NCBI GenBank assembly: GCA_039024555.1 | Contig: JBCCQQ010000006.1 | Coordinates: forward strand, 32,001 to 96,000 | DNA from: Cyanobacteria bacterium P01_D01_bin.156 | Lineage (GTDB): Bacteria; Cyanobacteriota; Cyanobacteriia; Phormidesmidales; Phormidesmidaceae | DNA: 64,000 nt | Reading direction: 5' to 3' | In this document: piece after piece, positions 1-64,000 of the stretch | Layout: each line of letters starts with the position of its first letter | How positions within the stretch are numbered: the first letter of the stretch is position 1 | Notes under the pieces: model-generated | Seen by the model: the letters and a program-made list of their open reading frames with translations, nothing else | Database searches by the model: none | Told to the model about the DNA's origin: nothing | Position numbers and translations under genes: made by a program

Positions 1-218
1 ATGTAAGTGACCAAATATATATATATTTTTTGATATGTAGTTGAAGGCTCTAGCTAGTGTTTGGGCATATTTGAAGCAATGATAACTAGACTTCTATTGT
101 CAATAAACTCTAGTTATTGCAACAAGACCATTGTCCTAAGTATTTTTACTTGCCGAACCACTGTCCATGGTTACAGTCCAAGAAACACTTAGCGACTTGC
201 GATCGCATCACCCATATC

Positions 219-2897
219 ATGAAGGATTGCTTAAGGACCGCATTGATAGCTCAAGGAATTGTCTTGGCGGGCCTAGGCTTAAGTGATATCAGCTTAGCTC
301 AGGTGATACCTGACGCATCTTTGCCGATAGATTCACTGGTTGATTTTCCTGGCTGTAATACCCTCTGTACAATTACAGGCGGAACAGCTCAAGGAGCTAA
401 TTTATTTCATAGCTTTAGTGAATTTTCACTACCCACAGGAGGGGTAGCAGCCTTTGATGAAAGCCTCACAATTGAAACAATCATTGGGCGAGTGACTAGC
501 GACAAGGTTTCCAACATTGATGGCACTCTCCGCAGCAATCAGGCAAATCTGTTTTTGCTCAACCCCAATGGATTTATCTTTGGTCCCAATGCCGCTTTAG
601 ATGTAGGGGGGGCTTTTGTCGCAACTACTGCGGAAAGCATACAGTTTCAAGATGGTACTAATTTCCGTGTTGCTGATGCAGCTCCACTGTTATCCGTCAG
701 TACTCCAGTGGGACTGCAATTGGGTGAACAAGCCGGAATTATTCAAGTGGGAACAACCGCAACACCAGGCATTGGAAATCAGCTGTATCTCAATCCTAAT
801 GGTTCCATTAATCGAACTGATAAAAGTAGCGGTGGTGGTTTGGCTGTTGACAGTGGTCAAACGTTAGCCCTATTGGCCAATGGAATCTCGCTTGTTGGAG
901 GTAACTTGGCTGCCCCCGAGGGGCATATTGACTTGGGTAGTGTTAGTGAACCAGCTTTCATTTCCATAGAGCAGACTAATACCACTTGGCAGTTTGACTA
1001 TAGCGGTGTCGATGACTTTGGTGATATCACCCTAACCCAAGCAGCTTCTGTTGACGTAAGCGGAGATAGTAGCGGTAGTCTTCAAATAATCGGTAATCAT
1101 ATTGACTTAGCAGATGGCTCAGCTCTGATTGCCGAAACGCTGGGTAATGGAATAGGAGGGTTCATCAATGTTCAAGCAAAAGATATTAAGTTGGAGGGTA
1201 TATCTTCCCTTGCTCCTCCAGCTTCCCCGCCAATACCAGGACTCCTCTCTAATCTTCCCTTGGTAACTGGCATCTTTGCCAATGTGGCTTTGGCACAATC
1301 AGGGGAAGGTAGTGACCTGACTATCAATACCCAAAGTTTAACGGTGACTGATGGGGCTCAGGTTACAGCGGCAACTTTTGGGGCAGGCGCAAGCGGTAAT
1401 CTAACTGTTAATGCCCAAGATATTAGGGTAAGTGGAGGTACACCTGGAGGTCCCAGTGGGTTGCTAGCAGCGGTTGCTCCTCGCACACCAATTTATGGTG
1501 ATGCCGGACAGACACTGGTTGATGCGGGCCTTGCTGAGTTACGAATCCCCCCTAACTCAGGTTCACCTCTATTATTTGCACTTCCCCCTGTTGCCACAGG
1601 TAATAGTGGCAACGTAACGATTGAAACTCAATCTCTCGTTGTTGAAGATGGAGCTCAAATCTATTCAAGGAGTGCAGGCTTGGGAAATGCTGGTAGTCTG
1701 CATATCCAAGCTGACACCATAGACATCACTGGTAGTAATCTGGGGGGGCCGAGTACGCTACAGGCATCTGCAGAAACTCCTATTGATGGAGCAGGCAATG
1801 CCAGTGATATCACAATCAACACTCGCCTACTCAATGTTAGCGATGGAGGGCAGATTTCCACAGGAACCCAAGGCCCCGGTGATGGGGGGAATGTATTGAT
1901 CAATGCAACAGAATCAGTGTCTCTTTCAGGCAACGATGAAGCCGGACGAAGCGGTATTTTTAGTAGTGCCATTAGTCTAGCGGGTTTTTCTGCAGGCACT
2001 GGTCAGGGAGGAAATGTTACGGTAAACACGCCATATCTGGAAATTCGTGAGGGCGCTAACATCAGTGCCAGTAATTTTCCGAGTACTGAGAATCCAAGAC
2101 TTGCTCCAGGGACGGGGGCCGCCGGTACAGTGAATCTCAACATCCAAGGTGATGAAGGAATACTCCTGTTAGATGAGGGAGAAATTACTGCAGCATCCTT
2201 ATTAGAAAATGGCGGTAATATCAACTTAGATGTTCAAGATATATTACTGCTGCGCAATGAAAGCCACATTACAGCACGGGCAGGTACAGGTGGAGCTGGA
2301 GGCAACATCAACATTACAACCCCTTTTCTAGTAGCTATTCCCAACGAGGACAGCGATATTATTGCTAGCGCTTTGAATGGTCCCGGTGGCAACATAGTGA
2401 TTACTGCATCCAGCATTCTTAGCTTGCAAGAGCGCCCTGCTATTCCAGGTAATGGAACCAACGATATTGACGCAAGCTCCCAATTTGGCCTAGATGGTAC
2501 TGTAACTATTCAGAATCCGGAGTTAGATCCGGGCCAGGGGCTAACTACCCTTCCTACCAACTTGATCGACCGTTCAACCTTATTTTCCCAATCTTGTGGG
2601 GTCGATGATACGAGTACTAATTATTTCACTCTGACAGGGCGAGGTGGGGTACCTTCTCATCCTGGCTACACATTAGAAGACTCTACAGCGCTTGCGGATC
2701 TCGGCAGTCGTTCGAATCATGTAACCAATAGTCAAATACAGCCCACCAATTCAGATAGCTTACCAAAAGCGTTCGGCACTACGAGCGTTGTGGAGGCACG
2801 CAGCTGGACAACAAATGATGCAGGGGAACCAGTCCTAATAGCTCGAGCCAATACGGCTATTTCTCAAACAAACGCGCTTCCCTATGCTTCATGCTAG
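219..2897 (+). CDS. Filamentous haemagglutinin-family (TpsA-like) secreted beta-helical protein
   Basis: Signal peptide ending SLA-QVIPD; haemagglutination-activity motifs NLFHSFSEF and LFLLNPNGFIFG; repeated G-x-A/S-GN-x-TI beta-helix units; C-terminal FTLTGRGGVP and VEARSW motifs. ATG 219 preferred over TTG 117. Confidence 0.85.
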   Translation: MKDCLRTALIAQGIVLAGLGLSDISLAQVIPDASLPIDSLVDFPGCNTLCTITGGTAQGANLFHSFSEFSLPTGGVAAFDESLTIETIIGRVTSDKVSNIDGTLRSNQANLFLLNPNGFIFGPNAALDVGGAFVATTAESIQFQDGTNFRVADAAPLLSVSTPVGLQLGEQAGIIQVGTTATPGIGNQLYLNPNGSINRTDKSSGGGLAVDSGQTLALLANGISLVGGNLAAPEGHIDLGSVSEPAFISIEQTNTTWQFDYSGVDDFGDITLTQAASVDVSGDSSGSLQIIGNHIDLADGSALIAETLGNGIGGFINVQAKDIKLEGISSLAPPASPPIPGLLSNLPLVTGIFANVALAQSGEGSDLTINTQSLTVTDGAQVTAATFGAGASGNLTVNAQDIRVSGGTPGGPSGLLAAVAPRTPIYGDAGQTLVDAGLAELRIPPNSGSPLLFALPPVATGNSGNVTIETQSLVVEDGAQIYSRSAGLGNAGSLHIQADTIDITGSNLGGPSTLQASAETPIDGAGNASDITINTRLLNVSDGGQISTGTQGPGDGGNVLINATESVSLSGNDEAGRSGIFSSAISLAGFSAGTGQGGNVTVNTPYLEIREGANISASNFPSTENPRLAPGTGAAGTVNLNIQGDEGILLLDEGEITAASLLENGGNINLDVQDILLLRNESHITARAGTGGAGGNINITTPFLVAIPNEDSDIIASALNGPGGNIVITASSILSLQERPAIPGNGTNDIDASSQFGLDGTVTIQNPELDPGQGLTTLPTNLIDRSTLFSQSCGVDDTSTNYFTLTGRGGVPSHPGYTLEDSTALADLGSRSNHVTNSQIQPTNSDSLPKAFGTTSVVEARSWTTNDAGEPVLIARANTAISQTNALPYASC

Positions 2898-3042
2898 GGA
2901 TGATAGGTTATTGCACATGGGTAGGCATACAAAATTTTTACAAGGGACTTTAACAGAATGGCTTGATTTTAGGCAGTTATTTAGGGCCTGTTCTGTAACT
3001 AATTCTGCATAGACACTTAACAATCGAACATAGTCCTTTTAC

Positions 3043-3128
3043 CGTTGCTGATTTATGGGATGGACCGATCTGATGATGCTTAACTGTGCCGACTGTTTCA
3101 GGAAAAATCATCCCGAGGCTCAGCAACG
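3043..3128 (+). mobile_element. ~87-bp dispersed inverted-repeat element (MITE/REP-like), copy 1
   Basis: Terminal inverted repeat CGTTGCTGA...TCAGCAACG; nearly identical to copy 5 at 36792. Confidence 0.8.
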
Positions 3129-3400
3129 CCGTCCTTGTTAATTGGGAGCATCAAGATTAACGTGTTTCAGACATATCCATACAATAAATAATTAAATAGC
3201 CAGAAGTGGCAGAATTTACCCCAGTCTTTATGCAGATTAATTCGCGCTAAATATTATTCAGAATATGTTTCATTTTTTAGCAAACGCGCTACTAATGTAA
3301 AAAATAGCACCTCTGCCAAGGCACAATACAGTCAAGGCGCATCAGCACATCTACCAGTTGCTGGTTCGGTGAAACTCTGAACTGCTGCTTAAGATATCCC

Positions 3401-6400
3401 ATGTCATCAGCCTCCCTTTCTCTCCAGGATGCATTTATTTCCTATGGAAGAGTCGATAGTAAAGAATTTGCCAGTAAGCTGAATCACTGTCTTGTTGAGC
3501 AAGGTTTGGAGGTATGGTTTGACTTTGATGACATTCCTCTAGGGGTGGACTATCAAAATCAGATTGATGATGGCATTGAGCGTAGCCAAAACTTTTTGTT
3601 CATTATTTCTCCCCATTCAGTCAACTCTGCCTACTGCCGCTTAGAAATTGAACATGCCCTACAGTTAGGAAAACGTATTATCCCTCTGTTGCATGTAGAA
3701 AACATTGGAAGAGATACCTGGCAAGCGCGTAATCCTGGCGGAACTGAGACAGATTGGCAAGATTATCAAGCCAAGGGGATGCATTCAAGTTATCCCAATA
3801 TGCATCCCATTATCAGTAAGATCAACTGGGTGTATTTTCGTGAGGGTATTGATGATTTTCAAACATCTCTTAAGGGACTGCTAGAGATTTTTGAGCGTCA
3901 GCAGGACTATGTTCATCGACACACTGTACTACTTTCTCAGGCATTGACCTGGCAGCGAAACCAAAAACAGGCCCAATATTTACTGACAGGACAAAACCGT
4001 ATTCAGGCAGAGAAGTGGCTTAAGCAGCGGTTCACAGTCGAACAAGCTCCCTGTCAACTCATTGATCTCCACTGTGAGTTTATTTGCGAAAGCATTAAAA
4101 ATGGCAACGGGTTGATGACCGATATCTTCCTATCTTATTCGGAAAAAGATAGGGAGCTGATGGACCAGCTACGTCAGTCCTTAATGAGAGAAGGGTTTAC
4201 GACTTGGATCAATCGTACTGATATTCAGGTCAGTGGTGATTTCCAAATGGCTATCAATAAAGGGATTGAAGAGGCTAGCCGGATGGTGTATTTGATTTCA
4301 CCAGATTCTTTGACCTCTCAATATTGTCAACAGGAGTTGAACTATGCCCGTCAGCTTAATAAGCAAATCATTCCCTTATTGATGCGGCCGGTTGATTTGG
4401 ATCAGATGGCAGATGATTTAAGGGCACTCCAGTTTATTAATTTTGCAAATAATGCCGACGGTGACACAGTTGCTTATCAGAAGGATATGGATAAGCTGGT
4501 TAAACTCCTTCAAGAGGACAGTGATTATTATCATCAGCATAAACACTTGCTGGTAAAAGCTTTAAAGTGGCAGCAAAATCAACACAATCCTAGCTTGTTG
4601 TTACGGGGATATAATCTAGGCCACGCTGAAGCTTGGCTAAAGATAGGACGCAAGCATGGTCAGCAAAAGCCATTGACGCTACAGGAAGAATTTATCCAGG
4701 AAAGTCTGCGTCAGCCGCCCAACCAGTCTACTGATGTTTTTGTTTCTTACTCTCGGGCAGACTCTGACTTTGCTCGTCAGCTAAACGACGCTCTTCAGTT
4801 GCAGGGGAAAACCACCTGGTTTGATCAAGAGAGCATTGTTGCTGGAGCAGCAAATTTTAAAGAGGAGATTTTTAGTGGTATTGAGAGTGCCGACCATTTT
4901 TTGTTTATCATTTCTCCTCGGTCCATTCAATCTCCTTACTGTGCTGAAGAAGTAGAGTATGCTCAAAGTTTGAATAAACGGATGCTGACAGTATTGCATC
5001 AGCCTATCAATATAAAGGAGTTGCATTCAGCTCTAGCATCCGTACAGTGGATTGACTTTCATAGCAAGACGAATGATTTTAATGCTAATTTTAGTACTCT
5101 TCTGCGAGCGTTAGATAACGATCCGGTTCATTTAAGATTTCACACCCGGCTTTTGGTTCAAGCGCTAGAGTGGGATCAACAAGATCGAGATGAGAGTCTG
5201 TTGTTGCGAGGTAAAGCTCGACGAGAGACTGAAACTTGGTTGTTAGAATCTAAGGGGAAATCTCCAAAACCAACTAGTCTGCAGCAGGATTTTGTTACAG
5301 CCTCTGCTTCTGAAGAAATTCGTCGGCAGCGCTCAGCCATCCGTTTGCAGAGGATTGGCATTGGGGTTATTAGCGTTGTTTCCTTGGTTGCGATCGCACT
5401 CGGGATTGTTGCTAATCAGCTGAGAAGCCGTGCTCGCGCTGAAACTGCTCGCGCTGAAACCGCGCAACAGGAAGCTGAGCTGCAACAAATCATAGCTCGT
5501 ACAGAAACCTCTGAGGCTCTTTTTGAGTCGGATCAGCCGTTTGAAGCACTTTTAGAAGCTATGCAGGCTGGTATCGAACTGAAGAATAAAGAGGATGAAC
5601 TCAACAGTAACGGTGACGAAGCTGATGAGGTAAATCAATCTAAATTAGCTACATCCCATGTGGAAGTGGTCACAGCTCTCCAGCAGGCTGTTTTTTGGGT
5701 ACGGGAGAAGAATAATCTGGATGGACATGACGGCATCATTTGGGACACGGCTATCAGTAAGAATGGCAAGATGATTGCATCGGCTAGTGCCGATGGCTCA
5801 GCTCGGTTGTGGAAAACAGATGGTAGCCAGTTAGGAGAGCCATTTTCTGCAGACGATACTCAAGTTCTTAGTGTTGCCTTTAGCCCTGATGCGAGACTAT
5901 TAGCGATAGGCTTGGAAAAGGGCGAAATTCAACTATGGCAGATAGAACCAAAGCGGTTATTGTTGACCACTATGGTACATAGTGAAGCGCCAGTAACAGA
6001 TCTTGCTTTCTCAAGTGACGGTCAGATTATTGCGTCGGCTAGTGAAGATAAAACGGTTCGTCTGTGGAAGCCGGATGGCACTTCCCTAAAAACTTTGACA
6101 CAACATATTGCAGCTGTGCGGGCAGTAGAATTTAGCCCAGATGGAAAGTTGTTAGCCACTGGAGCAGACGATAGCACCATTCGGTTATATACTCCCAGTG
6201 GAGATTTTCTAAAGACTCTTAGTGGACATAACGCTCAGGTAAAAGGGATTGCCTTTAGTCCTGACAGTTCTATGTTGGCATCAGCTAGCTGGGATGAGAC
6301 TGTACGCCTTTGGAAAACTTCAGGCGAGCTGATTAAAGATATACGTGGTCACAATACCCTAGTTTACGATGTGAGTTTTAGCCCAGATGGTAAATATTTA

Positions 6401-7588
6401 GCTTCTGCCAGCTGGGATAAAACTATTAAAACCTGGACTTTAAAGGGAGAATCAATCACCACTGTCTATGGGCACACTGCTCAGATCCACAGCATTGGGT
6501 TCATAACCCTTGACGACTCAAATCATCAACTTGTATCCGGTGGTGGTGACCGTACCATTCGCCTTTGGAAATTAAATCGTCCCTTAATTACTTCTCTACG
6601 GGACCATCAGGCTGGTGTATATAGTGTCGTCTTTTCGCCAGATGACGACACTATCGCTTCAGCTGGTGCCGATAATACTATTCGACTTTGGGATAAACAG
6701 GGCAATATCCGTGACAGGCTCACAGGCCATACATCAGTTATTTGGAAAGTACTCTACAGCCCAGATGGTAAAACTTTGGCATCAGCTAGCTCAGACTATA
6801 CTGCTAAACTCTGGAGCCATGAAGGTAAGTTGTTGAGGACTCTAGAAGAGCATAAGGGACCTGTTTATGCTTTGGCCTTTAGTCCAGATGGTAAATTATT
6901 GGCCACTGGAGCTGCGGATCGCACTATTCGCATTTTTCAACTAGATGGGACTTTAGTTACCGAGATTCCTGATTTGGATAAGGATGTATTGAGTTTAGCC
7001 TTTAGCCCAGATGGTAAAACTTTGGCCAGTTCCGGATGGGAACATTTTGTTCGTCGATGGACCTTAGATGGCAAAGAACTAGAGCCCTTAAAGGGGCATC
7101 GAGGCTGGATCCAGGAGGTAATCTATAGTCCAGATGGAAAGACTATTGCTACCGCTAGTTCCGACAACACCGCTAAAATTTGGGATCCTAATTCTGGGGA
7201 TTTACTCCACACCTTAGAAGGTCATCAGGATGGAGTGATTACCGTGCAGTTTAGCCACGATCAATCAAATCCAGATAAGAAATTAATTGCTACAGGCAGC
7301 TATGATCATACGGTGAAGCTATGGACCGCTTCTGGAGAGCTGCTGACTACTTTACGGGGACATGAAGGTCGAGTAAATGGCTTAAGCATCAGTCATGACC
7401 AAAAAATCCTGGCTACCGTAGGAGAAGATAAGCGACTACTATTATGGGATTTGAACCTGCAAGGCGAATTAAATTTGCTTCTCAAGCAAGGTTGTAATTG
7501 GTTAGAGGGGTATCAAAATACTAACCCTAAGGCTCCTCTAGAAATCAAAAATTACTGTAGTCAACAGTCCATAGAAACTACACCTTGA
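3401..7588 (+). CDS. Triple-TIR / transmembrane / WD40-repeat protein
   Basis: Three TIR starts (DAFISYGR, DIFLSYSE, DVFVSYSR), each followed by an LLxG...WL helical block; TM segment IGIGVISVVSLVAIALGIVA; ~14 GH...WD repeats. Confidence 0.88.
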   Translation: MSSASLSLQDAFISYGRVDSKEFASKLNHCLVEQGLEVWFDFDDIPLGVDYQNQIDDGIERSQNFLFIISPHSVNSAYCRLEIEHALQLGKRIIPLLHVENIGRDTWQARNPGGTETDWQDYQAKGMHSSYPNMHPIISKINWVYFREGIDDFQTSLKGLLEIFERQQDYVHRHTVLLSQALTWQRNQKQAQYLLTGQNRIQAEKWLKQRFTVEQAPCQLIDLHCEFICESIKNGNGLMTDIFLSYSEKDRELMDQLRQSLMREGFTTWINRTDIQVSGDFQMAINKGIEEASRMVYLISPDSLTSQYCQQELNYARQLNKQIIPLLMRPVDLDQMADDLRALQFINFANNADGDTVAYQKDMDKLVKLLQEDSDYYHQHKHLLVKALKWQQNQHNPSLLLRGYNLGHAEAWLKIGRKHGQQKPLTLQEEFIQESLRQPPNQSTDVFVSYSRADSDFARQLNDALQLQGKTTWFDQESIVAGAANFKEEIFSGIESADHFLFIISPRSIQSPYCAEEVEYAQSLNKRMLTVLHQPINIKELHSALASVQWIDFHSKTNDFNANFSTLLRALDNDPVHLRFHTRLLVQALEWDQQDRDESLLLRGKARRETETWLLESKGKSPKPTSLQQDFVTASASEEIRRQRSAIRLQRIGIGVISVVSLVAIALGIVANQLRSRARAETARAETAQQEAELQQIIARTETSEALFESDQPFEALLEAMQAGIELKNKEDELNSNGDEADEVNQSKLATSHVEVVTALQQAVFWVREKNNLDGHDGIIWDTAISKNGKMIASASADGSARLWKTDGSQLGEPFSADDTQVLSVAFSPDARLLAIGLEKGEIQLWQIEPKRLLLTTMVHSEAPVTDLAFSSDGQIIASASEDKTVRLWKPDGTSLKTLTQHIAAVRAVEFSPDGKLLATGADDSTIRLYTPSGDFLKTLSGHNAQVKGIAFSPDSSMLASASWDETVRLWKTSGELIKDIRGHNTLVYDVSFSPDGKYLASASWDKTIKTWTLKGESITTVYGHTAQIHSIGFITLDDSNHQLVSGGGDRTIRLWKLNRPLITSLRDHQAGVYSVVFSPDDDTIASAGADNTIRLWDKQGNIRDRLTGHTSVIWKVLYSPDGKTLASASSDYTAKLWSHEGKLLRTLEEHKGPVYALAFSPDGKLLATGAADRTIRIFQLDGTLVTEIPDLDKDVLSLAFSPDGKTLASSGWEHFVRRWTLDGKELEPLKGHRGWIQEVIYSPDGKTIATASSDNTAKIWDPNSGDLLHTLEGHQDGVITVQFSHDQSNPDKKLIATGSYDHTVKLWTASGELLTTLRGHEGRVNGLSISHDQKILATVGEDKRLLLWDLNLQGELNLLLKQGCNWLEGYQNTNPKAPLEIKNYCSQQSIETTP

Positions 7589-7601
7589 TCACTTGTAAAC
7601 A

Positions 7602-8696
7602 TTACTGAGCGGGTGTTTGCATATTCATGAGACTAAATAGCTTGTAGAGTATACGGGCACTGACATTACCATCCCACTCATGATTGCCTGTTTCACAAAT
7701 GTCGCAACCGATGATGTACCGACCGCTGTGAACTACCTCACGCCACAGACAGTAGACCTCTTCTAGGTTTAATCCACCGGGTACAGGTGTTCCGGTATGG
7801 GGGCAAAGCTTTGGATCAAGGCCATCTACATCACAGCTGATGTAAATATTTTGGGGTAGGTGCTTAACAATCTCTTGACACTGTTCTAGCCAACCTTGGC
7901 CTGCGTAGGCTGACTGTTTTAGTTGAGTATCTAAATAGGTGATAATCCGTTTGTTAGATTGTTGAATTAGATTCATTTCACCATGGGAAATATCGCGAAT
8001 GCCCACCTGTACTAGTTTTGAAATCTGAGGTATTTGTATGGCATTAAACATAATGGAAGCATGGGACTGTTGAAATCCTTCATAGGCATTACGCAAGTCG
8101 CCATGAGCATCAACATGGAGGATGCCAAAATTAGAATACTGTTGAGCTAATGCCTGTAAAGTGCCCAATGGAACACTATGGTCGCCGCCAATAATAATAA
8201 TTTTCTTGTTATATCTCAAAGCAACTCGGGTCTGATAATTTACCCAGCGAGTCATCGTTTGGCAGCCTTGATTAACTCTTTCTAACGCTAGAGCTAGCTT
8301 TGGGTTACCCTCCGGAGTTATCCCCTGTTCTGCACCTCGAATGATTGCGATCGCATCCAATCGTAGTCGCCGATTTTTTGCCAACAGCCATTCCGGAATA
8401 GGCAGCATATAAATACCCTGTCGCCAGCCATCTGGATTATCAAAATCGTAAAAGTCTAGCTGGGGCGACGCTTTTAGAATAGCTGCAGGTCCTTCGCACG
8501 TGCCATCCTGGTAGGAGGTGGTTACATCCCAAGGTACTCCAATAACAATTGTGCTGGCATGGGCATAGTCATGGGGAAATCCAAAGACGTTACCATTAAC
8601 AGCTCCTACACCCCCTGGATCAAAGTTCGCGACTGCCTCAGCCACCCTATAGCGTATGTTAGGGACTTTTTTACTAGGGCGAGACCTTTTTGTCAT
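7602..8696 (-). CDS. speB: Agmatinase (ureohydrolase family)
   Basis: GGDHS, DAHGD and DVDGLDP...PHTGTPVPGG motifs; downstream of the speD-speE fusion. Confidence 0.8.
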   Translation of the reverse strand: MTKRSRPSKKVPNIRYRVAEAVANFDPGGVGAVNGNVFGFPHDYAHASTIVIGVPWDVTTSYQDGTCEGPAAILKASPQLDFYDFDNPDGWRQGIYMLPIPEWLLAKNRRLRLDAIAIIRGAEQGITPEGNPKLALALERVNQGCQTMTRWVNYQTRVALRYNKKIIIIGGDHSVPLGTLQALAQQYSNFGILHVDAHGDLRNAYEGFQQSHASIMFNAIQIPQISKLVQVGIRDISHGEMNLIQQSNKRIITYLDTQLKQSAYAGQGWLEQCQEIVKHLPQNIYISCDVDGLDPKLCPHTGTPVPGGLNLEEVYCLWREVVHSGRYIIGCDICETGNHEWDGNVSARILYKLFSLMNMQTPAQ

Positions 8697-8806
8697 ACTC
8701 TCCTTCAGCTAAAGTAGTTAATAATAGTAAGGGTTTCAATCATACGTTGTCCGCAAACTGGCATTTAATATTTGCGCAATAATTTTGGTTGACGACAGAT
8801 ATCAGA

Positions 8807-8842
8807 AAATATCTTGTTCCCTAAATGAAAGACAAGATATTT
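8807..8842. terminator. Intergenic stem-loop between speDE and speB
   Basis: Perfect 11-bp inverted repeat AAATATCTTGT / ACAAGATATTT. Confidence 0.5.
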
Positions 8843-8864
8843 AACTATGATGTCGTGTTAAAAC

Positions 8865-10148
8865 TTATTGGTTCAGCATTTTGTTGATAAATGTAGGTAA
8901 GCAAAATGCAGCTTTATGGATATCCCTGTTGTAATACTGTAAATTAAATTGATCCGAAATATTTTGTGCTCTTTCTTGGTCAATATCATTGACAGGATGC
9001 TTTCCATCCTTTGTGCAGTAGGTAAAACTCCACATACCTGTAGGGTAAGTGGGAATAAATGCTAAGTAGCAAAAGACATTTTCAGTTTGAAAAATATTCT
9101 TCAAACAGTGATTTAAATCTATAAACGCTTTTTGATTAAAGTGAGGAGATTCGCTCTGAGCCGTCATCACGCCACCAGGTCTTAAACAGCGATAAACGTC
9201 TTGATAGAAGTCCTTGGAGAACAGTCCCTCTGCAGGCCCAACTGGATCGGATGAATCCACCACAATCATGTCAAAACTATTCGCAGCAGACTGTTTTATA
9301 TAGTTAATGCCGTCGTCAATGACGAGATTGAGCTTGGGATGATCAAAGGCTGACGACAAACTAGGTAAAAATTCTTTTGATGCTCTAACAACAGCCTCAT
9401 CAATTTCTACCATGGTGACGCTGTTCACCTGTTCATGGCGTAGAATCTCCCGAATACTACCTCCATCCCCACCACCAATGACCAGCACATCCTTCACATC
9501 TGGCTGTATTACCATCGGCACATGAATTATCATTTCATGATAACCTTTTTCATCCTTTTCACTGCACATGACCATCTTGTCAACAGCCAACAGTTTGCCA
9601 TATTCAAATGTATCAAATACCTCTACAGTTTGATAAGGAGACTTTTCTCGAAATAGACAGTCTCCCTTATGACGTATTGAAAGAGCAATATTCTCGTTTC
9701 GATCCGTAAACCAAACACTACGACTATACTTGGGTACCAACAGTTGCTGCGCTGCATCCTCGCGCAGCTCTCCTAGCTCTATACTAGCCTTTTCCAACAG
9801 ATCCAGTTGTCCTCGGTTAATCTCCACTGCGGACCCATGCTCTGCGTGAAAAGCATGTTTAAGTATTTTATAGGATATCCATGGATTAACAGAGTCACCA
9901 CAGGTAAACAAATCCACTGCTGCATAGCGATATTCTGGCCAGGTATGAATAGCTAGATGACTTTCTTGAATAACGACCACACCCGACACACCAAAAGGAG
10001 AAAAATGATGAAATGCTGAACTAATAATAGTCGCACCAGCTTCTTTGGCTGCATTGACCATACTAGACTCAATACATGGGACATCGTTCAGGACCTCAGA
10101 AGAGCATCCGTGGAACTCTACTAAAATATGACGACCAAGAGATTTCAT
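8865..10148 (-). CDS. speE: S-adenosylmethionine decarboxylase - spermidine synthase fusion (SpeD-SpeE)
   Basis: N-terminal class 1b AdoMetDC ([24 protein letters not shown] with the E|S self-cleavage site); C-terminal aminopropyltransferase (YHEMIIH, GGGDGG, VEID, DSSDP, YPTGMW). Confidence 0.92.
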
Positions 10149-10397
10149 AAATGTATAGCTCAGAGATAATTTATCTACAACAAGTTCCCTGTTTAACTAC
10201 TGGGAGCAACGGTGTCAAATACATAGCTGCTATATTGACCAAATGATGCGTGGAGCCAATAATCAACTGAGAATTAACGTGTTAGAAATCAACAATAGAC
10301 CACTATTAGATTAACTTAGCTAAATCAGTGTATACCTAATTGGGACACCATGTACCAAAGGCACATTAATCATAATTTTATTGCAGGGTTATCATAA

Positions 10398-12986
10398 TTA
10401 AATGTCAATTGACCAGCGTTTATGATCAGCAAGTAACTGGGTTGCTTGCTCCATGGGAACAGGTTTAGAGAAGAAATACCCTTGGGCATAGTGGCATTGC
10501 AATCCCTTTAGGAGAAATGCCTGTTCAATGGTCTCCACCCCCTCAGCAACGATATCCAACTTAAGGCGATGAGCTAAGGCAACGATGGTACCGACAATAT
10601 CCTCATTTTCATTATTGGTTTCCATATGGTCAACAAATGATTTATCAATTTTGAGACAGTCGATAGGCAAGCGGTGAAGATAACTTAGAGATGAATAGCC
10701 AGTACCAAAATCATCTAAGCTAATGTGCAATCCTGCTTTTTTAAGCTGGCTGAGCTGCTGAATAGCTGACTCTACATTCTCCATTGCTACACTTTCCGTC
10801 AGTTCTAATTTGAGACCACGGGGGTCGAGTTGATACTTTTGCACTACATCGGCAATTGTTGTTGCTAAATCCCGTTGTACAAATTGACGGCTGGAAAGAT
10901 TTATACCAACAAAGAGTGGCTGGCCCTTAGGAAACATTTGCTGCCACTGTTTTACTTGATAACAAGCTTCATTGAGAATCCATTCTCCCATAGCTAAAAT
11001 TAGCCCGGTGTCTTCCGCAAGCCCGATAAAATCATTAGGTGGCACTAAACCACGTTCAGGATGTTGCCATCGAATTAAGGCTTCAAATCCGGCAATTTCA
11101 CCTGTGTTGAGGTCTATAACCGGTTGATAGTAAAGCTGAAATTGCTTACCCTCTCCTGCATAACGTAGCTCCATTTCTAACTGAAATTGAGAAACTGAAT
11201 GGGTCCGCATATTTTCATTAAAGACCTCATGACAGTCACGCCCCTTCTTCTTTGCTTTACCAAGGGCACGGTGAGCGTCTTGCAATAGAGCATGGGCAGA
11301 ATAGCCTTGGCCTTTAGAATGTAAAGCAATACCGATGCTGATAGTGGCCCTGACGGATTGATCGTTAATTTGGATAGTTTCTGATAAACCGTTACGTACA
11401 CGCTTTGTTAGGGTAATCGCCTCTTGGGTATGGGTAATTGATGGCAGGATTGCGGTAAATTGGTCTCCGCCTACTCTAGCAACTGACGCTTCAGGCATAT
11501 GGTACAGAATGCGTCCAGCGATAATCTGTAACAGTTGGTCAGCTACTTTAGCACCTAAACTCTCATTTACAGCTTTAAAGAGATCTAAATCAATCAGCAA
11601 TAAAGCAACCATCGGCTGTCGGAGACTTTGCTGATTGAGATGGTGTTGAAGACGTTTTAGGCTGGAAAATCGATTGGGTAAACAGGTGAGTGGATCATAG
11701 AAGGTGCGATAAAAAACCTGGTAGGCAATTGTAAAACTCACGGCTAGGGCAAAGCCTATTGCTGGAGGTGTAATGGGAATCCAACCACCAAGGAAAAATA
11801 GTCCCCATCCAATACTCATCAATGCCAGCATTGCGATCGCACTGACCACAATCAAATCAAATAGCCGTTGAATATGCCAGGTTAAAACCCCACCGGCAAG
11901 ACACCAAGCAATGATCCACCCCTTTTCCTGCCACTGGGACCAGCTCCAAATTAAAGAATATTCTCCTTTTACAACCGACAAAATTTGATCAACAGCTTGG
12001 GCATGAATCACCACTCCAGGAGTTACCGGTGCTGAGCGTCTAGCTGTATTAAACGGCGTAAAAAAAGTGTCTTTAACACTGGGTGCTACAGTGCCCACTA
12101 AAACTACCTTGTTTCTGAACCAGTCAGGCTGAACGTTCCCATCCAAGACATCTCTCAAGGAGACTTGGCGAATCACTTCCTTTCTAGCTCGATACTGCAG
12201 CATGACCTGATAGCCTCCCATGTCTTCATCGTGATAGCCTCCCATGTCGGCCGAGAGGGTGGGAAAGAGTTTCCCCGCAATATTTATCCCTGACGCACTG
12301 GGCTGGAAAACATCTGGGCCATAGCGATCGCGTAAAACATGAAGACTTAATCGTAAACTCAGAGCATAAAATTCATTCGGTTCAAGGGATGCAAACATGA
12401 AATGGCGACGGATTATCCCATCAGCATCGGCAACAAAGTCTGCAAATCCAACACGTTCGAGAGGCATCTCCACGGGAGCTGGACTGTTGCGATCCGGGTC
12501 GATACCGACATCGTACACACCATAAACATTCTCAACCGCTAGCTGTTGAAGTAGTTCGTCTCGGCCAGGAGGATGTTCAATATCGCGATATATATCCAAA
12601 CCAATGGCGGCTGGTTGATAGGTTTGTAATTGCGCAAGCAAGGCTGCTACCGTAGCATCACTTAAAGGCCAGTTGTTGTAATAACGAATGTCAGCCTCGG
12701 TAATACCTACCACGACGACATCAGCAGCCTTCTCACTAATCGCATGATGACGTACCTGTCGGTCAAAAGTTTTTAATTCCAAGCCCTGGAACCCACCTAC
12801 CTGGCGAATACTAATGATAAGTAGGGCCATCAGAAGACCGATTAAAATATATCCATACCGTTGCAACTGTCGCCATAACCAAAGTTGCAGCGAACGAAAA
12901 GTACCTCTATGAACGTTACCGAAGCGCAATGGTTCCCCCCCAATAATTAGGCAGCTAAATGAATTCAGAGCGACGAACAATTGCAC
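10398..12986 (-). CDS. CHASE2 - TM - GGDEF(GGDQF) - EAL protein, probable c-di-GMP phosphodiesterase
   Basis: CHASE2 motifs (AIGLDIYRD, DADGIIRR, PGVVIHA), three TM helices, GGDQF, FEALIRW, DDFGTGYSS; exact start uncertain. Confidence 0.88.
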   Translation of the reverse strand: MQLFVALNSFSCLIIGGEPLRFGNVHRGTFRSLQLWLWRQLQRYGYILIGLLMALLIISIRQVGGFQGLELKTFDRQVRHHAISEKAADVVVVGITEADIRYYNNWPLSDATVAALLAQLQTYQPAAIGLDIYRDIEHPPGRDELLQQLAVENVYGVYDVGIDPDRNSPAPVEMPLERVGFADFVADADGIIRRHFMFASLEPNEFYALSLRLSLHVLRDRYGPDVFQPSASGINIAGKLFPTLSADMGGYHDEDMGGYQVMLQYRARKEVIRQVSLRDVLDGNVQPDWFRNKVVLVGTVAPSVKDTFFTPFNTARRSAPVTPGVVIHAQAVDQILSVVKGEYSLIWSWSQWQEKGWIIAWCLAGGVLTWHIQRLFDLIVVSAIAMLALMSIGWGLFFLGGWIPITPPAIGFALAVSFTIAYQVFYRTFYDPLTCLPNRFSSLKRLQHHLNQQSLRQPMVALLLIDLDLFKAVNESLGAKVADQLLQIIAGRILYHMPEASVARVGGDQFTAILPSITHTQEAITLTKRVRNGLSETIQINDQSVRATISIGIALHSKGQGYSAHALLQDAHRALGKAKKKGRDCHEVFNENMRTHSVSQFQLEMELRYAGEGKQFQLYYQPVIDLNTGEIAGFEALIRWQHPERGLVPPNDFIGLAEDTGLILAMGEWILNEACYQVKQWQQMFPKGQPLFVGINLSSRQFVQRDLATTIADVVQKYQLDPRGLKLELTESVAMENVESAIQQLSQLKKAGLHISLDDFGTGYSSLSYLHRLPIDCLKIDKSFVDHMETNNENEDIVGTIVALAHRLKLDIVAEGVETIEQAFLLKGLQCHYAQGYFFSKPVPMEQATQLLADHKRWSIDI

Positions 12987-13087
12987 GGGTAACCATGCTT
13001 ACCAAGGATTCCCAATCAGAGCTAAACCAGACCAATTGATTAGACAACTGGAGCTCTAATGATTATTAATTTCTAAATTAGCGAAAT

Positions 13088-13175
13088 GGCGCTGCTGATC
13101 CTCGGGATAATTTTAGTTCTCCAATTCTGAATCTTGCAAAAATTTGCGGATCGTTTTGTGCCCTAAGTCTGCAAT
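13088..13175 (-). mobile_element. ~87-bp dispersed element, copy 2
   Basis: GGCGCTGCTGATCCTCGGGATAATTTT matches the reverse complement of the conserved end of copies 1, 4 and 5; far end CCCTAAGTCTGCAA. Confidence 0.7.
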
Positions 13176-13316
13176 TGTAGGTAAATAGTCAAGTATTGTT
13201 CGTTGGGTGTTGTACACACCAATGAGTCAGACATAGCATATACAGAATCTTCCAGATGAATTCAGACCAATGTTGAGCCTGACAATTTGCTCAGCTCGTT
13301 TTGAGGTATGGAGTAG

Positions 13317-16151
13317 TTACTCCTCAGGTTGAATGTTCACACCATCGCAGAGTTGACGATCGCCATCCTCGATTAGTTGATTTGTTCCCAAATAGTCATC
13401 GACTACCTGACAGGCACTACCCATTAAGTTGTTTAGGGTCAGATCGGCCAAACCCCATACAATTACCTGATCATCAGCTCCTGCGGATACTAAAGACATG
13501 TTGCTAGGGGTAAACTCAAGGCTATTAATTCTGTTTTTGTAATTAATGAGGGAGAGTAGTGGGGTTAGCTGAGTTTTATCCACGGTCCACATATTAATGT
13601 GATTATCTGCATCAATAGCGGCCAGGTATTGACCATTATTACTAAATTGAATGCGATTAAAGGTGGTCTCATTGCGAATAATCGTTTGCTGTTTTCCGTT
13701 TATGCTCCATAGGCGGAGTGAATTGTCATCACTACCGGTAGCCAGAATTGGCTCCACATCTTGCGATGAGCTGAAGCTGACAGGGTTAAAGCTAAAGGAT
13801 TGAATTGTATCGTCATGGGTGATATTAGTGACGGCGTTCTCATTACCTTCGTTGTTAAGGTGCCATATTTTTAGCGTGTTTCCCCGAGGCAAAATAGCAA
13901 TATGTTGACCGTCGGGACTGAAGCGAACTTTTTGGATGGGAGGTCGTTGAGCTGTTTCAGCATTTGTAACATCGGGTAGGGGCTTAACTTGCTGACCATC
14001 TGTAGATGATACTAAATAAACCTCCGGGCCACTGGCGACCAGCAGCATGGTGCCATCTGGACTGATATCCACACTGTTGATTGGTTTTGGATAGGTCCAC
14101 GTTTTTTTATTTTTGCCAGTCAACGTTTGTAAATGAATGTTGTTGCCACTGGCAATGGCAATTATCTCTTCGGTGCTTTCTTCAGTGTTATTTGGCTTAG
14201 GGCCAATGCTTAGATCGCTGAGAGATTCTTTGAATGACCAGGATTGTATGGGTTGGCCATCTTGGGTCCAGAGTTGAAGCTTTGAACCAATGGTGGTGAC
14301 TACTTTTGAGCCATCACCATTAAAGCTAAGCTGATTAGCAGTTCCTTGATAAAGGGGCGGAGTAATAACGTCTTGCCCCTGTCGCCAGAGATGAATCTCG
14401 TTGTCGCGACTGGCAATGACCAGCGTTTTTCCATCTGGGCTAAAGATCGCGTCTACGGTATCTCGCTCTTGGACAAATGGCTGAGCTTTTTGGTTGTCTA
14501 AATTCCATACAGTAATGCGTCTAGAGCTATCAGTTGTGATGATATGCTGCCCATCGGGGCTAAAGCGAATGCTGTTGACCCAATCGTAGTGGGGGAGGCT
14601 GTGTAGTTTTTTCCCATCCATAGTCCATAGCTGAACGGATCTATTACCTGCGGCTGCAATTATCGGGGGCTGACCTGGCCGATCAGGGCTAAAGCGAACC
14701 ATATTGACCCAATTGTCGTTAGGCATATTCTGGAGCATTTCTCCGTCCAGGTTCCAGAGCTGGGTTGCTTGGCGGGTAGCCGTTAGCAGGTTTTTCCCGT
14801 CGTTACTAAACTGAACACTATTAACCCAGTCTGAATGAGGGAAACGATGAATGATCTCTCCATCTAGGTTAACAAGTAGCACTTGCCGATGTGTTGCGAT
14901 CGCAAGCTGATTACCATCTGGGCTAAAGCTCACATCTTTGGTCTTATCGTCAAATGTTTGCGAGCTTACTAGCGTGCCATCTAGCGCCCATAGATTAACC
15001 GTCTGGTCTGTGCTAGCTGAAGCCAGGGTGTTACCATCTGGGCTAAACACCACACTTGTAACAGAGTTACTGTGGCCCTCTAGGGTATGTAGCAAGTTGC
15101 CCTGCATATCCCAGAGTCGCACCGTATGGTCACGGCTGGCAGAAGCAATGGTCTGCCCATCGGGACTCATAGCCAAACGATTCACATCATTGGTATGGCC
15201 CCTCAGGCGGTTATGTTCTCGCCAGCCATCTTCATAAATAGCCGCCTGTAGTGCGGTCAATACGCGACTGTGGGTGTTAGCATCTGCTCGATTGAGCTGT
15301 TTGCGCAATTGCTGGCCTGCTCGTAGCGCTTCTAGTAAGGCATCAAAGGGTTTACCCGATTCTGTTAGGGATAGAGAATAGCGGCTAAGGGCATTGATTT
15401 GGCTTTGTTGGACGGTCTCAATTTGGCGCTTTTGGTTAACGGCAAAGATAGCCAACCCGGCCATAACAACAGTTGCTACCATGGCCCCTAATACCACCCG
15501 TCGAGCGTGTCGAAGTTCCTGTTGTTGTTCTTGTTGTTCTTCTTTGAACAAACGATCTCGTAGTGCTTGGCTAGCTTGAATAAAAGCTATCTGCAGGGGG
15601 GTGGGTATGGGCTGTTTCGTCTCAACCAGTTCCTGCTGCAACCAGTTATTGGCCTGGGTTAACTCACTACCGCGTAATAAGATATCATCGGTTTTATCTT
15701 TGTTTGTCCACTCGATTGCCTTGACCAGCAGTTTGGTGTGGGTTTTTACGTGGTCTAAATCTGTATTGAGTGTTTCTACCAATGAGTTAAATGCCGTATC
15801 AAAGTCATTTTGCTCTTGGAAAAATAGCCAGTTTGCCTTGCCTAATTCTGGATGTACTATTTCCATGTCGAACCCTTCTCGGCGCACGATGGGGACTAAT
15901 CGTTTGTTGTGTTCGACGGCGTGGTCAATTTCTTGCCCGCAGACCTTAGAGGAAATTGAGTCTGGGCTGATTACAAAAATAAACGTATCAGCGGCTTCAA
16001 TTCCGGTTTGAATTTCTGCCCACCAGTCCGCTGTTAGGGGAATATCTTCCCAATCTACCCAGGAGTCATAGTTGCTCTTTTCCAGAGCCTTGTGGAGCAC
16101 CTTTACAAAGGTCTTATCTTTGCGGGAGTAGGAGATGAAGACGTCAGTCAT
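13317..16151 (-). CDS. TIR / transmembrane / WD40-repeat protein
   Basis: MTDVFISYSRKD TIR start, LLRGSEL helical block, TM segment VVLGAMVATVVMAGLAIFAV, WD40 repeats. Confidence 0.87.
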   Translation of the reverse strand: MTDVFISYSRKDKTFVKVLHKALEKSNYDSWVDWEDIPLTADWWAEIQTGIEAADTFIFVISPDSISSKVCGQEIDHAVEHNKRLVPIVRREGFDMEIVHPELGKANWLFFQEQNDFDTAFNSLVETLNTDLDHVKTHTKLLVKAIEWTNKDKTDDILLRGSELTQANNWLQQELVETKQPIPTPLQIAFIQASQALRDRLFKEEQQEQQQELRHARRVVLGAMVATVVMAGLAIFAVNQKRQIETVQQSQINALSRYSLSLTESGKPFDALLEALRAGQQLRKQLNRADANTHSRVLTALQAAIYEDGWREHNRLRGHTNDVNRLAMSPDGQTIASASRDHTVRLWDMQGNLLHTLEGHSNSVTSVVFSPDGNTLASASTDQTVNLWALDGTLVSSQTFDDKTKDVSFSPDGNQLAIATHRQVLLVNLDGEIIHRFPHSDWVNSVQFSNDGKNLLTATRQATQLWNLDGEMLQNMPNDNWVNMVRFSPDRPGQPPIIAAAGNRSVQLWTMDGKKLHSLPHYDWVNSIRFSPDGQHIITTDSSRRITVWNLDNQKAQPFVQERDTVDAIFSPDGKTLVIASRDNEIHLWRQGQDVITPPLYQGTANQLSFNGDGSKVVTTIGSKLQLWTQDGQPIQSWSFKESLSDLSIGPKPNNTEESTEEIIAIASGNNIHLQTLTGKNKKTWTYPKPINSVDISPDGTMLLVASGPEVYLVSSTDGQQVKPLPDVTNAETAQRPPIQKVRFSPDGQHIAILPRGNTLKIWHLNNEGNENAVTNITHDDTIQSFSFNPVSFSSSQDVEPILATGSDDNSLRLWSINGKQQTIIRNETTFNRIQFSNNGQYLAAIDADNHINMWTVDKTQLTPLLSLINYKNRINSLEFTPSNMSLVSAGADDQVIVWGLADLTLNNLMGSACQVVDDYLGTNQLIEDGDRQLCDGVNIQPEE

Positions 16152-16491
16152 GGCTGAGGCATGGGAATGAGGGAAGGTTCCAATAATGTGCTTCAAAGAC
16201 TGGCACGATTATTTCGAAAATGCCGGTGCTGATCTAGGGCATAAAACGCGCCATAAGCCCCTGAACCCTGAGGTTGTCAACGATGTACGCTGGGCTATAA
16301 GTAGCAACGTCTTGATACTAGAGTTTGTGCAATCTGCCGAACGAATTAATCAGGCTACTCTAGTATGGACAGTTACCAAGTCCAACTCGCTAAGGGCTGG
16401 GTAAAACTTAGAAGCATGACCTTGTGCATTTAAATATCATGGCTTAACAAGCGTTTTAGGCTTAAACCGTGAAGTCGTTGCTTAACAGTTC

Positions 16492-18249
16492 CTAAGGTGG
16501 GGACATTGGCCGGGGATCTTGGCCCCAAGACTTAATGTGAGTTTTTCGCCACTGGGCATCGGCTTTACGATCTGTGCGAAATTCTAACACTCTTAAAGAT
16601 GACTGGTTGGTGAGGGCTAGCTCTTGAACTTTCTGGGTCAGCTGTTCCCAGGTTTGGATTAAAGTATGTTGGACACCATAGGCCTGACAGAGTTCTGAAA
16701 TATTCACTGTTTGGGGTGTGGCACAGTACTCCTCGAAGGGAGGTTCAAAGTTAGCAATCGGCAGCATTTCAAAGATACCGCCACCTTGATTGTTAATGAG
16801 GATCACAGTAAGCGAACCCTTTAGATGACGAGTGTTTAGCAAGCCATTGGTATCATGGAGAAAGGCCAGATCCCCGGTCAGCAAGAGACTATGTTGACTG
16901 TTGTGGGCAATCCCCATGGCAGTGGATAAGGTGCCATCAATACCGTTGGCACCTCGGCTAAAGTAGGGTTGAATATGTTGGTCGTTAGGCTGCCAGAAGG
17001 ATTCCATATCGCGAATGGGCATGCTGTTGGCGATCATTAGGGGTGTCCCTTCGGGAAGAGACTGGGAGAGTATCCAGGAGATCTTTCCTTCAAACGGAGT
17101 TTCAAGGGATTGAAAGGTGTGTGTAAGCTTTTGGCTGATGGCGCGATCGCAATCAATCCAATCTTGACAATATGCGCTCGTTTCACCAATGGGCTTTTCT
17201 GAGGCAATCAATTTCCCTAGGCACTCAACAGAGAGGGATAAACTTTGAGTTCTGCCATGGAGCGGGTCTAGGTTCAGGGCGTGGGGCATCACCTGATATG
17301 TGAGTGGCTGATGCTGAGATAGCCACTGTCGCAATGCCTTACTAGTGGGTAACGGCCCCAGCTGAATCACATACTCTGGAATCAGTTGCTCGGCAGTATG
17401 CCGCAATAAACTATCGTAGGTGCTGATTAAATACGGATTAAGAGATTGATAGTTTCGTAGTGGAGAAAGACTTTCTGCAAGGACTGGATACCCTAAGGTT
17501 TGTGATAGCTGCGCAACGGCACGACAGTATTTTTCCGGACTTTGAGGCTGAGCCGGACCTGCCACAATCAGTCCCCGTTCGCTGTTAACCCAGCGGCTTA
17601 CAAGGGATTTTGGAAGTAGGTCTGGGGTAATATTGCCGAGTATAGGAGGGACAACGGCGGAAAAAAACCTGTTTTCATCAAGCTGTAGAGCTGTGGAATC
17701 GGATAAAGGCGCTAGCGGATCTCTAAAGGGGCAGTTAATGTGAACGGGGCCTGCTGTGGGCAATAGCGCCTTGGTCCAGGTGTGTACCATGGTCTGGCGA
17801 GCATAGTGAAGCAGTGGGGATTCAGGGACGGCCATTTCTCCATAACTGTTGACAAATGCACCGTATAACTTTTGTTGATCGATGGTTTGTCCTGAGGCAC
17901 AGGCGTGCATTTCAGGAGGGCGATCTGCAGTCAAAACGATTAAGGGAACATGACTCTCTTTAGCTTCAATAATGGCCGGAAAAAAGTTAGCCCCCGCCGT
18001 ACCGGATGTGCAGACTAATACAACGGGCTGGTGCGATCGCTTAGCAACGCCTAATGCAAAAAATGCAGCTGAACGCTCATCTAAAATAGGAATCGCTTCA
18101 ATAGAGGGATGTCTTGCTAAGGCAAGGGTCAACGGTGTGGAACGGGAGCCTGGGCAGACCACCGCTGTTGTTAGTCCTAGACGATGCAGGGTTTCCACCA
18201 TAACCGACGCCCAGAGAGTATTTAAATTTCGGTAGTCTAACATGGTCAC
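16492..18249 (-). CDS. menD: SEPHCHC synthase (phylloquinone/menaquinone pathway)
   Basis: CPGSRSTPL, DERSAAFFALG, CTSGTA, RGANGIDG, GDLAFLHD and NNQGGGIF motifs. Confidence 0.95.
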   Translation of the reverse strand: MTMLDYRNLNTLWASVMVETLHRLGLTTAVVCPGSRSTPLTLALARHPSIEAIPILDERSAAFFALGVAKRSHQPVVLVCTSGTAGANFFPAIIEAKESHVPLIVLTADRPPEMHACASGQTIDQQKLYGAFVNSYGEMAVPESPLLHYARQTMVHTWTKALLPTAGPVHINCPFRDPLAPLSDSTALQLDENRFFSAVVPPILGNITPDLLPKSLVSRWVNSERGLIVAGPAQPQSPEKYCRAVAQLSQTLGYPVLAESLSPLRNYQSLNPYLISTYDSLLRHTAEQLIPEYVIQLGPLPTSKALRQWLSQHQPLTYQVMPHALNLDPLHGRTQSLSLSVECLGKLIASEKPIGETSAYCQDWIDCDRAISQKLTHTFQSLETPFEGKISWILSQSLPEGTPLMIANSMPIRDMESFWQPNDQHIQPYFSRGANGIDGTLSTAMGIAHNSQHSLLLTGDLAFLHDTNGLLNTRHLKGSLTVILINNQGGGIFEMLPIANFEPPFEEYCATPQTVNISELCQAYGVQHTLIQTWEQLTQKVQELALTNQSSLRVLEFRTDRKADAQWRKTHIKSWGQDPRPMSPP

Positions 18250-19673
18250 ACGAGTGTTCCCAATAGTGCTTGGAGCTTGAGTTTCACTTCGGCGAGTTCA
18301 CGACTCGGATCGGACTGCGCAACAATACCTGCCCCAGCAAACAGTCTTGCCTGGCGATAGTCGATCAGGGCCGAACGGATACCTACAATGAATTCACTAT
18401 TGCCATTGGCATCGATCCAACCCAGGGGAGCGGCATAAAGTTCTCGATCAAAGGATTCTGTTGTTTGAATTAATTGACTTGCTGTAGGTCTTGGTAAGCC
18501 AGCGACTGCGGGGGTAGGGTGTAATCTCTTAACCAGAGCTAATGGGGTAAATCCCTTAGGTAGCAGGGCTTTAATGGGGGTGTGCAAATGTTGAATATTA
18601 GCTAGGCGAAGGAGTTTTGGATGACTATCGAGCAAAGGCTGAAGTCCAAACCGGTTAAGCTGTTCTGCAATAAAGTCAACAACAACTTGATGTTCGTAGC
18701 GCTCCTTTGGGTTATTGAGTAGCTGCTGGCCGATAGCCTGATCTATAGAAGATGTTTCTCCACGAGCGGCAGAACCTGCTAATGCATCCGTTGTCAGAAC
18801 TTTATCGTCACCAGCTGATTGAATGCTCAATAGTCTTTCTGGACTAGCCCCGATAAAGACAGGGCCATTACCATTGCTGATGGAGAAAACACAGCAATCA
18901 GGGTGAGCTTCCCCCAGAGCCTTTAAAGAGGCTGGGATATTAAACGGTCTGCTGGACAGTACGTCGAGGGCATCTGCAAGAACAACTTTATAGAGATGAT
19001 GTTTTTGGAGGGTTGGGAGAACACTCCTGACCATTTGTTCAAAATTTCCAACATCTCTAATCACTTTTGGAGCCTTAGGAAGAGCTGGCAGAGCTTCTGG
19101 ACTGTTCTGATTGATTTCTGCAGCTGAGTTCTCGATGCTTTGCAGCTGTTGTCGGATGTCGTCAACCAGGCGATTAATGTTGGTGTCATCATCAATGAGA
19201 CAGTTTAAGCTAGCGGTGGTTTCTCCATGATGTTGCACAATCTGTAGCTGGGGGATAAATACTTGGGCGGCCTTAAATCCGTTTTCTGAGGCAGATTGGT
19301 CAAAAAACGTGAAACTACAGAGAAAATAGGGCTTGATGGTTACAGTATTTAGGCTAGATGAAATGATGTGACGTTTCCAGACATCAATAAACTGTTGCAT
19401 GCGTTCAAACCGGTCAGCCCCTGCGGTTTGTTGGGTGATAGTAACTCCCAAGCCTAAAAGAGTATATTGGGTGGTCGAATAGTAAAAATGTATGGGATAA
19501 GCGGTTTCTAGTTGCTGTAATGCTTGCCAAGGCGCAATCGGGTCAATCGGGACTGTAATGTTTACAATCTTGGCATGCTGAGCCTGGGTTGCCTGTCGTT
19601 GGCAATCTGATAAAAATCCGTGGATTTCTTTATACCTTTTGAAGAGGCCAGACTGGTACGGTGCAACGGTCAT
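18246..19673 (-). CDS. menF: Isochorismate synthase
   Basis: KVVLA, GASPERL, ALAGS, KERYEH, LHPTPAVAG and AGAGIV motifs; stop overlaps the menD start. Confidence 0.92.
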   Translation of the reverse strand: MTVAPYQSGLFKRYKEIHGFLSDCQRQATQAQHAKIVNITVPIDPIAPWQALQQLETAYPIHFYYSTTQYTLLGLGVTITQQTAGADRFERMQQFIDVWKRHIISSSLNTVTIKPYFLCSFTFFDQSASENGFKAAQVFIPQLQIVQHHGETTASLNCLIDDDTNINRLVDDIRQQLQSIENSAAEINQNSPEALPALPKAPKVIRDVGNFEQMVRSVLPTLQKHHLYKVVLADALDVLSSRPFNIPASLKALGEAHPDCCVFSISNGNGPVFIGASPERLLSIQSAGDDKVLTTDALAGSAARGETSSIDQAIGQQLLNNPKERYEHQVVVDFIAEQLNRFGLQPLLDSHPKLLRLANIQHLHTPIKALLPKGFTPLALVKRLHPTPAVAGLPRPTASQLIQTTESFDRELYAAPLGWIDANGNSEFIVGIRSALIDYRQARLFAGAGIVAQSDPSRELAEVKLKLQALLGTLV

Positions 19674-20056
19674 AAATTGGGATTAAAAATGAGTTTAATT
19701 AATGAAATATTTCTACAGGTAACATACTTTTAGGTGTGTGAGCTAGCGGCTGTAAAGAGTCATGAATATTGGGATAGAGCACTGGTCAAGACGTCGATTT
19801 AGTGCTGACGATATTTATTTGCTAGGACGACTATTTAAATAGACATGAGGCTGTGGAAAAGATATGCCTTTTGATAGGTCATCGATAGCATAGGAAACTC
19901 TCAGGAGCTGTATAACTTCTGGCAGATCCCATCTTTTTGGGTCAAGTTAGCTATTGTGATTTGATACTGTCAGGGATATCTGTTGTTCTCAATCACCTAA
20001 CAGAAAGTGTGGAAACGATATCGGCTAGAGACTTTCGTTCCGATTGAGCGGTTGGG

Positions 20057-20086
20057 AAAAGAGTTTTAGCCTTGGCTAAAGGACTC
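20057..20086 (-). terminator. Intrinsic terminator downstream of flv
   Basis: Minus strand reads GAGTCCTTTAGCCAAGGCTAAAACTC (hairpin) followed by TTTT. Confidence 0.55.
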
Positions 20087-20104
20087 AATCACACCGAATT
20101 CGCC

Positions 20105-21820
20105 CTAGTAGTGGTTGCCTGTTTTTCGATGGTGAACAGCCGTTTTTGAGTTGCTGTCAAGCACCTGGCCGCTGTCGATGGTGGCGTAGATCACCCAGTG
20201 ATCACCGCAGTCCATACGATTTTTAACGGTGCATTCTAAGTACGCGATCGCATCCTTCAGAATATAGGCCCCATTATCTGCAACATCTACATCTACACCT
20301 TCGAACCGATTTTCCCCTGGGTTAAATGGTTTCAGAAACTGCTTCATGGGACCGAGCTGCTTGCCTTCTCCAAGAATGTTGAGGACAAACCCATTATTGG
20401 GATAGACCAGGGTTTCAATGGCTCGTTCCTTAGCCACGGAAACGGTAAAACCGGGAGGGCTAAAGGTGGCCTGGGCAACCCATGACGCTAGCATGGCGCT
20501 GGCCACTTCACCTTGCTTGGCGGTGACAACACATAGGGAGCCCACCAGGCGACCCACAGCCTTCTCCACATCACTAGCTGGTGTGCGAGGAGCTTTGGCT
20601 CGTCTAGCTTTTTTGAGCGCTTGGGCAAAGTCGGTACCCGCTTCTTCGCAGTACTTGAGGGTGACATCGTCGGGTTTGAATTTAACTCGAATTGGGTCAA
20701 ACCCGAAGCTGTAGCCACCATCTCTGAGCTTGTTTTCAAGTAGATCAATGGCTTCTCCACTCCAGCCATAGGAGCCAAACACGCCAGCGAGTTTATTCTT
20801 GGAGGCAGTTGACAGTAACAGCCCCAGGGCGGTTTGGATTTGGGTGGGGGCATGGCCGCCGAGGGTGGGGGAACCGATAATAAAACCAGCACAGGTTTCA
20901 GCAGCGGTTTTAATATCTTTTTGAGGAGCCTGTTCCGCATTGATGGATTCAACGGCTACACCGGCCTTGGTAATGCCGCGGGCAATGGCCTGGCCGATGG
21001 TGGCTGTATTGCCGTAGGCAGAAGCATAAATCAATGCCACGCTAAGGGTTTGTTGCTTTTGCTGTTCGCACCACTGCTTATACTGCAGGGTAAGTTCATG
21101 GATGCCATATTTCACTAACGGTCCATGGCCAGCACCATAGAGATGGGCTGGAAAATCACTGAGCTTTTCAAGCACCGTGGCCACCTGTTTGGCATTGGGG
21201 GCCATTACGGTTTCGAAATAGTAACGACGGTCTGCTAGCAGGTCTTCCCACTTGAGATCGTAGGCTTCTTCACTACAGATGTGGGTGCAGAAGAATTTAT
21301 CTGTGTAGAGAATGCTGTCGCAGGGGTCATAGGTGCTCAAACCGTCGGGCCAGCGAGGGGTGGGGATGGGCATAAACTGCAGGTGGTGGCCCTGACCTAG
21401 GTCGAGGGTCGTGTCGCTGTTTTTAATAATGAATAGGGGCTTTTGCAGGGGGAGTTTAGCTGATTGGATTGCGATCGCACCTGGATTAGAGCATACAATC
21501 GTCACCTGGGGAGCTTCGTTAATCAGGTGCTGTAGGGTTTCTAGACGGTTTGGATTACTGTGGCCCAGAATAATATAGTCCAGCTGGTCTAGAGCAATCC
21601 GTGACTTTAACTCCTCTAGAAAGATGGTTGTAAATGACCCTCCAGGCGGGTCGATAAGAGCTATCTTGTCAGCCTGAATTAAGTAAGAGTTGGCCGTGGT
21701 TCCTTTCTCTAAGGCATACTCGACTTCAAAGCGTAGGCGATTCCAACTGCGGGAGCGTAGGGCCAGCGTGTCGGTAGCAATGGATAATACTTGAACATCC
21801 CTTTGTTTTGTCTGATCCAT
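20105..21820 (-). CDS. flv1: Class C flavodiiron protein, Flv1/Flv2-type with non-canonical metal ligands
   Basis: Lactamase-like, flavodoxin (YASAYGNT, GSPTLGG) and flavin reductase (GDH) domains; HSNPNR in place of the HTEPDH seen in Flv3/Flv4. Confidence 0.8.
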   Translation of the reverse strand: MDQTKQRDVQVLSIATDTLALRSRSWNRLRFEVEYALEKGTTANSYLIQADKIALIDPPGGSFTTIFLEELKSRIALDQLDYIILGHSNPNRLETLQHLINEAPQVTIVCSNPGAIAIQSAKLPLQKPLFIIKNSDTTLDLGQGHHLQFMPIPTPRWPDGLSTYDPCDSILYTDKFFCTHICSEEAYDLKWEDLLADRRYYFETVMAPNAKQVATVLEKLSDFPAHLYGAGHGPLVKYGIHELTLQYKQWCEQQKQQTLSVALIYASAYGNTATIGQAIARGITKAGVAVESINAEQAPQKDIKTAAETCAGFIIGSPTLGGHAPTQIQTALGLLLSTASKNKLAGVFGSYGWSGEAIDLLENKLRDGGYSFGFDPIRVKFKPDDVTLKYCEEAGTDFAQALKKARRAKAPRTPASDVEKAVGRLVGSLCVVTAKQGEVASAMLASWVAQATFSPPGFTVSVAKERAIETLVYPNNGFVLNILGEGKQLGPMKQFLKPFNPGENRFEGVDVDVADNGAYILKDAIAYLECTVKNRMDCGDHWVIYATIDSGQVLDSNSKTAVHHRKTGNHY

Positions 21821-21977
21821 GGTGTGCCTCACTATCCGTCCGTCTCGTGTGCAGGCCGCAACGGCTCTTAATTTATCTTAACGGTATCTGTAGGGACTCA
21901 CGATTGGTTCCTTTAATGGCAGATGGTTATACCGTAGACAATTATTATCAATCCTGCTGTACACCAAAGACGCTGGC

Positions 21978-22895
21978 ATGAACCGAACAACTGCGGCTAA
22001 TCGTCCTGATTTAGGGCACCAGCGTCTTTGGTATTGGCGTGGTTGGCGAGTGCGCTACACCTATTGGATGCCCGATGATCCAGCGGCCCAGCAAAACCCT
22101 CCGATGCTGTTGATTCATGGGTTTGGGGCGAGTTTAGAACAATGGCGTTCCAACCTAGGCACTTGGGGGCAAAAACGCCCTGTATATGCGCTAGACCTGC
22201 TGGGCTTTGGTCATTCTCAGAAGGCGGCTGTGCTGCTGGGGGCCGATGTGTGGCAAACCCAAGTTTATGACTTTTGGCAAGCGTGTATTGGCCAGCCGGT
22301 GGTTTTAGTGGGCCATTCCCTGGGGGCGTTGGTGGCGCTGACCGCCAATGCTAAACACCCATCTATGGTTAAACAGCTGATTTTATTGACACTGCCCTTA
22401 GCTCGGGAGGAATTGGTGTCAGGGTGGTTAGACCAGCTATCTAGACGGGTGGAACGTTTATTTGCCACCCCCATTTTGTTACGTCCCCTATTTGCATTGG
22501 TGCGTCAGCCCGGCTTTATTCGAAAGGCCTTGACCAACATTTATCAGAACCCTGAGCGGGTCGATCACAAGCTGGTGGATCTGTTTGTCCGGCCAACCCT
22601 AGAACGCGGAGCTGCCCGCACCCTCTGCTATTTGGTCAAGTCTCGTACCCGTTCAGATTTTAGTGAGGTGACAGCCGATTTGCTACGTCAGGTATCGACC
22701 CCAATTCTGTTGCTGTGGGGCAGTCGCGATCGCATACTACCCTTGGCCTGGGCGCGTCAGATTTTGGCCCTTAATCCGCAAATTGCTTACCAAGAAATTG
22801 ATGGAGCTGGCCACTGTCTTTATGATGAAGTGCCCACAGTTTTGGATGAGGTGATTCAAGCATGGCTTGGTGAAACTGATGCGCCCACTGGCTGA
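21978..22895 (+). CDS. Alpha/beta fold hydrolase
   Basis: HGFG, DLLGFG, GHSLG nucleophile elbow, WG..D and AGHC motifs. Confidence 0.88.
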   Translation: MNRTTAANRPDLGHQRLWYWRGWRVRYTYWMPDDPAAQQNPPMLLIHGFGASLEQWRSNLGTWGQKRPVYALDLLGFGHSQKAAVLLGADVWQTQVYDFWQACIGQPVVLVGHSLGALVALTANAKHPSMVKQLILLTLPLAREELVSGWLDQLSRRVERLFATPILLRPLFALVRQPGFIRKALTNIYQNPERVDHKLVDLFVRPTLERGAARTLCYLVKSRTRSDFSEVTADLLRQVSTPILLLWGSRDRILPLAWARQILALNPQIAYQEIDGAGHCLYDEVPTVLDEVIQAWLGETDAPTG

Positions 22896-22899
22896 GATA

Positions 22900-23967
22900 T
22901 CACAGGGGAAAGACCGGCCCGGTTCTAGAGCTATTCTTTTGGTGCCGGCGTTGGCGCAGACGGCGGATGGCAGCAGCCCGCCGCTGAATCGGTGACTGAT
23001 TTGCCTCTAGGTCCATATCGGTGGTTCCTTCCGGCTGTGATGGAGTGTCTGCCTTGGGGACCCGGTTTAAACAGCGTTCCAGGTTACTGTAATGGGCATC
23101 AAGCTGGAGAGCTCGCTGCACTTCATCGATGCGTCTAAACCGTTCCGATAGATCGGTGGTCACCATTCTTTCCAGCAGACGTTCAAATGGTCTGCTGACA
23201 TTAACAGAGCGTTGCCAGTTAAGTTCTTGGGTATCTGGATCAATATCGAATTCTACTGGGGATTTGCCACTGAGCAAATACAGGCAAGTAACGCCGAGGG
23301 CGTAGATATCGCTGCTGTAAGTGGGACGTAAGGCTAGCTGCTCTGGGGGTGCAAAGCCCATGGTGCCAACAAAGTGGGTAGTGGGGCTAGCGGCATGATC
23401 CCCTGGATCGTCATCGTGGTGCAGGCATTCCCGTACGGCCCCAAAATCTAGGAGAACTAAACGCTGGTCGTCCCGACAGCGAATAATATTGGGGGGTTTA
23501 ATGTCTCGGTGGATAACGCGATTTCTATGAATATATCGGACCGCTGGCAGAATCTCGGCTAAAAACCGCTTGACGACGGCTTCCTTCTGCGCGCCCCCTT
23601 TACGTACTTCGCGACTCAGGGTATCTCCATGGATATATTCTTGAACTAAAAAGAACTCCCCTTTAAATGTGAAGTAGTCCAGCAGCATCGGTAGCTGGGA
23701 GTGGCTGCCCAGACGTCCTAGTATTCTTGCTTCACGACGAAAACGCTGCTTTGCCCGCTCTAGGGCGATAGGGTGGCTTACCTTTGGAAACAGCTGCTTG
23801 ATGACGCATAGAGGAGACCCCGGTAGCATGCGATCGCGAGCTAGATGCGTTACTCCAAACCCGCCTCGACCTAAAATACGTACTACTTCATAGCGATCGC
23901 GAAATAGCTGACCAGAGTCACACAACCGTTTATTAAGGCGAGGATCTTGGGAATTCAATTCGGGCAT
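22900..23967 (-). CDS. Ser/Thr protein kinase (Pkn2 family, soluble)
   Basis: GRGGFG, VIKQL, HRDIKPPN, DFG, GFAPPEQ and DIYALG motifs. Confidence 0.92.
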   Translation of the reverse strand: MPELNSQDPRLNKRLCDSGQLFRDRYEVVRILGRGGFGVTHLARDRMLPGSPLCVIKQLFPKVSHPIALERAKQRFRREARILGRLGSHSQLPMLLDYFTFKGEFFLVQEYIHGDTLSREVRKGGAQKEAVVKRFLAEILPAVRYIHRNRVIHRDIKPPNIIRCRDDQRLVLLDFGAVRECLHHDDDPGDHAASPTTHFVGTMGFAPPEQLALRPTYSSDIYALGVTCLYLLSGKSPVEFDIDPDTQELNWQRSVNVSRPFERLLERMVTTDLSERFRRIDEVQRALQLDAHYSNLERCLNRVPKADTPSQPEGTTDMDLEANQSPIQRRAAAIRRLRQRRHQKNSSRTGPVFPL

Positions 23968-24180
23968 GGACGATATTGCGCAAACAGCAAATCGCTGCAA
24001 ACTAAGGCAGACTCAGGAACAGTCTTGGAAAGACCTACATAGATACTGGAAATCCAGTGGGAACAGGGAATCCCAATTAGTCGAATGTCCGCTAGAACGG
24101 CCATCGGTATTAACTATTATGGCCCATAAGCGGATTGCCTGTGGTTTGCCAGGGACCATCTACGCTAAAACTTAGTGGGT

Positions 24181-25278
24181 TTACATAGCTTTTGGTAACC
24201 AAAACTGAAATGTGCTGCCATGGTCAACCTTGCTACTGACCGAGATCTCTCCACCCTGTAACTCAACTAAGCGTTTACAGATGGCTAAACCAATACCCGT
24301 CCCACCGGAACGACGGTTGCGGGAGCGGTCGGCGCGCCAAAACCGCTCAAATACGTGGGGTAGGTCATCCGCTGCAATGCCAATGCCCGTATCTGTCACC
24401 GCTAGCCAAACTTGATGCCCCTGCTGCCACCCTTTGACCATAATCTGTCCCGTATCCGTATATTGAAGAGCATTCCCCAACAAATTAACTAAAATTTGTT
24501 CCGTCCGGGTGGGGTCTGCACAGGCTGCGGGCATATTTGCGGGCATATCAACAATCAGCTGTGGTGCATCTGTGGGCAGCTGCTGGTCACGAAAGTTCTG
24601 GACTACCCGTTTCACCAGCGGTTCTAGCTCTACTACTTGCTGTTGAATAGGCAAATAGCCAGCCTCTAGCTTAGAGAGTTCCTGTAGATTCTCGATCAGC
24701 TGCTGCAGGCGCTGGGTTTCTCGAATCAATCTGGCATAGGTATCGGGTGTAGCGGGCAGGTGTTGATCGCTGAGGGCTTCTAGATATCCCCGGATGATGG
24801 TTAACGGCGTACGTAGTTCGTGGGAAAGATCGCTAACGAGTTCCCGCCGTTGCTGTTCCACCTGTTCTAATTCGCTAGCCATGTGGTTAAAACTGTGGCC
24901 GAGCTGATGTAGCTCTGGAATGTCAGAGGGGGGGACGCGGACTCCCCAATCTCCAGCGGCAAACTGTTGGGTAATGTCTTCCATCCGCGTCAGAGGGCGA
25001 ATAATGCGCCGTGATAACAGATAGCTGATGGCCCCAGCTGCACCCCCACCCAACAGGACAGACCACACCATGCCTCGGGTCCAAGCATCTGCGAAACTTT
25101 CTAAAATTTGTCCGCGCATTTGTTGGATGCGGATGCCTCGTCCTTCTAGACGTTCTAGGGTGACGACAAAATAGCGAGGCGTAGACAGACGGCTAACTCC
25201 GGCCAGGGCAATGATGGCTACTGCCATAACAACCAGGTGGGAGATAAATAAGCGGGTCCTGAGGGGGACTTTGGGCAT
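24181..25278 (-). CDS. HAMP sensor histidine kinase (BaeS-like)
   Basis: Two TM helices, HAMP, SHELRTPL H-box, NLLGNA, DTGIG and GTGIGL; ATG 25278 preferred. Confidence 0.92.
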   Translation of the reverse strand: MPKVPLRTRLFISHLVVMAVAIIALAGVSRLSTPRYFVVTLERLEGRGIRIQQMRGQILESFADAWTRGMVWSVLLGGGAAGAISYLLSRRIIRPLTRMEDITQQFAAGDWGVRVPPSDIPELHQLGHSFNHMASELEQVEQQRRELVSDLSHELRTPLTIIRGYLEALSDQHLPATPDTYARLIRETQRLQQLIENLQELSKLEAGYLPIQQQVVELEPLVKRVVQNFRDQQLPTDAPQLIVDMPANMPAACADPTRTEQILVNLLGNALQYTDTGQIMVKGWQQGHQVWLAVTDTGIGIAADDLPHVFERFWRADRSRNRRSGGTGIGLAICKRLVELQGGEISVSSKVDHGSTFQFWLPKAM

Positions 25279-25331
25279 GGGTGATTGATATTTATGAGGT
25301 GTAGAAGAAAGCCAGACTGAGTCGGAGGTCA

Positions 25332-25352
25332 GAATTCGGAATTCGGAATTCG
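25332..25352 (+). repeat. Heptamer tandem repeat (GAATTCG)x3, STRR-like
   Basis: GAATTCG GAATTCG GAATTCG with degenerate flanking units, between the response regulator and the kinase. Confidence 0.65.
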
Positions 25353-25425
25353 GAAAGGAAAGCAGAGGCAGAATTTTCTCCTTGTTTGGCATTTTGCTCT
25401 CTTGGGTTGATACCTTTGTAGAAAG

Positions 25426-26145
25426 CTAAGTGCTGGTGGGGGTATCTTCAAATCGGTAGCCTACACCGACTACGGTTTTGATAAATGTGGGCTGGGTGGG
25501 ATTTGGTTCAATCTTTTTCCGCAGACGGGCAATGTGGGTATCCACTACCCGCTCATCACCAAAAAAATTATCTCCCCAGAGCTTTTCGATCAGTTGGGGC
25601 CGATTCCAAACGCGGCCAGGGGCACTTAAAAAGGTAGCTAATAGGTCAAATTCTAGGGGGGTTAGGTCCAGAAGACCGACATGCTTGGCCTTAGCCTCGG
25701 GGGACAGATGAACTGTACGTTGGTCCAGATCCAAGGCAAAATGGGCTGTTTGATAGGTGGTATTGGGGGATGTGCCCCGGAGGCTGCGTCGCAACAAAGC
25801 CCGCACACGGGCTACCAACTCCCGAGGACTAAAGGGTTTGACCATGTAGTCATCGGCTCCGGTGGACAATCCAATAATGCGATCCAGTTCTTCTCCTTTG
25901 GATGTCAGCATCAATATATAGGGATCTTTGATGCTGGCTGCTTGGCGAATGCGCGTACACACCTCTAAGCCATCAAGCTCGGGGAGCATCAAGTCCAGGA
26001 TAATCAGATCGGGCTGAAACTGATGGAATCGGGCTAACGCTTCAGTGCCGGTTGCACAAATTTCAGTCGTAAAGTTCTCATTGGTTAAATAAAGCTGAAT
26101 TAGTTCAGCAATGTCAGCTTCGTCTTCGACGATTAGGACGTTCAT
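25426..26145 (-). CDS. OmpR-family response regulator
   Basis: REC domain (VEDE, LDLMLP, KPF) plus winged helix (VDTHIARLRKK, TVVGVGYRF). Confidence 0.95.
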   Translation of the reverse strand: MNVLIVEDEADIAELIQLYLTNENFTTEICATGTEALARFHQFQPDLIILDLMLPELDGLEVCTRIRQAASIKDPYILMLTSKGEELDRIIGLSTGADDYMVKPFSPRELVARVRALLRRSLRGTSPNTTYQTAHFALDLDQRTVHLSPEAKAKHVGLLDLTPLEFDLLATFLSAPGRVWNRPQLIEKLWGDNFFGDERVVDTHIARLRKKIEPNPTQPTFIKTVVGVGYRFEDTPTST

Positions 26146-26389
26146 GGGCGTTGAGATTTGTTCCGAATCTTATGGAGATTATGCCAAGCCAAATTGAACA
26201 AAGGATAAAGGGCTTGCGAAAACGTAAACAATAGGCCACTATTCAAGAGCCTTATTATCTGCCTAAAGCTTGAACAGCCAAACGGAGTTGTAAAAGCTAG
26301 ATTAAAGGGCCGCGCGATGACCCGGCAATAAACACTGGCGTTGTGCGCGGGGCAATGGCCCAAGTGGTTAACGTGTGGAGGCGTAGCAT

Positions 26390-28378
26390 ATGAGTCTAGC
26401 GTCGGCATTTACCCTCAGTCGTCTATCAGCTGACCTGACCCATGATTTAAGTCACTTACCGGAGATGCCTGGAGATTTGGCGGTCCAGTGTGCGGTGAGT
26501 CGGGGCAAGGTCATGGTGCTGTTGGAAAGTGCCCAGGCCTGCCCTGCTGCTCAGGTGTTTTCTCTGGTAGAGACCTTGATCCGCCGTCGTTTAGCCATGG
26601 ATGGGCTGCCGGTGGAAGCGGAACCGCTAGGAGCCACGGGTAATTCCGTTCCCATTAAGCTTTTTCTCAAGCAGAAAACCCTATCGAAGCCCAGCGCCGC
26701 CCACCATTTTGACTGGCTGGCATCCGAGGAAACGCCACTGGAGATCGAGGAGCTGACCGAACAGGCATTGGAGCCCTTATTAAATCTGCAGCCGGACGTC
26801 GCTCCTGACAGTTTGGTGGACCACGGCGATGATAGCGACGATGTTACCCTGGAGCTCTCAACGGGAGAGTTGCCCATTGGTCAAGAGCGGTTGTTTGGTG
26901 AAGATTTAGAGTCTGAAGAAGAGTTTTCATTGGATCAGGCTCCTGCAGTTGATGAATTACTGGATTTAGACGGTCTCTATGATTCCTCTGCGGAGGATGA
27001 GATGGGTGAGCCAGTGGTCTTGGAAGACAGGCAAGGCGGGCAGAATGAGCAATCTGGCAACCGAGGGATTTTAATCGCAGCGGGTATTGGTATCGCGGCT
27101 GTCTTTGGGGCGTTGGGGTATGTTGTCAGTCGCCCCTGTGTTATCGGTGGATGTGATCGCATCCAGCAAGCCCAGGCCCTAGGCGATGCAGCCCTCATTG
27201 CCCTGAGGGATCAGCCCACCCCCCAGACTGTTCTAGACATGGGGGACCAGTTAAACATTGCTGTACAAACCCTAAAACCCATTCCCCCCTGGTCTCGATA
27301 TCGCAACCAGGCCCAGGGCCTATTGGCCAACTACCAAGGCGAAGCTGATCTGCTCAATGCAGTGGCTACAGCCCAACAAAATGCTTTACAGGCGGCTAAT
27401 GAAAGCCAAAACCCTCCCCACCCCATTGCCCACTGGGAAGGAATTGCCGAGCGCTGGCGTGAAACCATTGCTCAGCTAGAGGAAATTCCTGCCGGGAGCC
27501 CTATCCACACCGCATTTGTAGCACCTAAGCTAGTGGAGTATCGCACCAATTTAGCCACCATTGAGGGGCGTGTTTTAGCCGAAAAATCTGCTGAAGAAAA
27601 TCTCAATCAAGCTCAGCTCACGGCTTCCCTAGCAAAGGATCAAGCGGAAATTGCCAATACCCTGCCGGCCTGGGAAACAGCGTTCAATTCCTGGGATAAA
27701 GCCGTTAAACAGCTTAAACTGATTCCCCAAGGCACCTTAGCCTATGGAGAAGCGCGGCAGCTGCGGCCAAAATATGAATCCGACTTAGCAGAGGTACGGA
27801 CAAGGGTGCAACAAGAACAGGCCGCTGACCAGTTTTACAACGAAGCCGTACGCTATGCAGCCACGGCTCGCCAGTATGAATCTGAAGAACAGTGGACCCT
27901 AGCCATGCTGGGGTGGCGCGATGCCATTACCCAGATTAAAGGCGTTCCTGTGGGCACATCGCGCTATGCCGATGGACAAAACCTCCTAAAGACCTATGAA
28001 CCCTCCCTTTCCAAGGCCCAGGAGAACCTGCGGTTAGCCCTACGTTTCCGCAAGGCGGAGGAGAACTTTAGCCGTGTGTGTAATCCAGAATTCTGTGATT
28101 TTGGCCTGAAAAGAGGCACTGTACAGTTGGCCCTAGCCAAAGACTACGACGCCCTGGCAGATTTTTCTATCTCTGACCCAACCACCCGGACGGGGATTAA
28201 TGTGCCAGCATCCGGGCAAATGATTACTGATGTCAATCAGCTGCTACAAGAGGTGATCAACATCGGCAAACGGACCCAGCTGCCCATCGAACTCTACAGT
28301 GCCAATGGAGACTTTATTGCCCGGTTTAGTCCAGAGCTAGAAGGCTACGTTAAGACTGTTGTTGTCGATCCTAACTAA
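26390..28378 (+). CDS. Hypothetical single-TM protein with acidic linker and helical repeat region
   Basis: 662-aa ORF; TM segment GILIAAGIGIAAVFGALGYVV then RPCVIGGC; repeated W...W..AI..L..IP units. Confidence 0.75.
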   Translation: MSLASAFTLSRLSADLTHDLSHLPEMPGDLAVQCAVSRGKVMVLLESAQACPAAQVFSLVETLIRRRLAMDGLPVEAEPLGATGNSVPIKLFLKQKTLSKPSAAHHFDWLASEETPLEIEELTEQALEPLLNLQPDVAPDSLVDHGDDSDDVTLELSTGELPIGQERLFGEDLESEEEFSLDQAPAVDELLDLDGLYDSSAEDEMGEPVVLEDRQGGQNEQSGNRGILIAAGIGIAAVFGALGYVVSRPCVIGGCDRIQQAQALGDAALIALRDQPTPQTVLDMGDQLNIAVQTLKPIPPWSRYRNQAQGLLANYQGEADLLNAVATAQQNALQAANESQNPPHPIAHWEGIAERWRETIAQLEEIPAGSPIHTAFVAPKLVEYRTNLATIEGRVLAEKSAEENLNQAQLTASLAKDQAEIANTLPAWETAFNSWDKAVKQLKLIPQGTLAYGEARQLRPKYESDLAEVRTRVQQEQAADQFYNEAVRYAATARQYESEEQWTLAMLGWRDAITQIKGVPVGTSRYADGQNLLKTYEPSLSKAQENLRLALRFRKAEENFSRVCNPEFCDFGLKRGTVQLALAKDYDALADFSISDPTTRTGINVPASGQMITDVNQLLQEVINIGKRTQLPIELYSANGDFIARFSPELEGYVKTVVVDPN

Positions 28379-28460
28379 TGGGTAGTAATGCTGCTGTTTG
28401 TTAACCTCCAAGCGATCCGTCAAGATGACGTCAATCCATTTTCCTACAACAATCTATCTC

Positions 28461-29066
28461 TCAACAACTTAATCGTTGTCGCAACATCGCCTCTAGTTCC
28501 TGAGACTGACGCTGGAAAAAATCAGCCTCCATGGAAAACATGCAGTAGTGCAACGCCACCCCATCGATGGCACTCACCAGCATACGTGCCAGAGCCTTAG
28601 CATCCACATCAGGATTGATTTTTTCTCCCTGCTGACCGGCAACTAGCTCCGTTATAAAAAACCTGTTGAGCTGCTCCAGGTAATCCTCAAAATACTCTTT
28701 CAACCCCAAAGATTCACTCAGAGCCTTATCCCCTAGCAACTCAAAACAAAGGGTTGTTACGACAGCAAACTCATCCATTCCTTCAAAACTGAGCCGAATG
28801 CCCGCCAAAATTACCTCAATCGGATCTTGCTCTGCCTGCTGCAGTTGTCTTAGCTGGTCATCTACACCCGCAAAAAACAAATTAAAAATTTCCTTCGGCA
28901 ACGATTCCTTGGTTGGAAAGTATTCATAAAGCGTTCCCTTACCCATGCCTGCGGCCACGGCAATATCGGCCACTTTGGCACTGTGGTAACCCTTCTCCAC
29001 AAAGACTGCGATCGCAGCTTCCAAAATCTCTTGCCGCTTAGCCGCCTTGTCTACAATTTTAGGCAT
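28461..29066 (-). CDS. TetR/AcrR family transcriptional regulator
   Basis: ILEAA...F..KGY...ADIA..AGMGKGTLYEYFPTKE helix-turn-helix. Confidence 0.93.
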   Translation of the reverse strand: MPKIVDKAAKRQEILEAAIAVFVEKGYHSAKVADIAVAAGMGKGTLYEYFPTKESLPKEIFNLFFAGVDDQLRQLQQAEQDPIEVILAGIRLSFEGMDEFAVVTTLCFELLGDKALSESLGLKEYFEDYLEQLNRFFITELVAGQQGEKINPDVDAKALARMLVSAIDGVALHYCMFSMEADFFQRQSQELEAMLRQRLSC

Positions 29067-29139
29067 CAGGTGCAGGTGTGGAACTACAGGGCTGTACCTT
29101 ATACCTTAACCCTAGAGGAGGAAATAATAATCACCTTTC

Positions 29140-29168
29140 TTGACATTGACCGACTAGTCGGTCAAAAT
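29140..29168 (+). promoter_or_regulatory. Sigma70-type promoter with a perfect 20-bp palindromic operator in the spacer
   Basis: TTGACA at 29140-29145, palindrome TTGACCGACTAGTCGGTCAA at 29146-29165, CAAAAT at 17-bp spacing. Confidence 0.8.
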
Positions 29169-29202
29169 AAAAACATCAAGCGCGGCTAGTTCTCCATATT
29201 GA

Positions 29203-29292
29203 CGTTTCTGATTTAGGGAATGAGTCGATCTCAAAAGGATCGCAGTCGATCTAGGTCTGGTAGATAAAGTCATCCCGCGAGGAGCGGCAGGC
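29203..29292 (+). mobile_element. ~87-bp dispersed element, copy 3 (degenerate)
   Basis: CGTTTCTGATTTAGGG...GATCT...AGATAAAGTCATCCCGCGAGGAGCGGCA. Confidence 0.6.
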
Positions 29293-29343
29293 CCCAATAT
29301 GGATTAGCGGCGAATCGTAATCATCGTGTTTAGGAGTAATTCG

Positions 29344-30321
29344 ATGACTCACCTCAAGCCTCCCTATTTTCAATCAGTCACCTGGACCTTGCCTGCGGTC
29401 CGTGCCGTTTTGTCCGCCATGAAAACAGTGGCCACCCTACAAGATTCTCGCCCCCTGGATGACGTTTCACGGGAAATGTTAGAAGCCACCCGTGACTCCG
29501 TCTTTCAAGCGTCGGTCGTATTGGATGAACTCACTGGCATTTCGCCAAAGGACCTAGCAAGCCAGGTGCAGGAACGGCGACAGCGACAGCAGGCTCTACA
29601 GTTTTTAATTTTGATGCCCTACCTGGATACCCAGGTGGATTTAGCTGAAGTGGCATTGGTCAATGCCTATGCTCAGGCATTTGAACTGGCTCCCCATACG
29701 CTACAGAGCTTGCGCTTGGTGTGCGATCGCAAGTTAAACCAGCTGTTGTTTAACTACACCCGACGTACCCTTAACAACCTTCTGCCAAGTCATGGGTTAT
29801 GGCAAAAGGCCAAAGTTGTATTCAGTTCATTTCGTCAGTACTGGGGAGATAAGCAAGTCGCCCAGCATTACCAAGCCTTAGAGCTGTTGCCAGATAACAC
29901 CTTAGGCAAAAAACTATATCGGTATTATCGCGATCGTAACTTTCCGCTACCGGGTGAAGCCAAAAGCTTTAGCGAGCTGGTGGTGGGCCATGACCTGGTA
30001 CACCTGTTGAGCGATATTGGTACAGATATGGCGGGTGAAATTACCGTAGCCGGATTTGAGGCTGGTATGAGCAACAGTGAGTTTGGATTTGAGCTGTTGC
30101 TTGAAGTCATTCTCGACTTTCACATGGGGCTTAAATTTACCACCATGGGAGTCCTAGAAGCTGGTGTTAACCACCTTAAGCCCAAGGCTCTTATGGCAGC
30201 CTATGCCAGGGGGCTACAAATGTCATTTGATCTGCTAGACCCAGGTTGGGACTTTAAGGCAGCATTGGATCAACCCATTGAGCAACTGCGCCAACAATAC
30301 CGGCTATCACCTCAGTCTTAA
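29344..30321 (+). CDS. Coq4-like metal-binding protein
   Basis: LPDNTLGK...Y and HDLVH-x11-E (HDxxH...E) motif of the Coq4 family. Confidence 0.6.
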   Translation: MTHLKPPYFQSVTWTLPAVRAVLSAMKTVATLQDSRPLDDVSREMLEATRDSVFQASVVLDELTGISPKDLASQVQERRQRQQALQFLILMPYLDTQVDLAEVALVNAYAQAFELAPHTLQSLRLVCDRKLNQLLFNYTRRTLNNLLPSHGLWQKAKVVFSSFRQYWGDKQVAQHYQALELLPDNTLGKKLYRYYRDRNFPLPGEAKSFSELVVGHDLVHLLSDIGTDMAGEITVAGFEAGMSNSEFGFELLLEVILDFHMGLKFTTMGVLEAGVNHLKPKALMAAYARGLQMSFDLLDPGWDFKAALDQPIEQLRQQYRLSPQS

Positions 30322-30325
30322 GGGT

Positions 30326-30354
30326 TGTTTTAGCTTCCAATAGGGGCTAAAACA
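30326..30354. terminator. Hairpin between convergent genes
   Basis: TGTTTTAGC / GCTAAAACA inverted repeat. Confidence 0.55.
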
Positions 30355-30441
30355 TTCACAACAAACCGTTTGCCTTGGATACAAAGCTAGGTGAAATACG
30401 CGGCCACATATGGTCGATAGCCCTGTTTTGAGAGGTTCGAC

Positions 30442-31083
30442 TCAAAGCGTTAACAAGCCATCGCCTGCCTGATGCACCTCATCCCATCTCGGCGAGCGGT
30501 AGTCATGATTCAAACTGCGATCAACATACCCGACAAGGCGCGGTAGGGATTCATCGCGGATTTCCTTCTGCAAAAATAGCCGAAGTTTCGTTTCCAAATC
30601 TTGGGGATAGTCGCGAACGATCGGATGCTTAACCACGATGGGCTGAGTTTCTCCTTGGGCCAAGTCAATTACAACATCCAAACTGAGTACTGCCAGAGAA
30701 CGAACAAAAATACCGGTTGCAGCAATCGTAAACTCACCATCCACCTGCTTTTGCTTGAGCACAGCCACAAAATGTCCGCCCTGGGGAACATCGTAAATCA
30801 GGCTACTGGGATCTTTTACAGGTTCAACCTCAATGTTGTATCCCTGGTTAAGTCCATCATTGAGGGTAATGTCTTCGTAATCTTGATTGGGATGGGGAAT
30901 ATAAATAGTAAATTGATGAATATCCAGCCAGGGATTATGAACTGGGTCATCACTATCTTGTTTCCAGGCATTGTACTGATGCCGCATCTCTTGTCCGAAA
31001 TGGCTTGCCGTATTACAGAGATGAATCAAGGCCATATTCAAAACGCACTGGTCAAACTTGCTGAGCAACCCAACAATCTGCAT
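30442..31083 (-). CDS. Hypothetical protein
   Basis: 213-aa ORF with ATG start and upstream GAGGA; no recognised motif. Confidence 0.65.
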   Translation of the reverse strand: MQIVGLLSKFDQCVLNMALIHLCNTASHFGQEMRHQYNAWKQDSDDPVHNPWLDIHQFTIYIPHPNQDYEDITLNDGLNQGYNIEVEPVKDPSSLIYDVPQGGHFVAVLKQKQVDGEFTIAATGIFVRSLAVLSLDVVIDLAQGETQPIVVKHPIVRDYPQDLETKLRLFLQKEIRDESLPRLVGYVDRSLNHDYRSPRWDEVHQAGDGLLTL

Positions 31084-31713
31084 GGCTGAATCCTCGTGAG
31101 GATAATCTCTAACCTAGTTATTAGGAAAGATAACAAACAAATATTCTGTATGAATAACTGCAAAATAGCTCCTGTTCAAATTCTCTTAATATCGTTTTGC
31201 TGGGCAAAATTGAGTCAATAAGCCCATAAATAAAAACACGTTTTTTGATTGTTCTTAAAAAGTTTTCAAGATGGACGGCATTATCTCGATATCTTGTATG
31301 TATAGCAACAAAATACTGACCAAAATGGTTCACTATGGACCTTAAAAGGACTGGCTCGGCTGGTGTTTAGATGTTGTGGATTCTTGTTTTACGACCTGTA
31401 CCCTAAGATAGTGATGGATATTTTCACGAGCACTCTGAAGTGAGAGTTCAACGTCAACCAAACATTCTATCCAATGCATTAACTTGTAAATCTTTCTTTC
31501 TTGGACAGGGGGGTCATGTAGCTAAAACCTATTTCGCAGGAAGCGATCGCAGATTCTGATGATGCGCTCACAATTGCGGTCATCACTAACGTTACCAGTC
31601 ACTGTATTTTGGCGATGACACTTGGACAATCGCCTGATCTCAGCTTGCGCCTATTGGACCAGAAAATGCTAGCTAGCATTAAACAGTGATGTATTACAAG
31701 TAAACGAGGCATA

Positions 31714-31899
31714 ATGAACAACTCCATGGAACCCATTACCCTTAACTCGACAGATGAAAACGCAGTGGAAGATTTGGTAATGTCTCTCATTCAGACTGAA
31801 TCCACTGATTACACTATCTTAAATGAGCACCAAGAGGACATTACCCACGAGATTAAGAAGCTCGTATCACTCATGACTAGAATGCTCAAAGGCCGATAG
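31714..31899 (+). CDS. Small hypothetical protein
   Basis: 61-aa ORF with GAGG upstream, protein-like composition and a downstream hairpin. Confidence 0.45.
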   Translation: MNNSMEPITLNSTDENAVEDLVMSLIQTESTDYTILNEHQEDITHEIKKLVSLMTRMLKGR

Positions 31900-31973
31900 T
31901 TTATACTCTCTTACATAATCCACCCACCAGAGGGTGTGGAGCTTTGTCATGTTTAGAGAAAATAGGCGCAGGG

Positions 31974-32534
31974 CTATAGTGAAGAATCGGATTGAAAGCT
32001 AAGGATCAAATAACGTAACAGGCCAATCTGAGTGATTTTTTCAACGGCTGCAACATCTTTCGCGGCTTTTGAGAAACCTGCCTGATCAAAGACATGACCT
32101 ACTACCGGATAGGTAGGCAGTGTTTGGCAGGTAATATCTTCGTGAGATGCCATTTTGAATCCTGTTTTCTGAGCCAGGGTTCGATAATCTGATAACGTTA
32201 CACAACTGTCTGCTTGGCCAGAGGTGACTGATATCATCTGGGTTGTGAACTTAGTAATAAACTGTTGTAATGCCTTAAAAATAGGCGTTGACACAAAATC
32301 ACAAATGCCTAGGTAGCCACCTGGTCGTAATACTCGCTGAACCTCTTGAAAGAAGCGTTCTCGGCTGGGAAAATGAAAAATGCACTCTACCACGGTCCCA
32401 TTAGCCTCATCGGGATTAGCCCAATATCCCTAGTGCACATGATGACCAAAAACCTTCTGTATGCCGAGTTTACCTGAACTTAGCTGCTCTAGCAGACTAT
32501 CAAAGTAAGGCATTGGAATATGGGCAGAGCGCAT
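31974..32534 (-). pseudogene. Class I SAM-dependent methyltransferase pseudogene
   Basis: Reads M...FGHHVH*GYWANP (TAG at 32430-32432) and joins in frame to VECIFHFPSR...RVLRPGG; the SAM-binding GxG motif region is missing. Confidence 0.75.
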
Positions 32535-32599
32535 GATTGTTATCCAAATGAGGGGCTAGACTCAGAAAATCAAAATCGCTAACAGAAGAAATGGTGCGG

Positions 32600-33175
32600 T
32601 TATATGGCTTGTCTCATCTCATAATATACTCGTGCTAGGTCATCAACCTGATAATGAGCGTTAAGACCACTGGGGTTAGGCAGAACCCAAAGGATAGCGT
32701 CATATATTCCATGGGGCTGTCGGCCAATTGTTGCCTTGGGCTGATTAAATGCCGTGCGATAGGCGGTGATACCCAGGATAGCTAAAGCCTTAGGCCGATA
32801 GTGCTTGATTTTTTGCTCAAGGGTGTGCCGTCCTGCCAATAACTCTTCTTTGGGAAGTTCGTCAGCCCTAGCTGTAGCACGGTCACCAATGTTTGTCATA
32901 CCCAATCCAAATGACAGTATTTCTCGATCCTCGGATGGATGCAATACTCGAGGAGTGAACCCTGCAGCATGCAGTGTCTTCCAGAGGCGATTGCCTGGAC
33001 GGGCAAAGTGATATCCTACTGCAGCACTATAAATGCTGGGATTAATTCCACAAAAGAGCACATTTAGATTTGGAGCAATAATATCGGGAACGGTCTTACC
33101 GTAAGCGGCTTGAATTTCGGCTTTTGTGGGTTTTGGAAAAGAGGGCATGGAAATAATGGGGAGTCGAACTGCCAA
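32600..33175 (-). CDS. mug: G/U mismatch-specific DNA glycosylase
   Basis: LFCGINP, HFARPGNR and LPNPSGLN motifs; true start probably the ATG near 33148. Confidence 0.9.
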   Translation of the reverse strand: MAVRLPIISMPSFPKPTKAEIQAAYGKTVPDIIAPNLNVLFCGINPSIYSAAVGYHFARPGNRLWKTLHAAGFTPRVLHPSEDREILSFGLGMTNIGDRATARADELPKEELLAGRHTLEQKIKHYRPKALAILGITAYRTAFNQPKATIGRQPHGIYDAILWVLPNPSGLNAHYQVDDLARVYYEMRQAI

Positions 33176-33242
33176 TTCTACTTCACAGTATCTATCCGAT
33201 TGTTTGAACTGAACTGTAATGAATACTCAGTCGAAATATTGC

Positions 33243-33329
33243 CATTGCTGATTTAGAGGATGAAACAATCTGTACACCTAGTCAGAGTGCTGGATTTGGC
33301 AGATAAAATCATCCCGAGGATCAGCAATG
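33243..33329 (+). mobile_element. ~87-bp dispersed element, copy 4
   Basis: CATTGCTGAT...AAAATCATCCCGAGGATCAGCAATG; compensated terminal inverted repeat. Confidence 0.8.
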
Positions 33330-33469
33330 CCGAAATAATTAGTCTAACTGGCACCACTCAGGCTCCAATGGACTATGGGACGTCCTAAGAATTTTGCAGC
33401 GATGCCTCTGGAAAATCCAGACAAAGATAGAGTACGCTGAGTCGGAATCTTGGCAAGAGGCCCCCGTTA

Positions 33470-34186
33470 ATGGAGCAGACTATCCCAAAACTAAATACGT
33501 CTGCGATTGGCTCCAGGATCGGGTTGCTCAATGAAAAACCGCTCCATGCATCGCTAAAACAATGGTATTCCCAACCAGGGGATCGGTTTGAAGTGCCGAT
33601 GGATGGTTTTGTAATCGATATTGTTCGCGAGCAGCACCTGTTGGAAATTCAGACAGGAAATTTTTCTGCCATCAAGTCAAAGTTGATAAAACTGGTGAAT
33701 TCTCACTCCGTCCGTGTTATCTACCCCATTGCCCAAGAGAAGTGGATTGTTAAACTGTCACAGGATGTCGGTAAAGCTAACACTCGTCGAAAATCTCCTA
33801 AAAAAGGTCGGGTGGAAGATATCTTTTGGGAAATGGTCAGTCTGCCTCAGCTTGTTTCAAACCCTAACTTTTCCCTGGAAGTGTTGATGATCCAGGAAGA
33901 AGAAGTCAGACAGTTTAAGCCAAAGCGACGATGGCGCAGAAACGGATGGTGTACCGAAGAACGACGCTTGCTAAATGTGGTAAACCGACACTTATTTCAG
34001 ACCCCGGCAGACTGGCTAGCGTTTCTGCCTACTGGGATGGAGACATTTACAACAAAAGATATCGCAGATGCCATCCGCATTAGGAGAGAACTGGCTCAGA
34101 AAATAGCCTACACCCTTCGAACAGCAGGGTTAATTGAACTTATTGGCAAACAAGGGCGAGGTAACCTATACGGAGTTGCGACGTAG
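33470..34186 (+). CDS. Hypothetical protein with PD-(D/E)XK-like N-terminus and winged-helix-like C-terminus
   Basis: E..LH..LK and FVIDIV...LLEIQT motifs; C-terminal FTTKDIA...AQKIAYTL...GKQGRGNLY. Confidence 0.6.
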   Translation: MEQTIPKLNTSAIGSRIGLLNEKPLHASLKQWYSQPGDRFEVPMDGFVIDIVREQHLLEIQTGNFSAIKSKLIKLVNSHSVRVIYPIAQEKWIVKLSQDVGKANTRRKSPKKGRVEDIFWEMVSLPQLVSNPNFSLEVLMIQEEEVRQFKPKRRWRRNGWCTEERRLLNVVNRHLFQTPADWLAFLPTGMETFTTKDIADAIRIRRELAQKIAYTLRTAGLIELIGKQGRGNLYGVAT

Positions 34187-34373
34187 TCATAACCATTCCA
34201 TAACGTTCGCCATGTGTTAGTGTAGTAGCTCGCAACTGACTCCCGGTCTATCGTTGCTGCTTTGGAGCTTGCTCACTCAAGTTATTCAACGCAAATCATA
34301 AAATTATTGCTCTTAAGACTGGTCCCAGCATTGTATTTGGGGTAGGGGCACATTTCGGAACCACCAAATCCCC

Positions 34374-35639
34374 ATGAAATTTGAAACTCTAGGTCTTGCA
34401 GCCCCGATTTTACGGGCTGTGACCGAGGAAGGTTACACAGCTGCCACGCCAATTCAGCAGCAGGCCATTCCTCCCATTTTGCAAGGAAATGATGTTTTGG
34501 CCAGTGCCCAGACGGGTACAGGTAAAACAGCAGGGTTTACCCTCCCGTTGCTAAATCACCTCAGCAACGGTCCTACTAAAACGTCGCAGGCCCCGCGAGC
34601 TCTGATCCTGACACCCACCCGTGAACTGGCTGCTCAGGTAAACAGTAGCGTCAGCACCTATGGCAAATATTTACCGATTCAATCAGTGGTGGTGTTTGGT
34701 GGCGTCAGTATTGGCCGCCAAATTAAAGCACTGAAGCAGGGGTGTGACATTGTGGTGGCAACGCCGGGACGGTTGTTGGACCACGTTAACCAAAAGACGA
34801 TTGATCTGTCTCAGATTGAGATACTAGTGCTGGATGAATGCGATCGCATGTTAGACATGGGATTCATCCACGACATTCGTAAGGTGTTGGCCCGGCTGCC
34901 AGAATCACGTCAAACCCTGATGTTTTCTGCCACCTTCTCCACCGGTATCCGCAAGCTGGCCCGGACGCTGCTGTACAACCCAGTGCAGGTTGAAGTAGCT
35001 CCCCGCAATACAGCAGCAGAACAAGTTGAACAGTTTGTGTATCGCGTTGATCGCGCCCGTAAGCGAGAGCTTTTGTCCTATCTCATTGGCTTTAACAACT
35101 GGCGACAGGTACTGGTCTTTACTCGCACCAAACATGGTGCCAATCGTCTGGCCGACCAGTTAGCCAAAGACGGTTTGAAGACCGCTGCAATTCACGGCAA
35201 CAAAAGTCAGGCTGCCCGTACCCGAGCCCTACGAGACTTTAAGCAGGGCAAGGTACGGGTACTGGTGGCTACAGATGTTGCCTCACGAGGGTTAGATATT
35301 GATCAACTGCCCTATGTGGTTAATTTTGAACTACCCAATGTGCCAGAAGACTACGTACACCGCATTGGCCGCACTGGCCGAGCGGGCAACGAAGGTCAGG
35401 CCATGTCCCTAGTCTCCAACGATGAACAATCCCTATTAAAAGGGATCGAAAAGTTACTTAAGCGTAAATTCTCCCAGGCGGTTGTTCCGGGGTATGAACC
35501 CACAGCTGGTGCTAAGTCCGAAGAAGAGAAGCCCAAACGCCAACGTCCTAGTAAGCCACGTCGTAACTCCTCCCCCCCTCGCCCTGCCAGCAAAAAGTCA
35601 TCTAATAACAGCCGTCGTAAACAGCTACGTAGGGCGTAG
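34374..35639 (+). CDS. rhlE: DEAD-box RNA helicase (RhlE/CrhC-like)
   Basis: Q motif, [33 protein letters not shown] and a basic tail. Confidence 0.9.
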
Positions 35640-35679
35640 TGGCCAAACCCCACTGTCATGACATAGAAGGATTATCCCT

Positions 35680-36036
35680 ATGACCTACGATGAATTCAAC
35701 CGTTTTTGTCGTTCGTTGCCAGCCACATCCTACGTTATGCAGTGGGGTGGGTCCCATGTGTGGAAGGTGGGCGGCAAAGTGTTTGCCATCGGAGGTCTGG
35801 GAAAAAATGATCGGCCAGCCTTCACCTTTAAGGTCTCAGAGCTGAATTTTGAACTTTTACGAGAAGAGCCGGGGTTTAGACCGGCTCCGTATATGGCATC
35901 CCGTGGACTCAAATGGATACAGCAATATGCAGCCCTTGAAGACGAGCAGCTGAAGCACTACCTAGAAGAATCACACCGCATTGTTTCCCTGGGGCTAACC
36001 AAAAAGAAGCAAAAAGAGCTGGGGCTGAACCAGTAG
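35680..36036 (+). CDS. MmcQ/YjbR family protein
   Basis: W...VWKVGGKVFA and PAPY...KW motifs. Confidence 0.85.
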   Translation: MTYDEFNRFCRSLPATSYVMQWGGSHVWKVGGKVFAIGGLGKNDRPAFTFKVSELNFELLREEPGFRPAPYMASRGLKWIQQYAALEDEQLKHYLEESHRIVSLGLTKKKQKELGLNQ

Positions 36037-36159
36037 TCGTTAGCCTGGATATCAGTCACACGCACGCTCCTGTTAAACGCTAAATTTTCCATTTATCTAG
36101 GAATATACGTACCCATACTGTATAAAGTCCTGTAGTTGGCTTTTTTGGGTTCCTGGCCG

Positions 36160-36738
36160 ATGGCTTCGAAAGGTTCTAATTGGGAAAATGAAACAGATGA
36201 AGCCCTGGTTTTATCTCTGAGGCAGGGCAATAAGGCCGCCTTAGCCATTTTGTACGATCGCTACTCGCGGTTGGTCTACAGCATTGCCTTTCGCATCCTC
36301 AACAGTGGCCCCGAAACTGAAGATCTCACCCAAGAAATTTTTCTGAATCTCTGGCAAAAACAAACCTATGACCCCACCCGCAGTTCCCTAAGCCGATTTT
36401 TAAGCACCGTTACCCGCAATCGTGCCATCGATCGGGTACGCTCCCAAACCAACCGACGGCGAATTCTAAAAGGTATAACGCCGCAGATGCCACCTGTGGA
36501 AACATTCTCCCTGCCCGAAGCGCAAGCCTCCCTGGGAGAACGCTCTGAGCGGGTGCGAGAGGCATTAGTAACGTTACCTGAAAAGCAACGAGAGCTGCTG
36601 TGGCTGGCCTACTATCATGGATTTAGTCAATCCGAAATCGCTAGCCACACGAATATTCCTTTAGGGACTGTCAAATCGCGTATGCGCCAGGGCTTGCTCA
36701 AGCTTAAAGGAACACTTAAAGATTTGGCTGATGCTTAA
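36160..36738 (+). CDS. ECF sigma factor (SigK-like)
   Basis: LYDRY, EDLTQEIF, RNRAID and EIA...IPLGTVKSRMR motifs. Confidence 0.92.
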   Translation: MASKGSNWENETDEALVLSLRQGNKAALAILYDRYSRLVYSIAFRILNSGPETEDLTQEIFLNLWQKQTYDPTRSSLSRFLSTVTRNRAIDRVRSQTNRRRILKGITPQMPPVETFSLPEAQASLGERSERVREALVTLPEKQRELLWLAYYHGFSQSEIASHTNIPLGTVKSRMRQGLLKLKGTLKDLADA

Positions 36739-36791
36739 ATGATCGTTGCCGAGCTGCAACGGCATTAAATTTAGGTCTGTGATTTTTTCGC

Positions 36792-36880
36792 TGTTGCTGA
36801 TTTATGGGATAGACCGATCTGATGATTCTCAACTGTGCCAGACTCTTTCAGAAAAAATCATCCCGAGGATCAGCAACGCC
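36792..36880 (+). mobile_element. ~87-bp dispersed element, copy 5, between the sigma and anti-sigma genes
   Basis: TGTTGCTGATTTATGGGATAGACCGATCTGATGAT...AAAATCATCCCGAGGATCAGCAACGCC. Confidence 0.8.
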
Positions 36881-36922
36881 ATTTTTTCTATGCCCTGATG
36901 ATTGACTACCTACTTCTGTCCT

Positions 36923-37663
36923 ATGGCTTCTGAACGAAAATTAGATGAATTAGCCGCTGACTACGTTATTGGCAATCTCTCAGCTGAAGAGGCTGATGAA
37001 TTTGCCCGGTTAATGGTCGAAAATCCTGAGCTGAGGTCAGAGGTGGAAGGTTTGGAAAAAACCGTTGGTTTAATGCTCGACGAGCTACCCATGCTGGAAC
37101 CCCCAAGCCACCTACGGGCAAGTGTTTTAGCAGGGCTTGAAGGGCCACCCGTGGTGCAACCTAGGCGCTCGCGGACCTGGGTGTTGGCGGCTGTGGCCGC
37201 TGGGGCAACGGTCCTATCGCTAGCTCTGGGCCTAAATAACTATCGGTTACGATTGGCCAACCAGCAGCTACAGAATGAACTGTTTGCGGCGGTGCCAGCT
37301 CAGCAAGCCAAGCTGATTTTGCAACAGCCTTCTACTCGCTTTTATGATTTTGCGGGTACTGATGAGGCCCAGGATGCATCCGGCAATATGATTGTGGATA
37401 CGGAGCGGTTAGAGGCTGCGATCGCATTTAAAGACCTTGCCCCCCTATCCACCGATCAAACCTATGCCCTTTGGGTCCGTCACCAGGGTAAGTATGTTCC
37501 CTGTGGCGATTTTCAAACCAGCCAGGATGGTACAGTCTTTGCCACTTTAGATATGCCAGCTGTATATCAATCCAGACCCTGGGTACAAGACGTAATCGTC
37601 ACGGTTGAGTCCACGGATTTACCCACCCAGCCCACCGGTCCAATTGTGGCTCAAACCACCTAG
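36923..37663 (+). CDS. Anti-sigma factor (RskA-like)
   Basis: N-terminal anti-sigma domain (YVIGNLS...PP..LR), one TM helix, C-terminal YALW...G.F...VTVE...PTGP. Confidence 0.88.
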   Translation: MASERKLDELAADYVIGNLSAEEADEFARLMVENPELRSEVEGLEKTVGLMLDELPMLEPPSHLRASVLAGLEGPPVVQPRRSRTWVLAAVAAGATVLSLALGLNNYRLRLANQQLQNELFAAVPAQQAKLILQQPSTRFYDFAGTDEAQDASGNMIVDTERLEAAIAFKDLAPLSTDQTYALWVRHQGKYVPCGDFQTSQDGTVFATLDMPAVYQSRPWVQDVIVTVESTDLPTQPTGPIVAQTT

Positions 37664-37696
37664 GTTAAAAGGTTTCAAAAAAGTTCAAAAAAAGTT

Positions 37697-37722
37697 CATC
37701 CAATCCACAACGTCACTCGTAT
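37697..37722 (+). promoter_or_regulatory. Putative ECF sigma promoter 1
   Basis: CATCC-N16-CGTA. Confidence 0.65.
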
Positions 37723-37862
37723 TGATAGTCAAACAGATAAATAGTTGTTGATGCGGAGCTAAATCAGCTGCTGCTGTTGCACCGGGTGTAATGACCAGCA
37801 GGGTGATTAGTGTGATTATTAAAGGAACTAAACTCTCTTTAGAAAAACCTCAAAAATAATCA

Positions 37863-37888
37863 CATCCAACATCAACCATTATTCGTAT
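37863..37888 (+). promoter_or_regulatory. Putative ECF sigma promoter 2
   Basis: CATCC-N16-CGTA, same spacing and flanks (CATCCAA...TCGTAT) as promoter 1. Confidence 0.65.
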
Positions 37889-38225
37889 CTATAACTGAAT
37901 GTTGATTCTGTTCTTCTTAATCCTGTAATAGAACAGCATTCGTTGATCAAATAGGTAGTTCCAATTAGTGCTCAAATGTCAAAGCCTTGTTTCTTAAATT
38001 CTAGAAGAGACTAAATTCAAAGCTTCTAGAATGTAGGATTTTGGAACAAACTCTAAGACGCTAAATGACTTGTTTATATCTGCAAAAGATTGAATAGGTC
38101 TCTACCTAACTCTTTTCTCGTTAAAAATTTGCAAATACCTTGGTGCATCCACCAGGGGCCTTTGAGTGTGCCAAATTTTCTCGAGAATACTCATCTTTGT
38201 CTATCTATAACTATAGGGAACCCCA

Positions 38226-40205
38226 ATGAACACTTTTCTAGCGCTTCTAGTCAATCAGATTGTTGGCACTTTGTTTCAAGATGCACCTGAAATTGAAGAC
38301 CTTGGTGATATCTTCATTGGTGGCAATGGAGATGATAATCTCATAGGAGGCGATCAGGATGATATCTTCCTTAGTCAAGATGGTGATGACACCATTCTAG
38401 GCGGTGCCGGAACCGATATTGTTTTTGCTGACAAAGGTAAGGATACCGTTGTTGGACAAACCGGGAATGACGTCGCTTTTTTGGGAGCAGGCAATGACCG
38501 CTTTATTTGGAATAACGGTGATGGTAGCGACTTCATCAATGGCGGCTCAGGCTACGATACAACCCAAGTAAACGGTGCTGACGGTCCTGGCGATCAGTTT
38601 GACCTCAGGGCAGAGAACGGACGGGCGCTCTTTAATCGCCTCAATTTGGGCCTGTTTACTCTGACTAACGAGAGTATCGAGAAATTTGAGATTAATGGCC
38701 AGGGAGGCGATGACTCGTTAACGGTTGGAGATTTAACCGATAGCGATGTCAAAAAAGTGGTCTTTTCTGGGGGAGATGGCAATGACACTCTAGATGCCCG
38801 TGAAAGCTCCACAAAAATTAAGGCTAAAGGGGGTAAAGGAGATGACCTACTACTGGGTGGCTCCGCTGAAGATATCTTTCTTGCCGGTTCTGGTAACGAT
38901 ATTGTCGTCGGTCAGCGAGGAAATGATAGGGCTAACCTAGGCAGAGGCAATGACCGTTTTATTTGGAACAACGGTGACGGCAGTGACGTTATCAATGGTG
39001 CAGCAGGCTACGATACAACTCAGGTAAATGGTGCCGATGCCGCTGGAGATGAGTTTGAGCTTAGCCAAGAAAATGGTCGAGCAATTTTCAATCGTCTGAA
39101 CCTGGGGCTGTTTACGCTGACTAACAAAAGTATTGAACAGTTTGAGATTAACGGCCAGGGTGGCGATGATTCTTTAGCAGTAGGCGACCTGACCGACAGT
39201 GGCGTGCAAAAAGTCATCTTCTCAGGTGGCGAAGGTAATGATACGTTAGATGCCCGAGAAAGCACCACGACGATTGAAGTCTTTGGTGGTGATGGCGATG
39301 ACCTACTACTGGGGGGCTCAGCTGAAGATACCTTTTTTGCTGGAGCTGGTAATGATATTGTTGTGGGCCAGCGCGGTAACGATACCGCAGACTTAGGGGA
39401 TGGTGACGACCGCTTTATCTGGAATAACGGTGACGGCAGCGACTTTATCAATGGTGCAGATGGGTTTGATGTGACCCAGGTGAATGGTGCCGATGGTCCT
39501 GGCGATGAGTTTGACCTAAGCCAGGTGGATGGTCAGGCTATTTTTAATCGTCTCAATCTAGGATTGTTTACCCTTACTAACGAGGGTATTGAACAGTTTG
39601 AGATCAATGGCCAGGGTGGGAATGATTCGCTTACCATCAACGATCTGACCGGTAGTGACGTCCAGTCCGTACTCTTCTCCGGCGGCGATGGCAATGATTT
39701 CTTAAATGCTAGCGGTACATTTACTCCAGTTACTGCTGATGGTGGCGATGGCAATGATATTCTCATCGGTGGTGCCGGTGACGATATTCTGATTGGTGGT
39801 AATGGGTCCGACTTACTCATTGGGGGTGCCGGTAACAACATTCTGATCGGTGGCAATGGGGCTGATTTCTTTGGCTTTGATACCGGTGCTGTCTTTGATG
39901 CCGATGATATTGGCACGAATCAGATCCAAAACTATGAAGCTATCGACACCATTGTGCTGGATCTTACTGTCTTTGCTCAGTTAACCAGTGCCGTGGGGGG
40001 TGCCCTATCTGCCAGTGAGTTTGCAGTGGTCAATAGCGCCGAAGAAGCGGCTCTCAGTGATGCTCTAATTATCTACGGTGCCGATACCGGAAACCTCTAC
40101 TACAACGCCAATGGTGGTGAAGAGGGCTTTGGTAACGGTGCTCACTTTGCCACCATTGAAGGTGCACCCACCTTGGATGCCAATAGCTTTGTTATTCAGG
40201 CGTAG
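38226..40205 (+). CDS. RTX-type calcium-binding secreted protein with ~152-aa internal repeats
   Basis: Many GGxGxD nonapeptides; DRFIWNNGDGSD recurs at 38496, 38952 and 39408 (456-bp period); cyanobacterial RTX C-terminus (G.LYYN.NG...GFG.G..FA). Confidence 0.9.
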   Translation: MNTFLALLVNQIVGTLFQDAPEIEDLGDIFIGGNGDDNLIGGDQDDIFLSQDGDDTILGGAGTDIVFADKGKDTVVGQTGNDVAFLGAGNDRFIWNNGDGSDFINGGSGYDTTQVNGADGPGDQFDLRAENGRALFNRLNLGLFTLTNESIEKFEINGQGGDDSLTVGDLTDSDVKKVVFSGGDGNDTLDARESSTKIKAKGGKGDDLLLGGSAEDIFLAGSGNDIVVGQRGNDRANLGRGNDRFIWNNGDGSDVINGAAGYDTTQVNGADAAGDEFELSQENGRAIFNRLNLGLFTLTNKSIEQFEINGQGGDDSLAVGDLTDSGVQKVIFSGGEGNDTLDARESTTTIEVFGGDGDDLLLGGSAEDTFFAGAGNDIVVGQRGNDTADLGDGDDRFIWNNGDGSDFINGADGFDVTQVNGADGPGDEFDLSQVDGQAIFNRLNLGLFTLTNEGIEQFEINGQGGNDSLTINDLTGSDVQSVLFSGGDGNDFLNASGTFTPVTADGGDGNDILIGGAGDDILIGGNGSDLLIGGAGNNILIGGNGADFFGFDTGAVFDADDIGTNQIQNYEAIDTIVLDLTVFAQLTSAVGGALSASEFAVVNSAEEAALSDALIIYGADTGNLYYNANGGEEGFGNGAHFATIEGAPTLDANSFVIQA

Positions 40206-40373
40206 TTGTTGCTGATTATCCAGTTAAACAGCAAACCCCAAGCAGGTCAATGCGCTTAAGGCATCATTCTGTTTGGGGCTTGCCGTTGTGTAAGAATTTC
40301 ATCGGATTTTTTAAGGTGAATTTTCACCTGGCAGAATTTAATCTTGCTATCCTAGGGGTGACTTCAGGCATTA

Positions 40374-41429
40374 ATGCTGTGGAGAAAGGAGATACTGACG
40401 TTGAGCGATCGCAACTCAATTCGGAACAAAACTCGTCGGCAGTTTCTAGCAACCAGCGCCACCACGGCCTTGGGACTGATCGGCGGCTCTACAAGTCAGC
40501 AGCCATCTGCACCTACCGTATCGAGCAATTCGTCTTCGCCTGATACGTCTGCAGCCAATGCGTCGCTAACAACACCGACTACAATGCCGCAGCGGCAACT
40601 GGGGCGTACCCAAGTAGAGTTGCCAATCTTGGGTTTGGGCGGAGCCGGGCGCACGCCACTATCCACCCCTAATCAAGAGCAAGCCGCCACAGAACAGATT
40701 CAACGGGCACTAGAGCTGGGCATTCGTTACTTTGATACAGCCGCAAGCTACGGGCCAAGTGAGCAGTATTTAGGTAACGTGTTGCCCCCCTATCGAAACG
40801 AGCTTTTTCTAGCCACCAAGACAGCCTCCCTCAATTATGACGGTGCTTGGCGCGATTTAGAGCGCTCATTGCGTCGGCTAAATACCGATTATCTCGACCT
40901 TTGGCAGCTGCACCATATTTCCTTTGAGTCTGAGCTGGATACATTGCTCAGTAATGACGGCGCGATCAAAGCATTAGAAGAAGCCAAAGCCCAAGGACTG
41001 GTGCGCTTTAGTGGGATCACGGGTCACCATGAACCCCAGGTAATTGCCACAGCTCTACAGCGCTACCCGTTTGACCATACGTTGATTCCCGTCAACGCAG
41101 CGGATACCCACCATCCTCGACCGTTTATTCCCGTTGTGTTGCCTGTGGCTCAGGCGCAAAATGTTGGAGTAACGGCGATGAAGGTGCCCGCCTATGGTCG
41201 GTTATTAAAACCAGGTGTGCTGGATGGCATGCACCAAGCGTTGGGTTACACATTGTCGCAGTCTGGAGTGCACTGTGCGGTTATTGCTGCCCAAACCATT
41301 GCCCAGTTAGAAGAAAATGTAAAAGCCGCTTCGGAATTTGAAATTCTGGATGAGACGACCCTGGCCAATATTGAGCAGAAAACAGCCGCTGTTTGGCAAG
41401 ACAACACATTCTTTAGAGCCTGGACTTGA
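40374..41429 (+). CDS. Aldo/keto reductase with twin-arginine signal
   Basis: TRRQFL plus hydrophobic segment; LGLGG, FDTAASYG, LATKT and SLRRLNTDYLDLWQLH motifs; start uncertain. Confidence 0.85.
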   Translation: MLWRKEILTLSDRNSIRNKTRRQFLATSATTALGLIGGSTSQQPSAPTVSSNSSSPDTSAANASLTTPTTMPQRQLGRTQVELPILGLGGAGRTPLSTPNQEQAATEQIQRALELGIRYFDTAASYGPSEQYLGNVLPPYRNELFLATKTASLNYDGAWRDLERSLRRLNTDYLDLWQLHHISFESELDTLLSNDGAIKALEEAKAQGLVRFSGITGHHEPQVIATALQRYPFDHTLIPVNAADTHHPRPFIPVVLPVAQAQNVGVTAMKVPAYGRLLKPGVLDGMHQALGYTLSQSGVHCAVIAAQTIAQLEENVKAASEFEILDETTLANIEQKTAAVWQDNTFFRAWT

Positions 41430-41549
41430 AACATTTGTAGAGGCTGCCTTTACAGCCCTATTCAAAATCTTTGCTGGAGCAATGCTCCGATGTCAGAACT
41501 ACTGGAAGTGGGCTAAAATTTCGGCAAGTCCTCGCTGAGATACTACGCT

Positions 41550-43826
41550 ATGACCTCATCTGGTAAGCCTCAACCCAAGCAACCAGCCAGTGAGCAATTA
41601 GCAGACATGGTTCTTAAGGTGGTCAGAACTGGCGGGATTGCTGGTGGTGGCATTGGTGCGTTTTGGCAGCTGTTTCTAAATAGCGATATCCCAAAGGCAA
41701 TTGCATCATTGGTAATCGGTGCTGGCCTTTCCTATGGTGCTAAGTTGTTGATGCCCGTCCATAAAGGAAATGAGAAACGGGCGGAACAGGCTGGAAAAGC
41801 TATCAATGAAGGCATTGATCAAGTCTTTGACCAGATTACTAACCAGGTGATTGCGGCAGCAACTGGGTTTGAGAATAAGTACTTGCTGTGTCAGGCGGCA
41901 GAATGTCAGGCGTTTCGTTCTGAGGGCATGGCCCAGCATGATGGCATTTTTATTCCGCTATTGACGGAAGTATTTGTGCCGTTGGAGCTAGACTCTAGCG
42001 CTATGCAAGCAGGCTTTCACTCGCTAATGCTGGATAGAAATCAAACAAGCCAACGGGAGCTAACTATTTGGACCTTTTTAGCCCAGGCACAAAAGACACC
42101 CACATTTCGTCAGCTAGCCATTCTAGCTTGGGGTGGCTACGGTAAGACCACGCTGTTGCGGCACATTGCTTTTCGCTACGGCACTAAACAGATTCCTAAA
42201 GGAGCACCAAAGTTCATCCCTGTCCTACTGATCCTCAGACAGTATAAGGATTTACTCGCTCAGGATAATCCTCCTGACTTACCACAGTTCATCACTGACC
42301 ATCACCTACCAGATTTGCCCGGTGCCGATAATCTAAAACCACCCAAGGATTGGGCATTGAACCTTCTCAAAAGTGGTCGAGCATTGGTAATGTTGGACGG
42401 CTTTGATGAAGTTGGTACAGATCAGCGTTCAAACGTGGCTAAATGGTTAACGGCTCAAATGCGCCGCTATGGTCAGGCAGTCTTTTTGCTCACATCTCGT
42501 CCCAAAGCTTATAGAGAACAAAAAGCAGGCGCAAGGTTGCAGTTAAGTACATCCCTGTGGGTAAGAGACTTTAATGAGTTACAGAGAAAACAGTTTGTTA
42601 CCCGTTGGTATGAGTGCCAAGAACGTTATGCCAATGCTGGGCGAGAAACCCCAGATGTCAAAAAAACAGCAGATCGTGCATCCCAAAATTTACTTGCACA
42701 AATTGAATCTCAGCAGGCTCTGAAGGATTTGGCAAAAAATCCTTTGTTGCTCAATATGATTGTCACCTTCCATCGCCGGGTGCCAGGTGCGGAACTACCT
42801 AAGCGCAAGGTAGAACTGTATCGAGAAATTTGTCAGCTGCAGTTACTAGACCGCCCTAGAGCTCGTGGTGTAGGGCCTTTGATGACCCAGTACAATGCCC
42901 AGGGGATTTTGCAACAGATTGCCTTTGCCATGATGCAGCGCCAGTGGAAAAGGATTGACCAAAAGGTATTACTGCAAGGGTTAAGTCAAATTATTAAACA
43001 ACAAGACGATCAGTTTTCGGCTAAGGATTTTTTGAAGGAAGTGGTGCAAATTAGTGAGCTGCTAGTAAAGCAAGAAGACCAATATGAATTTGCTCACCTA
43101 AGTTTTCAAGAGTATTTAGCGGCGGCCCATATTGCCCAGACTAGAAAGGAACAGGTACTGTATTCGCAGTTTGACAATGATTGGTGGAAGCCAACAATTT
43201 TACTCTATGCGGGGATAGTAAGTCCAACACAGTTGATGCGAGAGGCCGTTAATCAGGGAGCAACGGATCTGGCTTATCAGTGTTTACAGGAGACGACGAA
43301 GCAGGTGGATGCCTCCCTGGCAGCTGAGCTGAAAACTGTTAAGGCAGTTGTAGTAGATGCTCGCTATGCGAACTTAGAAACGTATTTGAAAAATGGCGAG
43401 TGGGAAAAGGCAGATAATGAAACCTATCGACTGATGATCACTACCGTTGGCAAAGAAGAGAACCAGTTCTTTGAAAACGAAGAACTACTCGAATTTCCCT
43501 GTGAGGAGCTAAAGACTATTGATCAGTTGTGGGTCACCCACAGTAAGGGCAAGTATGGTTTTAGCATACAAAAGAAAATTTATTTAAGCGTTGGTGGTGT
43601 AGCCGATGGCACATATAATGATGAGGCCCATAAACAATTTTGCGATTTAGTGGCTTGGCGAAAGGACGGTTCTTACAGGTTCGAAGATATATTGATGGAT
43701 GGAAGGGGGCCTCACGGACATCTCCCTCGCCCGGTCGTTCCCAGGTTTTGGTTTATAGATCTTATGGGGGTGCTTGGGGGGGGGGTTTGGTTTTTTTTGT
43801 CTCTTCTCTCGCATCGAGACTTGTAG
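41550..43826 (+). CDS. NACHT NTPase with C-terminal GUN4 domain
   Basis: Walker A GGYGKTT, Walker B LDGFDE, LTSR, NPLLL, FAHLSFQEY; GUN4 motifs W..AD.ET, FPC..L.TID.LW...S.G.YGFS.QK and GHLP. Confidence 0.88.
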   Translation: MTSSGKPQPKQPASEQLADMVLKVVRTGGIAGGGIGAFWQLFLNSDIPKAIASLVIGAGLSYGAKLLMPVHKGNEKRAEQAGKAINEGIDQVFDQITNQVIAAATGFENKYLLCQAAECQAFRSEGMAQHDGIFIPLLTEVFVPLELDSSAMQAGFHSLMLDRNQTSQRELTIWTFLAQAQKTPTFRQLAILAWGGYGKTTLLRHIAFRYGTKQIPKGAPKFIPVLLILRQYKDLLAQDNPPDLPQFITDHHLPDLPGADNLKPPKDWALNLLKSGRALVMLDGFDEVGTDQRSNVAKWLTAQMRRYGQAVFLLTSRPKAYREQKAGARLQLSTSLWVRDFNELQRKQFVTRWYECQERYANAGRETPDVKKTADRASQNLLAQIESQQALKDLAKNPLLLNMIVTFHRRVPGAELPKRKVELYREICQLQLLDRPRARGVGPLMTQYNAQGILQQIAFAMMQRQWKRIDQKVLLQGLSQIIKQQDDQFSAKDFLKEVVQISELLVKQEDQYEFAHLSFQEYLAAAHIAQTRKEQVLYSQFDNDWWKPTILLYAGIVSPTQLMREAVNQGATDLAYQCLQETTKQVDASLAAELKTVKAVVVDARYANLETYLKNGEWEKADNETYRLMITTVGKEENQFFENEELLEFPCEELKTIDQLWVTHSKGKYGFSIQKKIYLSVGGVADGTYNDEAHKQFCDLVAWRKDGSYRFEDILMDGRGPHGHLPRPVVPRFWFIDLMGVLGGGVWFFLSLLSHRDL
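43766..43798 (+). repeat. Homopolymer cluster (G5, G10, T8) in the GUN4 C-terminal coding region
   Basis: G5 at 43766-43770, G10 at 43776-43785, T8 at 43791-43798. Confidence 0.85.
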
Positions 43827-43903
43827 ACTGTAACAGATAAGCGCTACAGCCCGATCTAAACTTTCTTAAACACAGTCTCTACATACCAATCCTCGTTGTT
43901 TCG

Positions 43904-44680
43904 TCAATTCGTTACCTGGTACCCTGCTAGCTCTCTTGCCAGGTCTGGGTTATAGGCATTGGCCATCAAAAAACGTTCCGTGATATTCTGAATTTCCTCC
44001 ATAGGAGCATCCCATTCTTGCCATAGAGATTTTTGACCAGGGCTAACTTTTTTCTTGGGCTTACCCTTCAATTTCATCCTTGCTAGCAATGTATTTCCCC
44101 AGTAATTTCGCTTTTCTGGCTTTGGCCTTGGTCGATACCGCTCACAAAATTTACGATATATCGTTGCACAGATTTCCAAGGTCGCTCCCAATGCCATAAA
44201 TGCCAGGTGCCATTCGGTAATACCATCCTGGGTCAACCGTTCATAGGTTCCATAATTGCTGAAATCATAGAAAAAGCCCTGCTGCATATTGGCAGCCTTT
44301 GGGTTCCCATGGATATAGCGAATCGTATTCAATGCTCTTCGAGTATCGCTCATCTCAAAGCCGCTGCTGTGATACCGCTTTTCCCAAAAGTGCCCTGTCC
44401 GGTTCAACATTCGGTTAAAACACATGGCACTATACCAGTTCAGCCAGTGCATAATTTTCGGTAACTCTTCTGGCTGCTGCGGCTTTAACAAATAATGGAC
44501 ATGATTGCTCATAATGCACAGAGCATAGAGCCTGAAACCATATTTTTCTCGGCACTTTTGAAGTGCATATAACAATACAGAACGACATTCATACCGCGTC
44601 AATCGAAACTCTCGATTATTGCATCGTATTGTTACGTGACAACAAAGATTAGGACGTAAGTCCCTCAGTTTACGGGCCAT
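43904..44680 (-). CDS. HUH Y1 transposase, RAYT-like (IS200 superfamily)
   Basis: MAR..R......HVTIRCNNR, CIMSNHVH (HUH), R.GHFW..RY and catalytic RYIH.NP. Confidence 0.87.
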   Translation of the reverse strand: MARKLRDLRPNLCCHVTIRCNNREFRLTRYECRSVLLYALQKCREKYGFRLYALCIMSNHVHYLLKPQQPEELPKIMHWLNWYSAMCFNRMLNRTGHFWEKRYHSSGFEMSDTRRALNTIRYIHGNPKAANMQQGFFYDFSNYGTYERLTQDGITEWHLAFMALGATLEICATIYRKFCERYRPRPKPEKRNYWGNTLLARMKLKGKPKKKVSPGQKSLWQEWDAPMEEIQNITERFLMANAYNPDLARELAGYQVTN

Positions 44681-44777
44681 TGAAAGAGCACATTGCTTTA
44701 CGCTCTGCTTGTTTCTATCATATAAATCCTAATGGTGACACTATCACCTGTCTACAACTTTGACATAAAGTAATTCA

Positions 44778-47700
44778 TCAAAGAAATGTTGCCTGTGTGC
44801 ATTTAAGACTCTCATTATTTTGAGGGAGTATGATTTCAAAATCTGTTGTTCCACTTTCTGCTGAATTCACAGTTAATGTGCCTGCATGTTTTCGAATAAT
44901 GGAATAGCTTACAAATAACCCAAGCCCTTTCCCCTGACCCACTGGTTTTGTTGTAAAGAAAGGCTCAAAGATTTGCTTCTGAAGTTGTTCTGGAATAACA
45001 CTGTTAGTATTGGAAATAATAATCTTCACTTTCCCAGACAAAGCCTGCTCAGTGCGAATCCGAATCTCAGGGGTATCGTCAACACAGGTATTTTCCCGAA
45101 TGGCATCGATTGCATTATTGATGATGTTCAAAAACACTTGGTTGAGCTGATTGGGGTAACACACAACTTTAGGTAATTGAGTATACTGCCGCGTAATTCT
45201 AATTTCCGGTTGCTCGCCTAATGCTTGTAGGCGGTTATTCAAAACTAAGAGGGTACTTTCAATTCCACTATGCAAATTAACAGCTTTAACAGCAGCCTGA
45301 TCTAATCGTGAGAAGTTTCGTAGACTTTGAACAATTTCGTTGATTCTTTCACTACCCACTTCAATAGAGTCCAAAATACTATTGATATCCAAAAATATAT
45401 CATCAGGTTCAATCGCGTTAATTTTTGACTGAAGAGATGGACTAGGTTGAGAATACTCATCCTGATAACTATGGAACAAATCCTGTAAATCTTTAATATA
45501 GTCTTGTAGATGAGGAACATTGCCCATAATAAATCCCACTGGATTATTGATTTCATGGGAAATTCCTGCAACTAGCTGTCCTAGTGATGACATCTTTTCA
45601 GCATGAATAAGATGGGCTTGAGTTTGCTGTAATGTTTGCAATGTTTGTTGCAGATCATTGGCTTTGCGATGAAGATCTTGGGTCTTTTGTTCAACTTCTT
45701 TTTCCAGTTTTTGAGAGTAGTTTTCTGCCTGCTGATATAAGCGGGCATTTTCAATAGAAATCGCTGCCTGACTTGCTAAAAATTGCAAGACTTCTACCCG
45801 TTCATCTGTGAATGCCCCCACCATCAAATTGTTTTCTAAATAGAGCACTCCAATCGTCTTATTCTGGAGTTTTACAGGTATACACAAAACCGACTTAGGT
45901 TTCTGGGTAAGAATATAAGGATCGGCGACAAACTGCTCATCGGCACTCAAGAATTCGAACACAGCTTTCTCTTGAGTCCGGATGACTGAGTAAACAAGAC
46001 GTTTGGGAAGACCTAAATAATGCTCTAAAGAAATATCTATTCGGTTTACCTGATTGGGGGTTGCTTCAACCACTACAGTCCATTGATTATTTTGATAAAG
46101 GAGCAAGTGACCAACTTGTGCTCCTGCATTTGCGATAACTAGATTCATCAAGGTTGTTAGCAATTTCCCAAATTCAATTTCCTGCGAAATTGCTTGCGCC
46201 GCATTTAAGATCGTTGGAATATCCAGTAAACTCTCAATTCCTTGCTTAATACTCAAAGTAGAGTAACCCTCACCTTGGTCTTTGCCCAGCAATTCTACTG
46301 AATAAAAATTTGTCTTCAAGAGATTGGGATAACGCTGTTCCAAGTGATTGAGTTTTGCTTTAGCCCCCCATCGTTTATAGCCATCATAAGCATCTTGTAG
46401 GTAGCCAACGGCCGCTTTTTTCTTGTCCCAATTCAAATAAAATCTGGCAGCTAGTTCATTCGCAAGAGCTTCTTCATAAAGACAATGCTGGGCTCTCGAC
46501 TGTGCGATCGCTTGCTCGTAAGAATCAATAGCGTCAGCATACTGACCAGACAACTTTAATTTCTCTGCTTGAACTAGCAAACATTTATGAGATATATTCT
46601 CAGGGCAGTCTTGCTCCCACTCCTTCAATTTTTTCTCTAGGAGCAAAACTTCTTGCCAATGAGATTTTCGTACCTCTTTATTGTTAGAGACTTCGAAAAT
46701 TGACAAATGCATTAATGCCGCATAGAAAACACTAGAAGGAACCTTTGCATGGCTAGGAATTGTATCCTCAATAATGCTTAACTTAGAAATTAAATCTGCA
46801 TATATGTCCTGCTGGTCAAAGAGGTAGGCATGGCGAATTTTAACAGAATAGAACCAAGCTAGATGATAAGGACTATTGTCATATTTGTGGCAGAAGCTGG
46901 CTTCGTTAAAACTTGTATCATCAAAGCTCTCGACTGTTGTTGTCAGTCCCAGTAAATGGCGAATGGGTTGAATAACACCCACAATCAAAGCATCGCGATT
47001 TTCTAGGCTTTTGATGCGATATAGAAAATCTGAATGGGCTTGAGCTGTTTGATATAACTCCTCCAAGTTTTGACCGTATGTTAATCGGTCCGAACTACTT
47101 AGCATCATTGTAAAGCTCACTGTTAGCCAGTTTCCAGCTTGCATCCCTTGCCTGAGGGCCTCTTCATAGTACACATCCGCTTCTTTAAGAGGGCGGCTCC
47201 AGCTATGAACATCGGCTGCGAATAAGAAATTGGTCATGCCACAAATGTCGGCATTATCAAACTGATCACAAAGGGCAACAGCCGTAGCACCAAAGTGATA
47301 CGCCATAGCAGCATTTCCAAGAAGTGTATTGGCAATTAACCCAAAGCCAACATAGCCAAAGGGAGACATATCACTGTTGCCATGCTGCAGTGATATGGTC
47401 GTCATTTTTGCTAGGGCAAGATACGCTAACTTTGATTGACCATCTAACCATGCTGCATAGAAAAGAACCTGCAAAATGCGTAGCATTTCTGCCACATTCT
47501 CATTCTGCATGATAGGCAAATCAATAATCGATTGGATTGAATTGTGGTTTAGAAAATGTACAACAGCTTCAATCTCACACTTTAACGCTGCATCTAAGTC
47601 AATATCATTTTTGGGTACCGGCCATCCCAATAGTTCAAGACTTTGACGCTGAATAGCAATGGCTTCCTTATTTCTTCCCTGAAGCTGATATTGAGTCATC

Positions 47701-50240
47701 TGCACTCGGTAAATCATGGCTTTGTCGAGTGCCGTTTGCGAATGATCAATAGCTAAAGCATATAGGGTTTCTGCTTGCTCAAAATTGCCACAAAGATAGG
47801 TAGCTTCAGCACCGGCATAATGCAATTGGAACATCAGAGAGTAATCAGTTTGCCAAACCTTTTCAGACAAACAATCAATACCCATAGAGTAATATTGCGC
47901 CGCTACTTCATAGGCGGATGAGGCCTTAGCCTTTTGGCCAGCTTGTAAATTGAGCTTCGCTACCGCTAGCGTCTCTTGAGGAGAAGAAATGAAATTTCGA
48001 CCTAGATTAAACTGATTGACAATAGAAAATAATTGTTCTTCTTTCTGCCTTTGAGAAAACCCTTGTAACAGCAATCGACCAATTTGAAGATGAGTACTTT
48101 GCTTTTGATTATCTGGAATCAATGTGTAGGCAGCTTGTTGAATCCGGTCATGTAAAAATCGGTATCGAATAGCACCATATTCGCCATCGCTTGTGTCATT
48201 TCCCTCCAGATAAAATGCATGTGACGAAGAGTCAGAAAGAATAAACCCCTCTTGAAGACTAATCCATAGTTTCTGGTTGACCGATTCCAGAGCCTCTTCA
48301 CAAATAATCGCTAATGTCTCTAAATCAAAATTGTTACCGATGCAGGCAGATAACTTGAGAACAGTCTGTGTGTCTTGCGGTAGTTTTTGTAAACGACTTA
48401 CCATAAACTGAACGACATTATCCGTCAGAGATAACTGTTGAACAGCACTAAGATCGCACTGCCAACACCTCATATCGCTATTAAAATAAATATTGTTGTC
48501 TCTATGTAAGCCTTTGATAAATTGAATAGTAAAGAAAGGATTTCCCTTTGTCTTACGATGAATTAGCTCAGATAAAGACACTGAGACTGCCGATGGACAC
48601 ATCATCGTATCAGTAATCAAATCAGTAATGTCTCCCTTCGTCAAAAGAGATAACATCATCGTATGAATGACTTTGCCATCTTCTCTCAGGGTATCTAATA
48701 GCCTAATCAAAGGATGGGCAGGATACACCTCGTTATCCCGATAGGCTCCTAATAATAAGAGATACCCCGCTTCTGATTCATCCATAAGAAGCTGAATCAA
48801 ACTCAATGATGCAGAATCTGCCCATTGTAGGTCATCTAAAAAGATAACGAGAGGATGCTCCTTCTTTGTGAAAAGCCTGACAAACTTGCCAAATAATAAA
48901 TTGAATCGATTCTGTTCTGCACCACCGGACAGTTTTATCGTAGGGGGCTGAGGGCCGACGATACATTCTAATTCGGGAATAACATCCGTAATAACTTGCC
49001 CACTATCTCCTAATGCAGATAATATTTTTGTTCTCCAGTGGGTTAGTTCTGCCTCCGATTCCCCAATTAATTGTTCGATCAATCCACGAAATGCCTGTAC
49101 AAATGCAGAGAAAGGTCTATCTTTGTGGAATTGATCAAATTTCCCCTGAATAAAATATCCTTTTTGTCGAGTAATCGGTTTATGAACTTCATTAATAACC
49201 GTTGTTTTACCAATGCCAGAACATCCTGACACCAACATAATTTCTGAGTTACCTTGGGTAACTCGATCAAACGTATTCAATAGACATTGCACTTCTAATT
49301 CTCGGCCATAAAGCTTCTCAGAAATCAAAAAACGATTGCTGATATCTTCTTGTCCAATCTCAAATGGTTCAATCTTTTGAGTTGTCTGAACCTGATGCAA
49401 GCAATTCTCTAAATCATATTTAAGCCCTAAACTACTCTGGTAACGATCTTCCGCATTCTTCGCCATCAGCTTATGAACAATTTGCGAAACGATCGGCGGG
49501 ATGGATTCATTGATATGGTGCAGCGGTTTGGGGATTTGGGCCAAATGACAATGCACTAGTTCTAAGGGAACCATCGATAAGAAGGGAAGTCTGCCCGTAG
49601 CTAATTCATAGAGGGTAACTCCAAGACTATAAAAATCAGTACGATAGTCGATTCCCCTGTTCATTCGTCCAGTTTGTTCTGGAGCTAAATAGGATAGAGT
49701 CCCTTCTAAACTGTTGGGCTTATTTAAGGCTTGCAATTCATAAGATAATAATGAGGCCATACCAAAATCAATGAGCCTGACTTGCTTAGATTGAGGATGG
49801 ATAATGATATTCCCAGGATTAATATTTTTATGAATGATTCGGCATTGATATAAATTATGTAAAATTTCTGAAAGCTGGATAGCAATCTTCAAAGTATCGA
49901 CAAGGGATAAAGAGAATTGCTTCACATAGTCTCTTAGAGCAATACTATTGTAATCTTCCATCACCAAGGCATAACTATTTTCACGTAGCTCAAGGCTAGC
50001 GGCATGAACAATACCAGGAATGAGAAGATTCTTGGTGATCTTATATTCGTTTCGTAATAGCTGCTGTTGTCTAAGGGTTAGATATTCGTCACGCAATAAC
50101 TTAATGACAACAGTTCGGCCCTGACTCTCTTGAATAGCCTGATAAACAATTATTTTTGGGCTACTGTAAAGAGGCTTAGTAGGTGTATATCCAGATAGTT
50201 GAGGCAAGCTATTGTGTTGATAACTGGGAAGCAAGGCCAT
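44778..50240 (-). CDS. Multisensor Ser/Thr kinase-like / AAA ATPase / GAF / histidine kinase (HstK-type)
   Basis: Kinase domain (DFG, YLAPEQTGRMN), GCSGIGKT, LDDLQWAD, GNPFF, FLHDRIQQAAY, GAF (LYLENN) and SHEINNP. Confidence 0.93.
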   Translation of the reverse strand: MALLPSYQHNSLPQLSGYTPTKPLYSSPKIIVYQAIQESQGRTVVIKLLRDEYLTLRQQQLLRNEYKITKNLLIPGIVHAASLELRENSYALVMEDYNSIALRDYVKQFSLSLVDTLKIAIQLSEILHNLYQCRIIHKNINPGNIIIHPQSKQVRLIDFGMASLLSYELQALNKPNSLEGTLSYLAPEQTGRMNRGIDYRTDFYSLGVTLYELATGRLPFLSMVPLELVHCHLAQIPKPLHHINESIPPIVSQIVHKLMAKNAEDRYQSSLGLKYDLENCLHQVQTTQKIEPFEIGQEDISNRFLISEKLYGRELEVQCLLNTFDRVTQGNSEIMLVSGCSGIGKTTVINEVHKPITRQKGYFIQGKFDQFHKDRPFSAFVQAFRGLIEQLIGESEAELTHWRTKILSALGDSGQVITDVIPELECIVGPQPPTIKLSGGAEQNRFNLLFGKFVRLFTKKEHPLVIFLDDLQWADSASLSLIQLLMDESEAGYLLLLGAYRDNEVYPAHPLIRLLDTLREDGKVIHTMMLSLLTKGDITDLITDTMMCPSAVSVSLSELIHRKTKGNPFFTIQFIKGLHRDNNIYFNSDMRCWQCDLSAVQQLSLTDNVVQFMVSRLQKLPQDTQTVLKLSACIGNNFDLETLAIICEEALESVNQKLWISLQEGFILSDSSSHAFYLEGNDTSDGEYGAIRYRFLHDRIQQAAYTLIPDNQKQSTHLQIGRLLLQGFSQRQKEEQLFSIVNQFNLGRNFISSPQETLAVAKLNLQAGQKAKASSAYEVAAQYYSMGIDCLSEKVWQTDYSLMFQLHYAGAEATYLCGNFEQAETLYALAIDHSQTALDKAMIYRVQMTQYQLQGRNKEAIAIQRQSLELLGWPVPKNDIDLDAALKCEIEAVVHFLNHNSIQSIIDLPIMQNENVAEMLRILQVLFYAAWLDGQSKLAYLALAKMTTISLQHGNSDMSPFGYVGFGLIANTLLGNAAMAYHFGATAVALCDQFDNADICGMTNFLFAADVHSWSRPLKEADVYYEEALRQGMQAGNWLTVSFTMMLSSSDRLTYGQNLEELYQTAQAHSDFLYRIKSLENRDALIVGVIQPIRHLLGLTTTVESFDDTSFNEASFCHKYDNSPYHLAWFYSVKIRHAYLFDQQDIYADLISKLSIIEDTIPSHAKVPSSVFYAALMHLSIFEVSNNKEVRKSHWQEVLLLEKKLKEWEQDCPENISHKCLLVQAEKLKLSGQYADAIDSYEQAIAQSRAQHCLYEEALANELAARFYLNWDKKKAAVGYLQDAYDGYKRWGAKAKLNHLEQRYPNLLKTNFYSVELLGKDQGEGYSTLSIKQGIESLLDIPTILNAAQAISQEIEFGKLLTTLMNLVIANAGAQVGHLLLYQNNQWTVVVEATPNQVNRIDISLEHYLGLPKRLVYSVIRTQEKAVFEFLSADEQFVADPYILTQKPKSVLCIPVKLQNKTIGVLYLENNLMVGAFTDERVEVLQFLASQAAISIENARLYQQAENYSQKLEKEVEQKTQDLHRKANDLQQTLQTLQQTQAHLIHAEKMSSLGQLVAGISHEINNPVGFIMGNVPHLQDYIKDLQDLFHSYQDEYSQPSPSLQSKINAIEPDDIFLDINSILDSIEVGSERINEIVQSLRNFSRLDQAAVKAVNLHSGIESTLLVLNNRLQALGEQPEIRITRQYTQLPKVVCYPNQLNQVFLNIINNAIDAIRENTCVDDTPEIRIRTEQALSGKVKIIISNTNSVIPEQLQKQIFEPFFTTKPVGQGKGLGLFVSYSIIRKHAGTLTVNSAESGTTDFEIILPQNNESLKCTQATFL

Positions 50241-50304
50241 TTCTCTCGTCCTTAATCTACCTTGAAGCCTAGATAATTAACGTTAAAGCCATAAAGTATT
50301 TCAT

Positions 50305-50341
50305 AATCTTGACTATGGGTGAAACTTATAGTGTCAAGATT
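50305..50341. terminator. Intergenic hairpin between kinase genes
   Basis: AATCTTGAC...GTCAAGATT inverted repeat with an inner CTAT/ATAG pair. Confidence 0.4.
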
Positions 50342-50391
50342 GCTTCTTCACCTGTTGTCATAGTTGTTTCATACAACAGTTGGCGAGAGCT

Positions 50392-51669
50392 TTACTCAAT
50401 GGGCAGCTGAATACAAAACTCTGTCCCTTTACCTTCTTCAGACTCTACCTTTATGTGTCCATCATGAACCTCCATAACGATCTGTTTGGCAACGGCCAAA
50501 CCCAAGCCTGTGCCCTTACCAACACCTTTAGTCGTGTACAGATAGTCAAAAATCTTTTGCTTTATAGTCTGTGGCATTCCTATACCATTGTCTCGAACAT
50601 AGATATGCACATGGTCATTGATCAAAGTTGTTTTTATTAGAATCTGGTTGGAGTCTTGCTCAATCTCCTCATAGGATTTACTCTCATTACTTTCTTCTAA
50701 CGCATCAATGGCATTGGTTAGAATGTTCATAAAGACCTGATTAAGCTGCCCCGGAAAACATTTGATATCTGGTAACTGTTCATATTCTTTCAAGATTTCA
50801 ATATCAGGATGCTGAGTATTTGCTTTGAGTCGATGTTTTAAAATTAGCAGGGTACTATCAATCCCTTCGTGGATATTAAAGTCGATTTTAATATCTTTAT
50901 CTGCCCGAGAAAAAACGCGTAGGCTATTACTGATGCCACAGATGCGTTCACAGCCAGCTTCCATAGACGCTAGCATTTCGGGAATATCTTCCATGAGATA
51001 GGACAGCGTTATTTGTTTAGCATGTTCCTGTATCTCAGGTGTAGTTATCTCTTGATGGCAAAGCTTAAGATGCTCAAATATGGAACTTAAATCTTGCTGC
51101 AGTTCGTCAAGATTTCCACTGATAAAACCAATAGGATTATTGATTTCGTGGGCGACACCAGCCACTAAATTACCCAGTGCTGACATCTTCTCATGCTGAA
51201 CTAACTGCATCTGAGACTCTTGGACTCTTGCCAGTGCTAGCTCTAGGTCCTGCGTCCGAGACATGACCTTTGACTCTAGGGTCTGCTGAATTTGCCGTAA
51301 TTGCAAATGGGTATGTACCCGAGCTAATAGTTCAGCTTCCCTAAAGGGTTTAGTAATGTAATCCACCGCTCCTAATTCAAATCCTTTTACAGTACTATCT
51401 GTATCGGATAATGCTGTAATGAAGATAATTGGAATACTGGCTAAGTCGGGATTTTTCTTAATTTGTTGACAGGTTTCAAAGCCATTAATCCCCGGCATTT
51501 GAATATCTAATAAAATGAGATCTGGGATATGAGATTCGAGTCGTTTCAACGCTCGTTCCCCACTGATAGCGACAGAGACTTGATAGTTTTTGACTGATAA
51601 AATCTCTGTAATTACCTTTAAATTTGCTGGGGTGTCATCCACTACCAAAATTTTTTCGAGATTATCCAT
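50392..51669 (-). CDS. Hybrid response regulator - histidine kinase
   Basis: REC domain (VVDD, LDIQMP, KPF), AHEINNP, NQVFMN and GTGLGL. Confidence 0.93.
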   Translation of the reverse strand: MDNLEKILVVDDTPANLKVITEILSVKNYQVSVAISGERALKRLESHIPDLILLDIQMPGINGFETCQQIKKNPDLASIPIIFITALSDTDSTVKGFELGAVDYITKPFREAELLARVHTHLQLRQIQQTLESKVMSRTQDLELALARVQESQMQLVQHEKMSALGNLVAGVAHEINNPIGFISGNLDELQQDLSSIFEHLKLCHQEITTPEIQEHAKQITLSYLMEDIPEMLASMEAGCERICGISNSLRVFSRADKDIKIDFNIHEGIDSTLLILKHRLKANTQHPDIEILKEYEQLPDIKCFPGQLNQVFMNILTNAIDALEESNESKSYEEIEQDSNQILIKTTLINDHVHIYVRDNGIGMPQTIKQKIFDYLYTTKGVGKGTGLGLAVAKQIVMEVHDGHIKVESEEGKGTEFCIQLPIE

Positions 51670-53548
51670 TAACCAATAACTCTCTTAAACTAGCCTGTAA
51701 TAAGTCTTCTATTTCTTCGACCTGAAACTGCTCGGCCAACTGAAGGATAGGCGCTGCAAAAGATGTATATTTAATATCTTGTGTCACTAATGCATCTAAT
51801 TGTTCTTGAACGGATTTTAAGTCTGCTTGTTGGGCCGCATTTAAAAGTGCTTCGAGAGATGCACTAGATGGTAAAACCACTTCTACTGGCGTTGTCTTTG
51901 ACGATTCAGCACTGTCTTCTACATCATTAAAAATCCAATCTAACTCTAAGTGAGTTTCTAAAATATCCAAGAGTTCACCAACATCTACAGGCTTACTCAG
52001 GAAAGCATCACCTCCTTTTTCTAGAGACAGTTGTTGATCTTCTAATGATACTGATGCTGATGAAACAATTACTTTGCTTTGATGTAAGGCATCTGCACTA
52101 CGAACATGCTGTAGAAACTCAAACCCATCCATCACAGGCATTGCCAGATCAGTAATTACTAAGTCAGGAGAATCTGCAAGGAGCTTTTTCAACCCTTCTT
52201 GTCCATTTTTAGCTTCAATCACATTGAACTGTAGAGGCTCTAATAAATTTTTAACTACAGCTCGATTTTCCCAGCGATCATCCACCACTAGGATCTTCAA
52301 AGTCTCACCTTTATAGCCAATGATGTGTTCATTTTCTGCTCGATTGACCTGTTGAATTGCCCAATCATTTTCTATTGGTAAGTCTACAGAGAAGTAGAAT
52401 TCACTTCCTTGGTTCAACTGGCTTTTGACCTGAATCTCCCCTCCCATCAAGTGGATGATTCTCTGGCTAATGGCTAATCCCAAGCCGGTTCCTTCAGATT
52501 GTTTTTTCCGATCACCGACCTGTTCGAAAGCCTGAAATAATTGAGATATGTCTGATTCAGCAATACCAATACCAGTGTCAATGACTTGAAATAGCAAGGA
52601 TGCCTGTGTGTTTGAGTCTCTCAATACATCAACCCTCAGAGTGATACTGCCATGGGCCGTAAACTTAATGGCGTTTCCTAGTAAATTTATAAGAACTTGG
52701 CGAAGACGTTTTTCATCAGCCTGGATGCCATTGGGTAGACGAGAACTAGGCTGATAAATAAAGTCAAGCCCTTTTTGCTCTGCTCGAATTCGACACATCT
52801 CAACAACGCTTTGAAGTAGAGAAGGGAGATGTAACGCTTTGGGCATCAACTCTAGTTTGCGAGCCTCAATTTTTGAGAGATCTAGAATATCATTGATAAG
52901 GGTTAGCAAATGAGAGCCGCATTGATGAATGACATTTACTCCTTCCCTTTCTTTTTTAGATAATGTTTGGGAACGTCCTAAAATTTGGGCATAGCCTAGG
53001 ATGCCATTTAAGGGCGTACGGAGTTCATGGCTCATGTTAGCCAAGAATTCACTTTTTGCTTGACTTGCTTGATTTGCTGCACTTTCTGCTTCTTTGTAAG
53101 GTGTAATGTCTTGTAAGATACCCACTAAACCAGCAACATTCCCAGAAGTATCATGAAATGGGGCCTTGCTAGTTTCGATCCAAATTTCGTTGCCATCTGC
53201 CAGTTGTTGATGCTCTACAACGCCCAAGTCTGGAGCATTAGCATCCATAACTCGGCGATCTCCTGCCTCACAAATTGGAGCTTCGCCTTCAACCCAGGGC
53301 ATATCGTAATCGGTTTTGCCAACCACCTCTTCAACGCTCATTCCAGCAGCTTTAGCAAAGCTCTGGTTACAGCCCAAATAGACGCTATTGCGATCTTTCC
53401 AAAAAATGGATTGGGGCAAACTATTCGTTAACTGATCTAGCAGTTGGCGCGTTTCAAATAATTGCTGGGTCAGTTTTTCCACTTGTTGTTCAAGTGAAAT
53501 AGCTGCACTGTCTGAAGCTTCGGGATGACTGCTTAAGCTTGGACTCAT
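51662..53548 (-). CDS. PAS - histidine kinase - receiver hybrid
   Basis: PAS (FWKD..S.YLGCN), SHELRTPLN, NAIKFT, GTGLGL and C-terminal REC; 8-bp overlap with the next gene. Confidence 0.93.
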   Translation of the reverse strand: MSPSLSSHPEASDSAAISLEQQVEKLTQQLFETRQLLDQLTNSLPQSIFWKDRNSVYLGCNQSFAKAAGMSVEEVVGKTDYDMPWVEGEAPICEAGDRRVMDANAPDLGVVEHQQLADGNEIWIETSKAPFHDTSGNVAGLVGILQDITPYKEAESAANQASQAKSEFLANMSHELRTPLNGILGYAQILGRSQTLSKKEREGVNVIHQCGSHLLTLINDILDLSKIEARKLELMPKALHLPSLLQSVVEMCRIRAEQKGLDFIYQPSSRLPNGIQADEKRLRQVLINLLGNAIKFTAHGSITLRVDVLRDSNTQASLLFQVIDTGIGIAESDISQLFQAFEQVGDRKKQSEGTGLGLAISQRIIHLMGGEIQVKSQLNQGSEFYFSVDLPIENDWAIQQVNRAENEHIIGYKGETLKILVVDDRWENRAVVKNLLEPLQFNVIEAKNGQEGLKKLLADSPDLVITDLAMPVMDGFEFLQHVRSADALHQSKVIVSSASVSLEDQQLSLEKGGDAFLSKPVDVGELLDILETHLELDWIFNDVEDSAESSKTTPVEVVLPSSASLEALLNAAQQADLKSVQEQLDALVTQDIKYTSFAAPILQLAEQFQVEEIEDLLQASLRELLVNG

Positions 53549-53859
53549 GAGTTTAGAAGATACTTAAATGGAATAAGTGAAATTTGAGTTTGATATCCTT
53601 TCACGATTTCATCAACCGTAGTAGTTGCTTCATGTTCTCAAACCCACATTAATATTCCCTTTTTAGACCCTGACATCTGGGTTTCAATAGATTTCTAAAA
53701 AACTTCTACGACAGAGTAGCCCTAACAAACTGTTACACAAACACTCGCATGACGATTTGTCCAAGACTAGGTATTCACCACAATCGATTACAAAGCAAGA
53801 TTTACAACACGCTTGAAGTGTCTGAGCTATCAGGCCACACGATTCTGTTTAATAATTCT

Positions 53860-53948
53860 GGCGTTGCTGATCCGCAAGATGATTTTATCTGTCATATCTA
53901 GACAACTGTAAGTTCCACAGATCGTTATCATCTCCTAAATCAGCAACA
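53860..53948 (-). mobile_element. ~87-bp dispersed element, copy 6
   Basis: GGCGTTGCTGATCCGCAAGATGATTTTATCTG...CTCCTAAATCAGCAACA. Confidence 0.75.
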
Positions 53949-54037
53949 GCATGATTCTTATGTAGCAGGTCGAGTCTAAATAACATTTTGCAGTTACTGT
54001 ATTCCTGCTTTCTTTTAGATAAGAATATTTTGCCAAT

Positions 54038-56068
54038 TTAGCGTTTCATACCCTGGTCATAATCTTCTAAGGGCATCGCTGCAAAATGTTCTTGCAAGGT
54101 TCTGTGCAAAAAGCGAAAGCGACCCCCAATCCGCTGAAGCAACAGACGCTCTGTACAATAATTGAGAAAGTTGACATAGAGATAAGGGAGTTTACCAGAG
54201 CGAGCCAGAACAAAACGGAGGGCATAGTGTCGGAGATACGCTTCACCACCGCCTTGATCTATTGTCTTTAATAAAAGAATGGTCATTAAAATATGGGCAA
54301 TGGCAAAAATCTGTTCCTCATCTAGCTGTGTCCAGCTGATATCCACTAGATTCAGTGCAGATGGAAGCCATATGCGAATAATAACAGCGATAGGAAGTAC
54401 TAAACATATCAGCACTAAAACATTTCTACCTGAGTTAAGAATCCCTTGGTTAGGCTTCACTTGAGTTTGAATATCGGCCTTTAAACTTTCAATCAGGCCC
54501 CAAATTAGTCCCCAAGGTAGGCCTGTTATTAATCCCCAAATTACTCCCCAAAGGATAATTACATAAAATAGACCACCCACCATAAGGCTCAAAGATGCAC
54601 CTGCCACGAGACCTAAAATTAAGCCCAAAACAGTTGCTATGGTTAGTTTCTCTAAAAAGACTTTTAGCACATTGGCTGAAAAACTTATTTTCAGAACTTC
54701 AACAGTATCGATTGGCTTTAAGCTTCGGATTAGCGCCCAGGCCATCCCTAGGCTTAAACTAAACTGCACAAAGACAGCACTAGATGATGTTGCTGCTGGG
54801 CCTAAGATAATGGCTAACGTGACTACTATAATGGCCCCTACAGCCATAATGACCAGTAAACGCATTTGCCACTGGTTACGAGCAGTGGTTAACAACGTTG
54901 GCTGCAGTTTTTCTACTAAAAACTCATCCTGCTCTATTGTCTGGGCAAGCCAAACTAACCATTGCCGTGTCTGTTTCGCTGTCGGCATTTGATTGGGTTT
55001 ATAGTAGTCACTGGCTAACCGACCGTGTAACCGTGAGCTAATGTAAGCATCCAGTAACATTGTCAATCGTTCTTGAGAGGTTGCTGACTTTTGCCAATGG
55101 TTGGGGTCTAGCCTACTGTAGGCTAGCGTTAAAACGCTTAACCATAGAGGAACTGACAGGAGTTCCAAAAGCTCGGATTCTTGACTCACAACATCCCAAA
55201 TTCTTGGATGCCCAGACTGTTGTAGATATTCCCTAACTTGGTCTAATTTTAGGGGTTGTAAGCAAATTGCTCCATTCAACTCCAGTACAGTTGAGTAAGT
55301 CTCATACTCCTGAAGGCGACTACAAATAACAACTTGGTTTGCCCGTTCTTCAGACTTTAACCAGCTATTAATGGCCTTAGCGCAAGGTTCCTGGCGCTGT
55401 GATGTGAGTTCATCTAACCCATCCAACAAGGGTAATAGGTTTTGCTCATCCAGTAACGTTTTACCAATGGTTTCCCTTACGCCATATTTAGTCTTTAGCT
55501 CTTTTACCAACCACTGGGCAATAGGCTGCTTATCATCTTGCCAACTCGATAAATTAAACAATACCGGAATAGGCAGATCCACAGTTTGACCCGCTTGCTC
55601 CACTAATGCCTTAGCCAGCTCTACTAGAGTTGTTGTTTTTCCTGCCCCTGGATGCCCTAGAATCAAAAGCTTGCCAGCAATATCCTCTCGGCAAAATACA
55701 TCCATGATGCTTTTGTCATTGGGAATAGCTTCTGGCTCTCGATTTCCAATCTTGACTTCCGCATCCCATGGGCGGCTCACCTGCTCCGGAGTTTGCTGCT
55801 TTCCTAGTTCGATAAAGATTTGATTATGTAACGACTGTCGCAGGCGGTCTTTAACTTCGTTTTCTACTTGGGCTAGTAGCTGTCTTTCTAAGCGAGGACG
55901 TTTCTCTGGGGACGTTTGTTGAATAACGACAGTACTTGCGAGGACATTGTTGTCGCCAATAATAGCTTGATTACCCTGCCCCTGCACTGTGCGATTACTA
56001 TCGCCCTGCACCACATTGGTGTCTTTTACGGTGGCGTCGTTGATTTCAAACTCGCGATCGGACGGCAT
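54038..56068 (-). CDS. NACHT NTPase with C-terminal multi-pass membrane domain
   Basis: GHPGAGKTT, LLDGLDE, CSR, PLWL; Gly-rich TM helices; LLQRIGGRFRFLHRTLQEHFA tail. Confidence 0.88.
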   Translation of the reverse strand: MPSDREFEINDATVKDTNVVQGDSNRTVQGQGNQAIIGDNNVLASTVVIQQTSPEKRPRLERQLLAQVENEVKDRLRQSLHNQIFIELGKQQTPEQVSRPWDAEVKIGNREPEAIPNDKSIMDVFCREDIAGKLLILGHPGAGKTTTLVELAKALVEQAGQTVDLPIPVLFNLSSWQDDKQPIAQWLVKELKTKYGVRETIGKTLLDEQNLLPLLDGLDELTSQRQEPCAKAINSWLKSEERANQVVICSRLQEYETYSTVLELNGAICLQPLKLDQVREYLQQSGHPRIWDVVSQESELLELLSVPLWLSVLTLAYSRLDPNHWQKSATSQERLTMLLDAYISSRLHGRLASDYYKPNQMPTAKQTRQWLVWLAQTIEQDEFLVEKLQPTLLTTARNQWQMRLLVIMAVGAIIVVTLAIILGPAATSSSAVFVQFSLSLGMAWALIRSLKPIDTVEVLKISFSANVLKVFLEKLTIATVLGLILGLVAGASLSLMVGGLFYVIILWGVIWGLITGLPWGLIWGLIESLKADIQTQVKPNQGILNSGRNVLVLICLVLPIAVIIRIWLPSALNLVDISWTQLDEEQIFAIAHILMTILLLKTIDQGGGEAYLRHYALRFVLARSGKLPYLYVNFLNYCTERLLLQRIGGRFRFLHRTLQEHFAAMPLEDYDQGMKR

Positions 56069-56286
56069 GGGGCTAGAGATATTCGTTCTTTTTGTGCGTA
56101 ATCAGTGCTGAGTTAGCTCTTATGAAATAGGAGTTACCCTAACCTATGTCTTACATGGTTAGATTTTCTTTGAAAGATAGAGTTCTTAATCGAATGCGGC
56201 AAGCCAGGTTTTGTATCCTATGAGAATGAGTGCTGTTTGTCAGCATCTTCCATAGCCGTGGGTGTGCGTAGCTATCAATTTTTTGA

Positions 56287-56374
56287 TGTTGCAGATCTTC
56301 AGGATAATTTTAGTTTCTAAAATCTGATCCTTAAAAGCTTCTACAGAATGTTTAATCTCCTAAAGTCAATAACG
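56287..56374 (-). mobile_element. ~87-bp dispersed element, copy 7 (degenerate)
   Basis: TGTTGCAGATCTTCAGGATAATTTTAGTT...CTCCTAAAGTCAATAACG; resembles copy 2. Confidence 0.55.
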
Positions 56375-56715
56375 ACCCAATTTTTGGTTGGGTTATTGGA
56401 AGAGGGGGTAGGCAATCTAAGTTGAACTATGGTTGGAAAATGGAATAAGAATTTTCAATATCTCTTCTATCACTGCAGAAACCCATGCTGTGTTTTAAGT
56501 TTAGAACTACTGACCAATAGTTAAAATATGAAAAAAGCTTGTTATTCTAATGAATTGTTCATATCAAAAGTAACATGTACGTAATACCATTTTTTGTATG
56601 GAATATCGGCTTTCTGTACTAAAAAAATACGTAAAACCTCGTGTCCTTCAGAGATTTTTTACCCAATCGAAGATCAGGCCATAGAGACTAGGAATATGTC
56701 AATTATAAAAGCCGT

Positions 56716-56922
56716 ATGTCTATAGAAGAATTTGAGAGGTATTATCGGGAATCGATGAGTAGTGCCCTTAATCAGCTACAACGTATGACACTGTTGTCGT
56801 CAAATTTGCAAGAAACTGTAGATGAGATCAATACTTCCTTGCAAAGACTGAACCAAACAACGGAAGACTTCATCCAGAGTCAGCGCCAAAATTCTGAGGA
56901 TGGGTCTGGTCCTGTATCCTGA
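56716..56922 (+). CDS. Small coiled-coil hypothetical protein
   Basis: 68-aa ATG ORF with heptad pattern. Confidence 0.55.
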   Translation: MSIEEFERYYRESMSSALNQLQRMTLLSSNLQETVDEINTSLQRLNQTTEDFIQSQRQNSEDGSGPVS

Positions 56923-57335
56923 TTAAGGTTCTCTTGATCAATCGGTGTGGGCGCTACTTTGACTAAGTTTAGAATCTTACTATTGAGTGTAGTTGGCATG
57001 ATGGGCTTAACAAGGTAATCAGACGCTCCAGCTGCGATCGCACGTTGTCGATCTGACTGAAATGCATAGCCGCTTACCACGAGTATCGGTAAGTCTTTAA
57101 ATTTAGGATGGTTGCGAATCGTTTTTATCAGGGTTAAGCCATCAATTCTAGGAAGTTTGATATCCAATAGGACGAGATGGGGCATGAACTCATGCATCAT
57201 TTCCAAGCAGTTATCACCGTCTGCTAAGGGTAAAACTTGATAACCACAGTGTTCTAAAAAGTCTGTAAACAGAACACGATTGCCATAGTCGTCCTCAATT
57301 AGCAAAATGCGGCGTTGCTCTTCTGGAAAGTTCAT
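56880..57335 (-). CDS. Single-domain response regulator (DivK/CheY-like)
   Basis: IEDD, LDIKLP.IDG, VSGYA and YLVKP motifs. Confidence 0.9.
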   Translation of the reverse strand: MNFPEEQRRILLIEDDYGNRVLFTDFLEHCGYQVLPLADGDNCLEMMHEFMPHLVLLDIKLPRIDGLTLIKTIRNHPKFKDLPILVVSGYAFQSDRQRAIAAGASDYLVKPIMPTTLNSKILNLVKVAPTPIDQENLNQDTGPDPSSEFWR

Positions 57336-57680
57336 AGACGACCGCAGGGTACGGGGGCATTGGAAGATATGTAGAGTGGAAAAATAAATATTCCACTGGC
57401 TTCGGGAAGGTTACGCTTACTGACTCAGGGTGTCTTTGCCTGGATAGAAAATGCCCGTATTCTAAGTGGATGCTGTTGTACGGGGAACACGTTACACATA
57501 GATAATAATGCTATGTGCATATTCTCTATCCTATAGACCATGCCTCTGGCCGACAACCTAATGGTGAATCTTGATGGAAAAAGCTATCAAATTTGGTGCT
57601 TAATGTTCGAATGTGTGGATAAAACGACGCTATCACATATAAAGCTTTTTCCAATGTCAGTATGGTAACGTTTTCAACGT

Positions 57681-58853
57681 TTAATGGTAGTTTTTGATAA
57701 ATTCCATAATCTTTTGAGCGGCATTTTCGAGTACGTTGGGGGGCTGCACCAGAGCAAAGCGCACATATCCTTCACCACATTTTCCGAATCCTCGACCAGG
57801 CGCTAGCGCAATACCTGTTGCTTCTACCAAGTTGACACAGAAGTCGATGGAGTTGTGAAAGCCTTCTGGTAGCCTAGCCCAAAGGTACATGGTGGCGGCA
57901 GGGCTAGGGACAGACCAGCCATAGTCATTTAAGGCACTGACCATAGCATCGCGACGGGTTTGAAATGTTTTGACGGTGGTTTGTACACAGTCCTGAGGAC
58001 CTTCGAGGGCTGCGATCGCACCCTGTAAAATTCCTTGATATTGGTTAAAGTCCACCGTAGCTTTCACCTGCCGCAACGCCAGAATGAGCTCTCGGTTACC
58101 AATGGCATAGGCAATCCGAAAACCACCCATGTTGTAAGCCTTGGAAAAGCTAAAAAACTCAATAGAGCAAGTTTTATCAGGATCAGCCTGGAGTACAGAA
58201 GGTGCAGGCTGGCCATCGAAGCAATGATCGGCATAGGGAAAGTCGTGGGCCAGCACCAAATTATGGCGCTGACAAAAGGCCACTGTCTGTTTCAAAAAGT
58301 CTAGGGAGGCTATTCCCGTCGTTGGGTTGTGGGGATAGCTCAGCACCATTAGCCGTGCCTGCTCTAGAACCGCCATTGGAATATCATCTAAAACAGGCAA
58401 AAAGTTGTTTTCCGCCAGCAGTGGCATGGCATAAATTTGCCCATTGGCCAGGTGAATCCCCCCGGCATGGGAGGGATAGCAGGGATCCGTCAGTAGGGCA
58501 AAATCCCCAGGGTCTAAAATGGCCAGGGGCAAATGGGCAGTGCCTTCCTGGGAGCCAATGAGGGGCAGTACCTCTGTTTCTGGATCAACGACAATGCCAA
58601 ACTTTTGGGTGTACCAGCGGGCGGCAGCCTGACGAAACGAACGGGTGCTTTCAAACAGGTTATAGCCATGGGTAGCCGGATCGCGTAGGGCGACTGCGAT
58701 CGCATCTAGCACATGCTTGGGTGTATCTAAATCCGAAGAGCCCAGGGATAACTCCACCACCGTTTTACCCGCTGCCCGCGCCCGTGCCTTGGCTCGATCC
58801 ATATCGGCAAAAACATTGGTCTGGAGCGGCGCAAGGCGAGCGGCGAATTGCAT
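57681..58853 (-). CDS. Class I/II PLP aminotransferase (LL-diaminopimelate/AlaC-like)
   Basis: GSQEG, YPHNPT, HDFPY, SFSKAYNMGGFR and GEGYVRFAL motifs. Confidence 0.88.
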   Translation of the reverse strand: MQFAARLAPLQTNVFADMDRAKARARAAGKTVVELSLGSSDLDTPKHVLDAIAVALRDPATHGYNLFESTRSFRQAAARWYTQKFGIVVDPETEVLPLIGSQEGTAHLPLAILDPGDFALLTDPCYPSHAGGIHLANGQIYAMPLLAENNFLPVLDDIPMAVLEQARLMVLSYPHNPTTGIASLDFLKQTVAFCQRHNLVLAHDFPYADHCFDGQPAPSVLQADPDKTCSIEFFSFSKAYNMGGFRIAYAIGNRELILALRQVKATVDFNQYQGILQGAIAALEGPQDCVQTTVKTFQTRRDAMVSALNDYGWSVPSPAATMYLWARLPEGFHNSIDFCVNLVEATGIALAPGRGFGKCGEGYVRFALVQPPNVLENAAQKIMEFIKNYH

Positions 58854-58961
58854 TTGGTTCAGGTTAATAGGGAATGGGCAGCAGAGCTCGACACCAGACT
58901 ATTTGCAGTGAAGAGTGCTCATAAATTGTAACCCCGCTCCCTATTGCCCAGTGGGCCGTGT

Positions 58962-59735
58962 CTACAGATTATCCAACTCTCGTTTGAGGGCTTCTAGTTC
59001 TGCATCAACTGCGGTGTTCACAGGGGCATCCACAGGCTGAGTATCGGCTGGGGGGAGAGCTTCCTGGCCGACAGAACCACCGCTGAGCTGAGCTTTCATG
59101 GCAGCTAGCTCAGATTCCACATCGCTACCGGCCTCTAGGCTCACAAACTGACTTTCTAAATCAGCACCCGCCAATTCTGCAGCAGCCTGCCCACGAGCCT
59201 CCATCTCTAGAATCTTTTCTTCCATGCGCTCAAAGGCACCGACAGAGCTATTGGTGCTGAGGTTGCCCACGGTATTTTGTAGCTTTTCGTTGGCCTTCGC
59301 TGCACTGGCGCGGGCCTTGAGCATGTCTTTCTTGGTTTTATATTCAGAAATCTTGCTCTCTAGACCAATGAGGTTGCGCTTTAGGGTGTCCACCGAGTTA
59401 CTCTGCTGGTCTAGCTGGGTCTTGAGCGCAGCAGCAGTTTCAGCATGGTTTTTCTTACGGACGAGGGCCTGACGGGCCAGCTCTTCTTCACCTTTTTCTA
59501 AGGCTAGCTTTGCCCGCTGGGTCCAGTGGCTAGCTTCGGACTGGGCTTTTTCATACTGTCGCTCGACTTTCTTTTGACTCGCGATCGCACCTGCCACAGC
59601 TTGACGCATCTGAGCCAGATCCTCCCTCATATCCTCGATACTTTGCTCAAGAATCTTTTCAGGATCTTCGGCCTTGCTTATAGCATCATTAACATTGGCG
59701 CGGATAAGTCGGCTAACGCGATCAAATAACCCCAT
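58962..59735 (-). CDS. vipp1: Vipp1/IM30 (PspA family)
   Basis: MGLFDR start, EDPEKILEQ, AFERMEEK; C-terminal extension ending VDAELEALKRELDNL. Confidence 0.9.
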   Translation of the reverse strand: MGLFDRVSRLIRANVNDAISKAEDPEKILEQSIEDMREDLAQMRQAVAGAIASQKKVERQYEKAQSEASHWTQRAKLALEKGEEELARQALVRKKNHAETAAALKTQLDQQSNSVDTLKRNLIGLESKISEYKTKKDMLKARASAAKANEKLQNTVGNLSTNSSVGAFERMEEKILEMEARGQAAAELAGADLESQFVSLEAGSDVESELAAMKAQLSGGSVGQEALPPADTQPVDAPVNTAVDAELEALKRELDNL

Positions 59736-60130
59736 TGGTCTTTCTTGTCCTTGATGAGTTTGTAGTTGAGCGGTTCGAGAGCTGGCTATATTCTCGACAT
59801 AGCACCTGACGGTGCCTAGCGCTTTAGTTTTAGCATAGGTTGCCAAATCCCAAAGCTATAGAAACACGTCCATACACATCTTCTAGAATCTCTAAAGAAA
59901 TGATGTTGCGGCTGGTTCCACTACAAAATTTTAGATCTGAACCACAAATATGGTTGCCAAACCACCGCAGATTTAATAGCGCACAGGCGAGTCCTGTCCG
60001 ACACATATTTTTTGATGAATGCGTGGGCATACTAGCCCTAACCAGGCGCCAGTAGGCTAACTACCGTCCCTAATCCACAGGGTGACGACAAGCAACACCG
60101 ATTACATTCAGCTGCCAATAAAATAAATAG

Positions 60131-62497
60131 ATGTACTTGTATTTTCTTAGATATCGTCTTGGGTCAAGATTATCCGCCGTGACAGCGCTTCTTCCCAACC
60201 GAATTAAACGACAGTTGGGCTGGGTAGTACTCAGTTTGTTTTTGGCTCTGGGTTGGTCATTGTTGGGAGGATTACACCCCGCATTGGCCCATCGTCCCCA
60301 CGATGTGGTCACTCAAATCAAACTATCTCCTGTCTACAGTCAGGACCAAACAGCCTACGCCCTAGTACGTGGCAACCTATTCAAAACCGAAGATGGTGGA
60401 GATAACTGGCGGCGTTTGGTGCAGGGTCTCGATACCCTCAAACCATTTTCTTCATTGACTGTGAATCAATCTGGCAAACTGGTTTTGGGGACCCAGGGAG
60501 ATGGTATCTACCTATCCAGTGATAACGGTGAAACCTGGCAGCGCTCGAATCAGGGATTGGGCACCTTGGACATTAGCTTGGTGTATGTGCTCAACAATTC
60601 TCAAGTGATGCTGGCAGCAGGAACAGCAGGGGGGCTATTCCGCAGCGTAGATAGTGGTCAAACCTGGGCAGCGGTGGTAGACGCTAGTCAAGAATTTTCC
60701 ACACTGGACGAAGCCGATGGCACCCTGTGGGCTGGGGATGTAACGGGACAATTACTAAAATCTGAAGACAGCGGTCAAAGCTGGCAGTCTGTTGTAACCA
60801 TAGTGGATGCCCCCATTAATGCATTAAGCGCCACGAGTCAGGTGGTTTATGTGGCTACGGCATCTAAAGGCGTGTTTCGTTTAGACTCCCAAACCTTAGA
60901 AGTGGTGGAGCTGAACAAAGGGTTAGACGATCTGCGAATTCAGGATGTTCAAACCTTGCCCGGAGATACCCGTGGAGTGATGATTTCCAGCTGGGACCGA
61001 GGCATTTCCATGTCCTTAGATAGCGGTGCAACCTGGACAGACTATCCCAAGGGCTTGCTGAAGGATAAGCAGGCGGATGAATTTGAAACCCATCACTTTG
61101 AAGAAATTGCCCTGTCAGATAATTTTGCAGAGGACAAAACAGCTTTCCTAGGTGGCTTTAATGGTTTATATAAGTCCACCCAGGGAGGACAGCAATGGCA
61201 GGAGATGGAAACCCTGGCTCGGGGGGTGGTGGTGTCCATGGCTGTGTCTCCCAACTACGCGGAAGATGGCACCCTGGCCCTCAATACCTATGTGGGCAAA
61301 ACGATGATGAGTCGCGACCAGGGGCAAACCTGGGAACTCACCATGCAGGGGGCTGAAGTGCCTAGACTGAATCGTAGTTTTGCACCGTCCTATCAAGATC
61401 CACGACGTTTTTTTGATATTGCTTTTTCTCCGGATTACGCCACCGATAAAACATTATTCTCGTCAGGATTGTGGACAAAGTTCTTACGGTCCACAAATGG
61501 GGGACAATCCTGGTCAATCCATGCCTTGGGTACCGAGGCGCGGGGTCTCACTCTGTTGGTATCGCCTAACTTTAGCCGAGATAAAACTCTCTTTGTCGGC
61601 ACCCAAAAAGGACTCCTCTTTCGCTCTACTAATGGTGGAAAAACGTTAGAGAAATTACCCCAGTTGCCCTGGGAACGGGGGAATGACAGCCCTTCTATGG
61701 TGATTTCACCCGCCTTTGCAGAGGATAAAACCCTGTATACGGTCGCAGAGACTGGCGTATACAGATCGAGGGATGCGGGAGACTCCTGGGAATCAGTGAC
61801 GGAAGCTACCCCCATTGCAGATGCCTGGAATCTCCATATTGAAATTTCGCCAAGTTATCCCCAAGACAAAACGCTGTACGTTAGTAGCCACGATGGGTTG
61901 TTTAAATCTACCAACGCCGGAGATAGCTGGCAGCAGGTGGCAATCGCAGATGTGGAGCCGGAACGTACCTTTCTAGAGGGTGTGGCCCTGTCCCCCAATT
62001 ATGCTAAGGATGGCACAGTACTTGTGAGTCTGCGGGGTAAAGGTCTGTACAAAAGTGTGGATAAGGGAGCGAACTTTGCACCCATCGGCGATGCTAGCCT
62101 CGCTTTTTCCCGAATGTACAACGTACCCTGTGCTGGTCGCCCCATTGAGTTTTCACCCAACTATGCAGAAGACAGCACTATTTTTGGCTTTGGTACTGCT
62201 TCAACAGATATTTATCGTTCCACTGATGGTGGTGCAACCTGGGAAATTTTTGAGGCACCGGATGTGGAGCCCCCTGTTGAGGTAAGTGGTGTCCAGCGGC
62301 TGATCATTGCGGCCGAACTCTACCGCGGCAGAATGCTCAAACTACTTTTGGCGGCGATTGCTGCGATAGTTGCCTATTTTGTTGTAGGGATGTTGCGTTT
62401 GGACAAGGCTCTAAAACTCAATCAGCCGCTGTTGCAAGGGGGAGCTGCCCTAACCACGTTTGCTGTTGCCCTAGTTGTTGTTCTTAAAGTGCTTTGA
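60131..62497 (+). CDS. Exported BNR/Asp-box repeat beta-propeller protein with C-terminal membrane anchor
   Basis: Signal peptide ending PALA; many S.D.G.TW boxes; SP.Y..D.T repeats; two C-terminal TM helices; start uncertain. Confidence 0.82.
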   Translation: MYLYFLRYRLGSRLSAVTALLPNRIKRQLGWVVLSLFLALGWSLLGGLHPALAHRPHDVVTQIKLSPVYSQDQTAYALVRGNLFKTEDGGDNWRRLVQGLDTLKPFSSLTVNQSGKLVLGTQGDGIYLSSDNGETWQRSNQGLGTLDISLVYVLNNSQVMLAAGTAGGLFRSVDSGQTWAAVVDASQEFSTLDEADGTLWAGDVTGQLLKSEDSGQSWQSVVTIVDAPINALSATSQVVYVATASKGVFRLDSQTLEVVELNKGLDDLRIQDVQTLPGDTRGVMISSWDRGISMSLDSGATWTDYPKGLLKDKQADEFETHHFEEIALSDNFAEDKTAFLGGFNGLYKSTQGGQQWQEMETLARGVVVSMAVSPNYAEDGTLALNTYVGKTMMSRDQGQTWELTMQGAEVPRLNRSFAPSYQDPRRFFDIAFSPDYATDKTLFSSGLWTKFLRSTNGGQSWSIHALGTEARGLTLLVSPNFSRDKTLFVGTQKGLLFRSTNGGKTLEKLPQLPWERGNDSPSMVISPAFAEDKTLYTVAETGVYRSRDAGDSWESVTEATPIADAWNLHIEISPSYPQDKTLYVSSHDGLFKSTNAGDSWQQVAIADVEPERTFLEGVALSPNYAKDGTVLVSLRGKGLYKSVDKGANFAPIGDASLAFSRMYNVPCAGRPIEFSPNYAEDSTIFGFGTASTDIYRSTDGGATWEIFEAPDVEPPVEVSGVQRLIIAAELYRGRMLKLLLAAIAAIVAYFVVGMLRLDKALKLNQPLLQGGAALTTFAVALVVVLKVL

Positions 62498-62523
62498 AGC
62501 TCAGGTGGGTGAACCATCCTAGA

Positions 62524-62564
62524 AGCAACACATCGTAAGACCATGGTTTTACAGATGTGTTGCT
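62524..62564. terminator. Bidirectional hairpin between convergent genes
   Basis: AGCAACACATC / GATGTGTTGCT 11-bp stem with further inner pairing. Confidence 0.65.
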
Positions 62565-62610
62565 AGACCGTGCGTCTTCTATAACCAACAATAGTCTCTT
62601 AGTTTTGTGA

Positions 62611-63957
62611 TTAGGCGGTTTTGCTGCTCATCCGCTTTAGACAGGTTTTTCGACTCCAAACATAGGCCCCAGTACCCACCAATAGATTAGCAACTGATGC
62701 GGCTATAAAAATCCCCAAGGGACCAGCGATACGTCCCCCTAGATAGGCCATGGGAATGTAGCAGCCCATCATATGGGTTGCCGTTAGGGTAATGGACGGT
62801 ATGGGTTTTCCCATAGCATTAAAGGCAGAACTCGTTATCTGCATCAGCCCGGCTGTTCCATAGCTAATGGGTACTAACCATAGATACCGGGAGGCAATGG
62901 TCACCACGGCAGGATCGGGATTAAAGAGTGCGGCTAAAAATGGAGCCCCCAACCCCAGCACAATAGCCATTGTCAGTCCCCACCCCAAGCAAAACCGATA
63001 GCCCTGACTCAAGGCCTGACGCACCCGCTCAATTTTTTGCGCTCCCCAGTTTTGCCCCACAAAAGGTCCCATACTGGAGGCGAGGGCCATAGTCGCAATA
63101 AGCGCTAAGGATTCCACCCGTGAAGCTAGACCAAACCCTGCCACTGCTGCAGCCCCGTGCACCGCTAAAAAGCTGGTAATAACGCCAATGGACATGGGGG
63201 TAATCATACTGGCAGCAGCAGCAGGCAGGCCCACAGTCAAAATGTCTCGCCAACACCAAAGGGTTTCCTGCAGGTCAGGAATTTGGGTGGATAGCAGATT
63301 CTCTTTAAAGCGCAACACTAACAACGCTGCCACTAGGGAAATAGCCCGAGCGATCACCGTTGCTAGGGCTGCTCCCTGTAGTTCTAACCGAGGAAATCCG
63401 AGGGCACCGTTAATCAACAGTGGGTCTAGCACGATGTTAGTTCCTGCTGCCACTGTCATGATAATGCTGGGAGTGAGGGTGTTACCCGCCGCTCGGATAG
63501 CGCTATTCCCCACCATGGGAACGACCAAGAACACAATACCAAAGTACCAAATTCGCATATATTCGCGAATAAAAGGCAAAGTATCAGGGCCTGCCCCCAA
63601 TGCCTTAAATAAGGGGTCGATGGTAAATAAACCGACGGTAGCAAACAAAAAGACTGCCGTTAATGCCAGGGTAAGGCTGTTAGTGGTGAATCGTTGTACC
63701 CGCCGCATGTCCCCTTCACCAATGGCCCTGGCAATGACCGATGTGGCCCCAACGCCTAGCCCAAAGGCTAGATTTCCCAGGGTTAAAACCACTGGAAACG
63801 TAAAGCTCATGGCGGCTAATTGTGCGGTGCCCAGCTGTCCTACAAAGTAAGTGTCTACCAAGTTAAAGGCAATCAAGGCAAAAAGACCCCACACCATGGG
63901 CAGGGTGAGCTTTACCAGTTGAGAACCCACAGGACCTTCGGTCAAGTCACGTTGCAT
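62611..63957 (-). CDS. MATE family efflux transporter
   Basis: LTEGP, NLVDTYFVGQLG, RAAGNT, NIVLDPLLI and GAALAT motifs; about 12 TM helices. Confidence 0.93.
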   Translation of the reverse strand: MQRDLTEGPVGSQLVKLTLPMVWGLFALIAFNLVDTYFVGQLGTAQLAAMSFTFPVVLTLGNLAFGLGVGATSVIARAIGEGDMRRVQRFTTNSLTLALTAVFLFATVGLFTIDPLFKALGAGPDTLPFIREYMRIWYFGIVFLVVPMVGNSAIRAAGNTLTPSIIMTVAAGTNIVLDPLLINGALGFPRLELQGAALATVIARAISLVAALLVLRFKENLLSTQIPDLQETLWCWRDILTVGLPAAAASMITPMSIGVITSFLAVHGAAAVAGFGLASRVESLALIATMALASSMGPFVGQNWGAQKIERVRQALSQGYRFCLGWGLTMAIVLGLGAPFLAALFNPDPAVVTIASRYLWLVPISYGTAGLMQITSSAFNAMGKPIPSITLTATHMMGCYIPMAYLGGRIAGPLGIFIAASVANLLVGTGAYVWSRKTCLKRMSSKTA

Positions 63958-64000
63958 AAAGTAGTAGCATTAGCGTTTCTGCCTCAATTTACCTCGTTTA

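Follow-up and report, generated by a model that had tools for sequence, protein, structure and literature searches.

The NACHT-GUN4 gene (P0001), located at positions 41550-43826 of the plus strand in the analyzed window, a 64-kb stretch of DNA, raises the question of why a sensor gene should end in a variable G/T-rich stretch followed by DNA that closes all three reading frames, an arrangement for which no description was found in the literature searched. The open reading frame of 758 aa encodes a predicted NLR-like STAND NTPase with a C-terminal GUN4 sensor domain. The Pfam NACHT profile (PF05729) matches residues 196-354 with 55.9 bits (cut-off 26.7), and the GUN4 profile (PF05419) matches residues 603-727 with 105 bits (cut-off 29.2). 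The latter match spans profile positions 5-124 of 141 and leaves positions 125-141 uncovered. The GUN4 core (43356-43727, plus strand) extends to the GHLP anchor, which is encoded by GGACATCTCCCT at 43716-43727, and its alignment to residues 104-217 of the solved Gun4 structure 1z3x stops one residue past this anchor. The GUN4 domain of this protein is incomplete, in that the arginines of the alpha6/alpha7 loop and the LLxHPxW segment are absent from both the profile and the 1z3x matches.

In canonical Gun4/Ycf53 (1y6i, 1z3x), according to excerpts of Verdecia 2005 (PMC1084334), the alpha6/alpha7 loop after GHLP holds the porphyrin via Leu210, Arg214 and Arg217, with Arg214 being essential for binding. 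Past GHLP the canonical proteins read LxNQLRGVxxxxxLLxHPxW. The core fold up to GHLP is common to canonical Gun4 and the fusion proteins, whereas in the latter the segment with Leu210, Arg214 and Arg217 is a variable spacer, and the final LLxHPxW segment is out of frame in two thirds of the genes. As judged from the 1z3x alignment and these excerpts, the spacer takes the place of the porphyrin-contacting loop, including Arg214, in agreement with the first-pass annotation, which had assigned the variable stretch to a loop of the sensor domain.

At this locus the spacer occupies positions 43728-43799 (plus strand; 72 nt) and consists of 5 A, 29 T, 28 G and 10 C, while A makes up 26.8% of the whole window. 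It contains the tracts G5 (43765-69), G10 (43776-85) and T8 (43791-98), the last two being the only homopolymers of at least 8 nt in the entire window. The spacer is followed by the constant block TCTCTTCTCTCGCATCGAGACTTGTAGACTGTAACAGATAA (43800-43840, plus strand; 41 nt), whose 5' edge, at 43800, is sharp and which closes each of the three frames with a stop, at 7-nt intervals (TAG at 43824-26, TAA at 43831-33 and TAA at 43838-40). The T at 43800, lying between the 72-nt segment and the 40-mer quoted in the first-pass annotation, is a part of the conserved block. Otherwise the GHLP codons, the five-adenine segment, its tracts and the stop coordinates had been given correctly to the base, and translation reproduces the endings proposed for the current frame (SLLSHRDL*), for a 1-nt deletion (LFSRIETCRL*) and for a 1-nt insertion (SSLASRLVDCNR*), so that every frame terminates within about 8-13 codons.

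The gene end described here is a single copy of a module that is spread over the whole phylum of cyanobacteria and common to their GUN4 fusion proteins (NACHT-, caspase-, kinase-, TPR- and TIR-GUN4). The module begins with the GUN4 core as far as GHLP and continues with a G/T-rich spacer, the 41-nt block, about 85 nt of conserved non-coding DNA and, here, a gene encoding a Y1 protein. An exact match to a 21-mer of the tail occurs at at least 118 loci in other cyanobacterial genomes, and 64 of the 401 genomes sampled contain it with at most one mismatch, against 0 matches for the reversed control pattern, a recurrence that exceeds chance. The genome under study has four copies of the block, every one at the end of a GUN4 gene; of the 18 regions in it that passed the filter for G/T-rich gene ends, none except the one described here is a comparable gene tail.

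The tail is indeed constant DNA read in different frames, as had been supposed. At 118 loci collected by means of the block itself, frames 0, 1 and 2 are used 34, 47 and 37 times, respectively, and the corresponding numbers are 15, 8 and 28 in a sample of 51 loci found through N-terminal peptides, independently of the tail. The three types of protein endings, quoted in the first-pass annotation, are real: the 120 homologues retrieved by protein search fall into them as 44, 33 and 26, with 17 unclassified (mostly partial or diverged). A stop is kept at the three stop places in 181, 184 and 149 of 195 loci, and the variation there is mostly among TAA, TAG and TGA, with TGG observed once in 195. 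Moreover, stops are retained where they are not used, namely the second and third ones in 31 and 28 of the 34 frame-0 genes, and the first two in 34 and 34 of the 37 frame-2 genes.

Conservation of the block shows no 3-periodicity. Coding constraint was rejected on this ground, and conservation outside the stops thus requires some reader at the DNA level. Conservation extends likewise over 24 nt ahead of the first stop and 85 nt beyond the last one. The non-coding continuation (43841-43925, plus strand) ends in GTTACCTGGTACC (43911-43923) and overlaps the last codons of the Y1 open reading frame, and 22 loci retain the block up to the edge at 43925 with no Y1 gene beyond. An RNA element was rejected, as no Rfam match was obtained at E <= 1 and RNAalifold, applied to the plus-strand alignment of 69 blocks, gave -0.64 kcal/mol with 3 invariant pairs and no consensus hairpin; a promoter or terminator within the block was rejected as well, since the scan found neither there. 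In an alignment of the block with the 3' end of the canonical gun4 in this genome, 23 of 31 bases match, with one gap, and the canonical LLxHPxW motif is similar to the frame-0 ending SLLSHP(D/G)L; by this similarity, the block seems to be derived from the end of the ancestral gun4.

The spacers range in length from 25 to 131 nt. The frequencies in 150 distinct spacers are G.40, T.32, A.16 and C.11 (GC skew +0.57), and codon periodicity is absent (G.42/.39/.42 by codon position), while the adjacent GUN4 coding DNA is periodic as normal. Exact tandem duplications are present in 72 of 186 spacers, compared to the mean of 23 and the maximum of 33 in shuffles. Homopolymer runs show only mild enrichment, with runs of at least 6 nt in 44 and of at least 8 nt in just 9 of the 150 spacers, and thus simple slippage is not the general mode of change. 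Long homopolymer tracts, noted at this locus in the first-pass annotation, are not a feature of the family. No composition gradient, a possible sign of addition from one end, was found along the spacer. A pool of shared cassettes was rejected: a 12-mer is shared by 53 of 11,175 spacer pairs (24.5 in shuffles), and the shared words are of low complexity, GGTGGTGG-like. Off-frame stops occur in about half of the spacers (76 and 71 of 150), the same as in their shuffled versions, and hence selection for three-frame openness was rejected too. In view of these stops, and of the one within the spacer in an off-frame of the NACHT-GUN4 gene itself, the earlier proposal that the tail tolerates any indel was too strong.

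The stretch before the tail is hypervariable both in length and in sequence between close relatives, as had been predicted. In pairs with 88-95% identical upstream DNA, which are mutually non-independent, the spacer length differs in 42 of 42 cases, and the spacer identity is below 0.6 in 39 of 42. The spacers differ even in one pair with 99.7% identical flanks, and a full replacement is seen between L231 and L232 at the flank identity of 97.6%. Six paralogous copies in two related genomes (G109 and G402) have the last 40 nt of GUN4 identical and the downstream DNA 99% identical, with six unrelated spacers in between. Whole replacement, as in L231/L232 and in these copies, suggests single rewriting events rather than stepwise drift. 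In protein clusters formed at 90% identity, all eight spacers of cluster 4 and all four of cluster 10 are distinct, while spacers are identical within six of nine clusters, and two trios whose flanks are 100% identical agree in spacer sequence and tract length too. The turnover is therefore episodic, not constant. Of the diversification cassette suggested in the first-pass annotation, the turnover between relatives is borne out, but the active or programmed change is not, as identical flanks carry identical spacers.

The nearest orthologues of the NACHT-GUN4 gene in 41 related genomes are 72-80% identical, and at such distance single steps are invisible. In one of them (L139 of G001) the alignment spans the spacer region, yet the spacer is unalignable, and in another one (L129 of G007) the match ends at GHLP. 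The two Logan contigs of the best run over 43300-44300 meet at 43789, within G10/T8, and none spans the junction; contigs cannot reveal population variation, and poly-G is error-prone.

We give about an even chance to the reading that the G-rich loop DNA turns over by itself, with the block kept as DNA and the Y1 gene dispensable. According to it, the loop codons of the fusion proteins would have been replaced by G-rich, C-poor DNA of low complexity, which would change via local insertion, deletion and tandem duplication, occasionally by total replacement, and far faster than the DNA on either flank, so that the spacer length and the reading frame would drift without constraint. The former coding DNA of the final segment would survive as the constant 41-nt block, maintained as DNA and not as codons. 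Due to the stop in each frame, every outcome would end in 8-12 codons with no antisense run into the next gene. The turnover probably stems from the inherent instability of the G-rich tract and its repair; it may alter what the sensor binds, and the stops are likely what selection keeps. Counting against this reading, we know of no passive process that yields the GC skew of +0.57 and the depletion of A in a sharp-edged stretch of 25-131 nt. The rarity of long homopolymer runs, the whole-spacer replacements, the conservation of the block outside the stops and the episodic course of the turnover speak against it as well. Y1 would be unneeded for the turnover, being a specific neighbor of a module that also exists without it, but the fact that intact Y1 is found almost only at GUN4 gene ends is hard to reconcile with Y1 having no role.

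The Y1 gene (43904-44680, minus strand) is convergent to the NACHT-GUN4 gene and encodes an intact RAYT-like HUH tyrosine nuclease/transposase of 258 aa; this most specific neighbor of such gene ends was missed in the first-pass annotation. The protein scores 65.4 bits with Pfam Y1_Tnp (cut-off 23), and its translation contains the HUH motif NHVH and the catalytic-tyrosine motif RYIHGNP, while the scores with the NCBIfam models REP_Tyr_transpos (NF047646; 61.3 bits, cut-off 80) and IS200 (NF033573; 22.7 bits, cut-off 55) are below the cut-offs, and no sequence match to solved structures was found. Its closest known relatives are RAYT/TnpA-REP proteins of subclass 2.1, corresponding to Bertels group 1, for which excerpts of Quentin et al. 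2018 (PMC6006769) give the motifs NHVH, W[EQ] and Y[IV]HLNP and a length of about 238 aa. Y1 has NHVH, WE and YIHxNP and, like the subclass as described in these excerpts, is characterized by low copy number, no associated REP hairpins and no assigned cell function. The differences are the score under the RAYT cut-off, the lack of a match to solved structures, and the fixed position, convergent on GUN4 gene ends, which these excerpts do not mention; the word GUN4 has 0 occurrences in that paper. Neither a copy of the block in inverted orientation on the far side of the Y1 gene, as in the REPtron layout, nor REP hairpins flanking Y1 and dispersed in the genome were found.

A possible, though doubtful, alternative is programmed diversification by Y1, independent of reverse transcriptase: Y1 would recognize the block and nick single-stranded DNA at 43799/43800, untemplated or locally templated G-rich repair would rewrite the loop, the three-frame stops would make each junction translatable, and the spacers of Y1-free genomes would be frozen remains of past activity. 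The distribution of Y1 argues for it. All three copies in this genome, 26 of 30 loci in 28 other genomes, and both copies in G241 adjoin GUN4 gene ends, and among the four loci with no GUN4 match, L265-L267 are poorer matches to the query (44-47% identity or residues 1-200 only), while L258 has the tail and only 630 nt beyond Y1. The Y1 open reading frames are intact, most of them having no internal stops. The 5' edge of conservation is invariant and sharp, and five to six Y1 units of G109/G402, 99% identical, start exactly at the block edge beside the six unrelated spacers. Moreover, the variable cluster 10 includes L064 with an intact adjoining Y1 (a metagenome scan with a degenerate pattern found no close relatives of L064), and duplications on the GHLP side, e.g. 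GHLPFDIIYLKVVGHLPFDIIYL, resemble repair scars.

Against the action of Y1, no Y1 match (E <= 1e-15) was obtained in 39 of the 64 genomes with the block, and the spacers of these genomes are equally G/T-rich, so a role of Y1 in spacer rewriting is only hypothetical. The G/T content is 0.72 with Y1 in the genome (32 tails, 12 genomes) and 0.73 without it (55 tails, 39 genomes; p = 0.40), with no dependence on Y1 adjoining the gene either (p = 0.33), and Y1 as the source of the G/T richness was rejected on these grounds. The spacers of close relatives differ also with no Y1 within 2.5 kb. The block contains no covarying conserved hairpin, and no polymerase partner was identified. As there is zero conservation directly 5' of the block edge, no target or cleavage motif is visible. 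We regard as rather improbable the general form of this proposal, a retroelement-independent diversifier of NLR-like, caspase and kinase sensors in which a domesticated Y1 cuts the block edge, repair writes a G-rich loop of arbitrary length, and the three-frame stop keeps the junctions productive.

Simple-sequence contingency loci provide phase variation by slipped-strand mispairing, including switches of the C-terminus at 3' ends. A switch of this kind at this locus, with slipped-strand mispairing or transcriptional slippage in G10/T8 toggling three C-terminal isoforms, is unlikely. Like contingency loci, the gene has indel-prone coding tracts with a change of frame after the tract: a long homopolymer inside the coding region is found at 43776-43798, both G10 and T8 lie at most 25 nt from the block, all frames stop within the short distance given above, and runs of G9-G12 are also present at L064, L025, L030 and L231. 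On the other hand, most family members have no long tracts, relatives are separated by whole-spacer changes, including duplication or replacement of tens of bases, and not by steps of +/-1, and the tract lengths are constant in the two trios with identical flanks. The module also yields protein in all frames, with no on/off switch, and to our knowledge contingency loci have no counterpart to a phylum-wide constant block with three stops.

We consider it very unlikely that Y1 is a selfish site-specific passenger unrelated to the spacer, for which the block is a safe landing place. Its patchy occurrence (at 7 of 29 loci when sampling was unbiased and at 31 of 75 when it was motif-based), the frequent remnants (11 partial copies, and 13 genomes with remnants only) and the near-identical multiple copies in G109/G402 would fit a passenger. 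The far end, however, is undefined, as Y1 copies cease to be similar at varying points, 30-183 nt ahead of the start codon, and there are no terminal inverted repeats, hairpins or target motif. The copies in this genome are merely 66-82% identical, 99% identity being observed in G109/G402 only. The curated score far under the IS200 cut-off, the ends with no defining hairpins and the lack of near-identical copies in this genome all set Y1 apart from IS200/IS605 elements.

Finally, a classical diversity-generating retroelement (DGR) target, suggested by the A-poor 3' end of a sensor gene with a conserved boundary behind it, like a variable region with its IMH, and an assembly artefact, suggested by the proneness of poly-G tracts to errors on some sequencers, are together scarcely credible, since the genome (99.08% complete, 149 contigs) has no RVT_1 match (controls matched in 3 of 14 genomes) and no second copy of 43728-43799 (blastn, word sizes 7-9), a DGR variable region retains the template length, in contrast to the spacers, and the architecture recurs across hundreds of independent assemblies. 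The DGR is excluded by the lack of reverse transcriptase and template copy and by the variable spacer lengths; the first-pass annotation, which had seen no support for a DGR in the window, is thus upheld genome-wide.

Still, the module resembles DGRs in several respects. According to excerpts of Vallota-Eastman 2020 (PMC7517822) and Kaur 2020 (PMC7159879), DGRs vary multidomain sensors of cyanobacteria, so that in both cases variation is localized in the C-terminal ligand-binding part of kinase-, caspase- or NACHT-type proteins of the same organisms, with a constant DNA boundary 3' of an A-poor variable part. As far as these excerpts describe DGRs, the differences are the change of A to any nucleotide at a fixed length, as opposed to variation of the spacers in length and entire sequence, and the C-type lectin/FGS fold in place of GUN4; in addition, the GUN4 module does not preserve the reading frame.

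An analogy can also be drawn with the junctional diversity of antigen receptors. In the N regions of V(D)J junctions, variable-length G-rich sequence is found at a fixed junction made with the participation of a transposase-derived nuclease. The same elements are found here where an immune-type receptor has its ligand-binding loop, with a transposase-derived nuclease gene associated. However, variation of the GUN4 module is known from inherited genomes compared between lineages, cleavage, hairpin and template-independent polymerase are known from the V(D)J side, and out-of-frame outcomes, discarded in V(D)J, are rescued here by the three-frame stops.

Through GUN4 fusions, the death and immunity modules of cyanobacteria are thought to perceive tetrapyrroles or the changes that viruses induce in photosynthesis, as stated in excerpts of PMC7159879 and bioRxiv 10.1101/2022.07.19.500537. 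The stretch of fast turnover in these sensors is the very loop by which canonical Gun4 holds the porphyrin; hence either the canonical porphyrin binding is lost, or the ligand pocket is being varied, and either changes how the sensors are interpreted. A block with stops in three frames, kept across cyanobacterial orders whichever frame is used, is an unusual gene design, and it would explain three unrelated C-terminus "families" annotated on one domain. The near-exclusive pairing with GUN4 ends is the first concrete context for a RAYT-like subclass with no assigned function. Should this pairing be causal, a protein would be diversified locally in a new manner that needs no reverse transcriptase, and diversification by Y1, if true, would be a bacterial counterpart of the junctional diversity of antigen receptors.

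The NACHT-GUN4 gene (41550-43826, 758 aa, protein P0001) ends exactly as the first-pass annotation had described it. The GHLP codons (43716-43727, plus strand) are followed by a 72-nt A-poor spacer (A 5, T 29, G 28, C 10) with G5, G10 and T8 tracts, the last two being the only homopolymers of at least 8 nt in the whole 64-kb window. In the next 41 nt, TAG, TAA and TAA, spaced by 7 nt, close the three frames, and the three readings of this tail end in SLLSHRDL, LFSRIETCRL and SSLASRLVDCNR (frames 0, 1 and 2), each before a stop. The first 190 residues of P0001 (41550-42120), before NACHT, contain glycine-rich hydrophobic stretches (GGIAGGGIGAFWQLFL..., LVIGAGLSYGAKLLMP) and have no Pfam match; this N-terminal part may be a membrane-active effector. 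A 659-aa protein with eight matches to the RTX calcium-binding nonapeptide repeat is encoded at 38226-40205 (plus strand).

Besides a single canonical gun4, the genome has five further GUN4 genes. The same DNA as that from position 43800 onward ends four of these five (78-88% identity), the matched parts of the proteins being only 35-46% identical. The tail is read as SLLSH... in three of the four, and one base over, as LFSRIQACKV before the stop, in the gene on contig C21. The stretch from G(H/N/S)LP to the tail is G/T-rich in all four genes and differs among them in both length and sequence. One more locus is a GUN4 pseudogene interrupted by four in-frame stops (L007, G000:C83:1470-1769), and an 898-aa GUN4 protein (L004, G000:C121:4502-4885) ends in IFSRIAVH without a DNA match to the constant block; this ending resembles a frame-1 tail that has decayed.

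An exact 21-mer of the tail was found at no fewer than 118 loci, nearly all from cyanobacteria of several orders. A tblastn GUN4 match is present at 105 of the 118 listed loci, and several of the other 13 have less than 150 nt of upstream sequence. When up to one mismatch is allowed, 64 of 401 genomes drawn from across the phylum contain the 21-mer; the non-photosynthetic and picocyanobacterial families in this sample are not among them, and a reversed-pattern control gave no matches in the same 401 genomes. One exact copy lies in a non-cyanobacterial assembly (L079, a contig of a Bryobacterales MAG), in a GC-rich ORF context with no GUN4 beside it, and could be due to chance, contamination or transfer.

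The ORF enters the tail in frames 0, 1 and 2 at 34, 47 and 37 loci, respectively, among the 118 matches listed. As this set was collected with the tail itself, two further samples were collected without it. Among 120 proteins found by a GUN4-region search, 44, 33 and 26 have endings of the three types, confirming those named in the first-pass annotation; the remaining 17 are mostly partial or diverged. Among 79 metagenome loci found via N-terminal peptides of a NACHT-GUN4 protein, 62 extend at least 200 nt beyond GUN4, and 48 of these have the tail (at most 7 mismatches of 32), the other 14 mostly having a second variant of it; frames 0, 1 and 2 are used at 15, 8 and 28 of 51 loci. Hence the conserved DNA tail, as had been proposed, is read in all three frames in the tail-based and in both tail-independent samples.

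Conservation of the block starts abruptly at TCT/CTTCTC (position 43800), is ungapped to about +65 and continues with small gaps to +122, closing in GTTACCTGGCACC. A stop codon stands at the three stop places in 181, 184 and 149 of 195 loci, with variation mainly among TAA, TAG and TGA, and the unused stops are retained as well as the used one; in genus g38 the tail is strongly diverged, and the three stops are nonetheless 7 nt apart. The block has no 3-periodicity outside the stops, no consensus RNA structure (one strand folded), no Rfam match and no promoter- or terminator-like site, and therefore it is conserved as DNA. It aligns with the 3' codons of the canonical gun4 of this genome at 23 of 31 bases with one 1-nt gap, and canonical Gun4 proteins end in LLxHPxW, resembling the frame-0 ending SLLSHP(D/G)L; this similarity suggests that the block derives from the 3' end of canonical gun4. 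In two of 69 blocks (L080 and L100; alignment A1, columns about 121-134) the near-invariant right-end motif GTTACCTGGCACC stands as its reverse complement GGTGCCAGGTAAC; the site may be active both ways round, or a short segment may have been inverted.

The 150 distinct spacers (25-131 nt, median 50) are composed of G.40, T.32, A.16 and C.11, with a GC skew of +0.57 and no end-to-end composition gradient. In some lineages A, not T, accompanies G; what stays constant is the high G and low C content. Codon periodicity is absent from the spacers and normal in the adjoining GUN4 coding DNA; therefore the bias comes from the making or mutation of DNA, not from amino acids. Exact tandem duplications are found in 72 of 186 spacers, three times the average of 23 in shuffles (33 at most). 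The excess of homopolymer runs is slight, and those of at least 8 nt occur in 9 of 150 spacers, the G10 and T8 of the window being a family extreme, not the rule. Since off-frame stops within spacers are as frequent as in shuffles, the description of the gene end as frameshift-proof is true of the block, with its stops in all frames, but not of the spacer as a whole. In P0190 (cluster 10), L306 (G277) and L161 (G398), either the tail is doubled in tandem or the spacer encloses part of an older tail, for example ...VLSHRDLLSVSSLASRLVNCSR; a 7-mer of the tail head inside a spacer is rare (3 of 150). Unrelated spacers (L017, L038, L066, L023, L205 and others) share GGTGGTGG-like words, which we take to resemble the E. 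coli Chi octamer.

The proposed hypervariability between GHLP and the tail is borne out by close relatives. Among 42 pairs (not independent) with upstream DNA 88-95% identical, no pair has spacers of equal length and 39 have a spacer identity below 0.6, the downstream non-coding DNA, where the block is retained, being 0.8-1.0 identical. In two trios, whose members may be the same strains, flanks that are 100% identical enclose identical spacers; at 99.7% flank identity two spacers of 54 and 38 nt are partly similar, and at 97.6% two spacers share nothing. Among protein clusters at 90% identity, spacers are identical in clusters 1, 2/5, 6, 7, 8 and 9, all different in clusters 4 (8/8) and 10 (4/4; one member has two tails in tandem), and of four kinds in the five members of cluster 3. 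In two related genomes (G109 and G402), six paralogous gene ends have the same final 40 nt of GUN4 and are 99% identical from the start of the block to the end of the next gene, Y1, yet no two of their six spacers (about 15-95 nt) are related. Given identity in some close sets and full difference in others, spacer change is fast but episodic.

Y1 (43904-44680, minus strand), an IS200-like HUH tyrosine gene absent from the first-pass annotation, directly follows the NACHT-GUN4 gene. Its 258-aa product (motifs NHVH, WE and YIHGNP) scores nearer to REP-associated transposases than to IS200, under both curated cut-offs, and has no match to solved structures by sequence. It fits the table entry of Quentin et al. 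(2018) for subclass 2.1, a subclass without REP and without known function. Directly upstream, on the same strand (44778-50240), lies a gene for an 1820-aa Ser/Thr kinase - AAA_16 - GAF - histidine kinase fusion, a further large signalling protein of the kind clustering with such sensors.

All three Y1 copies of this genome (66-82% mutual identity) converge on tail-type gene ends, and at 26 of 30 Y1 loci (28 genomes) a convergent GUN4 gene lies 170-460 nt from the Y1 3' end. Three exceptions (L265-L267) match the query more weakly (44-47% identity, or residues 1-200 only), and at the fourth (L258) the tail is present and the contig ends. From the GUN4 side Y1 is full, partial and absent at 20, 11 and 44 of 75 motif-found loci and at 4, 3 and 22 of 29 unbiased loci; of the 64 genomes with the block, Y1 is intact or almost full-length in 12, reduced to remnants in 13 and without a match at E <= 1e-15 in 39. 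Thus the link is nearly exclusive from the Y1 side and loose from the GUN4 side. The whole block is retained with unrelated DNA in place of Y1 at 22 loci, and only its first 20-53 nt at 25. With no fixed far end, no inverted repeat and no target motif at the block edge, the Y1 unit bears little resemblance to an ordinary insertion sequence. One genus has five to six GUN4-block-Y1 units (L352-L355, L359; G109:C1, G402:C2), three of them on a 146-kb second replicon, with Y1 parts 98.9-99.6% and adjoining GUN4 domains 85-94% identical, suggesting that the Y1 unit has lately spread, or undergone gene conversion, as far as the block edge.

GHLP marks the end of both the Pfam GUN4 match and the alignment with solved Gun4; in Synechocystis Gun4 it is followed by LLNQLRGVRVAES and then LYRHPVW. 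In the numbering of PMC1084334, these residues include Leu210, Arg214 and Arg217 of the alpha6/alpha7 loop; porphyrin is positioned over Leu210, and binding requires Arg214 (PMC1084334). Thus the spacer replaces the ligand-contacting loop, which supports the earlier suggestion of a hypervariable loop in the sensor domain.

Taken together, the porphyrin loop of GUN4 fusion sensors would have given way to G-rich DNA that is unstable locally and is rewritten as parts of it are duplicated, deleted or replaced; the block, by ending translation in any frame, would make all outcomes tolerable. Y1 is a specific neighbour. We consider this turnover, with Y1 not required, about evenly poised between right and wrong; the main points against it are a spacer composition that it does not account for, the sharpness of the edges and the near-confinement of Y1 to these gene ends. 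That Y1 nicks the block edge and so starts spacer rewriting seems rather improbable: spacer G/T content is the same with or without Y1 adjoining the gene (p = 0.33) and with or without Y1 in the genome (0.72 vs 0.73, p = 0.40), and spacers of close relatives differ even without Y1 within 2.5 kb. A diversity-generating retroelement, for which the first-pass annotation had seen no support, is ruled out by the lack of a reverse transcriptase in the 99%-complete genome, the lack of a template copy in it and the unfixed spacer lengths, and assembly error, which it had considered, is ruled out since hundreds of independent assemblies show the same layout. GUN4 fusions are already known (PMC7159879, PMC7517822, bioRxiv 10.1101/2022.07.19.500537); no description of the tail, spacer or Y1 link was found in titles, abstracts and passages of the literature on GUN4 fusions and RAYT in cyanobacteria. 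For the GUN4 fusion sensors, the replaced loop means that they either bind another thing or bind in another way.

Follow-up and report, generated by a model that had tools for sequence, protein, structure and literature searches.

The stretch of cyanobacterial DNA analysed here (64,000 nucleotides, referred to as the window) raises the question of why a gene for a Y1 HUH nuclease of the RAYT kind lies tail to tail with a gene whose 3' end appears variable, and whether the enzyme is responsible for that variation. The first-pass annotation of the window had read the pair as a possible two-part system of target and HUH enzyme, in which the latter may drive variation of a GUN4 C-terminus. The following features are relevant:

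41550-43826, forward strand: target gene for a 758-residue protein with a NACHT NTPase and a C-terminal GUN4-like domain (Pfam NACHT, residues 196-354; GUN4, residues 603-727)
43716-43727, forward strand: GHLP anchor, at which the conserved GUN4 core ends; it borders the loop on the 5' side and aligns to GHLP of the solved GUN4 1Z3X
43728-43799, forward strand: hypervariable G/T-rich loop of 72 nt (G28 T29 C10 A5)
43800-43840, forward strand: constant tail, which ends the protein in any frame (as ..SLLSHRDL, ..LFSRIETCRL, or ..SSLASRLVDCNR, each followed by a stop)
43800-43923, no strand assigned: fixed-length cis element of about 124 nt (tail, linker, and box)
43911-43923, no strand assigned: conserved pseudo-palindromic box (TACCTGGCAC type), overlapping the last HUH codons here
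43904-44680, reverse strand: Y1 HUH nuclease, 258 residues, intact, with a C-terminal extension of about 130 residues

The description of the nuclease in the first-pass annotation was borne out. The reading frame is intact, NHVH and RYIHGNP are found at residues 59-62 and 121-127, and the stop lies 63 nt past the last of the three tail stops. No tnpB adjoins it, because the neighbouring reading frames are the NACHT-GUN4 gene on one side and an AAA/kinase gene on the other. The protein matches Pfam Y1_Tnp (E 6.7e-18) and stays below the cut-offs of the NCBIfam models REP_Tyr_transpos (61.3 bits, cut-off 80) and IS200 (22.7 bits, cut-off 55). In an alignment of 45 family proteins, H60 and H62 are invariant and Y122 is kept in at least 90%; the protein bears the N59/H60/H62, W99-E100, Y122-I-H-x-N-P, and S141 of the aligned family. 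The traits described for TnpA-Y1 subclass 2.1 / RAYT group 1 are NHVH, W[EQ], YIHxNP, a conserved serine past the core, a length of about 240 residues with a C-terminal extension, and no REPs (PMC6006769), and a motif comparison with Table 1 of that paper suggests that the enzyme is a TnpA-REP (TnpA-Y1) of this type. The top fold match is TnpA-REP 4ER8, and a profile search against PDB sequences returned no match. Fold comparison and alignment revealed no recognizable polymerase site, and fold matches to Thg1 (E~1e-3) were read as the common RRM/palm fold and nothing more.

With the REPtrons (E. coli TnpA-REP, PDB 4ER8) and the TIRtrons/TIRYT, the enzyme shares the HUH/Y core and fold, domestication, and low copy number; known members cut ssDNA at CT, with the tyrosine holding the 5' end (PMC3733652, PMC6006769, PMC8266576), and in REPtrons the tetranucleotide guides this cleavage. 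Unlike in REPtrons, GT[AG]G-tagged hairpins are absent within 300 nt of the HUH gene in 74 of 80 loci. Unlike in TIRYT, where GGGGWSAS inverted repeats lie on both sides, there is one downstream box only, loosely resembling that consensus, and on the upstream side of the HUH gene no conservation among 79 relatives was seen over 130 nt. The single downstream box is tied to a coding target, which distinguishes the system from both groups. The GGTGA-N5-TCACC hairpin reported earlier is present at 44734-44748 but is kept in 0 of 79 relatives and is not part of the system. Members of IS200/IS605 carry a hairpin at either end and a Y---Q motif, often come with tnpB, and occur as near-identical copies at diverse sites; such an identity was rejected on the missing left end, the divergence of the paralogues (66-82% identical), the low IS200 score, and the single genomic context.

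Judging from its domains, the NACHT-GUN4 protein is a putative immune or signalling sensor. In related GUN4 targets the N-terminal NACHT is replaced by caspase, TIR, kinase, or trypsin; one relative adjoins a MoxR ATPase gene. The GUN4 core fits the solved GUN4 as far as GHLP, the anchor proline (P126) being invariant in 23 target domains, and the loop appears to take the place of the segment that in porphyrin-binding GUN4 proteins holds the alpha6/alpha7 loop arginines. On an inferred numbering, the loop would begin after the proline matching SynGUN4 Pro208, in place of the Leu210/Arg214/Arg217 segment that binds porphyrin (PMC1084334). The predicted GUN4 model falls below a pLDDT of 50 from residue 112 onward and is uninformative for the loop.

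The composition of the loop is exceptional, as 57 of its 72 nt are G or T and equally skewed 72-nt tiles account for only 16 of 91,858 in the genome. Over 64 loops, base use (G46/T32/A12/C10) is equal at codon positions 1, 2, and 3, unlike in the GUN4 body. These 64 loops hold 2 in-frame stops, whereas the other two frames have 32 and 36 and shuffles give 37.3±5.7; for 287 distinct loops, an in-frame stop occurs in 8, compared with 130 and 147. Loop lengths range from 20 to 115 nt, using three frames, and the loops of the three paralogues in this genome are unrelated. The longest match of the loop elsewhere in the genome is 14 nt (shuffles give 13-18), and no template above chance was found there for the four own loops. 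Runs and self-repeats are abundant (33 of 287 loops, 8 expected). In 12 of the 287 loops the start of the adjoining tail recurs in direct orientation (0.2 expected), and in 14 the GHLP codons do (0.6 expected). Snap-back templating was rejected, with reverse copies at chance level only, as was a short telomerase-like template, the enrichment of runs and TGG being merely mild.

It was observed that the loop is hypervariable and is swapped wholesale between near-identical genes. Four proteins (P0232, P0284, P0285, and P0286) agree at 730/731, 708/708, and 707/708 residues as far as GHLP (99.9-100% identity), yet each has a loop of its own, with three frames in use; the P0284 loop equals that of L034, a locus opposite a full HUH. 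The flanks of L193 and L200 are identical at 229/230 and 304/304 positions (flanks known to 330 nt), and their loops are unrelated. Among 31 pairs in which either flank is at least 90% alike, the loops are unrelated in 28 and the same in 3, with no intermediate case. An HUH-adjacent Limnothrix gene shows 5 loops among 6 members. For three orphan genes the same loop was found in 7/7, 2/2, and 3/3 full-length cluster members, and a profile search of their source genomes (one genome per cluster) returned no full HUH-family member; the 60 residues directly preceding the loop likewise agree at 59-60/60 positions in these clusters, so that recent shared descent of the block could explain the unchanged loops. 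One HUH-adjacent gene (P0305/P0306) is unchanged apart from one residue. Contigs of the likely source run, which drop rare variants, held no alternative loop. One contig from another run reads tail, 23 G/T-rich nt, tail. Polarity of loop sharing is weak: two pairs genuinely share the 5' part of the loop, over 44 and 51 nt, but both differ in their downstream flanks, and no pair convincingly shares the 3' part.

The tail that follows the loop supplies one stop per frame (TAG at 43824-43826, TAA at 43831-43833, and TAA at 43838-43840), and the 287 loops use its frames 85, 98, and 104 times. Composition shifts sharply at the CT-rich 5' edge of the tail, where 43800-43804 may be the cut or join point. 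Tail starts are discrete and favour T (155 TCTC, 27 CTC, 77 TC, 4 C, and 24 none). The distance from tail anchor to box is 109 or 110 nt in 165 of 175 box-bearing loci; hence 43841-43903, previously regarded as a free spacer, is the middle of the fixed-length element 43800-43923. Core positions of the box are 90-99% conserved, and the box is a putative recognition site of the HUH enzyme. A structured RNA or ssDNA hairpin was rejected for the element: neither strand folds (mean z -0.02 and -0.38, 40 elements), no stem covaries, Rfam gave no match, and the inner pairs of the 5-bp terminal stem are broken in about 25% of 287. Helical periodicity of its conservation is not significant (P=0.31). 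Rare spacings of 99 and 120 depart from 109 by about one helical turn.

Among testable HUH relatives, 74 of 75 lie tail to tail with a GUN4 gene, and all three full HUH copies in this genome, 66-82% identical to one another, do so as well. No third conserved gene accompanies the pair, the biggest other neighbour cluster being found at 9 of 80 loci. The proposed two-part architecture is thus strongly supported, and gene neighbourhoods revealed convergent GUN4 linkage rather than random contexts or identical multicopy insertions of the IS200 kind. Of 301 genomes, 66 have the tail pattern and 32 have HUH; of 128 tail loci, 75 belong to genomes that lack HUH, and 45 of 61 metagenome tails have no adjacent HUH. 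A scan for the exact 42-nt tail across metagenomes gave no match.

A sister HUH clade, 43-44% identical to the GUN4-facing clade, lies opposite Nif11 precursors, which were seen as partners in this clade only, and opposite a further gene with a variable tail. The box was found at 13 of 17 of its loci with non-GUN4 targets, where the geometry is kept too. Its tails are of even base composition, and one mechanism may therefore not cover both clades. A quick-method tree, which leaves out the short L117 and L383 and includes four GUN4-type rows whose partners are broken or missing, unites the two clades at 100 without fixing their order. In marine picocyanobacteria, TnpA-REP faces prochlorosin (procA) genes, and Laurenceau et al. 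(bioRxiv 10.1101/2020.03.09.984088), whose main text does not name GUN4, withdrew the causal claim for TnpA-REP, strong evidence of causality not having been found. The same preprint places relatives in other cyanobacteria away from lanthipeptide genes. The sister clade and its Nif11 targets match the unproven TnpA-REP/prochlorosin proposal of that preprint. The GUN4-facing pair resembles the procA pair in its subclass 2.1 / RAYT group 1 enzyme, the tail-to-tail arrangement, an intergenic stretch conserved in sequence and length, a partner that varies in its C-terminal part only, and leftover C-terminal enzyme fragments. It differs in that the partner is the GUN4 domain of NTPase, protease, or kinase sensors instead of a Nif11-leader lanthipeptide precursor. 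Moreover, the loop is G/T-rich, blind to codon position, replaced wholesale, and followed by a tail coding in three frames, and the element lacks a fold where the procA pair is described with an intergenic hairpin.

In our view it is somewhat probable that the resident HUH enzyme nicks the tail edge, after which the loop is refilled with untemplated DNA and rejoined. The Y1 HUH protein would bind the element behind the GUN4-domain gene, presumably at the box, and nick the edge of the constant tail. Slightly favoured is a cut of the HUH-coding strand right after ...GAGA, which would leave a 3'-OH on the element; in the favoured variant this end would be extended with C/A-rich DNA that re-anneals inside the old G/T-rich loop. 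Alternatively, the GUN4 strand might be cut at C^T, with the tyrosine holding the tail. The inserted DNA would be slip-prone. No partner gene is conserved and this genome has no reverse transcriptase (RT), so that a host enzyme probably acts as the polymerase. An A/C preference of Abi polymerases was not found in the paper searched for it and was left unused. Sensors with NACHT, caspase, TIR, or kinase domains would in this way acquire a randomized lid over the ligand pocket of their GUN4 domain, which selection would then filter, and tails without the enzyme would retain their last loop. Of what had been claimed for this locus, the hypervariable, random-looking C-terminus stands, while cutting and causation by HUH are what we infer. 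We regard causation as probable: variable HUH-adjacent loops, unchanged HUH-less loops, and the sister clade support it, and HUH-less tails of the same composition weaken it.

Tail and HUH together could also be a mobile 3'-end cassette, a peel-and-paste-like element aimed at GUN4 gene ends that leaves a random junction at each arrival, not through a resident cycle, and whose three-frame tail would keep the host gene alive. In G117, two HUH-GUN4 copies each share 99% identity over about 890 nt of tail and HUH with a plasmid copy, although identity between the GUN4 bodies is 83-91% and the three loops are unrelated; the common block reaches about 16 nt past the start of HUH on its upstream side, and many tails retain just a C-terminal remnant of HUH. 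A conserved left end or hairpin is nevertheless found in 0 of 79 relatives, paralogues in this genome are only 66-82% identical, no copies were found in viral contigs, and a separate arrival would have to be assumed for each of the four loops seen on one 99.9%-identical gene; we consider this explanation unlikely.

Improbable to a similar degree is that HUH is a bystander or former partner and that a host process (replication slippage, G4-linked instability, end-joining repair, or exposed-strand deamination) rewrites a loop whose changes are tolerated owing to the three-frame tail, with selection keeping frames open. G/T-rich loops occur at 63 loci of HUH-less genomes and are as G/T-rich there as in HUH-bearing genomes (median 0.74 vs 0.72, P=0.91), the loops of L119/L179 and L115/L116 differ though the nearby HUH is a remnant or absent, and the excess of runs and self-repeats and the withdrawn procA claim for the sister clade point the same way. 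Such a process leaves unexplained the 74/75 linkage, the 109/110-nt spacing, and the box common to non-GUN4 targets; loop change is all-or-none instead of graded drift, and loops are unchanged where the enzyme is missing.

That the loop is written by a diversity-generating retroelement (DGR) or by some other templated system (an RT whose template lies elsewhere, or silent cassettes acting through gene conversion) is very unlikely and largely refuted. The GUN4 targets have N-terminal domains and a C-terminal position in common with cyanobacterial DGR targets (PMC7517822, PMC7159879), and some RT occurs in 24 of 30 genomes searched. As in cyanobacterial DGRs with FGS/CLec targets, a hypervariable C-terminal segment of a ligand-binding domain sits on NACHT, caspase, TIR, and kinase proteins, a constant 3' element adjoins it, and remote targets lack the enzyme. 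However, RVT_1 (PF00078) was unmatched in this 99% complete draft genome and in five others with the HUH family, and no template repeat longer than chance was found for the four own loops. Loops are poor in A, but C is depleted too and length and frame vary, whereas DGR change is adenine-specific and length-keeping. A sequencing or assembly artefact (poly-G, low complexity) is scarcely conceivable, because selection on loops is frame-specific, purging stops in the reading frame alone, and loops are also present in single-contig genomes and identical in separate assemblies, even if some assemblies break or gap in the loop (an N-run in L055, a contig end in L070, and X1 contigs that part at 43789, within a G run).

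Junctional diversity in V(D)J recombination arises from RAG and the N-regions added by TdT, that is, from a transposase-derived nuclease and a variable-length random junction in a ligand-binding loop whose open frames are selected. The likeness to the HUH-GUN4 pair is an analogy only: the enzyme is unrelated, there are no gene segments, the bacterial change would be heritable, and the three-frame tail would solve the frame problem. Targeted bacterial diversifiers (DGRs, invertases, gene conversion, and integrons) copy or shuffle existing sequence, and to our knowledge none of them writes new random sequence. The HUH-GUN4 loop, unlike these, looks newly written and random, and the HUH gene facing GUN4 likely drives the rewriting, by which a binding loop would be varied with neither template nor reverse transcriptase. 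Tentatively, and somewhat short of probable, the domesticated Y1 HUH family as a whole may be such a diversifier, nicking at a fixed distance from the box and placing random DNA into the ligand loop of GUN4 immune sensors while the three-frame tail absorbs indels, with the sister branch diversifying prochlorosin cores and a second secreted-protein family through the same box. A single enzyme family lies opposite three unrelated targets with variable ends, and the stalled question of prochlorosin diversity gains independent support and a defined cis box. If one protein and an element of about 124 nt suffice, they would make a compact in vivo tool for randomizing a chosen protein loop. A RAYT-type enzyme gains a concrete, testable host function, and for many multidomain GUN4 proteins the findings suggest a role as variable receptors instead of one in chlorophyll regulation.

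The HUH nuclease gene of the window lies tail to tail with the gene of a 758-aa NACHT-GUN4 protein, in the following setting.

38226-40205: 659-aa protein that contains three internal repeats of 456 nt as well as glycine-rich, nonapeptide-like repeats; it looks like a protein of the secreted calcium-binding type and is ordinary
41550..43826, plus strand: NACHT-GUN4 gene
43800..43923: element composed of constant tail, linker and box
43904-44680, minus strand: HUH gene (258 aa)
43911-43923: box, overlapping the HUH stop region
44734-44748: small hairpin (GGTGA-N5-TCACC)
44778-50240, same strand as HUH and immediately upstream of it: 1820-aa kinase/AAA/GAF/histidine-kinase hybrid, not a conserved neighbour

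The positions given in the first-pass annotation were confirmed for the open reading frame and its motifs, for the three stops with the 63-nt gap behind them, and for the small hairpin upstream. The HUH protein matches Pfam Y1_Tnp but scores under the cut-off for both the RAYT and the IS200 models, and the closest fold to its predicted structure is E. coli TnpA-REP (4ER8). Judged by alignment, its motifs and length fit subclass 2.1 as listed in Table 1 of PMC6006769. A profile search at E<=1e-30 delivered a compact family of 100 representatives, mostly fragments.

A scan of species genomes yielded 408 HUH relatives, of which the best 80 were used. Among the 75 of these with at least 600 nt downstream, which are kin and not independent draws, 74 face a GUN4 domain (the sole exception is locus L072). 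The proposed pairing of HUH with GUN4 genes is strongly supported. No second conserved neighbour of HUH was seen in the best 80 of 408, the biggest other cluster comprising 9 loci, and the 130 nt upstream showed no conservation across 79 of them. The upstream hairpin recurs in none of these 79 relatives, and the reported lack of a REP cluster extends to 74 of the 80, where no REP-like hairpin lies nearby. The 18 partners scanned carry N-terminal NACHT, caspase, TIR, kinase, or trypsin domains or none; on a plasmid, the gene next to GUN4 encodes a MoxR ATPase, an arrangement known from vWA-MoxR conflict systems. The source genome encodes three full HUH copies (66-82% identical to the window copy), each tail to tail with a NACHT-GUN4 gene, and a GUN4 gene without tail (contig C121). 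A TIR-like GUN4 gene (G000:C60:224-1024) has kept tail and box, while its HUH gene is reduced to the end. The place of the missing part is filled by a different, shorter Y1/RAYT-like gene and a REP-like palindrome; a gene similar to this shorter one lies upstream of HUH in 4 of 80 loci (L003, L036, L071, L079).

Between the GHLP codons of GUN4 and the constant tail, which is readable in three frames, lies a G/T-rich loop of 20-115 nt. Its borders could be set at 64 of the 74 loci; of the rest, 5 had no recognisable tail, 3 had no motif, and 2 contained N. Its bases (G46 T32 A12 C10) are distributed alike over all three codon positions in these 64 loops, unlike those of the GUN4 body. In-frame stops occur only twice; the other two frames have 32 and 36, and shuffles give 37.3+-5.7. 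Across all loci, 287 distinct loops use the tail frames 85/98/104 times, and 8 contain an in-frame stop versus 130 and 147 for the other frames. Such a pattern is expected when sequence is made as nucleotides and afterwards selected as protein. The four loops of the source genome match elsewhere in that genome no longer than shuffles do, and no RVT_1 match was found there. In a minority of loops (L344, L328, L334, L351, L352), the sense strand is rich in A/C or ordinary in composition; these may be old sequence, or sequence that was inverted or captured.

The loops change between genes that are otherwise nearly alike. Among four proteins that are 99.9-100% identical up to GHLP, no two have the same loop, and three frames are in use; one of the four is that of L034, whose gene lies opposite a full HUH. 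Two of these loops have a few residues in common, so change need not always be total. The loop is the sole difference between L193 and L200. Two HUH-GUN4 units in genome G117 and a third on a plasmid have unrelated loops, although tail and HUH of each unit are 99% identical to those of the plasmid. Where two loci agreed by at least 90% in each flank (many such pairs may be paralogues), the loops were unrelated in 28 of 31 pairs and the same in 3. A single loop throughout was found in three of ten gene clusters (3, 7, and 9). An assembly N-gap spans exactly the loop of L055, and contigs stop inside the loop at L070, L163, L196, and L206, as might be expected if loops vary within populations.

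The tail edge is sharp, with the tail beginning at a few discrete positions at which T is favoured. A pseudo-palindromic box follows 109 or 110 nt past the tail anchor in 165 of 175 box-bearing loci (in 112 of 287 the box was absent or the locus cut short). No folding of the element and no Rfam family match were found. Inside 12 of 287 loops lies a direct copy of the locus's own tail start (0.2 expected), and in 14 the GHLP codons are copied directly (0.6 expected), some of the latter being motif duplications. Because direct copies are in excess and reverse copies of either sequence stay at chance level in the 287 loops, the pattern points to slip-prone synthesis begun at the junction. Variants of the element were also seen: L059 and L090 have the box inverted in its usual position, and at L386 and L248 (G117) the tail is a variant that reads ..IFPPVKTCRV*, with junction point and box as elsewhere. 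At L381 (G169:C1 near 1963700), the tail is missing together with most of the linker, the box is altered, and the loop, which is G/T-rich and contains an internal tandem repeat, reaches nearly to it, as though rewriting had encroached on the element.

The tail pattern is present in 66 of 301 genomes and HUH in 32 (3 of them sister clade), with 121 of 128 tail loci coming after a GUN4 domain. Against a role of the enzyme, 75 of the 128 lie in HUH-less genomes with loops just as G/T-rich (P=0.91), and in metagenomes 45 of 61 tails stand without an HUH beside them. Gene clusters were compared for 10 HUH-adjacent and 10 orphan genes, with more than one member in only two and four, respectively, and no second member reaching the loop in one of those four. 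The HUH-adjacent Limnothrix gene showed 5 loops in 6 members and the Aetokthonos pair a difference of one residue. One loop was kept in 7/7, 2/2, and 3/3 members of the three informative orphan genes, whose source genomes hold no full HUH family member and at most C-terminal remnants. In favour of a role of the enzyme, this fits orphan tails as fossils, in a small sample whose members' GUN4 ends are themselves near-identical.

On balance, we lean modestly towards the first-pass proposal that the HUH enzyme drives loop rewriting. Two cut geometries come into consideration, the one on the HUH-coding strand being somewhat favoured. Here, that strand would be cut after ...GAGA, a cut resembling the right end of IS200/IS605 elements, and the resulting 3'-OH would be extended with C/A-rich DNA and re-anneal in the old G/T-rich loop. 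Such re-annealing would explain why loops reach no further than the GHLP codons, which are C-rich, and why two pairs share the 5' part only. Alternatively, the GUN4 strand would be cut at C^T; this would protect the tail, and the free end would be trimmed back, extended, and joined again. Known relatives are described as cutting ssDNA at short sites, often CT, with the tyrosine holding the 5' end (PMC8266576).

A sister HUH clade (44-48% identity) occurs in three small genomes of family f2, with at most 8 matches each, and groups with the GUN4-type clade in a tree against three distant Y1 proteins. The box is shared downstream in 13 of 17 fetched loci; in the other four the HUH genes are truncated or broken. 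Partners are Nif11-leader precursors or a multicopy signal-peptide family that faces the sister HUH at these loci.

Genome G319: L232-L239
Genome G228: L241, L242, L246
Genome G037: L097

The family, without Pfam match in two members scanned, ends in RDVRVHD followed by a variable, mostly Cys-containing tail; it is likely a second target class beside Nif11 precursors and possibly a surface-displayed peptide library. Base composition was even in 12 sister-clade target tails. The arrangement corresponds to that of TnpA-REP facing prochlorosin (procA) genes in Laurenceau et al. (bioRxiv 10.1101/2020.03.09.984088), and from subclass, orientation, and Nif11 partners we infer that the clades are one. 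Those authors later report strong evidence neither for nor against causality.

The loop stands in place of the segment after the equivalent of Pro208 of GUN4 (numbering inferred), which in SynGUN4 contributes Leu210, Arg214, and Arg217 to the porphyrin pocket, as described in PMC1084334. Because this pocket segment is replaced, the likely product is a conflict-type sensor whose ligand site varies; DGR-varied FGS domains are described in the same position on similar proteins (PMC7159879, PMC7517822). A full-text literature search, with most subscription journals outside its coverage, found neither the GUN4-HUH pair nor random G/T loops. The HUH-GUN4 system is real, and its kind has been known until now only as an unproven association; new are the rewriting at strain level, the box with its fixed spacing, the contrast of variable and frozen loops, and a connection with the prochlorosin clade. 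If it is true that the enzyme drives untemplated rewriting, the mechanism would be categorically new.
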